This document shows, piece by piece, positions 1 through 64,000 of a DNA stretch of 64,000 nt. Below the pieces are notes generated by a model that made no database searches, had not been told where the DNA came from, and worked only from the letters and a program-made list of their open reading frames with translations. Source of the DNA: Ignavibacteriota bacterium (lineage in GTDB: Bacteria; Bacteroidota; Ignavibacteria; UBA10030; UBA6906); the NCBI GenBank assembly GCA_963808715.1, contig CAWEHG010000036.1, positions 8,391 through 72,390 on the forward strand, read 5' to 3'. Numbering within the stretch: position 1 is the stretch's first letter; each line of letters begins with the position of its first letter. Both the position numbers and the translations under genes were made by a program.

Positions 1-956
1 GCGCCACAGCACCATCCCCGCCAGTGGTGGCCAGCACGCCGTACTCCCAGCTCGGCCCCGGGGAGATGCACGAAGTTCATCCCGAAGAACCCCGTGATAA
101 CGCTCAACGGCAGGAAGATCGTGGAGATGATCGTCAGCACCTTCATCACCGCGTTCAGCTTGTTGGAGGTGACCGAGAGATAGGCGTCCAGCAGCCCGGA
201 GACCTGTCGCGGTACGAGTCCGCAAGGTCGGTCATCCGCACCAGGTGGTCGTAGACGTTCCGGTAGTAGATCATCTCCTCGGTCGTGATCAGCGCGAACT
301 CCCCCCGCGAGAGACGGTTCAACATCTCCCGCTGGTAGAAGGCCACGCGGCGGATGGTCATGATGTTCCGCTTGAGCTGCAGGATCCCCATCATCGTGTC
401 CTGCGTCGGCTGGTGGAACACCTCGTCTTCCATGGAGTCGATGCTGTCGTCCAGCTGGTCCAGGATCGGCGTGTAGTTGTCGACGATGTCGTCGATGATG
501 ATGTGGAAGAGGAAGTCCGGGCCCGCGGCCGAGGGTCATCGGGTTCTTCGCCAGCAGCTGCATCGCGTTGGTCAGCGAGCGGAGCGGCTTGTAGTGATGG
601 GTGATCAGCGCCCGCTTCGACAAAAACGAGCTGAGCTGCGAGGTGGTGATCTCGAACCGCCGGGCCCCCTCCTCCTGCAGGACCACCTTCTCCACCGGGT
701 TGAAGATCACGAACAGATAGTCGCCGAAATCCTCCACCTTGGGAAGGTGCCCTTCGTCCTCCCGCCCCCGCTGGCAGTCCTCGATCGCCAGAGGATGCAG
801 ATCGAAGAGGGAGACCAGGACGGTCTCCTCTTCGGCCTCCACGGGGTCCTCCAGGTCGACCCAGAAGATCCCCTCATTCCTCGGGAGGGCCATGCTCAAC
901 TCTTTGATGTTGAGCCGTCGGATCTCGTTGTTGACGAATTGGAAGATGGAAAGCAC
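1..956 (-). CDS. corA: Mg2+/Co2+ transporter CorA (3' end runs off the window; two compensating frame changes)
   Basis: Minus-strand translation starts at GTG 956, preceded by GAGGGGG: MLSIFQFVNNEIRRLNIKEL..DCQRGREDEGHLPKVEDFGDYLFVIFNP.. The middle piece is ORF 155..433 (..YYRNVYDHLVRMTD..). The last piece, ..VSGLLDAYLSVTSNKLNAVMKVLTIISTIFLPLSVITGFFGMNF, carries the CorA GMN signature at about 72-80 and runs off the left edge. The frame changes near ~520 and ~205. Confidence 0.85.
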   Translation of the reverse strand, partial: MLSIFQFVNNEIRRLNIKELSMALPRNEGIFWVDLEDPVEAEEETVLVSLFDLHPLAIEDCQRGREDEGHLPKVEDFGDYLFVIFNPVEKVVLQEEGARRFEITTSQLSSFLSKRALITHHYKPLRSLTNAMQLLAKNPMTLGRGPGLPLPHHHRRHRRQLHADPGPAGRQHRLHGRRGVPPADAGHDDGDPAAQAEHHDHPPRGLLPAGDVEPSLAGGVRADHDRGDDLLPERLRPPGADDRPCGLVPRQVSGLLDAYLSVTSNKLNAVMKVLTIISTIFLPLSVITGFFGMNFVHLPGAELGVRRAGHHWRGWCCG

Positions 957-1139
957 GATGTTTTCCCCCTCAGGCGGGCGGTTTTGGTGAAATATAGTCG
1001 AATCCTTACCACTTTCAAGCGAAATATCATATATTACCAGACATGGCTCATGCTTTGCTTTATGTGTCCTCAATCATCACCGCTCTACGGAGAGATTTGT
1101 ACAGTATTATGGTCCCGAACTATGCGAATGAACTGACGA

Positions 1140-2304
1140 ATGCGATTTCTTCCCCTCTTTGTGCTGGCACTCCAGCTCTCCCAGGGAGTGTGGGCTCAGG
1201 ATAAGGAGGCCCGAAAACTTCTTGAATCGGGCTATGAAGCGCTCCGCCGCTCGCCGGCGGAGGCGATCCCCTATTTTGAACAGTTCGTCGCTCTCGACTC
1301 CACATCGGTCCTGGCTCGACGTCAACTCGGTTCACTCTACCTGGTGGTCGGCAGGCCCGCGGAAGCACTCCGGCAGTTCGAGGCCTCCCGGCGCCTCCTC
1401 CCGTCCGACACCACCTCCCTGCAGATCGCGTACCTGCTGAACACACTCGGACGCAACCGGGAGTCCCTCGAGGTTTTCCGGGGGATCCAGGAGAGCCCCG
1501 ACAGCTCCATCTCTGCGGCCGCGCGATCGGCGGTGGTCCTGCTGGACCTCCAGGTCTGCGCCGAACAGGCCCCCTGGTGGTACCGGGCGTACGTTTCCCC
1601 CTACTACGATTCGCGTTTCAAGGATCTGGTGATCATGGGTTCGGCGTACGCCGGACGCTACATCGACAGCACGCGGCGCTACTCCTGGTTCGGGACGGCC
1701 GCCCTCGCCACCGACACCCGTTCCACCGCCGGCGCGCTGCCGGAGATCTACGCCGACCACTTCCTCCTGGTCGGCGGCGGCTTCCGGGCGCAGCCGCTCC
1801 CCGGGCTGACCGCCGACGCGCAGATCGGCCTGACCGCCGACCTGCTCCGGCGCCCCGACAAACCGGTGATCAACCCCGACCTGCGCATCGTGGCCTCCTA
1901 CGGGAACGGGATCTACCCCTCGTTCACGCTGAAGGACGGGCCGGCCTGGCCGATGGAGCTGCTCGTGGACGGCTACGCCTCCGCGGGTTACTACACGCGC
2001 TACGCCAACGTGATCGGATACCTGCAGGGACGCGCCGGCGCCCGGATGTTTTCTTTCCGGTACACCACCGCCGACCTGTACGGGCGGGTCGACCTGACAT
2101 GGGATACGCACGGCGACTACTACAACAACACGGCCGAACTTTCCGCGGGACTGCGGGTCATCCCGCACCAGGCATGGGGACTGCAGGTGCTGCTGGAACA
2201 TCACCTCGGGTGGTACATCGGCTCGAGTGTCGGGCAATCCGTTCGACAAGAACTACCACAGCACGCGGCTCTTCGTCATCCTGGACAGGTTCTTCTGCTT
2301 GTAG
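1140..2304 (+). CDS. TPR + beta-barrel outer-membrane protein, NfrA/PgaA-like export partner of the adjacent glycosyltransferase (1 frame change)
   Basis: It has a signal peptide (MRFLPLFVLALQLSQGVWAQ), a TPR-like N-terminus, and then a Y/G/aromatic-rich region of alternating beta-strand character. After a slip near ~2232 it reads ..GNPFDKNYHSTRLFVILDRFFCL*, with TAG 2302-2304 abutting the next ATG. The listed ORF 1140..2777 overruns in the wrong frame. The assignment rests on architecture and linkage only. Confidence 0.5.
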
Positions 2305-3724
2305 ATGGAAGCCATCTTCTACGATATCGTCTTCTTCTTCCAGGCGTCGTACGACACCCTCTACGTCTTTACCTTCATTGTTGCGGTCTTCCTCCTGTTC
2401 AGCGGACTCGACGATCTCGCGGTGGACTTCTACTACTGGTTCCTCTACTTCGTGCGGCAGACGCACATGGAGAAGTACCAGCGCCTCCCCCTCGAACAGC
2501 TCCACTCCGCCACGCAGAAGCCGGTCGCCCTCTACGTGCCGGCCTGGCACGAGGAGGACGTGATCGAGCAGATGCTGATCCGCGCCTGCGAGACGATCGA
2601 CTACGAGAAGTACGACATCTTCGTCGGGGTCTACCCGAACGACCCGGCGACCACCGCCAAGGTGGAGGGGGTGTCGAAGATCCACCCTCACGTGCACGCG
2701 GTCGTGGCGAGCCACCCGGGCCCCTCCACGAAAGCGCAGAATCTGAACGACATCTACGCCGGGATGCTGCGCTATGAGAACCAGACCGGCATCCGCTACG
2801 ACATCGTCGTCCAGCACGACTCCGAGGACCTGATCCACCCGCTGGAGCTGAAGGTCTTCAACTTCTTCATCCCCGACCACGACATGGTGCAGCTGCCGGT
2901 CTACCCGCTGGTCACCCCGTTCAAGAAGATCGTCCACTGGACCTACTGCGACGAGTTCGCGGAGAACCACACGAAGGACCTGATGGTCCGGCAGGAATTT
3001 TCCGGGTTCACCCCGTCGGCCGGCGTGGGGACCGGCTACAACCGGTGGCTGATCGAGTTCGCCGGCACCTCCTTCGCGAAGAACCTCTTCAGCCGGTCGT
3101 CGCTCACCGAGGACTACGACTTCGCGCTGCGGCTGGCGCTCGGCGAGGCGAAACTGCTGTATCTCTACCGCCCCTTCGGCGTCAACATCGCGACCTGGGC
3201 CTATTTTCCCGCAGACCTTCTCCACCGCCGTCCGGCAGCGGACCCGCTGGCTGATCGGGATCTGCATCCAGGCCTGGAAGAACTACGGCTGGGTGGGGAA
3301 CACCAGGTTCCGTCTCACCCTGTACCGCGACCGGAAGGCGGTGATCACGAATATCGTGAACGCCCTTTCATATGTCGTGCTGGTGTACGTTCTTCTGTAT
3401 GAGCTGGCCACCTGGGCGCTGGCCGAGTACGGGCAGCTGGTCCCGCTGGTGAACCGGGGGACGCTGCTCTGGGGGATCGTGCTGGTGGACACCTGCCTGA
3501 TGCTCTGGCGGTTCGTCCACCGGTTCATCAGCGTCAGCCGCATCTACGGCCGGAAGGCCGGCATGCTCAGCATCCCCCGGCTGCCGGTCAGCAACATCAT
3601 CAATTTTACGGCGACCGCCCGCGCCATCAAGCAGTATGTTGTTTCGCGAGTCAACGACCGACCGGTCAGGTGGGACAAGACGTCCCACACGTTCCCGACC
3701 GGCACCGAAGCCCCCACCATCTGA
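2305..3724 (+). CDS. nfrB: NfrB-like family-2 membrane glycosyltransferase (exopolysaccharide synthase), 1 frame change
   Basis: ORF 2305..3402 and ORF 3293..3724 join near ~3205. Motifs I recall from E. coli NfrB are present: FSGLDD, VPAWHEE, GVYPNDP, PGPSTKAQNLN, HDSEDLIHPLEL, QLPVYP, SAGVGTGY, SLTEDYDF, and then FSTAVRQRTRWLIGI, YRDRKA and VRWDKTSHTFP. The protein ends at TGA 3722-3724, without the long C-terminal c-di-GMP-binding extension of the E. coli protein. Confidence 0.75.
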
Positions 3725-3728
3725 GGAT

Positions 3729-4097
3729 ATGGTCATGGCCCAACGAGTGCTCTACGCCGAGGACGAGGAGATCATGCGGACGCTGGTGTCCGACCAGCTC
3801 AAAGAGGAAGGGTACGACGTCCGGACCGCGGCGGACGGCGAGGAGGCGGTGGAGATCCTGGCGAAGGAGTCGTTCGACCTGATCCTGCTGGACATCAAGA
3901 TGCCCCGCCGCGACGGGATCGACGTGCTGAAGTTTTTGCGGGAGAAGAACCTGCGTCCCCGCGTGGTGATGCTGACCGGGGTGGAGGACGTGTCGATCGC
4001 GATCTCGTGCGTGAAGCTGGGGGCGATCGACTACGTCACGAAGCCCTTCTCGCTGGAGGCGCTGCTGGAGTGCGTGAAGAGGGTGCTGGCGAAGTAG
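3729..4097 (+). CDS. Stand-alone CheY-like response-regulator receiver domain
   Basis: ATG 3729 lies 4 nt after the nfrB-like stop codon. Receiver pattern: ..RVLYAEDEEIMR.., ..FDLILLDIKMPRRDGI.., ..VVMLTG.., ..DYVTKPF.. The protein is 122 aa with no output domain, and the ORF is intact. Confidence 0.85.
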   Translation: MVMAQRVLYAEDEEIMRTLVSDQLKEEGYDVRTAADGEEAVEILAKESFDLILLDIKMPRRDGIDVLKFLREKNLRPRVVMLTGVEDVSIAISCVKLGAIDYVTKPFSLEALLECVKRVLAK

Positions 4098-4635
4098 ACG
4101 CAGGTGGGGTATATCGCAAAGGCCTGTCTGCGGCAGGCAGGGAGTGTGGCTTTCGGATTGGTGTTAGAACGGGGTGATTTGACGGGAAATACGCTCCTGG
4201 TGTGATGCTCTTCAGCTTCCATTCATGACTCACAGATCCCTGCGGCCGCCTGCAGACGATCGATCGTACAGAGGTGAAGCTAAAAAAGAGGAGGTGAGAA
4301 ATGTAACTGAAGATTAAAGAAAAGAAGAAAAAAATTATGGTAGGGAAAAATTATATCTCAGTTAGATGAGAAGAGAAAAAAATGAATAAAAAATGAATAG
4401 GTAAAAGAATGAAAGAAGTAAGAAAAAAAGAAAGAGTAAAAAATGGAAGAAGGATAATGTAAGAAGATGATAGTGGAAAAAGTCTAAGGCAGTGAATGGA
4501 GCAAAAGGAGAGAGAATAAAAAAAAGGATTAGTGTAGCTTAAAGGGGCTATGATTGGAAAAGTTGAAAAGATAGGGGCGAGCAGAGATATAAAAGTTAAA
4601 ACGGAGCGCACACAATGGGGCGCTACATTCCGAAA

Positions 4636-4759
4636 GATAGACAAAATTGGGGATAAACTAAGGAGAGGGGAGATAGTATATTTAACAAAGCAGTAGTTCT
4701 TAAAGCTAAGGGGAGAGAGTGAAAATATGATAGACAGTGTGAAGATATAGGGTGAGATC
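4636..4759 (+). repeat. A-rich repeat family, copy a (AGATAGACAAAA..GGGGATAAACT..GGAGATAGTATAT..GTGAGATC)
   Basis: GGGGATAAACT is at 4649-4659, GGAGATAG at 4669-4676 and GTGAGATC at 4752-4759. The same ordered motifs recur at 5141-5243 and 5507-5615. Confidence 0.4.
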
Positions 4760-5140
4760 TTCTATGCGCCGGGCGAGGTGAGGATGCTGCGTGTGCCGGA
4801 ATCAGTGACCCACCAAGAGTTTTGCACCATGTATCTCGTCAAGATATGGTAGCAGTGCAGCGGAGACCAGCGCGGAAAGGAAGTGCATAGTCACGACATG
4901 GAAGTGCTTGGACAGGACGAAACGGAGATAGATATAGAAGTAAAAGTGGGCTAAAGGGGAAGGAGTGGATAGGCAAGAGAAGAGATGAAAGTGGAATACT
5001 TCAATATACTCGACCTGTACTGAGAAAGATAAATACCCGTGGCGACGTGTACACATCGCCCCGGCATGCCAGACGGGTCGCGATCTGACGAACCACCTCT
5101 GCGAGGCCTCCAAGTATGGAGAGTAGCTTGAGGAAGTATG

Positions 5141-5243
5141 GAGGATAAACTCATTAGTGGCTATACTCTCTGATAGTATATGAGACAGTAACATATGGAT
5201 AAGATTAAAATATAAAGAAAGAGAAAAAGATGTGAGATTGATC
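5141..5243 (+). repeat. A-rich repeat family, copy b (GAGGATAAACT..GATAGTATAT..GTGAGATTGATC)
   Basis: GAGGATAAACT is at 5141-5151, GATAGTATA at 5172-5180 and GTGAGATTGATC at 5232-5243. Confidence 0.4.
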
Positions 5244-5506
5244 TACACAACACAGTACAGCACTCTCGCTACTCACCGGACAAGATCAGGAACAGTATAT
5301 CTTGGTATTTATCTCATCAAGAGCAGCTTCCTGATGATCGCTGCACTTCCTGCCTGCTCGTACGCAAACGGCAAGGCGCGGAGGGGAAAAATACTGGTTG
5401 CAGGAGGGATACTAATAAGTGAAAAGGGAAAAAGATGTGAAGTAGTAAGGGTAAAAAAAGAAAAAAGGGGAATATTTGAGAAATAGGAGGAATGCAAGGA
5501 AGCGAG

Positions 5507-5615
5507 AAAATAGACAAGCAGATAGGGGATAAACTTAACACTACTGAAAGTTAGATAGACTAAGGAAAGAGAGATTTAGTATTAGTAAAGAGAGAAGGAC
5601 GGCGATGTACGGATC
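5507..5615 (+). repeat. A-rich repeat family, copy c (AAAATAGACAAG..GGGGATAAACT..GAGATTTAGTATTAGT..GTACGGATC)
   Basis: AAAATAGACAAGCA is at 5507-5520 (compare AGATAGACAAAA at 4636-4647). GGGGATAAACT is at 5525-5535, and GAGATTTAGTATTAGTAAAG starts at 5571. Confidence 0.4.
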
Positions 5616-6852
5616 GTATAACGCCAAGGACCGCTTCGAGGAGAGATGAATCCCGTGATCTACGACCAGGAAATGGGCAGGAATGGAAAGATATCCATCA
5701 GCAGGTGCAGAAGGTGACCAGGCACTCGTACGCTCTGAATGGCGGCCGATGAGGTAAGCCAGGAGGGCGCTGTAAAAGGTAAAGGTGTTCGTCGAAGAGT
5801 TCGCAAATTCGATCGTCGTTCCGGTGGCGCCAGGCCAACGAGAATGCCTGGACGGGATCATACACGTGGGCAGACCTGAAACACCGCTTGACTACTGTAA
5901 TCGGCGAGTGGCACATAGGGGATCTTCGAAAGGCGATAATAGAACCGGAACGCGAATTCAGGGCCCTGGCTCATGGTGAGGGATAGTGGGCTAAGACCAC
6001 GGACGAGAAGGGTTAAAAATCTTAGCTGTAGGAGCTAGCTTAGATACTAGACTGGATCTAGACGATGATCACGCTCGTGTCATTGAACCCCGCCGCTGTT
6101 GAAAGCTAAAATGCTTTGAGGGCGATCTCGCGATGGCTGGGGCTCACGTAGTATTGTAAAATTCTAGTTCCGGCGAGGGAAGTGAGTGCGGTCACGACGA
6201 ACACGAAGAGAAGAGCTAAAGATCTAAATTAAACGAGAAACATAGAGGTACAATCATATTTTAGGCTTAAACAATTACTGGAACGGAGGGTACTCTCTCA
6301 GAGATTAAAGGTAAATGTAAAGATGGAGATAGAGATAGTAGTAATTACCTGTTTGAAAGATACCCGGAGAAGCTCAACGGCTTGCTCCTTTTCTCCCAGG
6401 ACAGCCGCGATGCAGGCCGCAGATACGAGATCCACCCGGGCTGGGATGGCTCCTTCAACCTCTGCAGCATCGCCGATGACAGCAGGGCTTTCTTCAGATA
6501 ACACTGCCTGGATGAGATCGATGCAAAGCGAGAACTGAACCTAGTAGACATCAGGGAGATCTCTGGCGAGTGGACTACCATATAACTCTGGATCATAAAA
6601 TAGAAAGGCGTTATAAAAGAAGAAGGGAAAGGCGAGAACGCTCAGACGAACGCATCTCTTCAGAGGCTTGTTCCTGTAACACTGGATAGATTGGTCGAGA
6701 ATCGAAGATGAAGCACTGAAAAAAGAGTGAGAGCGCAATTACTGCGCTGCCAGAGACATGGTACCGCACAGGGAGTATAGCACAACGTCGGGGAGCCACG
6801 GGCTTACCGAGACGACTGCATGATCTCTTGACTTTAAGCTGCGGCAAGAGCT

Positions 6853-7021
6853 AGAATCTAATAATGCAGTGAGAGAGAATGGGTTGGGTTTGCTTAATGG
6901 AATGAAGAGAGTAAAGGAGATAGTATTAGTGATTTAAAAGCATATGATTGGAGGTGGTAAGATCGCAAAATATAGAGGGAGAGTCTCTGACATATCTACT
7001 CTCTGCATCAATGTGTAGAAA
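6853..7021 (+). repeat. A-rich patch bounded by the direct repeat AGAATC; looks like a ~170-bp insertion into relic coding sequence
   Basis: AGAATC occurs at 6853-6858 and 7022-7027. Inside the patch, GGAGATAGTATTAGTG starts at 6916 and GTAAGATC is at 6957-6964. The patch sits between minus-strand relic motifs whose spacing is about 180 nt longer than I recall for the intact domain. Confidence 0.35.
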
Positions 7022-7157
7022 AGAATCGAGGCCTGATGTGGGAGATCCACCGCGTTGCCATAGAGATCCGACAGATAGAAGACATCATCCCATCGCAGGA
7101 TCCTGGCACATCGATAGCACCACGAAGGGCAGCTGCACAGTTACACAGCAAACAGGC

Positions 7158-7850
7158 TTACTGCATATACACATTCGACGGCACCCAGGTCGTGAAGACG
7201 CCGATGTGAGCGGGCGAGGATGCGAAGATCGAGTCTGCTTGCGCGTCAACGAAGCGATTCATATGTGACCACACAAGGAAGATGTACGCGATAGCATAGT
7301 TAGAATAGATCTCTGAGGCGCGCTGGAAGTGCGGCAGGGCTCTGCCGTACTCACCCTGATCAAAGAACTTGAAGCCCTGGATGACTTCACGATAACCGAA
7401 GTCCATGACTTTCACCTGGTTCTTCGTGTTGACCATAATATTGTCCGCCTTGATGTCGCGGTGGACAATTCCGTGCGTGTGGGCTTCGTGGAGGGCTTCC
7501 CCGATCTGTAAGGCATAACCGATCGCGTCCTGAATCTTCCTGACAGGGACGACTTCCCGGAGCGTCTTCCCTTCCACGTACTCCATGACAATGAATTGTT
7601 GCCCTTCGTACTCCTGAATGTCGTGGATCGTGCAGATATTGGGATGGTTCAGGATGCCTGCGGCCCGGGCCTCGTCAAGAAATCGTTCCCGTTGGGGTTC
7701 ATGGGCAACGAGACTCTCAAGCAGAAACTTCAGTGCGACGGTGCGGGTGAGTTTCAGATCCTCGGCTCGATACACGACACCCATGCCGCCCTGCCCGACC
7801 TGACTGAGGATCTTGTAGTGAGAGACCGTCGCTCCGACGAGGTCCATCAT
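7158..7850 (-). pseudogene. Hanks-type Ser/Thr protein kinase truncated after the DFG motif and fused in frame to one TPR-like unit
   Basis: MMDLVGATVSHYKILSQVGQGGMGVVYRAEDLKLTRTVALKFL (G-loop, VAxK), HPNICTIHD, FIVMEYVEG, HGIVHRDIKADNIMV (catalytic loop) and VKVMDFG (DFG at 7395-7403). The sequence then goes directly into YREVIQGFKFFDQGEYGRALPHFQRASEIYSNYAIAY and stops at 7158. The activation loop/APE and subdomains IX-XI are absent. GC content is intermediate (29-37 G+C per 60 nt in two sampled lines). Confidence 0.8.
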
Positions 7851-7942
7851 CAGCGCCTCCCTGTCAGGTCGGTCAGGCGGACTTCGCCGAGTTTCTTGAG
7901 GATCTTGTAGTGGGGAATGGTCTGGCCGATCACGGGAGTCAC
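7850..7942 (-). pseudogene. Orphan 5' fragment of a second Ser/Thr kinase gene (..VIGQTIPHYKILKKLGE..)
   Basis: A 30-codon minus-strand ORF reads (V)TPVIGQTIPHYKILKKLGEVRLTDLTGRR*. Its stop overlaps the ATG of the kinase (TGATG). It shares a 16-nt identical stretch, TGAGGATCTTGTAGTG (7897-7912), with the kinase's own HYKIL region (7805-7820). Confidence 0.5.
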
Positions 7943-8135
7943 CAGGTGCGTGAATGGTCCCTTCGGCGCGAAGGTTCAGCGGTACGGGAGGAAAATAGCC
8001 AAGAAGAGCGCAAGAGTCAATTGCGTGCAGAGGATCTGGAGTTGAGGGATAGCGCCCGCAATGACGGGCCAATGCCATTGGCAGGGGTGAATTGCGGTTC
8101 TACGATGAGAAGATGTTTGGATCTTTTCTGATCGG

Positions 8136-10030
8136 CTACTTGAGCAACAAGCATACGTTTTGTTTCGACGTGGTTCCCTGCCCTGAGACGGTACAGGTAG
8201 GTCCCCGAGGCCAGCTGCCCCGCGTCGAAGTGCAGCGTATACTCCCCCGGCGCCTTCCGCTCGTCCACCAGCGTGGCGACCTCCCTCCCGAGCAGATCGA
8301 ACACCGCAATGTTGACCTGACCGAATTCCGATATCCGATATCTGATCTCCGAATTCATGTTGAACGGGTTGGGATAGTTCTGGAAGAGCCGCGCCTCGAA
8401 GGGAACGTCCGCGAGCGGAGAAAGACCGAGCGGCACCCCCTCCATCGGCAGCTCCACGTACGACGGATCAGCGCCCCCCAGGTAGACCGTCGCCGAAGCG
8501 TTCGAGAGCATGGGGATCGTGAACGGGTATTTCCCCCACGTCGGACGGTTGTTCGCATCCACGTTCGTCAGCTCGATCCGGATCTTGTTGCCCTTCGTGA
8601 ACCTGTGCGCGTGCGCGATCCCTTCCACGTCAACCACCCCCGCAGAGCCCGGGATCCAATCCCTCTGCGGTGAAGACGACCCGGTTCACAAAATACTTCG
8701 CCCCGGAGGGGTCCACTTCGTAGACGTGCAGGTGGAGCGGGAACTGCCGCGAATCCGACCGGACCTGAAGGCGCATACGCGGCACGCCGAACCACTGGAG
8801 ATCCCTCGTGAGCGGCTCCGTGGTGAATGCCAGGACCTTCTTCGGGATGACCCTGTCGAAGTAGGCGCCCTGGAAGTTCTCCCAGTACCCCATCTCGAAC
8901 GTATAGCCGGTGTCCATCACCGAGTTCACCAGCCGGAGGGAATCCCTCTTCCCCGCGGGCGACCAGTATGACAGCGCAGAGTCCCTGTCCAGGTAGAAAC
9001 GGAACGGCTGCGTGGTTGCGGGGGGCCAGGCGGACATCGATGTGTGCGCCCAGGTGAAGTTCCCGGCACTGTCCATCGGGAGCGAGCTGTAGCCGCAGAC
9101 CACAGGGGATTCGGCGAGGATGCCCGTGGCTTCGCCCTTCAGGAAATAGCCGAACCACCGGCTGACCTGGTCGAACTGGACCGAATACTCGCCCTGGGAG
9201 TCGTCGGAAAAATGTCCCCCGGTCCCGAGGTAGAGCCTCTTGACCGCAGGGTAGCGCCGGTACATCTCGATCCCTTCAGCCGGCGTGAAGTAATGGTCCT
9301 GCCACTTCAGGAGGAGCGCCAGAGGGATGTTCGAACGGTCCAGCGCGGCCGTGTCGAGGTCCCGCGTGCGGCAGAGCAGACGGCGGAGCGAGTCCAGCTG
9401 ATCGGTCGCGAGAAGCTGCCAGAGGGTGTCGCGGACAGGGGCGTACCGCACCGACTGCGAACGGAAGAGCAGCATCAGCGTCCGGCGCGCCGAGCCGTTG
9501 GAGAGCATGTCGGAGGCCCAGTGCGGGACGATCACGTTGGCCGAGACGGCGCGAATGCCCGGGGTGTCCATCAACGCCCAGAGAGCGTGCAACCCTCCCT
9601 GCGAGCCTCCCGAGACGCCGATCGCGGTGGAATCGACGGAGGGGAGTTTTTTCGCGAACTGCAGGACCCGCCGAAAATCCTCACGCTCCTGCGAACCCAT
9701 GATGCTGGACAGCCCGCTGGAGTTGCCGTGACCCCGCACGGTGATCGCCAGCGTGGCGTATCCCATCCGGGCGTAGATCTCGCAGTTGGGGATCTCGTCG
9801 TTCTTGTCCAGCCCGAATCCGTGGACGAAGACCAGTACGGGGAACCCCTTCGGGGGCGGAGCGGTCGGGGGAAGAACGTAGGTGGCATCGAGGCTGTCCG
9901 CGGGACCGACCGGGATCCAGGTGTCGTAGCGGGTCTGTGAGAAGGCGGTAGAAAGTCCCAGGATCAGGATAGCCGCCACGCCGATGGCGTGGTAAACTCC
10001 GACGCCTGAGACGCGGAGACATATTTGCAT
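8136..10030 (-). CDS. Secreted alpha/beta hydrolase (CocE/NonD / X-Pro dipeptidyl-peptidase S15-like) with T9SS C-terminal domain; 2 frame changes
   Basis: ORF 8630..10030 has a signal peptide (..AIGVAAILILGLSTAFSQ) and the nucleophile elbow GVSGGSQGG. It continues after ~8640 in ORF 8017..8637 with the T9SS domain: ..LFQNYPNPFNMNSEIRY..DLLGREVATLVDE..GTYLYRLRAG..TKRML. One more slip hides the expected ..LLLK* stop (TAG 8136-8138). Confidence 0.75.
9972..10005 (+). repeat. 34-nt hairpin-containing repeat, copy 1 (GCCGCCACGCCGATGGCGTGGTAAACTCCGACGC)
   Basis: It matches 59574-59607 at 32 of 34 positions. The 7-bp stem is CCACGCC/GGCGTGG with a 3-nt loop. It lies about 30 nt downstream of the CotH-BNR stop codon, inside the annotated 5' end of the hydrolase ORF. 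Confidence 0.6.
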
Positions 10031-10034
10031 ACTC

Positions 10035-12942
10035 TCACTTCAAAATCACCATTTTCTTCGTGAGTGCCCTCCCTCCCGCCATCAGGCGATACAGATACAC
10101 GCCGGATGCCAGCCTTCCTGCGTCAAACCGGACCGAATAGACCCCCGGAGCCATATTTTCGCGCACAATAGTGGCCACCTGCCTCCCCAGAAGGTCGTAG
10201 ACCACCAGTTCCACCCTGGCTCCAGCCCCGTTCCCCGGCCACCGGGCCCGTCTCCATTGGACCGCTCACCCGGGATCGTGAAGGCGATCGTGGTGACCGG
10301 GTTGAACGGGTTCGGATAGTTCTGTTCGAGCGCGAACTCCGTCGGCACCGCGGTCGCGGCCGCCGGGACCTGTGTGGTGGTACCCGCCGAGGCTGTCGTG
10401 AGGATCGTTCCGCCGCTGCCGACCGCGAACCCGTGCGAGGGGTCGGTGAAGAGGAGCGCCTGCAGGTCGTGCGTGTCGGCGGTGTACTGGCTGAACCAGC
10501 TGCTCCCCTGGTCCGTCGTGTAGTAGATCGACCCGTTCTCGCCGGCCGCGAAGGCTCTGGCAACATCCTCAGGCCAGACCGCCTTCAGAGAGACGGACTT
10601 CGGAAAAACCTTCCGCGTCCAGGTCGCCCCCGAATCGGCGGAGAAGAGGACCGCGCCGCTGTCGCCCGCCGCCCAGCAATATTTCCCCACGAACGAACGG
10701 ACCGCATGCAGCGTCATCCCGCCGGCGGTGTGCTTCAGACTCCAGCTGCTCCCGGCGTCGGTGGAGAGAAGGATCCTTCCCTTCCCCCCCACCGCGAGTA
10801 TACGGGACGACGTGAGCGGATGCAGCGCACGATACGACACCGTGCTATCCACCGCCCGTGGGGACCAGGTGGCGCCGTTGTCGGTCGACCTGAAGAGGAC
10901 TCCGTCACCGGCGAGAAGTCGGGGTCCGCCCGTCACGGTGGCGAGGGCATAGAGATCTTTCCTTGTGGCGATATTTACCCGCGTCCAGTTCGAACCGTCA
11001 CTGCTCCGGTACAACGACCCGACCGCGCCGCAGGCCATCCAGTCCGATCCGGCGGTCAGGCCGTAGAGGGGCGTCGATTGTCCCGTGTACGATTCTGCCC
11101 AGGTCGCACCGCCGTCCGTGCTGTGGAGGAACAACCCCTGATCCCCGGCGAGGCCGAGATGTGTGGGAGCCATCCGGTCGATCGCGGAGAACCTGTGCCA
11201 GAGGGAGAGGAGCGGCAGGCGGTTCCACTTCTGCGTGTAGGTGCCGGACATCAGGAGAGCGATGTGCTTCCCCGGGCCGGCAAGAACCTCCGTCACCCCA
11301 TCGATCGTAGCGAAGTTGCCGTGAGTGTTGACGCGAGAGATCAGTCCCCGGTACGACGACCCATCGTACCCGAACCCCCGGAGCATCCGTTCGTCCTGGA
11401 CATCTTGCGAGACCTCCCGTGTGTCGAGCGAGTAGTCGCTGTACTCCCACCGGACGGTGGCGGTGAACCTGGCTGTCTCCGGATAGGGGGTGAGTTCGAG
11501 GTAGCGGCGGACGTGGCCGCGCTCCGGGGTTCCGGCGATACCCGGAGGTATCTTGTCAGGATAGACCCGCACCAGAATACTGTCAAGCCCGTTCATCGTT
11601 GAAAACCAGAGCGTCGCGATCTGCCGGCCGTCGTAGGCCACGCGTGATACGGAACGTTCAGCGTCTTCGGCGCCAGCATCACCATCTCGTATTCGCCGCG
11701 GGGGGGATGGATGAACGTGGAGAGCAGGTAGTTCCGCCGTGCGGTGACGTAATATTTCAGGGTTTCCACGTGGTCCAGGAAATCCTGGTAGGTCCCCCAC
11801 GGGCCGGGTTCCTCCCGGACCATCGGCGCCACCAGCGCGGCGAGGCTGTCGATGCGGCGGTGGAACCGCTCTTCCGTCCAGATGGTCGTCAGCACCGTGT
11901 CCAGGTAGGCGCGGAGGCGTTCCATCAGGACGGGCGAACGTTTCCATCCGTCCTTCAGGACGCTGGAGGGACCGGAGAGGGGTTCGAACGTGTAGGCGAA
12001 GCCGTCATTGAGCAGCAGGGCCGGGTACGGGATGTTGAAATCGCCGTTCCGTCCCCAGGAGAGGTCGTAGTCCCACGGGATCACACTCCAGCGGCGGGGG
12101 GTGCGCGTGGTGTCGTAGAGGAGGTAGTAGTTCTTGTCGTAGCTGTCGCCCGACATCGTCAGCACGTTCGCGGCGAACCATTGCAGGACGGTCCGGCTGT
12201 CGAACAGCGCGTCCACGGCCGCGGGGAACGAGGCGCTGTCGGCGGCGTTCAGCGCGGTGATCAGGGCGGTCAGGTCGGAGTAGTCGTTGGCGTCTCCGAT
12301 CTCCTTCTCATAGTAGAGCTTGAGCAGCGAGTCGGGCTGGACCGCCAGGTCGGCCAGGGTGTAGAGGTCCGAGGCGGAATACATCGGCGACGTGCTGGTC
12401 CGCCCCCGGTTCTTCAGAAAGTACTTGTCGATCTTGTCGACCTGCAGGTAGAGCCCCTGGTAACGGTCGTTGATCCGCAGCTTCGTGTGGCTCGCCCTGG
12501 GCGCGAGGGCCCCCATGTCGGCGTAGAGCTCCCATGCCAGCCGCTCCCGCATGAACGAACGGTCGGTGTACATCGGGTTCAGGTTGATCTGGCGGATCTT
12601 TTCGAAGTCGGCGGAAAACTTGAGGCGAAAGGCCTTCTTCGGGTAGTAGCGGGTGGAGTGTCCCTTGAAACGGATTCCGGCGTCGGTGCGGAGGGAGTCC
12701 CGGTAGGCGACGGAGATCGTGGGAAGGTAGACGTCACTGAACGGGTCGCGCTGGTAGAGGGTGTCGTAGAGGGCGGGGTCCATGCGGACGTTCCACTCCG
12801 GCACCTGCGCCTGGCCCGGCACCTCAATGAAAAGAGATAGAGAGCCACGGAGGCACGGAGGCACAGAGAAAAGCATTCCTGGAATGGGTTTTTCCCTTGT
12901 CCTCTTTGTGACTCCGTCTCTCCGTGACTCCGTGGCATTCAT
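10035..12942 (-). CDS. CotH kinase-like domain fused to a BNR/Asp-box beta-propeller (Ycf48-like) and a T9SS C-terminal domain; at least 3 frame changes
   Basis: ORF 11593..12942 is CotH-like (..IRFKGHSTRYYPKKAFRLKF.., ..NYYLLYDTTRTPRRWSVIPWDYDLSWG..). It joins near ~11640 to the real part of ORF 10082..11947, which carries Asp-boxes STDGGATW, SSDGSNW, STDNGATW, STDAGSSW, SADSGATW and TTDQGSSW, then ..LEQNYPNPFNPVTTIAF.. The tail, VELVVYDLLGRQVATIVRE..GVYLYRLMAGGRALTKKMVILK* (TGA 10035-10037), is in a third frame. The N-terminal start is uncertain. Confidence 0.7.
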
Positions 12943-13084
12943 GTAACATGGTACGAAGACTGGGGATCAGCTACAAGCGTCTTGCAGGGCAAGGGAGCTG
13001 AGGCATTGTATTTCCTGGACGAGATGACCCGGTTACCTTCGCTGCATCGATTCCGCTTGTCTCCCCACCACAGGAGGTTCCACA

Positions 13085-15178
13085 ATGGGAACGTCTCGAC
13101 GGCTGATTTACCATGTGATCATTCTGAGTTTCGTTACGTGCATCGCCAGCGCCCAGTGGACCCAGACCGCCGGTCCTGAAGGAGTCTATGCGAACGACTT
13201 CCTCGTCCGTGGCTCTTCGATATTCCTCGCGACAGACTACGCAGGGATCTTCCGTTCGAACGACAGCGGCCGGACATGGGCCACCGTAAACGTCTCCCTC
13301 GGCAATCGGGACGTGACCAGCCTTACCAGCCATGGGACGGACATGGTCGCGGGGACATCGATGTCCATCTACAGATCCACGAACGACGGAGCAAGCTGGT
13401 TCCTCATCGGCACGAGCCCACTCTACAGGGCGATTAATGACGTGGCATCGGTGGGAGGGAATTTGTATGCCGCAACCGACGTGGGTGTGTACAAGAGCAC
13501 CGACAGCGGGGGAGCTGGGATACCGTCAACACGGACCTGCCCAACCGCAGAGTGAATGTCTTTATGAGACGTGGCGACTCACTCCTGGCAGGCACATTGA
13601 AGGGTGTGGCACATACGATGAACGCCGGGGCAACGTGGATCCCCGACACGGCGGGTATGGGCGGGAAGAATGTCATGGCATTGTTCGATGCGGGGGACGC
13701 TCTTTATGCAGGAACCACAGAGGGGGTGTTCTCGCTCCACGAACGGCGGAACGAACTGGACCCTCGTCGGCACCGGAATGGTCTACCGCACCGTCAGGGG
13801 ACTGGATGCTTACGCGGGAAAGCTCTTCGCCGCCACACAGGGGGGTGGCGTGTACGTGAGCACGGACAACGGAGACCACTGGGCGCAATCGAACCAGGGG
13901 ATCACTCATTTGAACATCAACTGCCTTGCACGGCACGGGTCGGGGATCTTTGCCGGAGCCGAGAACGGCGATATGCACTTCTCCTCCGACGGCGGCGCGA
14001 CATGGACGCCCCGTAACACCGGCCTCTTGAACGCGACGCTGCGAGCTTTCGCCTGGCATGGGAAATCGCTTTTCTGCGCGACGGCGGGACGGGGGGTGTT
14101 CAGGTCCACTGATGCCGGCGCGACGTGGGCTCAGAGGAGCAGCGCCCTCCCGCTGACGGTCTACGCGCTTATTTCATTCGGGGGGAAACTTCTCGCCGGA
14201 ACCGCAATGAACGGCGTCTTCGCATCGACCGACAGCGCGTTGTCGTGGAAGGCCGCCACGTTTCCGAGCGTTGATGTCAAGGCATTCGCCCGCGCGGAAT
14301 CCACCCTGTATGCCGGGACACCCAGCGGCGGCGTCTATGTCTCAACGGACACCGGAGCCACCTGGGTGCAGCGAAAGAACGGGCTCACGTCGTTGAATGT
14401 GTGGTGCCTGTTGTCTCTGGACACGTCGGTCCTCGCCGGGACCGACAACGGCATTTTCTCCACCACGGATCGCGGACTCAACTGGGTCTCCCGGTCGGCG
14501 GGCCTGCCGTCGAACAGCGTCCGGGCTCTGACGCGGCGCGGCAGCACGTTAATGGCCGGGACATACGGCGGCGGGACATTTGTCAGCGCCAACGGCGGGG
14601 CTTCGTGGACCTCCGAAAAAACCGGGTTGGGTGGTGACTACGTGTACAGCCTCCTGACGGTTGGGACGAACATTTTCGCCGGGGTTGCCGTCACCGGCAC
14701 GCTCTACAGAACCACAAACGACGGGAAATCGTGGACGGGTGTGTATACAGGCATGGACTTCTACACCGTCGCCTACGCGCTTGCCGCGGGTGCAACGCAC
14801 CTGTATGCAGGCACCCAGGGCCTGTCGGTCTGGCGCAGACCCCTGGCGGAAGTGCTGGTGAGTGTCGCCTTCGGCACCGGATGACGTTCCACTCGTTTTT
14901 GCCTCCGGCAGAACTATCCGAACCCGTTTAACCCGGTCACGACGATCGAGTACTCTGTCCCAGCGGTCCGGGGCGGACCTTCGGATCCGGGGATCGTTCG
15001 GCTCGCAGGTGTTCGACCTGCTCGGGCGGGAGATCGCGAGACTGGTCGACGAGCGCGAAGCAAGCCGGGAAGTATTCGGGTCCGGTTCGACGCAGGCGGC
15101 CTTGCCTCCGGGATCTATCTCTACCGATTGACCGCTGGATCGTTCGTGAAGACACGGACGATGGTTCTCGTGCGGTGA
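13085..15178 (+). CDS. BNR/Asp-box multi-propeller protein with T9SS C-terminal domain; at least 4 frame changes
   Basis: Signal peptide MGTSRRLIYHVIILSFVTCIASAQ. There are about 13 Asp-boxes (SNDSGRTW, STNDGASW, STNGGTNW, STDNGDHW, SSDGGATW, STDAGATW, STDTGATW, TTDRGLNW, SANGGASW, TTNDGKSW..). The C-terminus reads ..RQNYPNPFNPVTTIEYSV.. ..GIYLYRLTAGSFVKTRTMVLVR* (TGA 15176-15178). The gene was pieced together from ORFs 13085..13555, 13552..14016, 13670..14884 and an unlisted tail. Confidence 0.75.
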
Positions 15179-15291
15179 ATTCCGGCGGAACTCGCGGGGT
15201 ATGACGTGCCGCTGAGCGCCGATCCTCCTTCTTTTTCGTGGATTCCTCGGTGCTCAAGGAGTATATTCGAACCACAATCTCACCCAATTCC

Positions 15292-16616
15292 ATGACTCTT
15301 CGGTACGCCCCCGGCACTCTGACCGGCCGCGGCACAGTCCCGCGTTCCGCCGGCGCCGCGCGCTCAACTGGCTCACGCTCGGGTTGACCTACGCCTCGAT
15401 GTACATGGGGCGCTACAACCTCTCGTTCGCCAACAAGGCGCTCTCCGACACCTACGGGTGGGACAAGACCCAGATCGGCACGATCATCACCGCCGCGCTG
15501 ACGATCTACGGGATCTCGGCGCTCTTTAACGGCCCGCTGGCCGACCGGATCGGCGGACGGAAGGCGATGCTGATCGGGGTGATGGGATCGGTCGTTTTCA
15601 ACATCGCGTTCGGTCTGGGAGCCTACGTCGGGTTCCTCGGCACCGGCACCGCCCTGCTGGCCTACTTCGCCACCGCCTGGGCGATGAACGCCTACTTCCA
15701 GTCGTACAGCGCGCTGGCGCTGATCAAGGTGAACTCCGGCTGGTTCCACGTCCGCGAGCGCGGCGTGTTCTCCGCGATCTTCGGCTCGATGATCCAGAGC
15801 GGACGGGCGCTGATCTTTTTCGTCGGCGGGATCGCCGTGGCGGTCCTCCCCTGGCAGTGGGTCTTCTTCATCCCGGCCGGGGTGATGGCGCTGATGGGCG
15901 TTCTGACGTTCCTCTTCGTACGCGACTCACCTGAAGAAGCGGGGCATCCCGGGTTCGACACCGCGGACGCGTCCAGCGGCGACACGGAGAAGGTGAACCT
16001 CAAGTACCTGGTCAAGAAGGTGTTCACCAATCCGGTCACGGTCACCATCGCGATCGCCGAATTCTGCACCGGGTTCGTGCGGCACGGGTTCGAGCAGTGG
16101 TTCCCCCGCTACATGCAGGAGGCGCAGCATCTGGCGCTCGACTCGGGGGTCTTTCAGAAGGGGGCATTTATCGTGGTGCTCGCCGGGATCGCCGGGGCGT
16201 TCGCCGCGGGGACGGTCTCCGACTGGGTCTTCAGGTCGCGCCGTCCGCCGGTGGCGTTCATCGGGTACGTGCTGCAGGTCGGCTGCCTGGCGGTGGTCTG
16301 GCTCTCACCGGGACTGGAGTGGATCATCGGCGCGTTCGTGGTCAACTCGTTCGCGATCAGCATGGTCCATTCGATGCTGTCGGGGACCGCGTCGATGGAT
16401 TTCGGCGGACGGAAGGCGGCCGCCACCGCCACCGGGATGTTCGACGGGATGCAGTACATCGGCGGGGCGGTGGTGGGAACCGGAATGGGCTGGATGCTCG
16501 AGACCTTCGGCTGGGGGGTGTGGGGCCCCAGCATGATCGGGTTCTCGTTCATCGGGGCGATGCTGATGCTCCGCCTCTGGAACGCGGTGCCCGGCAAAGG
16601 CGCCGGAGGACACTAG
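15292..16616 (+). CDS. MFS transporter (organophosphate:Pi antiporter/GlpT-UhpC-like); 1 frame change near the start
   Basis: ORF 15384..16616 is multi-TM and carries the MFS signature ..GPLADRIGGRKAML.. The probable true start is ATG 15292 (MTLRYAPGTL..), joined near ~15340 to ..AFRRRRALNWLTLGLTYASMY.. Confidence 0.75.
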
Positions 16617-16634
16617 AGCCGCTTCCCAGAGCCT

Positions 16635-17347
16635 TTACTCCTTCACCAGCGTGGAGATAGCTTCGACGACCCGCTCGAGTTCTGCGGCGATGAGGGCGGG
16701 GTCGAGGGTCTTCTCGGGTTCGTTCTCGAAGACCGCGTACGGGATCTTGAACCCTTTCACCTCGATGAACTTCGGGTCCTTCGCCGCGAGTGTTTCCCAG
16801 TCGTTGGTCTTGTAGTAGAACTCCATCTTCTCGTCCGGCAGCGAGTGGTAGAGGATCGAGTCCTCCTCCCCCTTCCGCGCCCGCCTGCGGTTCTTCCGCA
16901 CCGACTCCTCGTACGACACCTTGATGTAGATCAGCCGGGCCCGCTTCAGCACCTCTTCGTGCAGGTAGCCGAGCGCCTCCGCGATCCCGTTCTCGCCGCC
17001 GCGGGCGAATTCGACGAGGACCGTCCGGTCATCGTGATACCGCGGGTCCCTGGCGAGCTTCTTCCGGTAGGCCAGGTTGATCCGCTCGATGTAGAGGTTC
17101 CAGATGAAGTGCTCCTTGAACCAGTACTTCTCGTCGGTCCAGAGGCGGGGTTTGCCGTGGCGGGTCAGGATGTCGTCGACCTCGAAGGTCTCCCAGACGT
17201 AGAGGAAGTCGTCCAGCTCTTCGAACTCGCCGATGTGGAAGCGTTCGCGGCGCTCCACCGGGTCGAGTTTCTTGAGGAAGTCGATCAGCTCGGACTTGCC
17301 GGCCGCGGGACGGCCGGTGATGATCAGATCGGGAAAGGTATCGGCAT
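16635..17347 (-). CDS. P-loop NTPase / small-molecule-kinase-like protein of unknown function
   Basis: ORF 16635..17258 extends upstream to ATG 17347 through a slip just after the start. Walker A: ..LIITGRPAAGKSELIDFL.. I cannot make a finer family call from memory. Confidence 0.45.
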
Positions 17348-17366
17348 GGCGTGTCCTTTCGTCGAC

Positions 17367-18868
17367 TTACCTGGTGTTCTGGATGCGGGTGGTGACCGAC
17401 GGCCCGACCGTCCCGGCCTTCTTCACCGCCGATTCGACCGCGCCGAACACCGACTGCTTCAGATAGATCGGTTTCGGAATTTCCATGCCGAGGTAGTGCT
17501 TCGCCTCCCCGATCATGTAGTCGGAGGCGGCGCAGGTGTACATCCGGTCATCCTCCAGCGGCTTCCCCTGAACGGTGATCGCGGAGAACTCCGTGCGGCC
17601 GTCGCGCGTCATCCCCCACTCCGCCGCCACGCCGTTGATCTCGATCGCGGGGTTCGACTCCACGTAGTAGGAGAGAACACCGCGGAGCTCGAGGCCGCTG
17701 AGCTGGAACGTGCACAGAACATTCGCGAACGGGAGGATCTCGAAAAGGTCCTGCTTCGTCATCGGCCCCGCCTTCTGGTCCTTCCGGATGCCGTGCTTGT
17801 TCATGAAGCCGATCTCCGCTCCGGCGGCCTCGCGCTGGGCGTTGGCGATGAACTGCCCGATCTCCGTCTCCCCTTTCCCGCGGATCCAGTCACCCGACAA
17901 CTTCCCGATCACCGCGGAATAGTCCCGGTCGATGGCCTGGTGGACGGAATCTATCAGCTTTCCGAGGGGCGAAGAAGAATCACGGTTCCGCACCCAGAGC
18001 TGGAGCAGCCGACCGTCGCTCGACGTCGACCCGGTCGTTCTCCACCGTCACCCGGAGTATCCCCAGGTTCTCCACGTTGGAGCCGGCCTGCACCATCAGC
18101 ACGCCGTTCACCACGGAGGGGGTCTTGAGCCGCGTGTGCGAGTGCCCCCCCACGATGATGTCCAGCCCCTTGCACCGCCTTCGCGAGCGCGGAATCCTCA
18201 TCGGCCCCCTGGTGGGTCAGCGCCACGATCAGGTCGGTCTTCGACTCCAGCTCGTCGATGTACTTCTGCGTGGTCTCGATCGGCGATTTGACCCGGATCC
18301 CGACCAGGTTGTTCTGGTTCACCAGGCCGTAGAGCCCCTGCGACATGATCCCGATGATCCCGATCTTCAGCCCGTTCCGTTCGACGATCTGATAGGGAGC
18401 GTTGCTCACGGCAAGCTCGCCCCGGTCGTTCACCACGTTGGCGTTGATCGTCGGGAACCGGGCGATCCGGGTGAGAGCGCGAAGGTTCTCCTGCGAAACG
18501 TCGAAGTCGTGGTTCCCCGGGGTCCAGAGGTCGTAGCCGATCATGTTCATCATCTCGAAGAGCACCCCGCCTCTGGCCCCGCGGTAGTCGTATTCCGTGA
18601 CCGGGTTGCCGGTCATGACGTCCCCTGCGTCCAGCAGCAGCGCCCCGGGGTATATTGCCCGGAGGCTGTCGACCGCAGCGGCCAGCTCGAGGAATCCGCC
18701 GACGAGGGGCTTTTTGTCCCCCTTCACCCACATCGCTTCGTGCGGGTAGTAGCCGGCGTGCATGTCGTTGGTGTGGAGGAAGACCACCTCTTTCGGCTGG
18801 GCTTGCGTCGGCGCTGTGCCGAGCGCCAGGGTGACGAATACAGCGGTGAAGATGCCGGTACGGGTCAT
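17367..18868 (-). CDS. Secreted bifunctional metallophosphatase / 5'-nucleotidase (UshA-like); 2 frame changes
   Basis: Signal peptide MTRTGIFTAVFVTLALGTAPTQA (ATG 18868). Metallophosphoesterase motifs: FLHTNDMHAG, LLLDAGDVMTGNP, TPGNHDFD, ALTHQG and VGGHSHT. The C-terminal 5'-nucleotidase domain lies in ORF 17367..17993. Pieces: 17954..19051, 17980..18201 and 17367..17993. Confidence 0.8.
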
Positions 18869-19026
18869 GGGAGGTTCTGGATGTGCGTGGATGTGGCTCG
18901 CTGGCCTGCGCCGAACGATCGGACGATCGAACCGTGACAAATATACAAAAGTCCGGTCTCCCTTTCCAGACACTTGACTTGCAACAGGATGTTCTCTAAC
19001 TTCGCCGCACGGAATGGGAGGTGACC

Positions 19027-19759
19027 ATGAAGACGAAACGACCGGCCACAAAGGGCCCCAAGGCCCGGATCATCTGGCTGGGACACTCTGCGTTCCACAT
19101 CGAGAGCCCCGGGGGCAAACACATACTGATCGACCCGTGGCTCGACAACCCGAAGGCGCCCCCGGACGCGAAGGTGTTGCCGGTCGTGGACCTGATCCTG
19201 ATCACCCACGGCCACGGGGACCACATGGGGAACGTGGTGGAGATCGCGAAGCGGACCAACGCCCCGGTCTACGCGATCTACGAGGTGGCGCTCTACCTGC
19301 AGAGCGCCGGCCTGCAGAACGTGGTGGGGATGAACATCTCCGGGAGCGCGACGGCCGCGGGGATCACCTTCACGATGGTCGAGGCGCGGCACAGCAGCAT
19401 GGTGGAAGAGGGAGGCGCACACCGGACCCGGCGGGACGCCGGCGGGGTTCGTGATCGTGCTGGAGAACGGGCTGACGCTGTATCATGCCGGAGACACCGG
19501 AGTGTTCGGCGACATGAAGCTGATCGCGGAGCTCTACCGTCCCTCGGTGGTGATGTTGCCGATCGGCGGGCTCTTCACGATGGGGCCGCGGGAGGCCGCG
19601 AAGGCCTGCACGCTGCTGGATCCGAAGGTGATCATCGGGATGCACTACGGGACGTTCCCGGTGCTGACCGGGACGCCGGCGGAGCTGAAGAAGCACCTGG
19701 TGCCGAGGCTGAAGCAGAGGGTCCAGGAGCTGGAGCCCGGGAAGCCGCTGGTGGTCTAG
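19027..19759 (+). CDS. Metallo-beta-lactamase-fold hydrolase (UPF0173-like); 1-2 frame changes
   Basis: ..WLGHSAFHIE.., ..ILITHGHGDHMG.., ..YHAGDTGVFGDM.., ..MHYGTFP.. The RBS GGGAGG lies 5 nt before ATG 19027. A slip at ~19430 joins ORF 19021..19899 to ORF 19451..19759. Confidence 0.7.
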
Positions 19760-19796
19760 CCCTGGCGTCTCTGCGAGAGACGTCACCAGCTGCATC

Positions 19797-20201
19797 CTAC
19801 TTCTTCCTTCTGTCGATCTCCCGGATGGCCGGGAAGACGATGGCGAGGATCAACGCAAAACGGACCGAGCCCTCCCAATCGACCAGTCCGGTTCCGTGAG
19901 CCAGCAGGCTGTACAGATAGCTCACCACCGCGCTGACAACGAAGACGAGAGCACCCGTGACGACAGCACCCTGAAGCAGATTCCGGAAGTTCATTCGTTT
20001 CTCTCCATGATCAGTGGTATCACCTGTTGAGCCGCTTTCGCCCGTCCCTCCCCGCCTCGCACGGCCGGCATGGCGCACGCTCTCGGAGAGCAGGTATTCG
20101 ATCTGCGCGTTGACGCTGCGCAGGTCGTCCGCCGCCCACTTCTCGAGCGTCTGCCACAGCTCTCCGTCGAGACGGAGGAGGAACCGCTTCTTCTCGCTCA
20201 T
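19797..20201 (-). CDS. Arc/MetJ-type ribbon-helix-helix DNA-binding domain with a C-terminal two-helix membrane segment (one fusion protein, or two merged small genes)
   Basis: The N-terminus [38 protein letters not shown] is an Arc-like RHH. The C-terminal ~65 aa contain ..[19 protein letters not shown].. and ..[12 protein letters not shown].. The ATG at 20201-20199 overlaps the SPFH stop codon (ATGA). Confidence 0.6.
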
Positions 20202-21079
20202 GAGTAGAGCGTACCCGTATTCAGGATCGGCTGCGCCTGCGCGCTCGGAGACCAGCGCCACCAGCAGGTTGTTGGTCATCGCGGCCTTCTTCTCATCGTC
20301 GAGGCGGACGATGTTCTGCTCGCTCAGCATCTTCAGCGCGCTCTCCACCATCCCCACCGCCCCTTCCACGATCTTCTGCCGCGCGGCCACGATCGCCTCC
20401 GCCTGCTGCCGGCGCAGCATCGCCTGCGCGATCTCGGGGGCGTACGCCAGGTGCGTGAGGCGTCCTTCGGAGATCTCCACCCCCGCGACCTCCAGCCGCA
20501 TCTGGACCTGGTGCTTCAGGTTCTCGGAGATCTCGTTCGGGCTGCCGCGGAGCGAGGCCTTGTTCTCGTCGTGCGCGTCGTAGGGATAGTGCGATGCGAG
20601 ACTCCTGATCGCCGTTTCGCTCTGGATGGCGATAAAACCTTCGTAGTTCTCGACGTCGAAGAGGGCGCTTGGCGCTGTCCACCACCCGCCAGACGATGAC
20701 CGCCGCGATCTCGATCGGGATTCCCCATCAGATCGTTCACCTTCAGCTTCTCACTGTTGAAGTTGTGGATCCTCAGGGAAACGTGGCGTCTTCACGGTGA
20801 ACGGGTTGGTCCACCAGAAGCCCGCAGTCGCGGACGCTGCCGACGTATCTCCCGAGGAACACCAGGACCCGCGCTTCGTTCGGCTGGACGACAAAGTAGC
20901 CCGGCCACATCAGGAAGCCGATCAGGCCCAGCCCGATCCCCCAGAGAAGTGTGCCGAGTCTCGCGCTCCAGAAGTCCCGAGCGGAAGATCCAGACCGCAA
21001 GAGCCAGTATGACCAGGTTGAGAGCCGCGGCCAGGAAACCGCCGAGGTGAAATGCACGCTTCTCACGAATGTTGTCCAT
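20198..21079 (-). CDS. SPFH/Band-7 (stomatin/prohibitin-like) membrane protein; at least 4 frame changes
   Basis: Pieced together from ORFs 20792..21079 ([32 protein letters not shown], the TM anchor), 20773..21066, 20516..20740, 20293..20685 and 19797..20501. Recognised stretches: ..[98 protein letters not shown].. The expected end is ..[16 protein letters not shown] (TGA 20198-20200). The RBS AAGGAGG precedes ATG 21079. Confidence 0.7.
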
Positions 21080-21098
21080 CGATTCCTCCTTGGGTGGT

Positions 21099-21138
21099 GT
21101 GATATTACTATGATATCATTCTAATATCACATTGTCAA
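21099..21138 (-). promoter_or_regulatory. Candidate promoter (TTGACA-N17-TATCAT) overlapped by a 32-bp AT-rich palindromic operator upstream of the SPFH-RHH operon
   Basis: On the minus strand, TTGACA is at 21138-21133, followed by a 17-nt spacer and TATCAT at 21115-21110. The palindrome GTGATATTActATGAT|ATCATtcTAATATCAC spans 21099-21130 (14 of 16 positions symmetric) and lies 20-51 nt upstream of ATG 21079. Confidence 0.45.
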
Positions 21139-21231
21139 GGAAAATCGTATCGGAAAAAGTTGAAATTCATGGTCAGTTCCGCTATGTTCACCCAGCCGTG
21201 AACTTCCCCCCACCACTCCGGTAGAACCATC

Positions 21232-21589
21232 ATGCCCGCACGACGCACGAAACCGAGCACACGCAGGACTCCAGCCAGACGAAAAGGGGTCCGCAAGACC
21301 ATCGTCACATTGAAGCCGCTCCAGAGCGGCAAGGCGGCAGACGCCGTGGCCGCACGAGCGTAGCCACAAGGGCGTAGCCGCAAGCGGTGAAGACGCAGCG
21401 CGGGCGAAGATCCTGGAGTTGGAGGCGGAGAACCGCCGGCTGAAGGTCCAGCTGGCGGATCAGAGGAATTCTTCCACGATGATGTCCGCCCCTCTCGCGA
21501 AATCGGAGAGGAGCTACAAGGGGATGGCGATCACGTTCGCCTTCACGACGGTCGTGCTGATCGTGGTGGTGGTGCTGCTGACGATGTAG
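21232..21589 (+). CDS. Possible small basic/coiled-coil protein with C-terminal TM anchor; reading frame interrupted, start unclear
   Basis: ATG 21232 gives MPARRTKPSTRRTPARRKGVRKTIVTLKPLQSGKAADAVAARA*. A different frame continues with ..AKILELEAENRRLKVQLADQRNSSTMMSAPLAKSERSYKGMAITFAFTTVVLIVVVVLLTM* (TAG 21587-21589). The break coincides with a 14-bp tandem duplication at 21358-21384. Confidence 0.25.
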
Positions 21590-21590
21590 C

Positions 21591-22901
21591 TCATTTCTGC
21601 TGCGGCGCAGCGCCCTTCCCGACGATCGCTTCGATCTCTTTCCGCTGCTTCGGGATCCCTTCCGACAGCACCACGCTGCCGTTCTCGGTGACGAGCACGT
21701 CGTCTTCGATCCGGATCCCCCATCCCCGGTATCCTTCGGCGCGCGTGGTGTCGCCGGCCGGGATGTAGAGCCCCGGCTCCACCGTCACCACCATGCCGGC
21801 CCGGAGCGTGTCCATCATCCCCGCGTCGTGCGCGTCGACCCCGAGATGGTGCGAGGCTCCGTGTCCCCAGTACTTGCCGAACCCCGCAGCGTCCACGACC
21901 TCCCGCGCCTTCGTGTCGACCACCCGGAAGGGCGCGCCCGGACGGATCCCGGCGATGGCCGCCTCCTGGGCCTTCAGCACCAGGTCGTACACTTCCGCCT
22001 GCTCCTTCGTGAAGCGGCCGGAGATCGGGATGGTCCGGGTGACGTCGGCCGAGTAGCCGCCGTATTCGGCCCCCACGTCCATCACCACCAGCTCTCCCGC
22101 CTTCGCCTGCCGCCTGTTCAGCTCGTAGTGGTAGTCGAGCGTGTTGAGACCCGACCCGACGATCGAGGGGAATGCCGGACCCGCCGAGCCACGCCGGGTC
22201 ATCACGTATTCGATCTCGGCCTGAAGCTGGTACTCGAAGACCCCCGGGCCGCAGGCACGCATCGCGCGCTCGAGCCCTTCGCCGGTGATCGCCGCCGCTC
22301 TGCGGATCAGCTCCACCTCCGCCGGGGACTTGATCCCGCGGGCACGTGCCAGCAGCGCCGAAGCGTTCTTCACCTTCACGCCCGGGTAGGTCTGTTCGAA
22401 GGTTTTCCGGACGTCGCGATCGAGGAAGATCGACTTCCCGTTCAGCCAGTCGTTCACGAACTTGATGTCGGGGGCCGAGACATAGAGGGTCTTGACCTTC
22501 GATGCCACGGAGCGGAAGGCCTCGGGGAACCGGTCCACCTCCAGCTCCAGCTGTCCCGTGGTGACGGTCCCGCCGCCGTCGTGGTCGGCCGGGGAGACCA
22601 GCGGCGGAAAGATCGCCACCACCCCTCTGGTCCCGCCCACCGTGATGCCGCCCGGCGCGATGATCAGGTAGCTGTTGGGCGACTCGCTCCCGGTGAGATA
22701 CCAGAGATTGCTCTCCTGGCGGTACCGGTAGTTCACGTCGTTCGCCCGCATCCGGATGTCCGACGCGCGCATCACCAGCGCGGCGGAGGAGTCCAGCTGG
22801 GCCGCCACCGCGAAGCGGCGGTGAGCGAACTCCTCCGGCGTGATCCCGGCGACGGCCTGCAGGCTGCAGAGGATCAGCAGCGCCCCGATGCTCGTTCGCA
22901 T
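21591..22901 (-). CDS. Secreted Xaa-Pro aminopeptidase / prolidase (M24B family)
   Basis: Signal peptide MRTSIGALLILCSLQAVAG (ATG 22901). The M24 pita-bread fold shows metal-ligand contexts ..VVMDVGAEYGGYSADVTRT.., ..GHGASHHLGVDAHD.., ..VVTVEPGLY.. and ..GIRIEDDVLVT.. The gene is intact. Confidence 0.85.
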   Translation of the reverse strand: MRTSIGALLILCSLQAVAGITPEEFAHRRFAVAAQLDSSAALVMRASDIRMRANDVNYRYRQESNLWYLTGSESPNSYLIIAPGGITVGGTRGVVAIFPPLVSPADHDGGGTVTTGQLELEVDRFPEAFRSVASKVKTLYVSAPDIKFVNDWLNGKSIFLDRDVRKTFEQTYPGVKVKNASALLARARGIKSPAEVELIRRAAAITGEGLERAMRACGPGVFEYQLQAEIEYVMTRRGSAGPAFPSIVGSGLNTLDYHYELNRRQAKAGELVVMDVGAEYGGYSADVTRTIPISGRFTKEQAEVYDLVLKAQEAAIAGIRPGAPFRVVDTKAREVVDAAGFGKYWGHGASHHLGVDAHDAGMMDTLRAGMVVTVEPGLYIPAGDTTRAEGYRGWGIRIEDDVLVTENGSVVLSEGIPKQRKEIEAIVGKGAAPQQK

Positions 22902-22912
22902 GTCCGGTACCT

Positions 22913-23740
22913 TCAGTTCTTGATGAGTCTCTTGGTGATCGTCATCGACGAGGAGGAGGGGATCGTCATGTTCTGCTGGCCGGTGATGGCCGCGGTGCTT
23001 TCGGTCTCGATCGTCCCCTCCTGCGCCACGATGTATCCCTTGAGCCCCCAGTAGAGGGTCCCGGCGACCTTCCCGGTCCCTTCCACGAAGAAGTCCATTC
23101 CGCGCATCGTCCCCTTGCCGTTGGTGGAGAACGTCCCGGCATAGGTGACCTTCACGCAGTCGTAGCCGTTCTTTTTCTCTTTGCCGACCAGCGTGTACTC
23201 CATCTTCGTGTCGGTCACCATCTTGCCCCCCATGCTCTCCACGGTGTCGTTGATGGCGCCGGTCCACTTGCCGCCCACCGCGACCGGCTCGGGGGACAGG
23301 ACGTGGTACGTGGCCGATTCACGGAGCCCCTGGCTGCGCATCCCCTCGATCTTCACGGAATCGACCACGATCCGCTCCAGGACCTTTCCGAGCGCGCTCA
23401 GCACCAGCTTCTTCCGCTTCCCCATCAGCTGCGTCTGCACCATCGTGGTGTCCATGCGGGCGCTCTTCACGGACGAGACCATCGAGTCGGCCGAGGCGAT
23501 CAACACCAGGGAGCCGTCGGGACGGACGTCGTCCACCACGAGCCGGTTGATGCTCCTGTTCCGCGTGGTGTTCTTCATCTCCTGCCCCATCATCTCCTGG
23601 ACGGACGTCCCGGCGATGACATCTTCATAGAGGAAGGTCTTCCCCTTCTCCATCTGGTACTTCAGCTGGAACTTCTCCTGCGCGAGGGCGGTTGCTGCCG
23701 CCAGGATCAGGAGAAGGGCGAACATCGTGCGTGTGGACAT
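22913..23740 (-). CDS. Secreted hypothetical protein
   Basis: Intact 275-aa ORF with the signal peptide MSTRTMFALLLILAAATALAQ and no motif I recognise. It is on the same strand as the aminopeptidase gene and 11 nt upstream of it. Confidence 0.6.
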   Translation of the reverse strand: MSTRTMFALLLILAAATALAQEKFQLKYQMEKGKTFLYEDVIAGTSVQEMMGQEMKNTTRNRSINRLVVDDVRPDGSLVLIASADSMVSSVKSARMDTTMVQTQLMGKRKKLVLSALGKVLERIVVDSVKIEGMRSQGLRESATYHVLSPEPVAVGGKWTGAINDTVESMGGKMVTDTKMEYTLVGKEKKNGYDCVKVTYAGTFSTNGKGTMRGMDFFVEGTGKVAGTLYWGLKGYIVAQEGTIETESTAAITGQQNMTIPSSSSMTITKRLIKN

Positions 23741-23826
23741 TGTGCTGTGCTCCCTGGTGTGAGGACGTATGTGGTTTCTCGCAAAGCCGCAAAGTTTCGA
23801 GAGCGCAAAGGAATTTCTGTATGCTT

Positions 23827-25422
23827 CTATTTGTTCATTACGGTGTAGCGGCGCGGGTCGTTGGCGAGGCGCAGCGCGGTCAGGAATGCCAGCTTCGCCG
23901 CCGAGGCGACCTTGGCGTTGTCGATCAGCTCCGCCTGGTCGCCGACCTGATGGTAGTCCTGGTGGACGCCGGAGAAGAGGAAGACCGCCGGGACCCCCTT
24001 CTTCAGGAAGCTCATGTGGTCGCTCCCCCCCTGCTCCTTCCGCATATCGACCAGCGCGAAGCCGACGCGGGCGTTCTCCTCCCAGACGATGCGGGCGAGG
24101 TCGGGCGCCTGTCCGCCGCCGATGACGTAGAGCGAATCGGTGCCGTTCCGCCCCACCATGTCGAGGTTCAGCATGCCGGCGGTCGCGGCCAGCGGGATGG
24201 AAGGATTCCGGACATAAAACTCGGAGCCGAAGAGCCCCTTCTCTTCACCCGCGAACGCGATGAAGAGCAGGCTCCGGGCCGGGCGGATCCCGGAGCGTCC
24301 GAACGCCGCCGCCACGGCCATCATGGCCGAGGTGCCGGAAGCGTTGTCGTCCGCCCCGTTGTAGATGCTGTCGATGCCGGTCCCCTGCCCGCGGATCGAA
24401 CCGACGTGGTCATAGTGCGCCCCGACCACCACGAACTCGTTCTTCAGGACCGGGTCGCTCCCTTCGATCTTTCCGAGCACGTTGTCCGCCGAAACGTCCT
24501 TGATGTCGGTGGTGGTCTGCACCAGCACCTGCGCGCCCGGGATCAGGAACGAATGGGGGCGCATGGTGGAATCGATGAGCCGCTGGATGGCGCGCAGCGA
24601 ATCGAGACTCCCGAAGAGACGGGCCATCACCTGCTCCCCGACGTGGATCACGGGGATCTTTTCGGCCTCGTCGCTGCCGAGCGTCACCGGGAGCGCATCC
24701 TTGGGGAGGAACTTTGAAAGCGAAGGCCAGGGGAACCCGCGCGGGGTCAGCGAGGTATGGTTCAGCGGGTCGGTCGCCACCAGCACGGCGGCGGCGCCGG
24801 CGGCCTTCGCCATCTTCACCTTCCGCGCAACGTTCGAATAGTCGGTGGCCTTCCGCCCGTCGAACACCGAAGAGGTGTCCTCCTCGCGCGGCTCGTGGCG
24901 GAGGACGAACACCACCTTCCCCTTCACGTCCATCCCGGCGTAGTCGTCGTAGGTGTATTCCGGAGCGGTGATCCCGTAGCCGCAGAAGACCACGCCTGCC
25001 CGGACCTCGCGGTTGGCGGTCATCTCGAACGGGGTGAAATCGTTCTTGATGGCGAACTGCTTCTCGCCCGCGGCGTCGGAGATCGACAGGTTGTTGACCG
25101 GCCCCAGGCTCACGATGCTCAGCTTGACGCGCTGGCGGTAGCTGTCACCAACAGGCTGGAGCCCGTTCTTGCGGAACTCGCGGGTGATGTAGGCGGCGGC
25201 GGTGTCGAGGCCCGGACTGGGAGTGTTCCGTCCCATGAGGGCATCGGATGCCAGGAAGCCGACGTGATGTTTCACCAGCTCCGGCGTGATGGTTCCCAGT
25301 GCGGAATCGACCGCGCGGTCGGGGCTCTGGGAACAGGCAAGGAAGAGCAGCGGGAAGACGAGGACCAGTCTGCGCAAAGGGGGACCTTTCGTGAAGTTGG
25401 GGAGTGAAAAAAGGGATATCAA
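23827..25422 (-). CDS. M28-family zinc aminopeptidase with PA-domain-like insert
   Basis: Intact 531 aa with a lipoprotein-like N-terminus (..LLFLACSQSP..). M28 motifs: VVGAHYDHVG, GADDNASGTSAMMAVA, FAGEEKGLFGS and SDHMSF. Confidence 0.85.
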   Translation of the reverse strand: MISLFSLPNFTKGPPLRRLVLVFPLLFLACSQSPDRAVDSALGTITPELVKHHVGFLASDALMGRNTPSPGLDTAAAYITREFRKNGLQPVGDSYRQRVKLSIVSLGPVNNLSISDAAGEKQFAIKNDFTPFEMTANREVRAGVVFCGYGITAPEYTYDDYAGMDVKGKVVFVLRHEPREEDTSSVFDGRKATDYSNVARKVKMAKAAGAAAVLVATDPLNHTSLTPRGFPWPSLSKFLPKDALPVTLGSDEAEKIPVIHVGEQVMARLFGSLDSLRAIQRLIDSTMRPHSFLIPGAQVLVQTTTDIKDVSADNVLGKIEGSDPVLKNEFVVVGAHYDHVGSIRGQGTGIDSIYNGADDNASGTSAMMAVAAAFGRSGIRPARSLLFIAFAGEEKGLFGSEFYVRNPSIPLAATAGMLNLDMVGRNGTDSLYVIGGGQAPDLARIVWEENARVGFALVDMRKEQGGSDHMSFLKKGVPAVFLFSGVHQDYHQVGDQAELIDNAKVASAAKLAFLTALRLANDPRRYTVMNK

Positions 25423-25449
25423 GAGTTATACGAATGGGAACCCGTGGTG

Positions 25450-26819
25450 TTACACCTCGGGGCTCTTTCCCTGCCGCCGGAGCCGCTCCTCGCTTTGCCG
25501 GAGTTCCGCCAGGACGTGCAACCGGTCCATGACATTCCCCATGATATCCCCCAGCACGCGGAGCAGCCGGAGATCCTCGCCGTTCCACATCCGTCCGCGT
25601 TCCTCGGCGGTGCAGGTCAGGAACCCGTGGAGGCTGCGGCTCACAAGGACCGGCACGATGGCCAGCGACCGGACGCCGTGGTCCGCCCAGAAGCGCCCTT
25701 CGGCCGCGGCTTCGCGGGGAAGGTCGTCCACCTGGTAGAGGCAGACCGTTTCGCCCGCGGCGAGGCGGGCGAGGGACCAGTGCAGCGCGGGGAGATGCTC
25801 TGCAAGCGCGGGTCCGAGCACGATCCGGCCGTCATTCCCCCACTCGTGGAACTGGCGGAGGCCCGTTCCCTCCCGGTCAAGGAAGCAGAGCGTGACCCGG
25901 TCGGCGCCGGTGAACTCGCCCAGCGAGGCGAGAAGGTCCGGAAGCTCCCGTTCCACCTCTTCCGGCGTCAGGGCGATGAGGCGCGAGGAGAAGTCCGCGA
26001 CGAAGTGCTCCTTTTCCAGGCGGCGGAGCAGGGTCCGTTCGACGCGGCGCTGCTCGGTGATGTCGCGGACGATCGCCTCGGTCGTTCCGTCCTCCAGGCG
26101 GCGCGCGTTCACATCCACCGGCACCTGGCGTCCGTCGGGGCGCCGCAGCAATCCTTCGGTCCGGACCGTCGCCCCGGTCTCGCCCGGGAGCGGGAATGAC
26201 GGCTGGTCCCCCGCGACCAGCAGCTCGGAGAGGGGACGTTCCATCACCTCCTGCCGCGAGCAGCCGAGCAGGCGGAGAGCCATGCCGTTGACGTCGACGA
26301 TCGTGCCGGAGGGGTCGATCAGGAGGATCGCGTCGGCGGCGTCCTCCAGCAGCGTCCGGTAGCGGCGTTCGCTGGAGCGGACCTTGCGCCCGACGCCGTG
26401 GTTGAAGAGGGCCATCTCGACGGTGGTACGGAGTTCCCGTTCTTCGAACGGCTTGAGCACGTAGCCGTACGGGGTGACCTGTTTGGCCCGCTCGATGGTC
26501 GAGTCGTCGGAGTAGGCGGTGGCGAAGACCACCGGGACGTCCATCTCCCGGCGGATGCGCCGCGGCCGTATCGATCCCGTCCATCGTCCCGCCGATCCCG
26601 ATGTCCATGAGGATCAGGTCCGGTTTGACGGCGCGGGCCTTGGTGATCGCGGCTTCGCCCGAATGGGCGACCCCTCCGACGACGTAGCCGAGGGCGATGA
26701 GGCGGCGGCGGATATCCTCCGCGACGATCATTTCGTCTTCGACCACCATGATGGTGGCCGGAGTGCGCGGGCTCGTCGACCTCCTCGTCCGGAGACGTGG
26801 GAACATGCTCGTCAGCCAT
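25450..26819 (-). CDS. Response-regulator receiver + PAS + GAF protein without a recognisable output domain; 2 frame changes
   Basis: Receiver: ..[18 protein letters not shown].., ..[16 protein letters not shown].., ..VVFATAY.., ..LKPF.. PAS: ..[25 protein letters not shown].. The C-terminus is GAF-like. Pieces: 26319..26819 (start MADEHVP..), 25877..26806 and 25450..26544. Confidence 0.75.
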
Positions 26820-26843
26820 GGGCGCCCTGGATCAGCCTCCTCC

Positions 26844-28152
26844 TCACAGATACTTCAGCTCGTACGCGCTCTTCTCAAGCCCTTCCCTGAACTGCGGCGC
26901 CGCGATCGCGATGAGCGCCTTCACGCGCTGGCGGATGGTCTTCGCATAGAGATCGGCGACCCCGTGTTCGGTGACGACGTAGCGGACATGGTTCCGGGTC
27001 GTGACCACCCCTCCGCCCGGCGGATCATGGGGACGATCTTGCTGACCGTCCTGCCCCTTGACCGTGGCCGTGGACGGGAGCGCGATGATCGGGACTCCCC
27101 CCTTGCTCCGGGAGGCGCCGTAGATGAAGTCCACCTGTCCGCCGACCCCGCTGTAGAGGCGGGGGCCGATGCTGTCGGAGCACACCTGCCCGGTCAGGTC
27201 GACCTCGATCGCCGAATTGATCGCCACCATCCGGTCGTTCTGGGCGATGATGAACGGATCGTTGACGTACTCGGTCGGGTGCATTTCCACGATCGGGTTG
27301 TCGTGCACGAACTCGTAGAGCCGTTTGGTCCCCAGCATGAACCCCGCAATGATCTTCCCGGGATGGAGCGACTTCATCTCGCCGTCGATGACTCCCGCGC
27401 TCCACGAGATCGATGATCCCGTCGGAGAACATCTCCGTGTGGACGCCCAGGTGTTTGTGGCCGTCGAGCTGCATGGAGCACGGCATCCGGGATCGCCGCC
27501 GATCCCCATCTGGAGCGTGGCGCCGTCCGGGATCAGTCCGGCGATATGCGGGCGATCCGCCGCGGCGAGTTCCGAGGGGTCCCCCATGGGTGTTTCCGGG
27601 AGCTCGTAGTCCACCGGAACCACATGAGTCGATCTTGGAGATGTGGATGAACGCGTCCCCGAGCGTCCGGGGCATGTTGGGATTCACCTCGGCGATGACG
27701 ACGCTTGGCGCGATTGCGCCGCAGTCTTGGTGACGCCCACTTCGACGCCGAGCGAGCAGAAGCCGTGTTCGTCCGGCGGGGCTGACGTGGATCAGAGCGA
27801 CGTCAAGCGGGAGAGGCCGTTCTTGAACAGGCGCGGGATCTCGGACAGGAAACAGGGGGTGAAGTCGGCCCGGCCTTCGTTGACCGCCTGCCGGACGTTG
27901 TCGCTGATGAAGAGCGTGTTCACGCGGATATGCCCGTCCATCTCGGGGGCGACGTAGTCGGCGCTGCCCGATGGTGAGCACCTGGACGATCTCGACATCG
28001 TTCAGCTCCTGGCGCGCGTCCACGAGCGCCGCCAGGACCTTCTGCGGGACGGAGCAGTTTCCCGTGAGGAAGACCCGCTGCCCCGACTGGATGGCGCTGA
28101 CCGCCTCCTCGGCGGTGACGGTCCGCTGCTGGAAGATGTCCGTCCAGCTCAC
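26844..28152 (-). pseudogene. Acetyl-CoA hydrolase/transferase family (4-hydroxybutyrate CoA-transferase-like), about 10 frame changes
   Basis: The RBS AAGGAGG precedes GTG 28152: VSWTDIFQQRTVTAEEAVSAIQSGQRVFLTGNCSVPQKVLAALVD.. Further pieces: ..SADYVAPEMDGHIRVNTLFISDNVRQAVNEGRADFTPCFLSEIPRLF.., ..VVIAEVNPNMPRTLGDAFIHISKID.., ..HLGVHTEMFSDGIIDLVERG.., ..AINSAIEVDLTGQVCSDSIGPRLYSGVGGQVDFIYGASRSKGGVPIIALPST.. These are scattered over all three minus frames. Confidence 0.75.
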
Positions 28153-29272
28153 GGCGACCCTCCTTGCCGCCAAGATGCGCGGCGAGCGACGGGTTGACGA
28201 TCACGCCGGCCGTGGGTCGCGACGCCCGCGCTGGAGCGCGGAGCGACGTCCTGCAGCGCCGCCTCCAACCCGCGCTCGGCGATCTCCCGCATGTACGGCC
28301 AGGCGGCGTTGTTGAACGCATGGGTCGCCGTGCGCGCGACGACCGAGGTCATGTTCGGGACGCAGTAGTGGATGATATTCTCCTCGACGAAGGTCGGGTC
28401 GCGGTGCGTGGTCGGCCGGCTCGTCTCCACGCATCCGCCCTGGTCGATGGAGATATCCATGATCGACCGAGCGGGGCTTCATCGCTTGCACCATCTCGCC
28501 GCGTGACGACGATGGGCGCCCGTTCGCCCGGGACGAGCACGGCGCCCACGAGCACGTCGGCGAACCGGACGACCTTCCGGATATTGAAGTCGTGCGACAC
28601 CATCGTGACGAGGCGTCCTGCCATGCCGGCGATCGTCGTCCAGGTACTGCAGGCGCGCCAGATCGTGGTCCAGCACGTAGACGCTCGCGCCTGGCGGCGA
28701 GGAACGCCAGCGCGGCGGCGGTCCCGAACGTGCCCGCCCCGATGATCACCACTTCCGCCGGCGGAACGCCGGGGACGCCGCCCAGCAGGATCCCTTTCCC
28801 GCCGTGGTTGTTCTGCAGGAGCGTGCGCGGCGATCTGCGGCGTCATCCTCCCCGCCGCCTGGCTGAGCGGCACCAGCACCGGGAGCGTGCCCGTCTCGTC
28901 CTGATCATGCTCGTAGGCGATGGCGGTGATCTTCTTTTGCCATCAGCACCGGCGATCTCGGCCGGGCGCAGACCGCGAGGTGCAGGAACCCCATCACGAT
29001 CGCCCCGTCCTGCAGCAGCTCCACCTCTCCTCCGGGGTCGGCCGCCGACCTTGATCACGAGATCCGCCCGGCCGAACAGCTTCTTCCGGGGAATAGACGA
29101 TCCGGGCGCCGGCGCGTTCTGATAGTCATGGTCGGAGAAGCCGGCGCCCCGGCCGGCGTCCGTTTCCACGATACACGGCATGGCCGGCGGCGGTCAGCAG
29201 CTCGACGCCCGCCGGCGTCAGGCCCACCCGGTGTTCGTCTGCGCGGTGCTCGCGCGGTACGCCGATGTTCAT
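28149..29272 (-). pseudogene. ald: Alanine dehydrogenase, about 8-10 frame changes
   Basis: ATG 29272 gives [34 protein letters not shown], then [21 protein letters not shown].. in another frame. The C-terminal half lies in ORF 28149..28460 (..IDQGGCVETSRPTTHRDPTFVEENIIHYCVPNMTSVVARTATHAFNNAAWPYMREIAERGLEAAL..). The NAD-binding middle is split across several frames, and the exact 3' end is uncertain. Confidence 0.75.
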
Positions 29273-29303
29273 GCGATCCTCAGGGAAATTCAACGAGTTG
29301 CGC

Positions 29304-30395
29304 TCAATAGATTCCGTATTCGTCGGCGGCATCGTACATCGCGACGACATTCGCCGTCGGCGAGTTGTCCTGCAGCATATGGGTCGGGCGAGAACGCGTA
29401 GCCTCCCCCGGGCTTCATCGTCTCCATCGTCTCTTCGCACCATGCGCACGGTCTCTTCCACGCTCCCGTGGGCGACCACTCCGCCGGTGTGAGATGCACC
29501 CGTGGAATGCCAGCCGGTCACCGCACCGTGCTCTTCAGATAGTCGCCGGGGACATGTCCTTCGCCTCCGGCTGCAGCGTGTCGACGATCGTGATCCCCAT
29601 CTCCAGGAAATCATCGTACGCCCAGCTGCTGGACCCGCAGGAGTGCATCATCACCGGGATCCCGAAGCTTCGGGCGCAGATCCACAAAGGGCTGGTGACG
29701 GGGGCCGGATATGTTTCCGGAAGAGCGTCGAGGCTGATCAGCGGGCCCGCGTTGCGTACCCAGATCCTCCCCGAGCCAGAGGATGTCGATCTCCCCGCGC
29801 GCCGCCTCGAGGGTACGCCGGAGCACCTCCAGCTGGATGGCATTCTTCCGTGTCCATGAAGAGGAGGCGGCCGGTTCGTCGGTCATCAGGTCGACCAGGA
29901 CCTGTTCCATGGTCCGGACCATACCGGCGGTATTGATGATGTCCCCCGCGCCGGGATTCCCGACAAGGAGAGCAGTAGTGCCGCTGCTCCTGCACAGATC
30001 CGCGGATGGCGGCGTAGTCGAAGTCGTCCGGGCGAAGGCATCGGCCAGCGCGGCCACCTCCTCCTCGTCGCGTCGCGCAGGGGGAAATCGCAGAAGTCCC
30101 AGTAGCCCCCCGCCTCATGTTCCACCCAGCGGGTGCGGACGCCCCAGAGGTCGACCTGGCGCCGGTCGGGGACTCGGGATGGAGGGGAGGACCGACGTAG
30201 GGGGGGATGATCTCGAAGAAATCCACGCCAAGCGCCCGGCGGAGGCCCTCATCGTCGTCCGGTCGGAGACCGTAATGCGTCTTTCAGGCGCGCGTCGATG
30301 CCCGGATTGGCCAGATAGTCGATCGGGACCCGGTCGGGTTCCTGCCGCGCGAAGGCGAGCCGAACGCGTTCTTTTGAAGAGAGGGGATGTTTCAT
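29304..30395 (-). pseudogene. Uroporphyrinogen-decarboxylase (URO-D) family protein (MtaA/CmuA-like), about 6-8 frame changes
   Basis: MKHPLSSKERVRLAFARQEPDRVPIDYLANPGIDARLKDAL.., ..VDLWGVRTRWVEHEAGGYWDFCDFPL.., ..GEIDILWLGEDLGTQ.., ..[35 protein letters not shown].., ..[25 protein letters not shown] (TGA 29304-29306). Confidence 0.6.
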
Positions 30396-30512
30396 GGCGT
30401 GCCGGAAATTACGGAAACTTGGCCGAGAATGCAAAGAACCGGGGCGCGGGCTTCCTTGCAGCTTGAAAGACCATTCGGTATCTTCCAGCACCCACTTTTG
30501 ACGGAGCTCGCC

Positions 30513-31436
30513 ATGAAGATCCTTATCACTGACGGCATCAGCCCGGACGGAGCAAAGATCCTGACCGACGCCGGGTACGAAGTGACCCAGAAGAAACTCA
30601 CCCGCCGAAGAACTGATCGCCACGATCCCCGGCTACGACAGCATCATCGTCCGTTCCGCCACCAAGGTGACCAGAGAGGTCATCGATGCCGGCAAGGAGC
30701 CTGAAGGTCATCGCCCGCGGCGGGGTCGGGGTGGACAACATCGACGTCCAAGACCGCCGCGGCGAGGGGGATCCCGGTCCTCAACACCCCCGCGGCCTCG
30801 GCGATCTCCGTCGCCGAACTCGCCCTCGGTCATATGCTGGCCCTCAGCCGGTTCCTGCACGTCAGCACGATGGAGATGCGGCAGGGCAAATGGCCGAAGA
30901 AGGAGTATTCCGCGGGGATCGAGCTCTACAAGAAGACGCTCGGCATCATGGGTCTGGGGAACATCGGCAAGGAGGTGGCCCGCCGCGCCCTCGGCTTCGG
31001 GATGAATGTGCTGGCCTACGATCCGCCGTTCGCGCCGATGGACTTCTTCGTCGAGATCACGACCAAGGAGAATGTGCTGAAGACCGCGGACTTCATCACG
31101 CTCCACATCCCCTTCGACAAGGCCGCCGGTCCCACGATCGGCCGGAAGGAGATCGACATGATGAAGAAGGGGATCATCATCGTCAACTGCGCGCGGGGCG
31201 GGGTGGTGGACGAGGTCGCCCTGCTCGAGGGACTCAACAGCGGCAAGGTGGGCGGCGCGGCGCTGGACGTTTTTGCCACCGAACCGCCGACCGAAGCCCA
31301 GAAGGCGCTCATCAACCATCCGCGCGTCAGCGTGTCGCCGCACATCGGCGGATCGACGGTGGAGGCGCAGGACCGTGTCGGCGCGGAGATCGCGCTCAAG
31401 GTGATCAAGGCGCTCGGAGGCGGGCACGCGGAATAA
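30513..31436 (+). CDS. D-isomer-specific 2-hydroxyacid dehydrogenase of the SerA (phosphoglycerate dehydrogenase) family, no ACT domain; about 3 frame changes in the 5' third
   Basis: MKILITDGISPDGAKILTDAGYEV.., ..SLKVIARGGVGVDNIDV.. ORF 30834..31436 contains ..LGIMGLGNIGKEVARRALGFGMNVLAYDP.., ..IVNCARGGVVDE.., ..AALDVFATEP.., ..SPHIGGST.. Confidence 0.75.
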
Positions 31437-31475
31437 CGGGCGGGGCTGGTCCTGCAGCGGAGTCACCAGGAGAGG

Positions 31476-32495
31476 TTGACGCGAGGGCGCATGGCGAATG
31501 CCGGTAAGACGGGGTCTCACACCTGCGTCGTCGTAGGTGCGGGGATCGCGGGACTGCTCGCGGCGAAGGAGCTGAAGGGGGCGGGATTCCAGGTCACGGT
31601 CCTCGAGAAAAGCCGCGGTGTCGGCGGCCGCCTGGCCACCCGCCGCATCGGCGAGGCGGTCTACGACCACGGCGTCCAGTACATCTCCGCGGCGAATCCC
31701 GAGACCAGGATCCTGCTCGCGGACTGGGAACAGCGCCAGGTCGTCACCCTCTGGTCGCACGGGTTCCCGGACCGGAAGGGTGACCTCTCCCCTCTCTCCG
31801 CGCCGCGCTACCGCGGGACCGCCGGCATGACCGGCGTGGCCAAGCATCTGGCATCCGGCCTGGACGTCCGGCTGGAACACAAGGTGGTCCGCCTGGAGAC
31901 CGAAGGAGGCCGGTGGAACCTCGTCCTCGAAAGCGGCGGACGGATCGACGCGGAGGTTCTTCTCCTGACCGCCCCCCTGCCGCAATCGATGGATCTCGTT
32001 CGCGGATCGCCGGCCGTCCCGGCGACCGGAAGCACCTGGGACTCGCTCTCGGCGATCCAGTACACCCCCTGCTTCGCCCTGCTCGTGCAGCTGGAGGGAT
32101 CCAGCGCCATCGGGACCCCCGGCGGCATCCACCTGGACGGTGAGCCGGTCCGCTGGGTGGCCGACAATTTCCGGAAGGGGATCTCCAGCGTGCTCGGGTC
32201 GGTGACGGTCCATGCGGGGCCCGGATTCAGCCGGGACCATTTCGACGATCCCCCCGACCGCGTGGTCAACATGCTGCTGGCCTCCGTCCGCGAACAGCTC
32301 GGCTCGCCGGTCGTCTCCGCCCAGCTCCACCGGTGGCGGTACAGCGAACCCACCGACAGCCACCAGCACGATGCGATCGTTCTTCACCAGGCGCCGCTCC
32401 TCGTCCTCGCGGGGGACGCGTTCGGCGGTCCCAGCGTTCCCGGCGCGGCCCGGTCGGGGCTTGCCGCGGCAAAGCTGATCCTCTCGGCAGTCTAA
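31476..32495 (+). CDS. NAD(P)/FAD-dependent oxidoreductase (amine-oxidase fold, COG3380/renalase-like)
   Basis: Intact ORF with the dinucleotide fold ..CVVVGAGIAGLLAAKELKGAGFQVTVLEKSRGVGGR.. The start could instead be ATG 31491. Confidence 0.6.
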   Translation: MTRGRMANAGKTGSHTCVVVGAGIAGLLAAKELKGAGFQVTVLEKSRGVGGRLATRRIGEAVYDHGVQYISAANPETRILLADWEQRQVVTLWSHGFPDRKGDLSPLSAPRYRGTAGMTGVAKHLASGLDVRLEHKVVRLETEGGRWNLVLESGGRIDAEVLLLTAPLPQSMDLVRGSPAVPATGSTWDSLSAIQYTPCFALLVQLEGSSAIGTPGGIHLDGEPVRWVADNFRKGISSVLGSVTVHAGPGFSRDHFDDPPDRVVNMLLASVREQLGSPVVSAQLHRWRYSEPTDSHQHDAIVLHQAPLLVLAGDAFGGPSVPGAARSGLAAAKLILSAV

Positions 32496-32513
32496 GAAAA
32501 AGGAATATGGTCC

Positions 32514-34736
32514 ATGAGATCCCACTGTGTCGCCATCGCGATGCTTCTCCCCTGTCTGCTCTTCGCCGCTCCCCCGGCATCATCCGTCACCACGATCTAC
32601 GTCTCCCCGAAGGGGATGGACCACTGGTCCGGCAGCCTGCCGGAGTCGAACCGCTCGGCCACCGACGGCCCCGTCGCCACGCTTGACCGCGCCTTCGCCC
32701 TCGCCCGGGAAAGCTCCGGTTCGGTGATGATCCAGTTGCGCGGTGGTGTCTACCCGCGTCCTCTGCTGGCGGCGGATTCCTGCGGTGGCACGTCCCTCCA
32801 TCCGTGGCGTGTGGGACCCTACCGGGGCGAAACGGTGATCCTGCGCGGAAGCACGCCGGTCACCGGCTGGGAACCGGTCAGCTCCGATGCCGTGCGCGAA
32901 CGGCTCCCTTCCGCGGCACGAGCGTTCGTTCTGGAGGTCGACCTGCGCAGGGAAGGGGTGGCGGTGATCCCCGAGTTGACCCAGCGCGGCGTCCCGCCGA
33001 TCGAACTGTTCTGCGACGGAAAACGTATGCCCCTTTCCCGGTATCCCGAAACCGGATGGTCACTCATCGCCGACGTTCCGCAGAGTGGCGACTCGCTGCT
33101 GCATGAAGGGCTCGCGCGCGAACGGAGGTTCGACAACGTGCCGGTCGGCAGGCACTACGGACGCATCACCTACCAGGGCGACCGCCCGTCGGCCTGGAAG
33201 AACACGGAAGAGCTCTGGCTGCACGGATACTGGACATGGGATTGGAGCGATTCCTACCAGAAGGTCGCTTCGATCGACCCGGCGAAGAACGAGATCACGA
33301 TCGCCCTCCCCCACCATGGCTACGGGTACACGAAGAACCAGCGGTACGCGTTCTATAACGTGCTGGAAGAGCTGGACCGTCCGGGCGAATGGGCGCTGGA
33401 CCGGAAGGCCGCGAAGATCTACTTCTGGCCCCCCACATCGCCGGCCCGGGTGACGGTCTCCGCGGGCGAAGGACCGCTCGTGCGCCTTCGCCATTGCGCG
33501 CACATCGTGATCAGCGGGATCACCTTCGAGGAGAACCGCGGAGGGGGGATCGTGCTGGAGCAGTGCGATTCCGTGGTCGTTGCGGGCTGCACATTCACCA
33601 GGCTCGGTGCCGACGCCGCCGTCATCCGCGGCGGGACCCGGAGCGGCCTCCAGAGCTGTGATATCTACGACGTCGCCATGGGGGGGATCCGGATCGAGGC
33701 CGGCGACCGCCAGACACTCACTCCGGGCGGGGATTTTTCGGTCAACAACCACATCCACCACTACAGCACCTGGCTCCGGACCGGACAGTACGGCGTCTGG
33801 CTCTGGGGTGTCGGGAACCGTCTGGCCAACACGCTCATCCACGACGCGCCGTTCGAGGCGATCTACGTGACGGGGAACGACCATCTGATCGAGTACAACG
33901 AGATCCACGACGTCTGCCGGGAATCGGGAGACGCCGGCGCCCTGCACACGGGACGCGACTGGACCTGGCGCGGGAACGTGATCCGGTACAACTACTGGCA
34001 CCACCTCCAGGGACCCGGGCTGCACGGGGTGATGGGGGTGTACCTCGATGACTGGGCGAGCGGTTTCACCGTCTACGGCAATCTCTTCTACCGCGCCGGG
34101 CGCGCCACGCTGGTGGGGGGCGGAAGGGACAACATCGTCCAGAACAATATCTACCTCGAATGCTCTCCTTCGATCCACCTCGACGCCCGCGGACTCGGAT
34201 GGGCCAGCTACTATTTCGAGGGGCCGAAGCAGTATCTCGTCGAAAAGCTGAACGCGGTCCCGTGGGACAAGCCGCCGTACAGCACCCGGTATCCGGAGCT
34301 GCTGAAGCTCTACCAGGACGAGCCGGCCCTTCCCAAGTACAACCGGATCGTCAACAACGTGTCACAGGGAGGGCGCTGGCTGGATGTCTACGACTACCCG
34401 GTCTTCGATCTTTCGGTGATGACCATCGGCGGGAACATGGTGGCCGACAGCGTCCTGTTCCGCCACCGCAACAGGGACCAGAAGGGGTGGGATCCCTACT
34501 ACCTGAACATCGACTGGGTGGAGGGGTTCACCAACCACACGAATCCCGACACCGGAGTTTCTGCGGAATTCCCCCGGGACGTTTTCATGGATCCGTCCAG
34601 GAAGCTGGTCATTCTGAAGGACGGCAAGCCCGCGCTGCCTGACCGGTCGCCGGCCTATGCGAAGGGTTTTGTGCGCATACCGTCGGAGAGGATCGGGCTC
34701 TACCGCGACAAATACCGTAAGGCCCTGCCAAAATAG
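32514..34736 (+). CDS. Secreted right-handed parallel beta-helix repeat protein (pectate-lyase fold), function unknown
   Basis: Intact 740-aa ORF with a signal peptide (MRSHCVAIAMLLPCLLFAAPPASS). It shows periodic G..I.(I/V)....NN.I-type repeats, for example ..GGGIVLEQCDSVVVAGCTF.., ..GGIRIEAGD.., ..NNHIHH.., ..NNIYLE.. Confidence 0.6.
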   Translation: MRSHCVAIAMLLPCLLFAAPPASSVTTIYVSPKGMDHWSGSLPESNRSATDGPVATLDRAFALARESSGSVMIQLRGGVYPRPLLAADSCGGTSLHPWRVGPYRGETVILRGSTPVTGWEPVSSDAVRERLPSAARAFVLEVDLRREGVAVIPELTQRGVPPIELFCDGKRMPLSRYPETGWSLIADVPQSGDSLLHEGLARERRFDNVPVGRHYGRITYQGDRPSAWKNTEELWLHGYWTWDWSDSYQKVASIDPAKNEITIALPHHGYGYTKNQRYAFYNVLEELDRPGEWALDRKAAKIYFWPPTSPARVTVSAGEGPLVRLRHCAHIVISGITFEENRGGGIVLEQCDSVVVAGCTFTRLGADAAVIRGGTRSGLQSCDIYDVAMGGIRIEAGDRQTLTPGGDFSVNNHIHHYSTWLRTGQYGVWLWGVGNRLANTLIHDAPFEAIYVTGNDHLIEYNEIHDVCRESGDAGALHTGRDWTWRGNVIRYNYWHHLQGPGLHGVMGVYLDDWASGFTVYGNLFYRAGRATLVGGGRDNIVQNNIYLECSPSIHLDARGLGWASYYFEGPKQYLVEKLNAVPWDKPPYSTRYPELLKLYQDEPALPKYNRIVNNVSQGGRWLDVYDYPVFDLSVMTIGGNMVADSVLFRHRNRDQKGWDPYYLNIDWVEGFTNHTNPDTGVSAEFPRDVFMDPSRKLVILKDGKPALPDRSPAYAKGFVRIPSERIGLYRDKYRKALPK

Positions 34737-34863
34737 CAGAGAGAACTCTCCACCCGCCCGCAAGAACGTCACCTATGAGCGGTCATGACGTGCCGAACGG
34801 CGCGTAGTTTCCGCAGCCGGGGCGGCTCCCACCCGCACTTTTCTGCAAAAGTGATACAAAACA

Positions 34864-34892
34864 CTTTACCGCGTACGTTTTGCAGCGTATAT
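34864..34892 (+). promoter_or_regulatory. Weak candidate sigma70-type promoter (TTTACC-N17-TATATT) upstream of the metalloprotease gene
   Basis: TTTACC is at 34864-34869 and TATATT at 34887-34892, about 68 nt before ATG 34960. An 8-bp inverted repeat, CTGCAAAA / TTTTGCAG (34842-34849 and 34877-34884), overlaps the -35 hexamer and spacer. Confidence 0.25.
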
Positions 34893-34959
34893 TCAAGGCG
34901 CGGCCCCCCATCCCTCCCCCGAGATCTCCTTTCAATGGCGACCCGGCCGCGCTCTTCGC

Positions 34960-37651
34960 ATGACGACACCGCGCACACATATCCGTAGAACCTTCACGCT
35001 CCTCTTTGCGTGGACCGCCGTAACGATCCCGCAGGCGGCGCTTGCCGGTCCCGGAACGCAGGGGTCCGCCTCAAGGAGCGGCAGCTCCCAGATCAATACT
35101 CCCGACCAACGTATCGATCGCGACGGAACGATCCGATCGCTGTACAACGTCCGTGACCGCGTGCGCACAGGGGTGCCGGAGCAGGCGGCCAGGGAGTTTC
35201 TGGCGGATCGTCAGCTCGCGCCTTCAGGATCGGGCGAGCTGGTCGCGACGGGGACCACGACCTCCGGTGCGGGGTATCACGTCCGTTTCGAGCAGTTCTT
35301 CGCCGGGCTTCCTGTTCACGGCGGGAGCATGACCGTCAGCATGACCCGCGGTCGCGAGGTCACGATGCTGGTGAACAACACTGTTTCGGCGATCCGTCTC
35401 TCGATGCCTGCCTCAGTGCTGGCGCCGGAGGAGGCGATGGAGCGCGCGCGCAGGGCGGTGAACGCCGACGGCAAGCCTGCCGGCGTGGAGGACGCTGCGC
35501 GGCTCATGGTGTACCGTGGTTCCGACGGGAAAGACCACGTCGCCTACCGCGTCACCGTCGTGCGTGCCAGTGGCAGTGCCAGTGGCCGCCAGTGGCGCCG
35601 CCACTGGCGACTGGGAGGTTTTTGTGGAAGCGTCAAGCGGCGCGGTGCTCGGCCTGCAGGATCAGTTCGTCCACTTCGGACCCACCGTCCGCGGTCACGG
35701 GTTCGCCTACCGGTCCGATCCGCTCAGCGCCGCCCGGCAGAAGTACGGGACGCCCGGATTCGCCGACCAGAACGACGCGGCGAACGATTCGCTCAACGCA
35801 TATCGCATCCTCGTGGATCTCGACTCCCTGGAGGTCCTGAACGGCTCGGTCTGGCTCCGCGGACCGTTCTGTGAGATCACCGACATCGAGTCTCCGACCG
35901 ATTCGACATACCGCGCAGAGGGTCCGGACGGGTTCTTCTTCGACCGGAGTCAGCCGGAGTTCGAAGCGGTGAACGCCTACTACCACGCGGGTCTCGTGGC
36001 CGCGCGGCTGCGCGAGCTGGGATTCGCCTTGCCGGCCCAGCGGCTCCGGATCGATCCCCATGGCTGTGGCGGCAGGGACGATTCCCATTACAGTCCCACC
36101 GGCCACTGGATCGCCTTCGGCACCGGCGGCGTGGACGACGCCGAGGACGCCGACGTGCTCTGGCACGAGATCGGCCACGCTCTCCAGTACTCGATGATCC
36201 CCGGCTGGGGCGGAGCGGAATGTGGCGCACTCGGCGAGGGGTTCGCGGACTACTGGGCGGCCTCCTACTCCCGTTCGCTGGGCGAGTGGCAGCCTTCGGA
36301 CCCTGAATACCACTGGCTCTTCAACTGGGACGGGCACAACCCGTTCTGGTCGGGGAGGATCACCAATGACGGACGGTCATACCCCTTCGGCAGCATGGGG
36401 ATCCACGACGCGGGGCAGGTCTGGAGCAGCGCGCTGGTCGGGATCCTGGGCGACCTCGGCCGCGAAGTGACGGACCGTCTGGTGCTGCACAGCTTCTCCT
36501 ACCTGGGACCCGGCATCACGGCCTCCGACAACGCGCAGGCCATCGTGCAGGCGGACCGCGACCTGTACGGCGGCCGGCACCTCCCGACCCTGCTCTACTG
36601 GCTCTCCACCCTGAAGGGGTTCATCCCCAGGACGGGCGAGCCCGGCATCCTCGTGATCAACGACGATCCGGTGGGGACCATGGCCCGGAAGAGCGAGAAA
36701 GGGGTCATCGACCCCGGCTGCATCTGCTCGGCGGTCACCATGCTTTCGGCGGTGGACGCCACCGCGGCCCAGCTGACGACATTCGCCTCGCTCGACACCT
36801 CCCGGCTTTCGGCCTTCTCGCTGGTGATCCTCTCGGGCGGCCTGAACCCGCGTCCGTTCGACGACCCGGTCAAACGCGCCGCGCTGGTCCGCTACGTGCA
36901 GAACGGCGGGCGGATCGTGGTGGAGGGGGGCGAAGTGGGGTATTTCTACCGGAAGGACGGGGAAGACCGCGACCCGGAGTTCCGGGAGAACGTGTTGCAT
37001 GCCGCATCGTTCGTGAGTGACGTGCCGGACGCCGACCTGCTCTGCGGCACCGGCGGGATGTTCGCCGAGCCCAACGTTCTCCCCGCAGCGATCCGTTTCG
37101 TGCCGCGCTCGGGCTTCGCCGACAGGGACGCGATGACCCCGGGAACCGGTCCGGGGACGATGGCGTTCGGCGGCTGGAGCGGGACCCCGACTGCGGCCGG
37201 GATCATCGCGCACGTGACGCCGGAACGGACGGTCAACACGGTGTTCCTCCCGTTCGCGGTCTCCTCCATCGGCGATTCGGCGGTGAGCGCGGCGCTGATC
37301 CAGAACGTGATCGCCTTCGTCTTCAGTTCGGTGGCGACAGGGGTGGAGGAGGCCGCTCCGGCCCCCTTCGGCTACGGGCTGGAGCAGAACTATCCCAACC
37401 CGTTCAATCCGACGACGACCATCACCTATGCCGTCGCGGGGGGTGGAAGCCAGCAGGCGGGCGCATCCAATGTGCGGCTGATCGTGTTCGATCTCCTCGG
37501 GCGCGAGGTGGCGACGCTGGTGAACGAGCGGAAGGCTCCGGGGAGATACGCGGTGCAGTTCACTGCGGAGGGACTTTCCAGCGGGACCTATCTGTACTGC
37601 CTCGAGGTCGGGGGCACGCGCCTCGTCCGCAAGATGATTCTCACGAAATAG
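34960..37651 (+). CDS. Secreted HExxH zinc metalloprotease with propeptide-like N-domain and T9SS C-terminal domain; frame change inside an internal repeat
   Basis: Signal peptide MTTPRTHIRRTFTLLFAWTAVTIPQAALA. The zinc site is ..DADVLWHEIGHALQYS.., with ..GEGFADYWA.. downstream. T9SS domain: ..LEQNYPNPFNPTTTITY..FDLLGREVATLVNE..GTYLYCLEVGGTRLVRKMILTK*. ORFs 34960..35874 and 35516..37651 join within 35566-35608. Confidence 0.75.
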
Positions 37652-37652
37652 C

Positions 37653-38430
37653 CTATCGTGATTCGAGGTCCAGGAGGAGCGACCGCACTTTCTTGAGGCG
37701 CGGCACGTCGCTCGCCACCTGCACCGGAAGCTGCGCCGCCCGGCGCAGCACCTCCACCGCCTCCTTCTCTCTTCCCCAGTCGACATAGAGGATGGCCAGC
37801 TCGTACTGGTGCCGCATCACCTGTGGCGCGAGCTCGATGGCTTTCTTGAGTGCGACTTCGCTCTCCGCGTATCCTCCGGGAGGGACGCTCCCCAGGAACA
37901 GTGCCGCGAGATTTTTCTTCACCCATCCGACGTTCCCGAGGGCGTGATAGAACGAACCGCGGATGGAGTAGACCACGTCGTCCTGAGGTTTGAGCAGCAG
38001 GGCCGTATCGGTCTGCGCCATGATCTCGCGCGACATCGAGACCTGGTCCCCCACGGGGGCGGTCAGCGCAAGGAATCCGATCGTCCCGGCCAGCCAGACC
38101 CTCGCCTCCGCGCATCCCGGGTCGGAGCGGACAGCCCGCCGGGCATACTGTTCCGCCTCGCGCAGCAGCGGCTCGTCCAGTCCTGATTCGGTGGCTTCGC
38201 TCTGGATGACGCGAAGGCGGGCCAGCCTCCACAGCACTTCGGCCTGGTCCGGCGCGACGGCGAGGGCCTGCCTGTAGGAAGCCAGGGCGGCGGAGTAGTC
38301 CAGGCGTTTGAACGCCGAATCCGCCGCGGCCATCGACGCCGAATGGCGACGCCGATGGCGACGCCGATGGCGATGCGCGCATTGGCGTTACGGAAACCTG
38401 GAGCATCGAGAGTAGTATGAGAAACATCAT
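37653..38430 (-). CDS. Secreted TPR-like repeat protein; 1 frame change after the signal peptide
   Basis: ORF 37653..38333 has a helical-repeat character (..YSAALASYRQALAVAPDQAEVLWRLA.., ..AIELAPQVMRHQYELAILYVDWGREKEAVEVLRRA..). The probable start is ATGATG at 38430 (MMFLILLSMLQVS..), joined across the 12-bp tandem repeat at 38345-38380. Confidence 0.6.
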
Positions 38431-38444
38431 GACCTGATCAGCTC

Positions 38445-39329
38445 CTATCGGGCGAAGAGGAGAGCAACTCCTCCCACGGCGATCACCGCGCCGGCGACCG
38501 CCCGCCAGTGCAACTCTTCTTTGTACAGGACCCGCACGATCGGCAGCATCATGATCGGGACCATGGCCATCAGCGTGGCCGCCACCCCGACGCTCGTATG
38601 TTTGACCGCCAGCAGGCTGAACGAGATCCCCAGGAACGGACCCACGACCGACCCCAGGATCATCTGGTAGGTTCCCTTCCGGTCCCGATCCATCAGTCCC
38701 AGCGGGTTCTCCCATCGTCGCGCGAGGATCAGCACGGGGAGCAGGAGCAGCAGCGAGGACTGGAGGCGCACCAGGGCCGCGACGAACCCGTTGATCTCAC
38801 CTTCCACGAAGGCCTGTTTCGCGAAGATGAGACCGACCCCCTGCCCCACCGCCCCCAGGAACGCGTAGAAAACCCCCGCACGGCTGAACTGGAACCTGGA
38901 CCCGTCGCGCTGCTCCAGGATCACCAGGGCGATGCCGCAGAGGGTAAGGAGGATGCCCAGGATGCCGGTGGCGGAAAGGTGTTCGCCGAGCATGAAATAC
39001 GCACCGATGGCGGCGATGGCCGGGGCGATCGACATCACCACCATGGTCAACCGGGCGCCGATGTACTGGTAGGCCTTGAAGAGGAAGCTGTCGCCGAGCG
39101 CCAGCCCGATGATGCCGCTGACGGCGAGGTTCAGGACCTGCGTGCGGGAGAGGTGGAACTCCAGGCCGAACAGGATGACCACCAGCCACAGGTAGAGGGT
39201 CGCGAGGATCAGCCGCGCGATATTGACCTGTGTCGACCCCAGGCGGCGGCTCGCGGAGGCAAAGGCGAGCGAGCTGACGGACCAGAGGGCCGCAGTGATC
39301 AGTGCGCTGATCTCTCCAAGGAAGGGCAT
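38445..39329 (-). CDS. DMT-superfamily (EamA-like) transporter
   Basis: Intact 294-aa ORF, very hydrophobic, with two similar halves of about 5 TM helices each, as is typical of EamA domains. Confidence 0.75.
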   Translation of the reverse strand: MPFLGEISALITAALWSVSSLAFASASRRLGSTQVNIARLILATLYLWLVVILFGLEFHLSRTQVLNLAVSGIIGLALGDSFLFKAYQYIGARLTMVVMSIAPAIAAIGAYFMLGEHLSATGILGILLTLCGIALVILEQRDGSRFQFSRAGVFYAFLGAVGQGVGLIFAKQAFVEGEINGFVAALVRLQSSLLLLLPVLILARRWENPLGLMDRDRKGTYQMILGSVVGPFLGISFSLLAVKHTSVGVAATLMAMVPIMMLPIVRVLYKEELHWRAVAGAVIAVGGVALLFAR

Positions 39330-39398
39330 CGGTTAATGTACGAAACCCTCCCCGGTCCTCCAAACATTTTCCCCTCACCCACAGGCAGCGCGGACTTC

Positions 39399-40731
39399 CT
39401 ACCGCTTCTTTTTCCTCCGGAGGAATTCGGCGATGATGTCCGTGAGCGTCGGCGTGGTGGTCTCTTCCAGCGAGTAGCTGACCCGCACGCTGGGCTGCTG
39501 GATCGTGATGACCCTGCGCAGGTCGATCGGCGTGCCGATCACCACCGTGTCGCACGGGATCCGCGCGATCGTCGTCTCGAGGTCCTTCATCTGCTTCTTC
39601 CCGTAGCCCATCGCCGGGAGCAGCGCACCCGGTGTTCGGGTATTTCCGGTAGGTCTCCGCGATCGACTCCACGGCGTAGGGGCGCGGCTCCACGATCTCG
39701 CTCGCGCCGAACTGGCGCGCGGCGATGACCCCGGCGCCGAAGGACATCTCGCCGTGCGTCAGCGTGGGGCCGTCCTCGATCACCAGCACCTTCTTCCCCC
39801 TGATAAGCGCCGCGTTTTCCACCGCGATCGGCGAGCGGGCCTCGACGATCCGGGCGCCGGGATTGATGCGGCGGACGTTCGCGATGACCGCGTCCACGTT
39901 GACCCGCTCGGCGGAGTCGACCTTGTTCACCACCACCACATCCGCCAGCCGGACGTTCGTTTCGCCGGGGTAATACGAGCTTTCGTGCCCCGGCCGGTGC
40001 GGGTCCACCACGGTGATCGTCAGGTCGGGGGCGTAGAACGGCATGTCGTTGTTCCCGCCGTCCCACACGATCACATCGGCTTCCTTCTCGGCCTGCCGGA
40101 TGATGGCTTCGTAGTCCACGCCCGCGTAGATGATCGTCCCCTCAACGATGTGCGGCTCGTACTCCTCCATCTCCTCCACCGTGCACTTGTGGCGCACCAG
40201 GTCCTCGATGCTGGCGTACCGCTGCACCTTCTGCGCGACCAGGTCTCCGTACGGCATGGGGTGGCGGATGGCCACGACCTTTTTCCCCTGCGCCCGCAGC
40301 AGGCTGCAGACCTTGCGGGAGGTCTGGCTCTTGCCGGCCCCGGTGCGGACGGCGACCACCGCGATCACCGGCTTTGTCGAGCGGATCATGGTCTTCTCCG
40401 CGCCGAGCACGGTGAAGCTGGCCCCCAGCGACATGACCAGCGAGGCCTTGGACATCACGTAGTTGTACGAAACGTCGGAGTACGAAAAGACCACCTCGTC
40501 CACGTTGAGCTTCTTGATCAATTTCGCGAGATCGGCCTCGGGGTAGATCGGGATCCCTTTCGGATAGAGCGGGCCGGCCAGTTTGGCCGGGTATTTCCGT
40601 CCGTCGATGTTCGGGATCTGCGTGGCGGTGAAGGCCACCACCTGGTGGCTACGGTTCTTCCGGTACACCGTATTGAAGTTGTGGAAGTCCCTGCCGGCGG
40701 CTCCCATGATCAGAACGCGTGTTTTCGGCAT
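39399..40731 (-). CDS. COG2403-type P-loop protein (predicted GTPase / cyclic-2,3-diphosphoglycerate-synthetase-like); 1 frame change
   Basis: MPKTRVLIMGAAGRDFHNFN.., ..VAVRTGAGKSQTS.., ..IRHPMPYGDL.. The tail, ORF 39399..39611 (MGYGKKQMKDLETTIARIPCDTVVIGTPIDL..), joins near ~39615. I recall this family as being commonly adjacent to argF/arcC. Confidence 0.6.
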
Positions 40732-40765
40732 ACAACCTTTCTCCCTGGTGACTGCTCGTGTGATG

Positions 40766-41700
40766 TCAGATGATCCGTGTGCCCGCGCCGCCGTCGATCG
40801 CGTCGCGCAGGTGTTCGTGGTTCGTGATCAATGCCATCTTCCCCCCCGTTCGATGTAGAGGATCGCGGCGGCGATCTTCGGCCCCATACTCCCCGCCGGG
40901 AACTGCCCGTCGCGGAGCAGGCAGCGGGCCTGCTGCGCGGTCAGCTCTTCGATCTCCCGCTGCGTCGGCTTCTTGAAGTCCAGGCAGACCCGCGGAACGT
41001 CGGTGGCGATGGCGAAGACGTCGGCCTCCAGCTGGTTCGCGAGGATGGCGGAGGTGAGGTCCTTGTCGATCACCGCCTCCACCCCCTTGCTGATGTCGTG
41101 GTCGTTGAACACCGGGACACCGCCCCCCCCTGCCGCGATCACCACCAGTCCGCGGTCGACGCATGCCCGGATCGCCTCCAGCTCCACGATCTCCTGCGGG
41201 GCCGGCGAGGGGACCACCCGGCGGTAGCCGCGGGCCGAATCCTCCCGGATCACCCACCCGAAGAGGTCCCGGTAGCGGTCGGCGACGTCCTTTGTATAGA
41301 AGGGGCCCACCGGCTTCGTGGGGTTGGCGAATGCGGGGTCGGCGGCGTTGACGCGGACCTGGGTCATCAGGGTCACCACCGGCGTGTTGAGCCCCGCCAT
41401 CTGCATCGCCTGCCACATGGCGTATTGCAGCACGTAGCCGATCTCCCCCTGCGTCGCGGCCACACAGCAATCCAGCGGCATCCGGTAGGCGTGCGCCGCG
41501 GAGAGCTCCGTGCGGGTCAGCATGGCCCCCACCTGCGGGCCGTTGCCGTGGGTCAGGACGACCTGGTGGCCGGCCTTGATCAGCCCGACGACCGCGTTGG
41601 CGGTTTCTACGGCGTTCTCGAATTGTTCCTGTGCCGTCCCCTGCTGCCCTGCGCGGATAAGCGCATTGCCGCCGACGGCCACGAGCACCAGCTTGGGCAT
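40766..41700 (-). CDS. arcC: Carbamate kinase; 1 frame change near the 3' end
   Basis: ..LVLVAVGGNALI.., ..VVLTHGNGPQVG.., ..GYRRVVPSPAPQEIVELEAI.., ..VVIAAGGGGVPV.. The last ~23 codons (..MALITNHEHLRDAIDGGAGTRII*) lie in another frame (~40835). Confidence 0.85.
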
Positions 41701-41713
41701 TGTTCCCGCCGGG

Positions 41714-42670
41714 TCAGGTCCGGAGCAGTTCGAACATGATCGCCTTCTGAACGTGCAGGCGATTCTCGGCCTGCTGGAAGACCACGGAGTTCTTCGAGTC
41801 GATCACCTCGTCCGTGACCTCTTCTCCCCGGTGCGCGGGGAGGCAATGCATGAAGATCGCGTCCGGACGCGCGTTCGAAAAGAGCCCGGCATTCACCTGG
41901 TAGTCGCGGAAGATCACCCGCCGCTTCTCCGTTTCCGCTTCCTGTCCCATGCTGGCCCAGGTGTCGGTGTAGACCATGTCCGCGTCGCGCACCGCCTCGA
42001 CCGGGTCGGCGGTCCAGGTCACCGAGCCGCCGCTGTGCGAGCAGAGCTCCTGGCAGCGGGCGGTCACGCCGGCGTCCGGCCGATAACCTTCCGGTGTCCC
42101 GGAGACGAAGCGGGCCCCCAGCTTCGCCGCGGCCAGCATCAGCGAGTGGGTCACGTTGTTCCCGTCACCCACGTAGCAGAGCTTCAGCTTCTTCAGGTTC
42201 TTCTTGCACTCCACGACCGTCAGGAGATCCGCCATCGCCTGGCAGGGATGCTCGAAGTCGGTGAGCCCGTTGATCACCGGGATGCCGGCGTGGTGGGCCA
42301 GCGACGTGCAGATATCATGGCCGAACGTGCGGATCATGATCCCGTCCACCATCCGCTCCAGGTTCTTCGCCACGTCGAAGACCGACTCCCGCTTCCCCAG
42401 GTTGATGTCGGCCGGCGTGAGCAGCAACGAATCGCCGCCGAGCTGTTTGATCCCTACGGTGAATGTGGTGCGGGTGCGCAGCGACGGTTTTTCGAAGATC
42501 AACGCCATCATCTTCCCGTCCAGCGACTTCCGGTACCTCTTCGGGCTGGCCTTCATCGAACGGGCGAGGGCAAGGATGTTCCTGATCTCCGCCGGCGAGA
42601 GATCATCGACGGAAATGAAATCCCTCCCCCTCATCCCCCTGCGTGCGGGCTTGCGGGCCTTCGGCGACAT
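41714..42670 (-). CDS. argF: Ornithine carbamoyltransferase
   Basis: ATG 42670 (MSPKARK..). Motifs: FEKPSLRTRTTF (SxRTR), HPCQAMADLLT, YVGDGNNVTHSL, DMVYTDTWASMG and HCLPAHRGEEV. The gene is intact. Confidence 0.9.
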   Translation of the reverse strand: MSPKARKPARRGMRGRDFISVDDLSPAEIRNILALARSMKASPKRYRKSLDGKMMALIFEKPSLRTRTTFTVGIKQLGGDSLLLTPADINLGKRESVFDVAKNLERMVDGIMIRTFGHDICTSLAHHAGIPVINGLTDFEHPCQAMADLLTVVECKKNLKKLKLCYVGDGNNVTHSLMLAAAKLGARFVSGTPEGYRPDAGVTARCQELCSHSGGSVTWTADPVEAVRDADMVYTDTWASMGQEAETEKRRVIFRDYQVNAGLFSNARPDAIFMHCLPAHRGEEVTDEVIDSKNSVVFQQAENRLHVQKAIMFELLRT

Positions 42671-42959
42671 GGTCAGCTCCTTGTATGTGATCCGAAACGT
42701 CTGATGAACCCCTGTCGGCAGGAATATCGTCAAAATGTGTGCCCGTTGCCACTGAGGTTTAAACCACTTAGGCCCTGATTTCACGTGGAATGAGAACTTT
42801 TTTTCCTATCTATAAGAAAATGAAACCGTATTTCCGCGAAAGTGTGGTTATGCCCCATTTTGTTGCCGTTTTTGTCAGTTTCTGTGCATGGGGAATATGC
42901 AGAATGGCCGGCTTGCACCGGTGCGGAGGAGTTGCTAAGTTATGCACCGGAGGTGTTCT

Positions 42960-43836
42960 ATGCGGATCGTTTTTCAGGGGGTACACGGCGCGTACAGCGA
43001 AGCGGCCGCGCGGGCCATGTTCGGCGCACGACAACGGACCGTTCCCGTGGAAACCTTCGGACAGGCCTTCGCGGCCGTGGAGCGGGGAACCGCCGACCGG
43101 GCCGTCATCCCCATAGAGAATTCCCTCGCCGGCAGCATCCACGAGAACTACGACCTGCTCCTCTCGCACCCGCTGCAGATCGTGGGAGAGACCTTCCTCC
43201 GGATCGAACATGCCCTTCTGGGGCTCCCGGGGTCGACCGTTCGGACAGCTCACCGAGGTCCGGTCGCATCCCCAGGCCCTGTCGCAGTGCAGCGACTTTT
43301 TCCGTGCTCACCCCGGGATCCGCTCGGTCCCCTTCTTCGACACCGCCGGCGCGGCGCAGTGGCTGGCCGAATCGGGGGAAAAAACCATGGGGGCGATCGC
43401 GGGAAACCTGGCCGCGCGCATGTACGGACTGAAGACGCTGCGGAAGAACCTCGAGAACCGCCCGACCAACTATACGCGCTTCCTCGCACTCAGCAGAGAA
43501 CCGGCGCGCGCACCGCGTTCGGCCCGGCTCAAATGCAGCGTGGCCTTCCGGCCGAAGAAGAACCAGGTCGGCATCTTGTTCCGGATCCTCGGGGTCTTTG
43601 CGCTGCGCGACATCGATCTGGTGAAGATCGAATCCCGGCCCGATCCCTCCTCACCTTTTCAGTATCTCTTCTACGTCGACCTCGCCGGCGACCCGCGTGA
43701 TCCCGCGGTGGCTTCTGCACTCGGCCATCTGCAGGAGATGGCGGCGGACTACAGGTTCCTTGGAGCATACCCTTCCGGAGCCTATCCCCCCGGCTCACAC
43801 ACCCCCCGTTCGACGCGGGGGTCACGCCGCGGGTGA
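42960..43836 (+). CDS. pheA: Prephenate dehydratase (PDT + ACT domains, no chorismate-mutase domain); 1-2 frame changes
   Basis: The RBS GGAGG precedes ATG 42960. ..IVFQGVHGAYSEAAA.., ..AVIPIENSLAGSIHENYDLL.. Then, in ORF 43210..43836: ..VRSHPQALSQCSDFF.., ..NYTRFLAL.., and the ACT domain ..ILGVFALRDIDLVKIESRP.. Confidence 0.85.
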
Positions 43837-43858
43837 TCCTCCTCCCCGCTCTCCGTTC

Positions 43859-43913
43859 CTTGTTTCTCCCGTGTGATCTTCGTATTTTTGGGTACTCCGT
43901 ATCCATAGGATAC
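43859..43913 (+). promoter_or_regulatory. Bacteroidetes-type promoter candidate (-33 cTTG, -7 TATTTTTG) followed by the 15-bp palindrome GTATCCATAGGATAC, upstream of gcvP
   Basis: TATTTTTG at 43883-43890 matches TAnnTTTG exactly. CTTG at 43859-43862 lies 20 nt upstream of it. The palindrome is at 43899-43913, 32-46 nt before ATG 43945. Confidence 0.4.
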
Positions 43914-43944
43914 TTCGTATCCTTAAACCAGACCCAGCCCTCCC

Positions 43945-46813
<2,869 letters not shown>

Positions 46814-46879
46814 TGGTCTACGCTCCCCGCGGAGACGCGGAGGCGCGGAGTGATACTGTGGTCCGGAGAGCAAACGAAA

Positions 46880-46914
46880 GGCCGCGCCTGATGAAGGCGC
46901 GGCCGTCGTGTTTT
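46880..46914. terminator. Bidirectional rho-independent terminator between convergent gcvP and gcvH
   Basis: The stem is GGCCGCGCC (46880-46888) with loop TGATGAA and GGCGCGGCC (46896-46904). It is followed by GTCGTGTTTT on the + strand and by TTTCGTTTG on the - strand. Confidence 0.6.
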
Positions 46915-46939
46915 CGGTCGAACGGAGGAAACGCGGAAG

Positions 46940-47321
46940 TTATTTGCCGATGAGGGCCTTGTACGCCGCGGGATCGAGCAGCCGAATTCAGCTCAGCCGG
47001 GTTTGACAGCTTGATCTTGACCATCCACCCTTTGCCGTACGGCTCCTTGTTCACCAGTTCGGGCTCCGAGGCGATCCCCTTGTTCACTTCGGTCACCGTA
47101 CCGGAGACCGGCGCGTAGAGGTCCGACACCGCCTTCACCGCTTCGATCGTCCCGAAGCTCTCGCCGGCTTTCAGGGCTTTTCCCACCGCCGGCAGCTCGA
47201 CGAACACCACGTCGCCCAGCTCTCCCTGCGCATGTTCGGTGATCCCCACGGTCCCCGTGTCGCCCTGCACCAGCAGCCACTCGTGGTCTTTCGTGTACTT
47301 GAGGTTCTCTGGGAAGTTCAT
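46940..47321 (-). CDS. gcvH: Glycine-cleavage system H protein; 1 frame change near the 3' end
   Basis: ..[43 protein letters not shown].. contains the lipoyl-lysine context. The expected end, ..[13 protein letters not shown] (TAA 46940-46942), is reached after a slip at ~46965. Confidence 0.85.
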
Positions 47322-47339
47322 GATCGCATCCTTTCGGGT

Positions 47340-48685
<1,346 letters not shown>

Positions 48686-48687
48686 GA

Positions 48688-49211
48688 TCAGGATTTCTCG
48701 ATGAGGAAGAGCGGCTGGTCGTACTCGACCGGCTGTCCGTTTTCGACGAGGATCTTGAGAACCGTCCCCGCCACGTCGGATTCGATCTCGTTCATCAGCT
48801 TCATCGCCTCCACGATGCAGAGGACCGAACCCGCGGAGACGTGCTGGCCCACCTGGACGAACGAAGCGGCGTCGGGTGCCGGAGCCCTGTAGAACGTTCC
48901 GACGATGGGTGAGCGGACCTGGTGCGTGTTCGCCGCCGGAGCGGCGGGGACGGCCGGAGCGGCGGGGACCGCCGGAGCGGCGGGGGCGCGGGCGCCGAAA
49001 CCGCGGGGGCGGCGGAACCCGTCGGTGCGCCATAGACGGGGGCCGGTGGTGCGACAGGAGCGGGCGGGGCCAGGTAGGTCTGCACCGCCGCGGGGGCCGG
49101 CTTCTGATGCTTCGCCACCCGGACCTTCTTCCCCTCCTCCTCGATCTCGATCTCGTCGACGTCACTCTCCGACAACAGCTTCACGAGCTTCTTGACATAG
49201 TTCAGGTCCAT
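48688..49211 (-). CDS. accB: Biotin carboxyl carrier protein; at least 2 frame changes in the Pro/Ala linker
   Basis: [32 protein letters not shown].. (ATG 49211), followed by a Pro/Ala linker encoded by 18-bp repeats. The biotinyl domain ..[16 protein letters not shown].. and the end ..[14 protein letters not shown] (TGA 48688-48690) lie in other frames. Confidence 0.85.
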
Positions 49212-49231
49212 GGAGGCTCCGTTGTTGTGTA

Positions 49232-49795
49232 TCACGCCTTCACCCGCTCTATGTACCCCCCCGTCCTGGTATCGATCTTCACCGAGTCCCCCTCGTTGAT
49301 GAAGAGGGGAACGTTCACCGACGCCCCGGTCTCTACCTTCGCGGGTTTGGTGCCGGGGTTGGCACTGTCACCCTTCACCCCGGGGACCGTCTCGACCACC
49401 TTCAGCTCCACCGTGATCGGCATCTCAACACCCGTGATCTCCGACCCGTTGAACAGAATGTCGACGGACTCCCCCTCCTTCAGGAAGTGCGCCCCCTCCC
49501 CGATCGCCTCTTCGGAAACCGGGATCTGCTCGTAGGTCTCCTTCTCCATGAAGACGTAACCGGTCCCGTCATGATAGAGGAACTGGAACTCCTTCCGCTC
49601 GATCCGGATGATGTCGATGGCCTCCCCGGCACGGAACCGGTTCTCGATCACCTTGCCGCTGGCAAGGTTCTTGAGCTTCGTCCGAACGAATGCGCGCCAG
49701 TTTCCCGGGTTGACGTGCTGGAACTCAATGATCTGCCAGAGCTCGTTGTTGTATTTTATCACCAAACCGGGTCGAAAATCAGAAGTACTGGGCAT
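49232..49795 (-). CDS. efp: Elongation factor P
   Basis: ATG 49795 gives MPSTSDFRPGLVIKYNNELWQIIEFQHVNPGNWRAFVRTKLKNLASGKV.. The gene is intact at 187 aa, and the order efp-accB-accC is a classical one. Confidence 0.9.
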   Translation of the reverse strand: MPSTSDFRPGLVIKYNNELWQIIEFQHVNPGNWRAFVRTKLKNLASGKVIENRFRAGEAIDIIRIERKEFQFLYHDGTGYVFMEKETYEQIPVSEEAIGEGAHFLKEGESVDILFNGSEITGVEMPITVELKVVETVPGVKGDSANPGTKPAKVETGASVNVPLFINEGDSVKIDTRTGGYIERVKA

Positions 49796-49906
49796 AAATC
49801 CTTGAGTTTTTGCTAGAAATGCATGAGATAGGGGAGAAAATATACAGAGACGGGGTATGAAAGTCAAGCTATTGACTCTGAGAGCTATTCCTGCTACCGT
49901 TCACCC

Positions 49907-50245
49907 ATGAAGACCATCTCCGCCACGACTGTTGAATTACTCTTCGTTTGCGCGATCGTCGCAGCAGGGTGCGGCCTGGGAAGGGGCGGAACTCAGATAG
50001 ATGAAGAGACCCTGGCGACCGCCTACGCGGAGCTCGCGGTGACGGCGGAAGGGGACTCAGCCAGAGCTCACAGGGTCCTCGACTCCCTGGGACTTTCGCG
50101 CGAACAGTTCATCGCTGCTGTCAGCGAAAAGGCAGATAATCTGAAAGAATGGCAGGCCGTTCACGAAGCGGCCATGAGGAAGATGGATGTGGCTGCTCTA
50201 AGAGAAGACCGTCGGAGGGGGGTCTCTACTTCACCTCTCCAATAA
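49907..50245 (+). CDS. Small hypothetical lipoprotein
   Basis: Lipobox ..AIVAAGC.. in MKTISATTVELLFVCAIVAAGCGLG. The protein is 112 aa with no motif I recognise. Its 3' end overlaps the convergent purM by 20 nt. Confidence 0.45.
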   Translation: MKTISATTVELLFVCAIVAAGCGLGRGGTQIDEETLATAYAELAVTAEGDSARAHRVLDSLGLSREQFIAAVSEKADNLKEWQAVHEAAMRKMDVAALREDRRRGVSTSPLQ

Positions 50246-51221
50246 AGACCGGCCTCTCCCCCTTCTTTGCGAAGTGACCCGCGAGCCGATCCGCCTCTTT
50301 TTTCCCGACGATCACGACCAGCCCGATCCCCAGGTTGAACGTCTTCCGCATATCCTCCTCCGGAACGTCACCCACCTCCTGGATGAGCCTGAAGATCGCC
50401 GGGCGTTCCCACGACTCCCAGAAGATGTGCAGGCTCCGCCCGTGCGGGACCACCCTTCTCGTGTTCCCGACGATCCCGCCCCCCGTGATATGCGAAAGGC
50501 CATGGATATCGAAGCGGGTCAGGACCGGAGCGATGGCCGGGCGGTACGAACGGTGGACCGCCAGCAGGGCATCTCCCACCGTGGTCCCGAGCTCCGCGAC
50601 ATGCTCGTTCACGCCGAATTTTCCCAGCAGGACCGCCCTGGCCAGTGAATACCCGTTCGTATGGAGCCCGGTCGACGGCAGGCCGATGAGCAGATCCCCT
50701 TTTCGCACCTTGCGGCCGTCCACGATCCGGGAACGCTCCACGACCCCGACGATCGTGCCGGCGAGGTCGTACTCGTCGGGATCGTACATCCCGGGCATTT
50801 CCGCCGTCTCCCCGCCGATCAGGGAGCATTCGTTCTCGCGGCAGGCCTTCGCGAAGCCGCTGATGACCTGCGCCGCGGTCTCCTTGCGGAGCTTACCGGT
50901 GGCGAAGTAGTCCAGGAAATAGAGAGGCTTCGCCCCGCAGACGAGAATGTCGTTCACGCAGTGGTTCACCAGGTCCTGCCCGACCGTATCGTGGCGCCCC
51001 ATCATCTGCGCCACCATCAGTTTCGTTCCCACTCCGTCCACGCTCGAGACCAGGACCGGCGAGCGGTATCCCTTGAACCGGGCGCTGAAGAAGGCCCCGA
51101 ACGCACCCACGTCGCCGAGCACGCCGGGCCTGTAGGTGGACCGGACATCCTTTTTGATCTTTTCCACGAACTCCTCCCCTTCGTGGATGTTGACTCCGGC
51201 CTGTGCGTAGGTGATGGGCAT
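50226..51221 (-). CDS. purM: Phosphoribosylformylglycinamidine cyclo-ligase (AIR synthetase)
   Basis: ATG 51221 gives MPITYAQAGVNIHEGEEFV.., ..VSSVDGVGTKL.., ..DLVNHCVNDILVCGAKPLYFLDYFA.., ..LIGGETAEMPGMY.., ..GLHTNGYSL.. The gene is intact. Confidence 0.9.
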   Translation of the reverse strand: MPITYAQAGVNIHEGEEFVEKIKKDVRSTYRPGVLGDVGAFGAFFSARFKGYRSPVLVSSVDGVGTKLMVAQMMGRHDTVGQDLVNHCVNDILVCGAKPLYFLDYFATGKLRKETAAQVISGFAKACRENECSLIGGETAEMPGMYDPDEYDLAGTIVGVVERSRIVDGRKVRKGDLLIGLPSTGLHTNGYSLARAVLLGKFGVNEHVAELGTTVGDALLAVHRSYRPAIAPVLTRFDIHGLSHITGGGIVGNTRRVVPHGRSLHIFWESWERPAIFRLIQEVGDVPEEDMRKTFNLGIGLVVIVGKKEADRLAGHFAKKGERPVFIGEVK

Positions 51222-51421
51222 GACGGCTCCGAGCTGCGGACGTGGGACTGTCTGGGGCAGTAATGTATCGAAGCATGACGCGAGATGCAATGACGGGGCG
51301 CCGTGCCGGGAGCACCGTGCCGGTGCGAGCACCGTGCCGGGCGCGTGCCGCGCCGCCGTCACCCGTGAGCTCCCCCCACTTCGTCCTTGCAACCATCCGC
51401 CCCGGGTCCTATATTTCCTTC

Positions 51422-52073
51422 ATGAAAACCGTCCAGCTGGGCTCCACCGAGGTTCCCGCCGGAAAGCTCCTCTGCATCGGCCGGAACTACGCCGAACACG
51501 CTCGCGAGATGAAGGCCGAGATCCCCAGGGAACCGGTGGTCTTCCTCAAGCCGGCGTCGGCGATCATCGCTTCGGGCGAGACGATCGTCATCCCCCCGTT
51601 CTCCCAGCGACGTCCATCACGAAGTGGAGATGGTCGTCCTGATCGGGAAACAGGGGAAGAACATCGCCAGGGTGTCGGCCTTCGAGTACGTGGCGGGTTA
51701 CGCGGTCGGACTGGACATGACCCTGCGCGACATCCAGGCGGAGGCCAAGAAGAAGGGGTTGCCGTGGACGGTCGCCAAGGGGTTCGACACCTCCGCGCCG
51801 GTTTCCGCGTTCGTCCCGGCGGCGTCGATCCCCGATCCTCAGCGCCTTGACATCAGCCTGAGCGTGAACGGCACCGAACGCCAGCGAGGGTCAACGGCCG
51901 ACATGCTTTTTCCCGTCGACGTCCTCGTGGCGTACCTGTCGACGGTCTTCACGCTTGAGCCGGGCGACATGATCTTCACCGGCACACCCGAGGGGGTCGG
52001 CCCGGTGGTCACCGGCGACATGCTGGAGGCCTCGCTCGAATCCGTCGGGTCGCTCCTGGTGGGGGTACGCTGA
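51422..52073 (+). CDS. Fumarylacetoacetate hydrolase (FAH) family protein; 1 frame change
   Basis: MKTVQLGSTEVPAGKLLCIGRNYAEHAREM..EPVVFLKPASAII.., then (~51605) ..HEVEMVVLIGKQGKNI.., ..AGYAVGLDMTLRDIQ..KGLPWTVAKGFDTSAP.., ..PGDMIFTGTPEGVGPV.. Confidence 0.8.
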
Positions 52074-52096
52074 TCGGGACGGAGAACGGAGGGATC

Positions 52097-53907
52097 GTGC
52101 ACAGAAGGGTCGTCCCTGGAGCGGTGGTCCTGTTCCTTGTTGCCTTTGTCTCGTTCCGCACCGCGCCCGCCGACGATCCCCTTCCCCGCCAGACCGATGG
52201 CGCCCGCCCGGACGACGGTCCGGTCGGACGGGGGCTGGCGACCGGCCCCGAGCCGACCAGTGCGGAGCTCCTGCGCCGGACGATCACCGAATCCGTCTGG
52301 CCCACCGACGCCGGCCGCGTCGTCACCTCCACGTTCGGCGAGTTTCGCTCTTCCCACTTCCACGCCGGCATCGACATCAGCACCGACGTCACCGGGTACC
52401 GCGTGTTCGCCGCCCGTGACGGATACGTCTCCCGCATCAGCGTCTCCGCCCATGGCTACGGCAAGATGCTGGTGGTCACCCACCCCGACGGTTACTCGAC
52501 GTTGTACGCCCACCTGAGCGGTTTCGCGGGCGCCATCGCACCGGTCGTGCGCCGGCTCCAGGATTCGCTCGGACGCTACACCATGCGGAGGGAGTGCGCA
52601 CCCGGGGAGCTGCCCGTCACGAGGGGACAACTGATCGCGTACACCGGCGATACCGGCGTCGGCACGCCCCACCTGCATTTCGAGATCCGCGACGAACACG
52701 GGGATCCGGTCAATCCCCTTCAGTGCGAGGACTTCCAGACGGCCGATGATCTTGCCCCGATCATCAGCCGCGTCGCCGTGATCCCCATCGGCGAAAGCTC
52801 CACCGTGAACGGGGGGACCGCGCCGGTCCTCCTCCGGAACTCCGGCCGCTCGCGTGCCGGAGATCCGCCCGTCCGGATCGAGGGGCGCGCGGCATTCGCC
52901 GTGGAAGCGCGCGACCCGGTGAACGGCACCCACTTCCGGCGGAGCGCCTACCGGCACACGCTCACGATCGACGACCGGCTGTTCTTCGCCACCAGCCTCG
53001 ACCGCGTGGACGGCCGGTACCTGCAGCTCGTGAGTTATCACTACGACTGGCCCCTCTGGCACGAAGGATCCGGCAGGTACGAACGGCTGTTCGTCCCGGA
53101 CTCGCTGCACCTCCCTTCGGTCCGCGACGCGGGACCGGCCGACGGGATCATCGGCACCGGCCATCTCACGGCCGGCCTTCACCGGTACCGGATCGTGAGC
53201 GAGGATTTCAATGGGAACAGCTCCAGCGTCGAGGGGATGCTGCAGGTCGCACCGCGGGCGAACGACGGCGGACCCGGAGCCGCACCGTCCATGGCCACCC
53301 GATCCTCCCCGGGAGAGCCGGACGGTACGAATTCGACGGAGGGACGCTGGTCGTGGAGTTCGATTCCCTCTCGGTCTTTACGCCGGTCTCTCTGGAAGTG
53401 GAGCGGACCACCGCCGGCGGCGTCCCGTCGTACAGACTCGGCCCGGCCACGGCGATCCTTCGCGACGGGATCTCGGTGACACTCCGCTCGCCGGCAGTGA
53501 GCGCATCCACCGGGCTCTTTATCCGGCGCAGGAGGGGCTGGTCGCTGATCGGACGGCCGGGAGAGGACGGGGCCCTTCACGGACAGATCCACCGGGAGCT
53601 CGGCGAGATCACGGCGCTGGACGACGACACTCCTCCTTCGGTCAGCAGGCTCTCCGTCACCACGGCGCGCAGAGGTGTGCCGGTGGTGGCGTTCCGGTAC
53701 TCCGACGACCTGTCCGGCGTTGATTATGACGAGCTAAAGCTGTACCTTGACGGCACAGCGGTCATCCCCGAAGTGGATGGTGAGCACCGGCGCGTCCGGT
53801 ACCAGGCGGATTTGGCTCTCGCGTACGGGACCCACCTCGTATCCATCCGCCTCAAAGATCGACTGGGCAACCTCCGCACGCACGACCACCGCTTCGTCCT
53901 CCGCTAA
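52097..53907 (+). CDS. M23/LytM-family metallopeptidase with a long C-terminal extension; 1 frame change
   Basis: ..SSHFHAGIDIS.., ..THPDGYSTLYAHLS.., ..GDTGVGTPHLHFEIR.. ORF 52097..53479 joins ORF 53353..53907 near ~53330. Confidence 0.8.
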
Positions 53908-53949
53908 CACTGAAGTCTTTTCAGGCATCGTCACCTCAGGAGTCGCAGC

Positions 53950-56721
53950 GTGTCCAGCCAGGAAGAACCCCTCGCCAAAGTCTATTCGCCCGCCGATGTG
54001 GAACAGCGGTGGTACGCGCACTGGGAACAGCAGCGCTTCTTCGCCGCCGCCGTCCGCAACGACCGCGACCCGTACGCCATCGTCATCCCTCCCCCGAACA
54101 TCACGGGGGTCCTGCACATGGGACATATCCTCAACAACACCCTGCAGGATGCCTTCATCCGCTACCGGAGGATGACGGGATACGAGGCCTGCTGGATCCC
54201 GGGGACGGACCACGCGGGGATCGCCACCCAGAACGTCGTCGAACGTTCCCTCATCAAGGAGGGGAAGACCCGGCACGATCTGGGCCGCGAGAAGTTCATC
54301 GAGCGGGTGTGGGAGTGGAAGAAGCAGTACGGCGGGACGATCATCCGCCAGCTCCGGACCCTCGGCAGTTCCTGCGACTGGGACCGCGAGAAGTTCACGA
54401 TGGACGAGACCCTCTCCGCCGCCGTCCGCGAGGTGTTCGTCCGGCTCTACGAAGAGGGGCTGATCTACCGCGGCAAGTACATCGTCAACTGGTGCCCGAA
54501 GGACCACACCGCCATCAGCGACGACGAGGTCAACTACGCCGAGCAGCACGGGCAAGCTCTACTACATCCGCTATCCCGATCGACCCGCTCCCGGCGGGAA
54601 GCGGCGGGGAAATCTCACCGTCGCGACGACCCGGCCCGAGACGATGCTCGGCGACACCGCCGTGGCGGTGAACCCCGAGGACGAGCGGTACAAACACCTG
54701 GTCGGCCGGACGCGCCACACTTCCGCTCGTCGGACGGAAGATCCCGATCATCGCCGACGACTTCGTGGAATCCTCCTTCGGCACGGGCATGGTGAAGGTC
54801 ACCCCGGCGCACGACCCGAACGACTACTGGATCGGCCAGCGCCACGGGCTGCCGCAGATCAAGATCTTCGACATCTCCGCCATGCCTGAACGACGAGGTC
54901 CCGGAGCAAATACCGGGGCAAGGACCGGTTCAGGCCCGGCGAAGATGGTGCTGGAGGATCTCGAGGCCCAGGGGTTGCTCGTCAAGATCGAGGAGCACAG
55001 ACACAACGTCGGGCACTGTTACCGCTGCGACACGGTCATCGAGCCGTATCTGTCGGACCAGTGGTTCGTCAAGATGGCCCCTCTGGCCGATCCGGCGCTG
55101 GAGGTCGTGAAGAACGGGACCATCCGGTTCTATCCGGACCGCTGGGTGAAGGTGTACGAGCACTGGATGACCGAACATCCGCGACTGGTGCATCTCGCGG
55201 CAGCTCTGGTGGGGGCACCGGATCCCCGTTTGGTACTGTACAAGGCCGACGCCCGCAGAACGGATGCGGCCAGCCGATCGTCAGCCGAACCACCCGAACA
55301 GCTGCCCGCCCTGCGGCGGCACCGCTCTGCGGCAGGATGAGGACGTGCTCGACACCTGGTTCTCCTCCTGGCTCTGGCCGTTCTCGGTCCACGACTGGCC
55401 GGCGCAGGAGGCCAACGGCAAGGGGGCGGATCTCCGGTATTTCTATCCCACCGACACGCTGGTCACCGCCCCCGACATCATCTTCTTCTGGGTGGCCCGC
55501 ATGATCATGGCCGGGCTCAAGTTCGCCCCCGGCTTCACGGGGTCGGACGATCCGGCGAAGAACATCCCCTTCCGGGACGTCTACTTCACGAGCATCGTGC
55601 GCGACGAGAAGGGGCGCAAGATGTCCAAGTCCCTCGGCAATTCCCCCGAGCCGCTGGACCTCATTGCGGAATACGGTGCGGACGCGATACGCTTCACGAT
55701 CCTCTACCTCGCTCCGCTCGGGCAGGACGTCCTCTACTCGGCGAAGAAGAACGAGATCGGACGGAACTTCGCGAACAAGATCTGGAACGCCGGCCGGTTC
55801 CTCCTGATGAACAAGGAGCAGATCGGTGAAGCGGAGCAACTCCCGGCGGATGGTCCGCTCCAGTTCCACCTCGAACACCTGGATCTGGCCGACCGCTGGA
55901 TCCTCTCCCGGCTCAACTCCACCCTCCGGGAGGTCGAGGAGGGGTACGCCGCCTTCGAGATCAACAAGGTCTCCAAGACGGTCTACGACTTCTTCTGGCA
56001 CGACTACTGCGACTGGTACGTCGAGATGATCAAGTCGCGGCTCTACGGCGACGAGCCCGCTCGCCGTCAAGCAGGCGGTCCTGAGCCGGGCGCTGGACAT
56101 CTTCGACACCGCCCTCCGGCTGCTCCACCCGCTCATGCCGTTCGTGACCGAGGAGCTCTGGCAGGCCCTCCGGCCCCGCCAGGAGAAGCAGAGCATCATG
56201 TTCGCCAGGATCCCGGCAAAAAACCCGGCGCTGGTGGACGAGGAGGTGGAACGGGAGATGGCGTTCGTGCAGAGCCTCATCGAAGCCGTCCGGAACATCC
56301 GCGGAGAGATGAGCATCCCCCCTTCCCGCGAACTTACCCTGCAGATCCGTTCCAGCGATCGCCACAGCGAGGCCTCGCTCCGCAGGTTCGAGGGCTACCT
56401 CGCCCGGCTGGCCCGCGTCACGGCCCTGGTGTTCATCGGGCCGGAAGTCCGCCCGAAGCTCGCGGCCAGCGCCGTGGTGTCGGGCGAAGAACTCTTCGTT
56501 CCGCTGGAGGGGCTGATCGACCTCGAGGCCGAGCGCAACCGGATCGGAAAGGAAGTCTCCCGCGTGGAGGGACTGCTGAACGGGATCCGCGCGAAACTGG
56601 AGAACCAGAACTTCGTCTCGCGGGCGCCGCAGGAGGTCGTGGCGAACGAACGGGAGAAGCTGGTTTCGCTCAGGCAGGCCTCGAGAAACTCCGTCACAAT
56701 CTTGCCGCGCTTGAGGGATAA
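53950..56721 (+). CDS. valS: Valyl-tRNA synthetase; at least 5 frame changes
   Basis: GTG 53950. The HIGH region is ..[18 protein letters not shown].., KMSKS is at 55618-55632, and a C-terminal coiled coil ends ..[15 protein letters not shown] (56721). Pieces: 53950..54795, 54765..55340, 55264..56721 and 56135... Confidence 0.9.
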
Positions 56722-56755
56722 GACCGCGCGGACTCTTCACCTTATTGGAGTGGCC

Positions 56756-59560
56756 ATGACACGGACATTGTGCGCACTGCTTCTCTTCTGCTCCGTCGCG
56801 GCGGCCCGGCCGGCGGGCCAATCGGCCCGCGACGGCGACCCCCTTCCGCTCGACAGCGCCATCGTCTACGGGAAGCTGGAGAACGGCCTCACCTACTACA
56901 TCCGCAAGAACGTCAGGCCCGAGTCTCGCGCCGAGGTCCGCCTCGTGATCAACGCGGGATCGGTCCTGGAGAACGACGACCAGCGCGGGCTGGCGCACTT
57001 CGTGGAGCACATGGCCTTCAACGGCACGAAGAACTTCAAGCGTCAGGAACTGGTCGACTACCTCCAGTCGGTCGGTGTCCGCTTCGGTCCGGACCTGAAC
57101 GCCTACACCAGCTTCGACGAGACGGTGTACATGATCCAGGTGCCGACCGACACCCAGGCGATCGTGGAAAAAGCCTTCGACATCCTGGAGGACTGGGCCC
57201 ACCAGGTGAGTCTCGAAGGGACGGAGATCGACAAGGAACGGGGGGTGATCATCGAGGAATGGCGGCTCGGCCGCGGGGCCGGCATGCGCATGATGGAGAA
57301 GCAGCTCCCCTCCCTGCTGAAGGGGTCGCGGTACGCCGAACGGTTCGTGATCGGCACGAAGGAGAACCTGGAGAAATTCCCCCACGAGACCCTGCGGCAG
57401 TTCTATCGCGACTGGTACCGGCCGGAGCTGATGGCCGTGATCGCCGTGGGGGACTTCGACCCCGTCGCGATCCGCGCGCTGATCGACAAGCATTTTTCGG
57501 CGATCCCCCGCACCGCTTCGCCCCGCAAGCGGGAGCTCTTCCCGGTGCCGGACCACACGGAAACCCTCTATGCCCCCGCCACTGATCCCGAGGCCACGAA
57601 CACCTCGGTGGCGGTACTCTACAAGATGGACGTTCTGCCGGAGGTCACGGCGGCCGACTACCGCCGGACGATCCTGGAGGGGATCTACAATGCGATGTTG
57701 AACGCGCGACTGCGGGAGATCGGGAGACAGGCGGACCCGCCGTTCCTCTACGCGGGCTCCTCGAAATTCGGCTTCGTGCGGACGAAGGAGTTCTACCAGG
57801 TTTCCACCGTGGTCAGAGAGAACGGCATCCAGCGGGGCCTTGCCGCCGCGCTCACCGAGGCGATCCGGGTGAAGCAGCACGGATTCACCGCGACCGAGCT
57901 GGAGCGGATGAAACGGGACCTGCTCCGCTCCCTCGAACGGGCCTACGCCGAGCGGGAGAAGACCGAATCGGCCTCCTATGCGGGCGAATACGCGCGGCAC
58001 TTCCTCGAAGGGGAACCCTCGCCGGGGATCGCGATGGAGCTCGAACTCTACCGCCGCTACCTTCCCGGGATATCGGTGCAGGAGGTGAATGCGCTTGCCG
58101 GACAGTGGATGACCGCCGGGAACCGGGTGATCACCGTGAATGCGCCGGAAAAGGCCGGGGTCCTCATTCCCACACGGGAGGCGGTCCTCGCGCTGATCGA
58201 TTCCGTCGACAACGTGACGACCACCCCCTATGTTGACGCGGTGGCTTCCGTGCCGCTGATGGCCAAGGCTCCGCCGGCCGCTTCCATCTCCTCCACGAAC
58301 GACTTCGCGGACCTGGGGATCACCGAATGGCGCCTCTCGAACGGCGTACGCGTGGTCCTCAAGCCGACCGATTTCAAGAACGACGAAGTGCTGATGGCGG
58401 CGTTCAGTCCGGGGGGCACCTCCTCGCCGGCGACCGGGACATCATCCCCGCCCAGACCGCCGCGTCCGTTGTGACCGACGGCGGCCTATCGACGTTCGAC
58501 CAGATCGCCCTGCAGAAACTCCTGGCCGGCAAGATCGCCGGGGTGACGGCGCAGATCGGGGAGCTGGAGGAGGGGTTGAGCGGGAGCGCCTCGCCGCAGG
58601 ACCTCGAGACGCTCTTCCAGTTGATCTACCTGAGGTTCACCGCGCCGCGCAGAGGACAGCATCGCCTTCGTCTCCAGCCAGGTGAAGAGCCGCGGCATGC
58701 TCCAGAACCGCAGCGCCAGGCCCGAATCGGCGTTCGAAGACACCGTCGGCCTGACCATGGCACAACATCATCCCCGGCGGCAGCCGTTCACCGTCGCGAC
58801 CGTCGACGGAATGGACCTGAACAGATCGTTCGCATTCTACAGGGACCGTTTCGCGGACGCCTCCGATTTTACGTTCGTGTTCGTGGGGGCTTTTTCGCCG
58901 GAGAAGATCAGGCCGTTCGTTCTCTCCTACCTCGGAGGACTTCCCTCGCTGCAGCGGAAGGAGTCGTGGCGGGATGTGGGGGTCCGCAGGCCCACGGGGG
59001 TGATCACCAGGGAGGTCCGCGCCGGCATCGAGCCCAAGAGCCAGGTCAGGATCTTTTACACCGGCCCCTTCACCTGGTCCATCGAGAACCGCAACGCCCT
59101 CTTCAGCATGACCGAGGTGATGCGCATCAAGCTGCGCGAGGCGATCCGCGAGGAGAAGGGGGGCACCTACGGGATCTCCGTCTCCTCCTCCATGTCCAAG
59201 TTCCCCGTGCAGGACTACACCGTCTCCATCGGGTTCGGCTGCGCCCCGGACCGTGTGGAGGAGCTGGTCCGGGAGGTTTCTCGCCAGGTCGACAGCCTCA
59301 AGAGATTCGGTCCGGACCCCTCGTACACGCAGAAGGTGCGCGAGCTGTCGCGGCGCGAACGGGAGACCAGCGTCAAACAGAACCGGTGGTGGCTCGGCAG
59401 GATCTACAGCTACTACTGGAACCAGGACGACCTGCGCGAGTATTTCCTGTTTGACAGGCTGATGGACTCCATCACGCCGGCGGCCGTTAAAGAGTCGGCG
59501 GTGAAGTATCTGAATGATGCGAACGTCGCCAGGTTCATGATGTATCCCGGGACGAAGTAA
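56756..59560 (+). CDS. Secreted M16 (pitrilysin/insulinase) family zinc peptidase, two-domain; 2 frame changes
   Basis: Signal peptide MTRTLCALLLFCSVAAA (ATG 56756). The inverted zinc motif is ..LAHFVEHMAFNGT.., with ..EIDKERGVIIEEWR.. downstream. Pieces: 56756..58474, a short middle piece, and 58682..59560. Confidence 0.85.
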
Positions 59561-59573
59561 CAGGCGAAGTCTG

Positions 59574-59607
59574 GCCGCCACGCCGTTGGCGTGGTAAACT
59601 CCGGCGC
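59574..59607 (+). repeat. 34-nt hairpin-containing repeat, copy 2 (GCCGCCACGCCGTTGGCGTGGTAAACTCCGGCGC)
   Basis: It is intergenic, 14 nt after the M16 stop codon (59558-59560) and 19 nt before GTG 59626. It has the same stem-loop as copy 1. Confidence 0.6.
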
Positions 59608-59625
59608 AGAGAGAAGGGACAGGAT

Positions 59626-61032
59626 GTGACGTACGGCAGGGTCACCGAAGAGACCGTCGGAAGGCTGATCGGCATCGTCGGAGCGGAGCACGTGCTCCGG
59701 GACGCCGAGGCAAAGGACAGGTACGGGCGTGACGAGACGGAGGACCTCTTCTTTCCTCCCGATGTCGTGGTCCGGCCGGCGGACACGGCAGAGGTGGCCG
59801 CGATCATGAGGCTCGCCTCGGCAGAACGTATCCCCGTCACGCCGCGAGGCGCGGGGACCGGCCTTTCCGGGGGCGCACTTCCGGTCCACGGCGGCATCTC
59901 CCTCTCCCTCGAACGTATTAACCGCATCCTGGCGATCGACACAGCCAACGCGCAGGCGGTGGTGGAGCCCGGGGTGACCACCCAGCGTCTCCAGGAGGAG
60001 GTCGCGGCCGTCGGGCTGTCCTACCCCCCGGATCCTTCGTCGCGCGGGACCTCGCACATGGGGGGGAACATCGCCGAGGGTGCCGGCGGACCGCATGCCG
60101 TCAAGTACGGGGTGACGCGCGACTACGTTCTGGGACTGGAGGCCGTTCTCCCCTCCGGCGAGATCATCCACACCGGAGCGCCGGTCCTCAAGAACGCCAC
60201 CGGATACAACCTCACCCAGCTCCTGATCGGAAGCGAGGGAACGCTTGCGGTGGTCACGAAGATCACCGTGCGCCTCGTGCCGCTTCCCCGGCTGCGCAAG
60301 GTGGTGCTGGTCGCCTTCGCGACGCTGGAGGAGGCCGCCGGTGCGGTGGCGCGCATATTCCAGGAAGGGATCACCCCGGCCGCAGTGGAGTTCCTCGAGA
60401 AAGCCGCGGTGAGGGTCGCGGAGGAACGCCAGGGGAAGAAATTCCCCAACGGCGACGCCGCGGCGCAACTCCTGATCGAAGTGGACGGGAACGACGAGAA
60501 CCTCCTGCAGCAGGAGATCCTCGCGATCGCCGGGGTGGTGAACCGTTCCGGGGCGGTGGACGTGCTCCTGGCGGAGGATCGGATCAAGGTCGAAGAGGTC
60601 TGGACGCTCCGCCGCGGCATCGGGGAAGCGGTCAAGTCGATCTCCCCCTACAGGGAAGAGGACACCGTCGTTCCGCGCGCGGCCCTTCCGGAGCTGGTGA
60701 AAGGGGTGAAGGAGATCTGCTCGCGGCACGGGCTCACGTCGATCTGTTACGGACACGCCGGGGACGGGAACGTCCACGTCAACATTTTGAAAGACCAGCT
60801 CGACGAGACGACGTGGAACGCCACGGTCGACACTGCGGTCCGGGAGATCCTGGCGCTCACCGTGTCGCTTGGCGGGACCATCTCGGGCGAACACGGCGTG
60901 GGATACGTGCAGCGTCCGTACCTTCCGCTGGCGCTGGGACCCGTCGAACGGCGGCTGTTGCGGGGGATCAAACAGGTTTTCGACCCGCTGAACATCCTGA
61001 ACCCCGGCAAGATCTTTTCCCCGGAAGAGTGA
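59626..61032 (+). CDS. FAD-linked oxidase (glycolate oxidase GlcD / D-lactate dehydrogenase family)
   Basis: Intact 468 aa. The FAD-binding PCMH domain shows ..VTPRGAGTGLSGGALP.., and the C-terminus carries ..ISGEHGVGY.. Confidence 0.85.
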   Translation: MTYGRVTEETVGRLIGIVGAEHVLRDAEAKDRYGRDETEDLFFPPDVVVRPADTAEVAAIMRLASAERIPVTPRGAGTGLSGGALPVHGGISLSLERINRILAIDTANAQAVVEPGVTTQRLQEEVAAVGLSYPPDPSSRGTSHMGGNIAEGAGGPHAVKYGVTRDYVLGLEAVLPSGEIIHTGAPVLKNATGYNLTQLLIGSEGTLAVVTKITVRLVPLPRLRKVVLVAFATLEEAAGAVARIFQEGITPAAVEFLEKAAVRVAEERQGKKFPNGDAAAQLLIEVDGNDENLLQQEILAIAGVVNRSGAVDVLLAEDRIKVEEVWTLRRGIGEAVKSISPYREEDTVVPRAALPELVKGVKEICSRHGLTSICYGHAGDGNVHVNILKDQLDETTWNATVDTAVREILALTVSLGGTISGEHGVGYVQRPYLPLALGPVERRLLRGIKQVFDPLNILNPGKIFSPEE

Positions 61033-61053
61033 GAAACCAGAGGAGACAACACC

Positions 61054-61599
61054 GTGCGCCAACTTCCAGATGTCATGCGGTCCCTGCGACTCTCCGGAGT
61101 CTTCGCGCTTGCCCTGTTCGTCGCAGGCTGCGGGACCAGCCGGCAGGCCGGCGGGTCGGCTGAGGGAGAGACCCGGGAGGAGCAGCTGAAACGGATCGAG
61201 GCCGACTTCCACCCGTCGGAGCTGGACCCCGACGCTCCGGCTCTGGATGCCGGAGCGGGCCAGCACGGCGAAGTTCAGCCGGCTGATACCGCCGGTGCCA
61301 CGCAGGTCAGTCTGGAGCAGGAGCAGGGATTCCGCGTGCAGCTGTATTCCACGCCGAGCATCGATGAGGCCAAAGCGAAGAAAGAAGAGGCCGAAGGGCT
61401 CTTTCCGGGCGAGTGGTTCTACATGGAGTATGACGCGCCGACCTACAAGATCCGCGTGGGGAACTTCAAGAACCGCTTCGACGCGGACCGCTTCGCGCGC
61501 CTGCTCGTGGAGAAGGGGTTTTCCGATTCGTGGGCGGTGCCGTCGAGGGTTTACAAGAATCCCGGCGTGCGACCGGTCTCCCCCGGGGAGCCAAAGTAA
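61054..61599 (+). CDS. SPOR-domain lipoprotein
   Basis: Lipobox ..LALFVAGC.. The C-terminal SPOR repeat reads ..GFRVQLYSTPSIDEAKAKKEEAE..YKIRVGNFKNRFDADRFARLLVEKGFSDSWAV.. Confidence 0.75.
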   Translation: MRQLPDVMRSLRLSGVFALALFVAGCGTSRQAGGSAEGETREEQLKRIEADFHPSELDPDAPALDAGAGQHGEVQPADTAGATQVSLEQEQGFRVQLYSTPSIDEAKAKKEEAEGLFPGEWFYMEYDAPTYKIRVGNFKNRFDADRFARLLVEKGFSDSWAVPSRVYKNPGVRPVSPGEPK

Positions 61600-61628
61600 C
61601 GGCGGATCGCCCGACTCCGTTCACGATC

Positions 61629-63422
61629 CTACGGAAAGCGCAACGATACACCCTCGACCGTCCACCGCGCACGGACCTTCACCGTGTCCGATCCCACGGT
61701 GAACGGCTCCGACGGGAGGAACGGATAGGGACGGCCGGGCGAAAAAGCCCCTGAGCGGTCGACATCGCGAAAGGCCTCGAGAGCGTACGGCCCTTCGATG
61801 ACCCGCTCCAGGCGGAAAGGACCGGAGGTTTTCAGAACCAGCGTCCGGCTGTCCGTGGCCGCCGACTGCAGGCTGCGGGCGGTGACGTAAAGCTTCCCAC
61901 TGTCCGGCGGCGGGCGGCGCTCACTCACCGCCCCATCGATCACCCCCGTCGTCTTCACGTCCCGCGTCTTGAACCGGACCACCACCGTCGAGTCCTTCTG
62001 CCCGCGGTTCCCCTGCAGATCCTCCAGCGAATCGAGCGTCACCCGCAGAGTGTACCAGGCGTTCCCCATCAGCTCCCGGCGAGGGACGATCCGCAGATCC
62101 ACGGGGGTCAGCCAGAGGCGTGCCGCTTCCACCGGATGCCGTGCGCTGTCGAGCAGTACGGTCCCCGCTTCGAGCGGGGCCTGCCTGACCGGTTCCGGGA
62201 GTTGGAGGTCCAGCGTCGTCCACCAGGAGACGGACCTCGTGCTATCGGTGATGCCGGAGAGATTCGCGGCCGGGCGCAGCGTGTCGGGGAGGTTCGTCCC
62301 TGCAAAGGCGAACGAGGCGTTCGAGGTGTCGATCGGGTTCCCCGCGGCGTCGGACACCCCCCTGACCGTCAGCCGATAGCCCCCTGCGCTGTCCAGCGGC
62401 ACTGCCGTGACCAGTCCGCCCGTCGCCGGCGCGCTCCGCGGAATGAACACCGAGCGGAGCGGGACCAGAGTTCCGCTCACGGTGTCGCTGAGCTCAAAGA
62501 CCCCCGTCGGCCCGGCCAGCGTATCCAGCGGCTTGCTGAACCGGAACCGGACAAGATGCCGTGATTCGGCCCGGGCCGATGAGAGGAACGGCTTGCTGGT
62601 ATCTTCCTTCGACAGCCGGAAGAGCGCATCGAAGGCTCTCGGGGCTTCGGGGCTGAGGCGCACGTCGCCGGGCAACACGCCGTAGCGGTCGATCCCGGGA
62701 TCGTACGTGAAATTCTTGTACTCGTCCTGGAGGGCGAACAGGCGATAGGTCCCCAGGGCCAGGTTGGTCAGATGGAACTTCCCCCCCTGCCCGGTCTGCA
62801 CAACGTAGTCCGGCATCGTCCGTGCGGGATCCAGCGTGTCTTTCCCGTGGCGCTCGAGGAGGTATCCGGTCACCATGATCCCCTCGGGCCGGTCATCGAT
62901 CACCCGTCCGCTGACCGAACCCTGGTCGATCGAATCCCCCGTGGAGAACGCGAGAGCGAACGACGAGCCCATCCTGTTCCCTGCGCGCACGTCGCGCACG
63001 TCGGTCCCCAGGCTGACCACGTAGGTCGTATTGGCCCGGAGCGAGTCGCGGAAACGGACGGTCACTTCGCGCCCGCTCCAGTCGAACTCCAGGGGTCCGA
63101 GGAACGGCGAGAAGAAGATCGCCTCCTCGACCGATTGCCGGGCGACGTATTCGTCAAACTCGAGAAACACGTGGTCAGGTCTGACCCGGACGGCGTTGGT
63201 GTCGGGGTACGAGCGGATGACCCGGGGCGCGACGCTGTCCAGCGGACCGCCCGGAGGCGGGATCTGCCCCGCACACCCGGCGATGATGGATGCCGCCGCG
63301 AGGGCCCCGGCCGCAAAGCATGCAAAAACGCCTGAAATCGCCGTGCCATCCGGCCGTTGGCCACCGGATCCGGCCGTCCTGCCGCTCCAGCTCCTCCTGG
63401 AGGCCCGGAACTCCACTACCAC
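61629..63422 (-). CDS. Lipoprotein with N-terminal SbsA/Big_5-type Ig-like domain and further beta-rich modules
   Basis: Intact ORF with the lipobox ..SIIAGCAG.., then ..DSVAPRVIRSYPDTNAVRVRPD..FLEFDEYV.. The exact start is uncertain. Confidence 0.55.
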   Translation of the reverse strand: MVVEFRASRRSWSGRTAGSGGQRPDGTAISGVFACFAAGALAAASIIAGCAGQIPPPGGPLDSVAPRVIRSYPDTNAVRVRPDHVFLEFDEYVARQSVEEAIFFSPFLGPLEFDWSGREVTVRFRDSLRANTTYVVSLGTDVRDVRAGNRMGSSFALAFSTGDSIDQGSVSGRVIDDRPEGIMVTGYLLERHGKDTLDPARTMPDYVVQTGQGGKFHLTNLALGTYRLFALQDEYKNFTYDPGIDRYGVLPGDVRLSPEAPRAFDALFRLSKEDTSKPFLSSARAESRHLVRFRFSKPLDTLAGPTGVFELSDTVSGTLVPLRSVFIPRSAPATGGLVTAVPLDSAGGYRLTVRGVSDAAGNPIDTSNASFAFAGTNLPDTLRPAANLSGITDSTRSVSWWTTLDLQLPEPVRQAPLEAGTVLLDSARHPVEAARLWLTPVDLRIVPRRELMGNAWYTLRVTLDSLEDLQGNRGQKDSTVVVRFKTRDVKTTGVIDGAVSERRPPPDSGKLYVTARSLQSAATDSRTLVLKTSGPFRLERVIEGPYALEAFRDVDRSGAFSPGRPYPFLPSEPFTVGSDTVKVRARWTVEGVSLRFP

Positions 63423-63532
63423 CGGATGTGTTATGACCAGTAGAAGTACAAATGGCCGTCGGGGTCATGTGTGTTGGTGTGAGACACGCCCGTGGTGGGT
63501 GGTGGTGAGAAGATGATTCCCGGCGGCCATTG

Positions 63533-64000
63533 TTATTTCCCCGACGTGACGGTTCCCGACCCGCTGACGGCCCGGTGCCTCCTGTACAGCCTGACGTTCC
63601 GCAGGTGCGCCTCGTAGCTCCCGGCGAACCTGTGTCCCCCCTGCCCGTTCGCGACAAAATAGAGATAGGCGTTGGATTGCGGGAAGAGTGCGGCGAGGAT
63701 CGCCTCCCGTCCGGGACTGTTCACCGGGCCCGGCGGAAGTCCGGCATACCGGTACGTATTGTAGGGATCGTCGATCCTGAGGTCCTCGTAGTAGAGCCTT
63801 CGCGGACCGTCGGGAATGATGTACTGGATCGTCGGATCGGCCTGCATCGGCATCCTCTTCCGGAGCCGGTTGTGGTAGACGCCGCTGATGATCCTCAGTT
63901 CTTCCGACAGCCTGGATTCCCCCTGGATGATGGAGGCCATGGTCAGCACCTGTCGCGTGGTCCATCCGAGCTCCTTCTCCCGCGTGCGGAGCGAATCGGT
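63533..64000 (-). CDS. mltG: Endolytic murein transglycosylase MltG (YceG-like), 5' end off-window
   Basis: ..ASIIQGES.., ..GVYHNRLRKRMPMQADPTIQY.., ..YNTYRYAGLPPGPVNSPG.., ..YLYFVANG.GGHRF.. Translation continues upstream to the right edge of the window (..REKELGWTTRQVLTMA..). Confidence 0.8.
   Translation of the reverse strand, partial: TDSLRTREKELGWTTRQVLTMASIIQGESRLSEELRIISGVYHNRLRKRMPMQADPTIQYIIPDGPRRLYYEDLRIDDPYNTYRYAGLPPGPVNSPGREAILAALFPQSNAYLYFVANGQGGHRFAGSYEAHLRNVRLYRRHRAVSGSGTVTSGK

Follow-up and report, generated by a model that had tools for sequence, protein, structure and literature searches.

Long-read metagenome assemblers produce 'non-existent' regions of up to > 5 kb that have zero read support, as well as variable sites that only one read supports (Trigodet et al., bioRxiv 10.1101/2025.04.22.649783), and metaFlye applied to nanopore data yields 7-44 zero-coverage regions > 1 kb per 100 Mb (PMC13087279). 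The locus described here, in a 64,000-nucleotide stretch of DNA (the window), resembles these regions in being a kilobase-scale stretch of an otherwise good contig that has no homology, sits at a site variable between closely related populations and belongs to an assembly with indel errors. It differs in that those papers describe no A-rich, C-free composition, and in that good sequence, including a genuine kinase fragment, makes up the right end of the block. The closest described proteins are bacterial Hanks-type Ser/Thr kinases (STKs) whose C-terminal sensor regions are TPR or TolB-like, as found in an Ignavibacteriota MAG (L081) in a tandem of 876 aa and 974 aa. In oxidative G>T (C>A) damage, 8-oxoguanine pairs with A, and the resulting base exchange, limited to one strand, matches the one in the patches described below. 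Known oxidative damage alters a small fraction of sites, however, whereas the patches have lost 70-90% of their C and no gene can be recovered from them.

The anomalous sequence forms part of a discrete block that relatives lack (Table 1). As siblings we used seven short-read contigs of relatives from six independent samples, which share the left flank at 84-94% nucleotide identity; there was no sibling genome among GTDB representatives, where the best response-regulator match was 43%. By blastn, 4142..8135 (3,994 nt) is missing from 7/7 sibling contigs, and L163, L164, L165 and L167 match the window over 33xx-4141 and then again over 8136-8615. In 4/7 sibling contigs, 41-193 nt separate the response regulator from the convergent S15-peptidase/T9SS-tail gene, and in the closest relative another T9SS-tailed gene sits beside the response regulator. 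Sibling alignments stop at 4123-4141, and the hairpin of the shared spacer also occurs in L163. The response regulator, correctly named by an earlier sequence-only reading as the neighbor of the island, has relatives at 98, 89, 86 and 85% amino acid identity, and the flank is 93.6% identical to L161 at the nucleotide level, with 0 frameshifts over 776 nt. Single-nucleotide indels were found in conserved genes at 3207 (in a T run) and 8150, with a less certain 1-nt gap near 8306 at an alignment edge. The indel at about 8150, identified against L163, destroys the stop codon of the S15 peptidase gene, which has a further 1-nt indel at about 8630 and is split there (ORFs 8017..8637 and 8630..10030). 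Such 1-nt indels and the split gene are typical of a lightly polished long-read assembly.

Table 1. Features of the locus, in window coordinates
Feature	Position	Strand	Evidence or remark
Response regulator gene, single-domain, left flank	3733..4097	+	PF00072; intact, conserved in relatives
Conserved spacer, terminator-like hairpin GCCTGTCTGCGGCAGGC	4098..4141		Last stretch common to relatives
Window-specific block	4142..8135		Absent from all seven siblings
Window-specific spacer, host-like composition (HMM), without ORF or homology	4142..4269		No sibling match
A-rich, C-poor patch, largest (two parts)	4270..4757	+	HMM, base counts; no coding signal, no Pfam match
A-rich, C-poor patch	4920..5035	+	HMM
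A-rich, C-poor patch, T also raised	5112..5241	+	HMM
A-rich, C-poor patch	5382..5599	+	HMM
A-rich, C-poor patch, T also raised	6206..6347	+	HMM
Most coding-like island fragment, '...AACIAAVLGEKEQAVELL...'	6322..6561	-	Weakly like last TPR of STK-TPR proteins
A-rich, C-poor patch	6846..6982	+	HMM
TPR-like segment, in-frame fusion directly after kinase DFG	7161..7394	-	Stop at 7158-7160; sub-threshold Pfam, tblastn
Hanks-type Ser/Thr kinase N-lobe, clean, C-lobe missing	7395..7850	-	Pkinase E 2e-30, profile positions 1-143/263
Second STK N-terminus stub VIGQTIPHYKILKKLGE	7883..7933	-	33 nt upstream of kinase start; compare MIGQTISHYKILEKLGEGG in homologues
S15-family peptidase, T9SS C-terminal sorting domain, right flank	8137..10030	-	PF02129, PF08530, PF18962

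The GC content of the block is about 52%, against 64% in the host, and host composition returns at 8166 (HMM). A comparison of the junction zones at 4142 and 8135 revealed no shared k-mer of at least 8 nt, no terminal repeats and no target duplication. Together with the absence of the block from all siblings, and with kinase relatives that are at most 78% identical as opposed to 85-98% for the neighboring response regulator, these observations are compatible with the whole 3.9-kb block being a chimera or phantom, in which the kinase pieces derive from a different locus or organism of the same sample and the response regulator and peptidase are truly adjacent. We regard such a chimera as improbable, since two false joins would be needed in one short spacer without loss of flank, and the good quality of the right junction (7395-8135) suggests several supporting reads.

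Within the block, the compositional anomaly affects mainly one base on one strand. The + strand of 4098-7157 consists of A 0.341, C 0.172, G 0.287 and T 0.200, compared with A/C/G/T of 0.183/0.318/0.319/0.181 in the whole 64-kb window, and a recount of 4321-4560 (A 129, G 62, T 42, C 7) reproduced the 7 C and 62 G of the sequence-only reading exactly. A 3-state composition HMM, from which we took the patch borders, recovers seven patches within 4270-7157 (1,200 nt summed) at coordinates close to those proposed earlier. All seven are A-rich (0.39-0.52) and C-poor on the same (+) strand and have sharp edges of about 10 nt. C falls from 0.32 to 0.03-0.10, A rises by about as much, and G and T barely change; what had been described as a one-sided N-to-A shift is indeed one-sided, but is more exactly C-to-A. 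In the largest patch, a 31-nt GC-normal gap separates 4270-4601 (A 0.52, C 0.03) from 4633-4757 (A 0.43, C 0.06). Dinucleotide odds within patches are near 1, and by this measure and by self-similarity relative to shuffles the patches look statistically random. When the same screen is run over the 64 kb, only two spots of 100-125 nt pass outside the island, 42776-42900 (T at least 38%, C 0.17) and 49776-49875 (A at least 38%, C 0.11), and both look like ordinary AT-rich intergenic (promoter) regions. In about 2.7 Mb of DNA fetched from other genomes, loci with G+C > 50% contained no comparable stretch, and the matches to the screen came from genomes of 33-39% GC and from one at 49%.

The recognisable content of the block consists only of Ser/Thr kinase gene fragments, namely a 17-aa N-terminal stub, an N-lobe and two TPR-like pieces. 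All N-lobe motifs are present (G-loop GQGGMG, VALK, HRDIKADN, DFG), but the sequence after DFG is unrelated and the complete Pkinase (PF00069) catalytic domain with subdomains I-XI is absent, in agreement with the earlier description of the kinase as truncated. The N-lobe runs for 456 nt without a frameshift, and its low GC is limited to codon position 3 (GC3 72%, against 85% in the host); at least this part is real DNA, which speaks against an artefact. A scan of GTDB representatives with the kinase returned paralogue-level relatives only, and a look-up of the window's own kinase ORF found no record. The TPR-like segment fused to the N-lobe, with its many F, Y, S and W residues, stays below the Pfam cut-offs for TPR_11 (E 0.049, 13.8 bits versus 26.8) and TPR_1 (E 0.084, 13.2 bits versus 27.8), and several STKs match it weakly by tblastn within their TPR region (aa about 510-600). 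At codon position 1 it has an excess of T and correspondingly less G. Several of its residues look like D>Y, G>F/V and A>S exchanges, an anecdotal observation made by hand reading only. STK-TPR proteins give weak collinear tblastn matches at 7388-7215 and 6522-6352, and the fragment at 6322..6561, which has strong period-3 in C, matches five STK-TPR proteins close to their C-termini (E 0.005-0.1); a search of this fragment against 1.84 billion representatives returned only repeat-inflated matches. The weak tblastn matches of the TPR-like pieces to STK-TPR proteins are no more than suggestive. Much like the L081-type STKs, to which its N-lobe is 78% identical (no relative is closer), the block has the full set of N-lobe motifs and TPR-like traces downstream, and its second-start stub recalls their tandem arrangement. 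Unlike them, it has no C-lobe, linker or transmembrane segment, its TPR matches are sub-threshold and its reading frame is not intact, and it is therefore not a functional STK member.

These fragments could be taken at face value, as the remains of a horizontally acquired STK-TPR block that was broken by recombination and deletion and that includes natural purine-rich low-complexity tracts, with the sequence correct throughout. The block sits exactly in an intergenic spacer between two intact flanking genes, which resembles a real insertion and counts against an artefact. The three STK-derived fragments (stub, N-lobe, TPR) also resemble a real gene graveyard, tandem STK genes are present in relatives (L081), and the GC content and codon usage of the block are foreign. 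We still consider a wholly correct sequence unlikely, because it would need a process that strips C from one strand in patches. To our knowledge, there is no form of mutation or selection that depletes one strand of about 80-90% of its C over 115-330-nt patches and leaves G and T untouched. Additionally, the seven patches share one orientation and have no sequence in common, their A lies far above their T, unlike in ordinary AT-rich intergenic DNA, and no domain can be detected in the GC-normal stretches in between.

The sequence-only reading had found no credible gene in the island, and our searches bear this out. The ORFs it had listed exist and are low-complexity, and a six-frame Pfam search of the island, GC-normal gaps included, gave only the sub-threshold TPR match. 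With a C/A-blind codon alphabet the island scored 10/6 nats, compared with 66-177 in 16 control windows; a codon decoder that allows C>A and tracks the frame gave 18-25 nats, while real genes subjected to the same C>A damage in simulation reached 73-189. Given these low scores, a gene masked by pure C>A is an insufficient explanation. Homologue searches with the best-looking island fragments returned repeat-inflated matches or none, and unbiased T>G restoration on the - strand made the two best fragments no more protein-like. These results bear on strand-specific hypermutation (G>T on the - strand, for example by clustered guanine oxidation or abasic-site bypass) and on the integration of purine-rich DNA that a reverse transcriptase or terminal transferase synthesised without a template. 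By composition the island resembles a product of C>A in which G and T were preserved, and the codon-position bias and hand-read exchanges of the TPR-like piece would fit, yet the C/A-blind test reveals no underlying gene, restoration gave no better protein text, and the block offers neither a reverse transcriptase or other such domain nor a template/variable repeat pair. We know of no strand-specific hypermutation process of such intensity, and we judge this origin to be very improbable. We likewise give hardly any credence to the patches being real DNA that some novel process, specific to one strand, has shaped in a recently acquired gene block, for instance by near-saturating, clustered G>T on that strand or by untemplated purine-rich insertions at several breaks.

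The sequence-only reading preferred to see a wrecked STK-TPR gene into which an A-rich element family had inserted. The wrecked gene has support from the N-lobe, the fused TPR-like piece, the collinear matches and the stub. The element family is ruled out, as the best self-similarity within the island (34 bits) is no better than in block-shuffled controls (35.4 +/- 5.5). The window contains no other copies of the island. An IS, MITE or other repeated mobile element was rejected for want of related copies, TIR, TSD and transposase, and a diversity-generating retroelement or other templated hypermutation for want of a repeat pair, in the block or the window, and of a reverse transcriptase domain in the block. 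Pfam detected no transposase or integrase domain in the block either, and no tRNA lies there. Database searches returned neither plasmid nor phage matches for the island, and the Rfam scan proposed earlier (Rfam 15 covariance models over 3600-8600) found nothing at E <= 1. With the lack of genes as the sole point in its favor, we consider it extremely improbable that the island encodes a structured ncRNA or is a mobile element of a known kind (IS, MITE, plasmid or phage fragment); as far as known families are concerned, this reading is effectively refuted. The earlier suggestion of foreign or non-coding-RNA DNA thus survives in its first part, given the absence from relatives and the foreign composition, and fails in its second. 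Adapter and vector remnants (ONT, SMRTbell, Nextera) were all within chance, as was a pGEM polylinker-like NotI-PstI run at 4244-4262.

We find it fairly likely that the patches reflect failed reads or a failed consensus in a strain-specific stretch of poor support, overlying the broken remains of a foreign kinase gene. Of the three readings first offered, the likeliest is accordingly junk from a weakly supported part of an error-prone assembly. The 3-kb island would be the poorly resolved portion of a 3.9-4.0-kb block flanked by two convergent host genes, specific to the strain or to the assembly and lacking in related populations. Its right end (7395-8135) would be well-determined and genuine foreign-looking DNA with Ser/Thr kinase gene fragments, and from DFG leftwards to 4270 the sequence would degrade into noise. 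In the seven patches, base calling or consensus would have failed, probably on one noisy long read or with no read support, such that C was reported as A on one strand and indels were added; the patches would then be no biological sequence feature and have no function. We infer both the technical cause and the support by one read or none. The loss of one base on one strand, the shared polarity and the sharp edges fit a single-molecule read error better than evolution, and the conserved flanks leave no evolutionary time for saturating substitution in the block. Consistent with this class of artefact, the stretch is absent from the assemblies of relatives, has no homology or coding signal except at its kinase/TPR end, and is accompanied by marks of error elsewhere. 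The lack of similar islands in other loci with G+C > 50%, many of them from long-read MAGs, indicates that the artefact is not a common one. The usual substitution errors of nanopore sequencing are transitions and not C>A (PMC8486125). In the literature we found no description of A-rich, C-free junk or of a C>A failure tied to one platform. These points, together with the absence of adapter remnants, count against an artefact. A and C may share one detection channel in instruments that use two colours and two amplitudes.

Overall, the island is more likely assembly noise than new biology. If the artefact is real, about 3 kb of a public contig would be unfit for annotation, gene-content comparison and model training. 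Such stretches would have a recognisable signature, in that sharp patches lose one base on one strand, no coding signal appears even after the confused bases are merged, and the stretch is absent from relatives. Should the sequence instead prove real, an as yet unknown process of hypermutation or DNA insertion, specific to one strand, would be implied, and the interest would be high; the evidence does not favor this. With an artefact, the true state of the locus in this organism would be either no insertion at all or a kinase gene, intact or broken.

Comparison with relatives delimits the DNA in which the island lies. Relatives found with a response-regulator protein query (98, 89, 86 and 85% identity) lie on short contigs of short-read assemblies (JGI, Logan and ENA), and seven such sibling contigs from six samples were fetched and compared by blastn. 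Four of them (L163, L164, L165 and L167) align to the window until 4096-4141 and resume at 8136-8615, which is where the convergent peptidase gene has its 3′ end, with 41-193 nt from stop codon to stop codon of the two flanking genes; two others (L162 and L166) stop short of any downstream gene. Because siblings pass from 4141 to 8136, positions 4142-8135 (3,994 nt, the block) are specific to this assembly, and host composition resumes at 8166, which fits the break in synteny at 8136. L161, the nearest of the siblings (93.6% nucleotide identity across 776 nt), has a convergent T9SS-tailed gene (...FVATRKLVVLR*, L161:751-941) about 45 nt past the regulator stop. From the contig comparison this gene appears to differ in sequence from the window's gene, which would mean that gene content of this spacer varies among close relatives.

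The A-rich, C-poor island described in the sequence-only reading is confirmed, including its base count for 4321-4560 (A 129, G 62, T 42, C 7). The + strand of 4098-7157 has A 0.341, C 0.172, G 0.287 and T 0.200, compared with A 0.183, C 0.318, G 0.319 and T 0.181 in the entire window. A three-state composition HMM reports host-like composition until 4269 and then seven patches totalling 1,200 nt, all of the same polarity and with edges about 10 nt wide. DNA between patches is intermediate in composition (GC ~52%), a state that extends across the kinase block until 8165. Within patches, G (0.23-0.31) and T (0.17-0.25) remain near background and the loss of C is matched in size by the gain of A, so the composition resembles C>A on the + strand (G>T on the - strand). 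Patch sequence is otherwise near-random (dinucleotide odds ~1), except that the few remaining C seldom precede C or G. Palindromic restriction sites (GCGGCCGC, CTGCAG, CGATCG, ATCGAT) cluster at 4244-4262, right before the abrupt A-rich onset; GCGGCCGC occurs seven times in the window. A cloning-vector polylinker at this site was rejected, as the 14-nt match is within chance (score 15, shuffle maximum 14).

Features of the block and its flanks (window coordinates)
Feature	Coordinates	Strand	Evidence
Left flank: GT2 glycosyltransferase and response regulator			
A-rich, C-poor patch	4270-4601	+ (composition)	HMM; A 0.52, C 0.03
A-rich, C-poor patch	4633-4757	+ (composition)	HMM
A-rich, C-poor patch	4920-5035	+ (composition)	HMM
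A-rich, C-poor patch	5112-5241	+ (composition)	HMM
A-rich, C-poor patch	5382-5599	+ (composition)	HMM
A-rich, C-poor patch	6206-6347	+ (composition)	HMM
A-rich, C-poor patch	6846-6982	+ (composition)	HMM
TPR-like segment, 78 codons, in frame right behind DFG	7161-7394	-	TPR_11 E 0.049, TPR_1 E 0.084 (both sub-threshold in Pfam)
Kinase N-lobe, clean	7395-7850	-	Pkinase E 2e-30, profile positions 1-143 of 263
STK N-terminus stub, 17 residues, VIGQTIPHYKILKKLGE	7883-7933	-	Compare homologue N-termini
Right flank: S15-family peptidase with T9SS sorting tail			

Fragments of Ser/Thr kinase (STK) genes occupy the right end of the block. The N-lobe has all its motifs (GQGGMG, VALK, HRDIKADN, DFG), and its nearest relative, 78% identical, belongs to an Ignavibacteriota MAG carrying two tandem STK genes. 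The stub, which belongs to a second STK N-terminus, precedes the kinase start by 33 nt and shares with the kinase's own 5′ end an identical 16-nt run, CACTACAAGATCCTCA, suggesting recombination between tandem kinase paralogues. The C-lobe, linker and membrane segment (~360 residues in homologues) are absent. At the kinase/TPR junction (7380-7425, - strand), near-identical 13-nt words, GTGAAAGTCATGGA and GTGAAGTCATCCA, stand 9 nt apart and could be deletion or join microhomology, or chance. With about 100 full-length STKs of relatives as tblastn queries, two clusters of weak matches were obtained, 7388-7215 against STK residues ~510-600 and 6522-6352 against residues near the C-termini of 710-782-aa STKs, both collinear with STK order. 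In the kinase and in fragment 6322-6561, GC drops only at codon position 3 and position-1 G is normal, which is natural foreign codon usage and not error; the right end is therefore real, foreign-looking DNA built of STK gene fragments. The earlier proposal of an STK/TPR gene wreck invaded by an A-rich element family is partly correct as to the wreck, in the rightmost third of the block. The element family is rejected: the best self-similarity in the island is 34 bits, which 60% of block-shuffled islands reach (35.4 ± 5.5).

Searches of the remaining block returned little. Six-frame Pfam searches of 4142-7400 found nothing except the sub-threshold TPR match, Rfam gave no match at E <= 1, and plasmid and phage collections gave none to the block. 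There were no tRNAs in the block, no adapter remnants, no resemblance to other parts of the window, and no shared k-mers of at least 8 nt, direct or inverted, between junction zones. The most gene-like fragment (6301-6540, - strand) had just three matches among 1.84 billion representatives, repeat proteins unrelated to one another in kind, with scores that are sums across repeats; a + strand candidate had no homologues. When the island was decoded through a channel that models C>A (or G>T) explicitly, using a codon model trained on 23 long window ORFs, it scored 18-25 nats, compared with 73-189 nats for real genes of equal length carrying simulated C>A at the island's own intensity profile. 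In a merged alphabet (A=C, or T=G), immune to any amount of C>A, the island scored 10 and 6 nats (66-177 nats in 16 control windows; 0.7 ± 1.1 in shuffles), and cheap frameshifts lift this to just 15.5. These low scores exclude an otherwise intact gene hidden by C>A; beneath the patches there are either dense superimposed indels or other errors, or DNA that was never coding sequence.

A composition screen (T or A >= 38%) of the rest of the window found two other spots only, 42776-42900 and 49776-49875 (100-125 nt; C 0.17 and 0.11), which look like ordinary AT-rich, promoter-like intergenic DNA and not small copies of the island. No island-like stretch was found among fetched loci of other genomes with G+C >50%, the screen matching 33-39% GC genomes and one 49% GC contig. 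The sole comparable stretch outside low-GC genomes in these loci, L083:6476-6650 (175 nt; A 0.47, C 0.08), is terminal on a short-read contig with 49% GC that comes from an uncultured Bacteroidota.

The assembly itself has errors near the island. Relative to L166, a T run at 3207 has one T too many; this surplus base, probably an assembly indel, splits the GT2 glycosyltransferase into ORFs 2305..3402 and 3293..3724. One extra base at ~8150 (relative to L163) deletes the stop codon of the peptidase gene, whose true C-terminus is likely ...KRMLVLK*; a base is possibly missing near 8306, at the extreme end of the sibling alignment, and a frameshift at ~8630 leaves this gene in two ORFs. The 776 nt that the window shares with L161 are free of frameshifts, and the error rate is accordingly a moderate one and not extreme.

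Among the readings first offered, assembly junk is the most likely. We know of no evolutionary or mutational process that strips one strand, and that strand alone, of 70-90% of a single base, in sharply bounded patches of the same polarity, with neighbouring genes still 94% identical to relatives and no gene recoverable beneath the patches. Such a pattern is what is expected from failure along one sequenced molecule. Real strand-specific hypermutation or untemplated insertion, though it would fit the C>A-like composition, is highly improbable. Long-read metagenome assemblers output regions without read support, up to >5 kb, and can report single-read-backed variants at subpopulation-variable sites (bioRxiv 10.1101/2025.04.22.649783); with metaFlye on nanopore data, such regions are reported to number 7-44 per 100 Mb (PMC13087279). 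Given the one-strand pattern and these documented failures, we prefer a consensus-failure account. Against an artefact are the neat placement of the insertion within the spacer, the clean right end of the block, the typical nanopore substitution errors, which are transitions (PMC8486125), our finding no description of A-rich, C-free junk in the literature, and the lack of similar islands among the other fetched loci. A sequence that is real throughout is unlikely, and a variant in which the entire block is a chimera or phantom is less likely still.

The consensus-failure account, which we hold to be reasonably probable, is that the population, or some minor strain within it, would carry a foreign STK-remnant block between the peptidase and regulator genes, with a consensus that would be sound from the right end as far as the DFG motif and based on very poor data from there to 4270. 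The island most likely lacks any biology in its own right.
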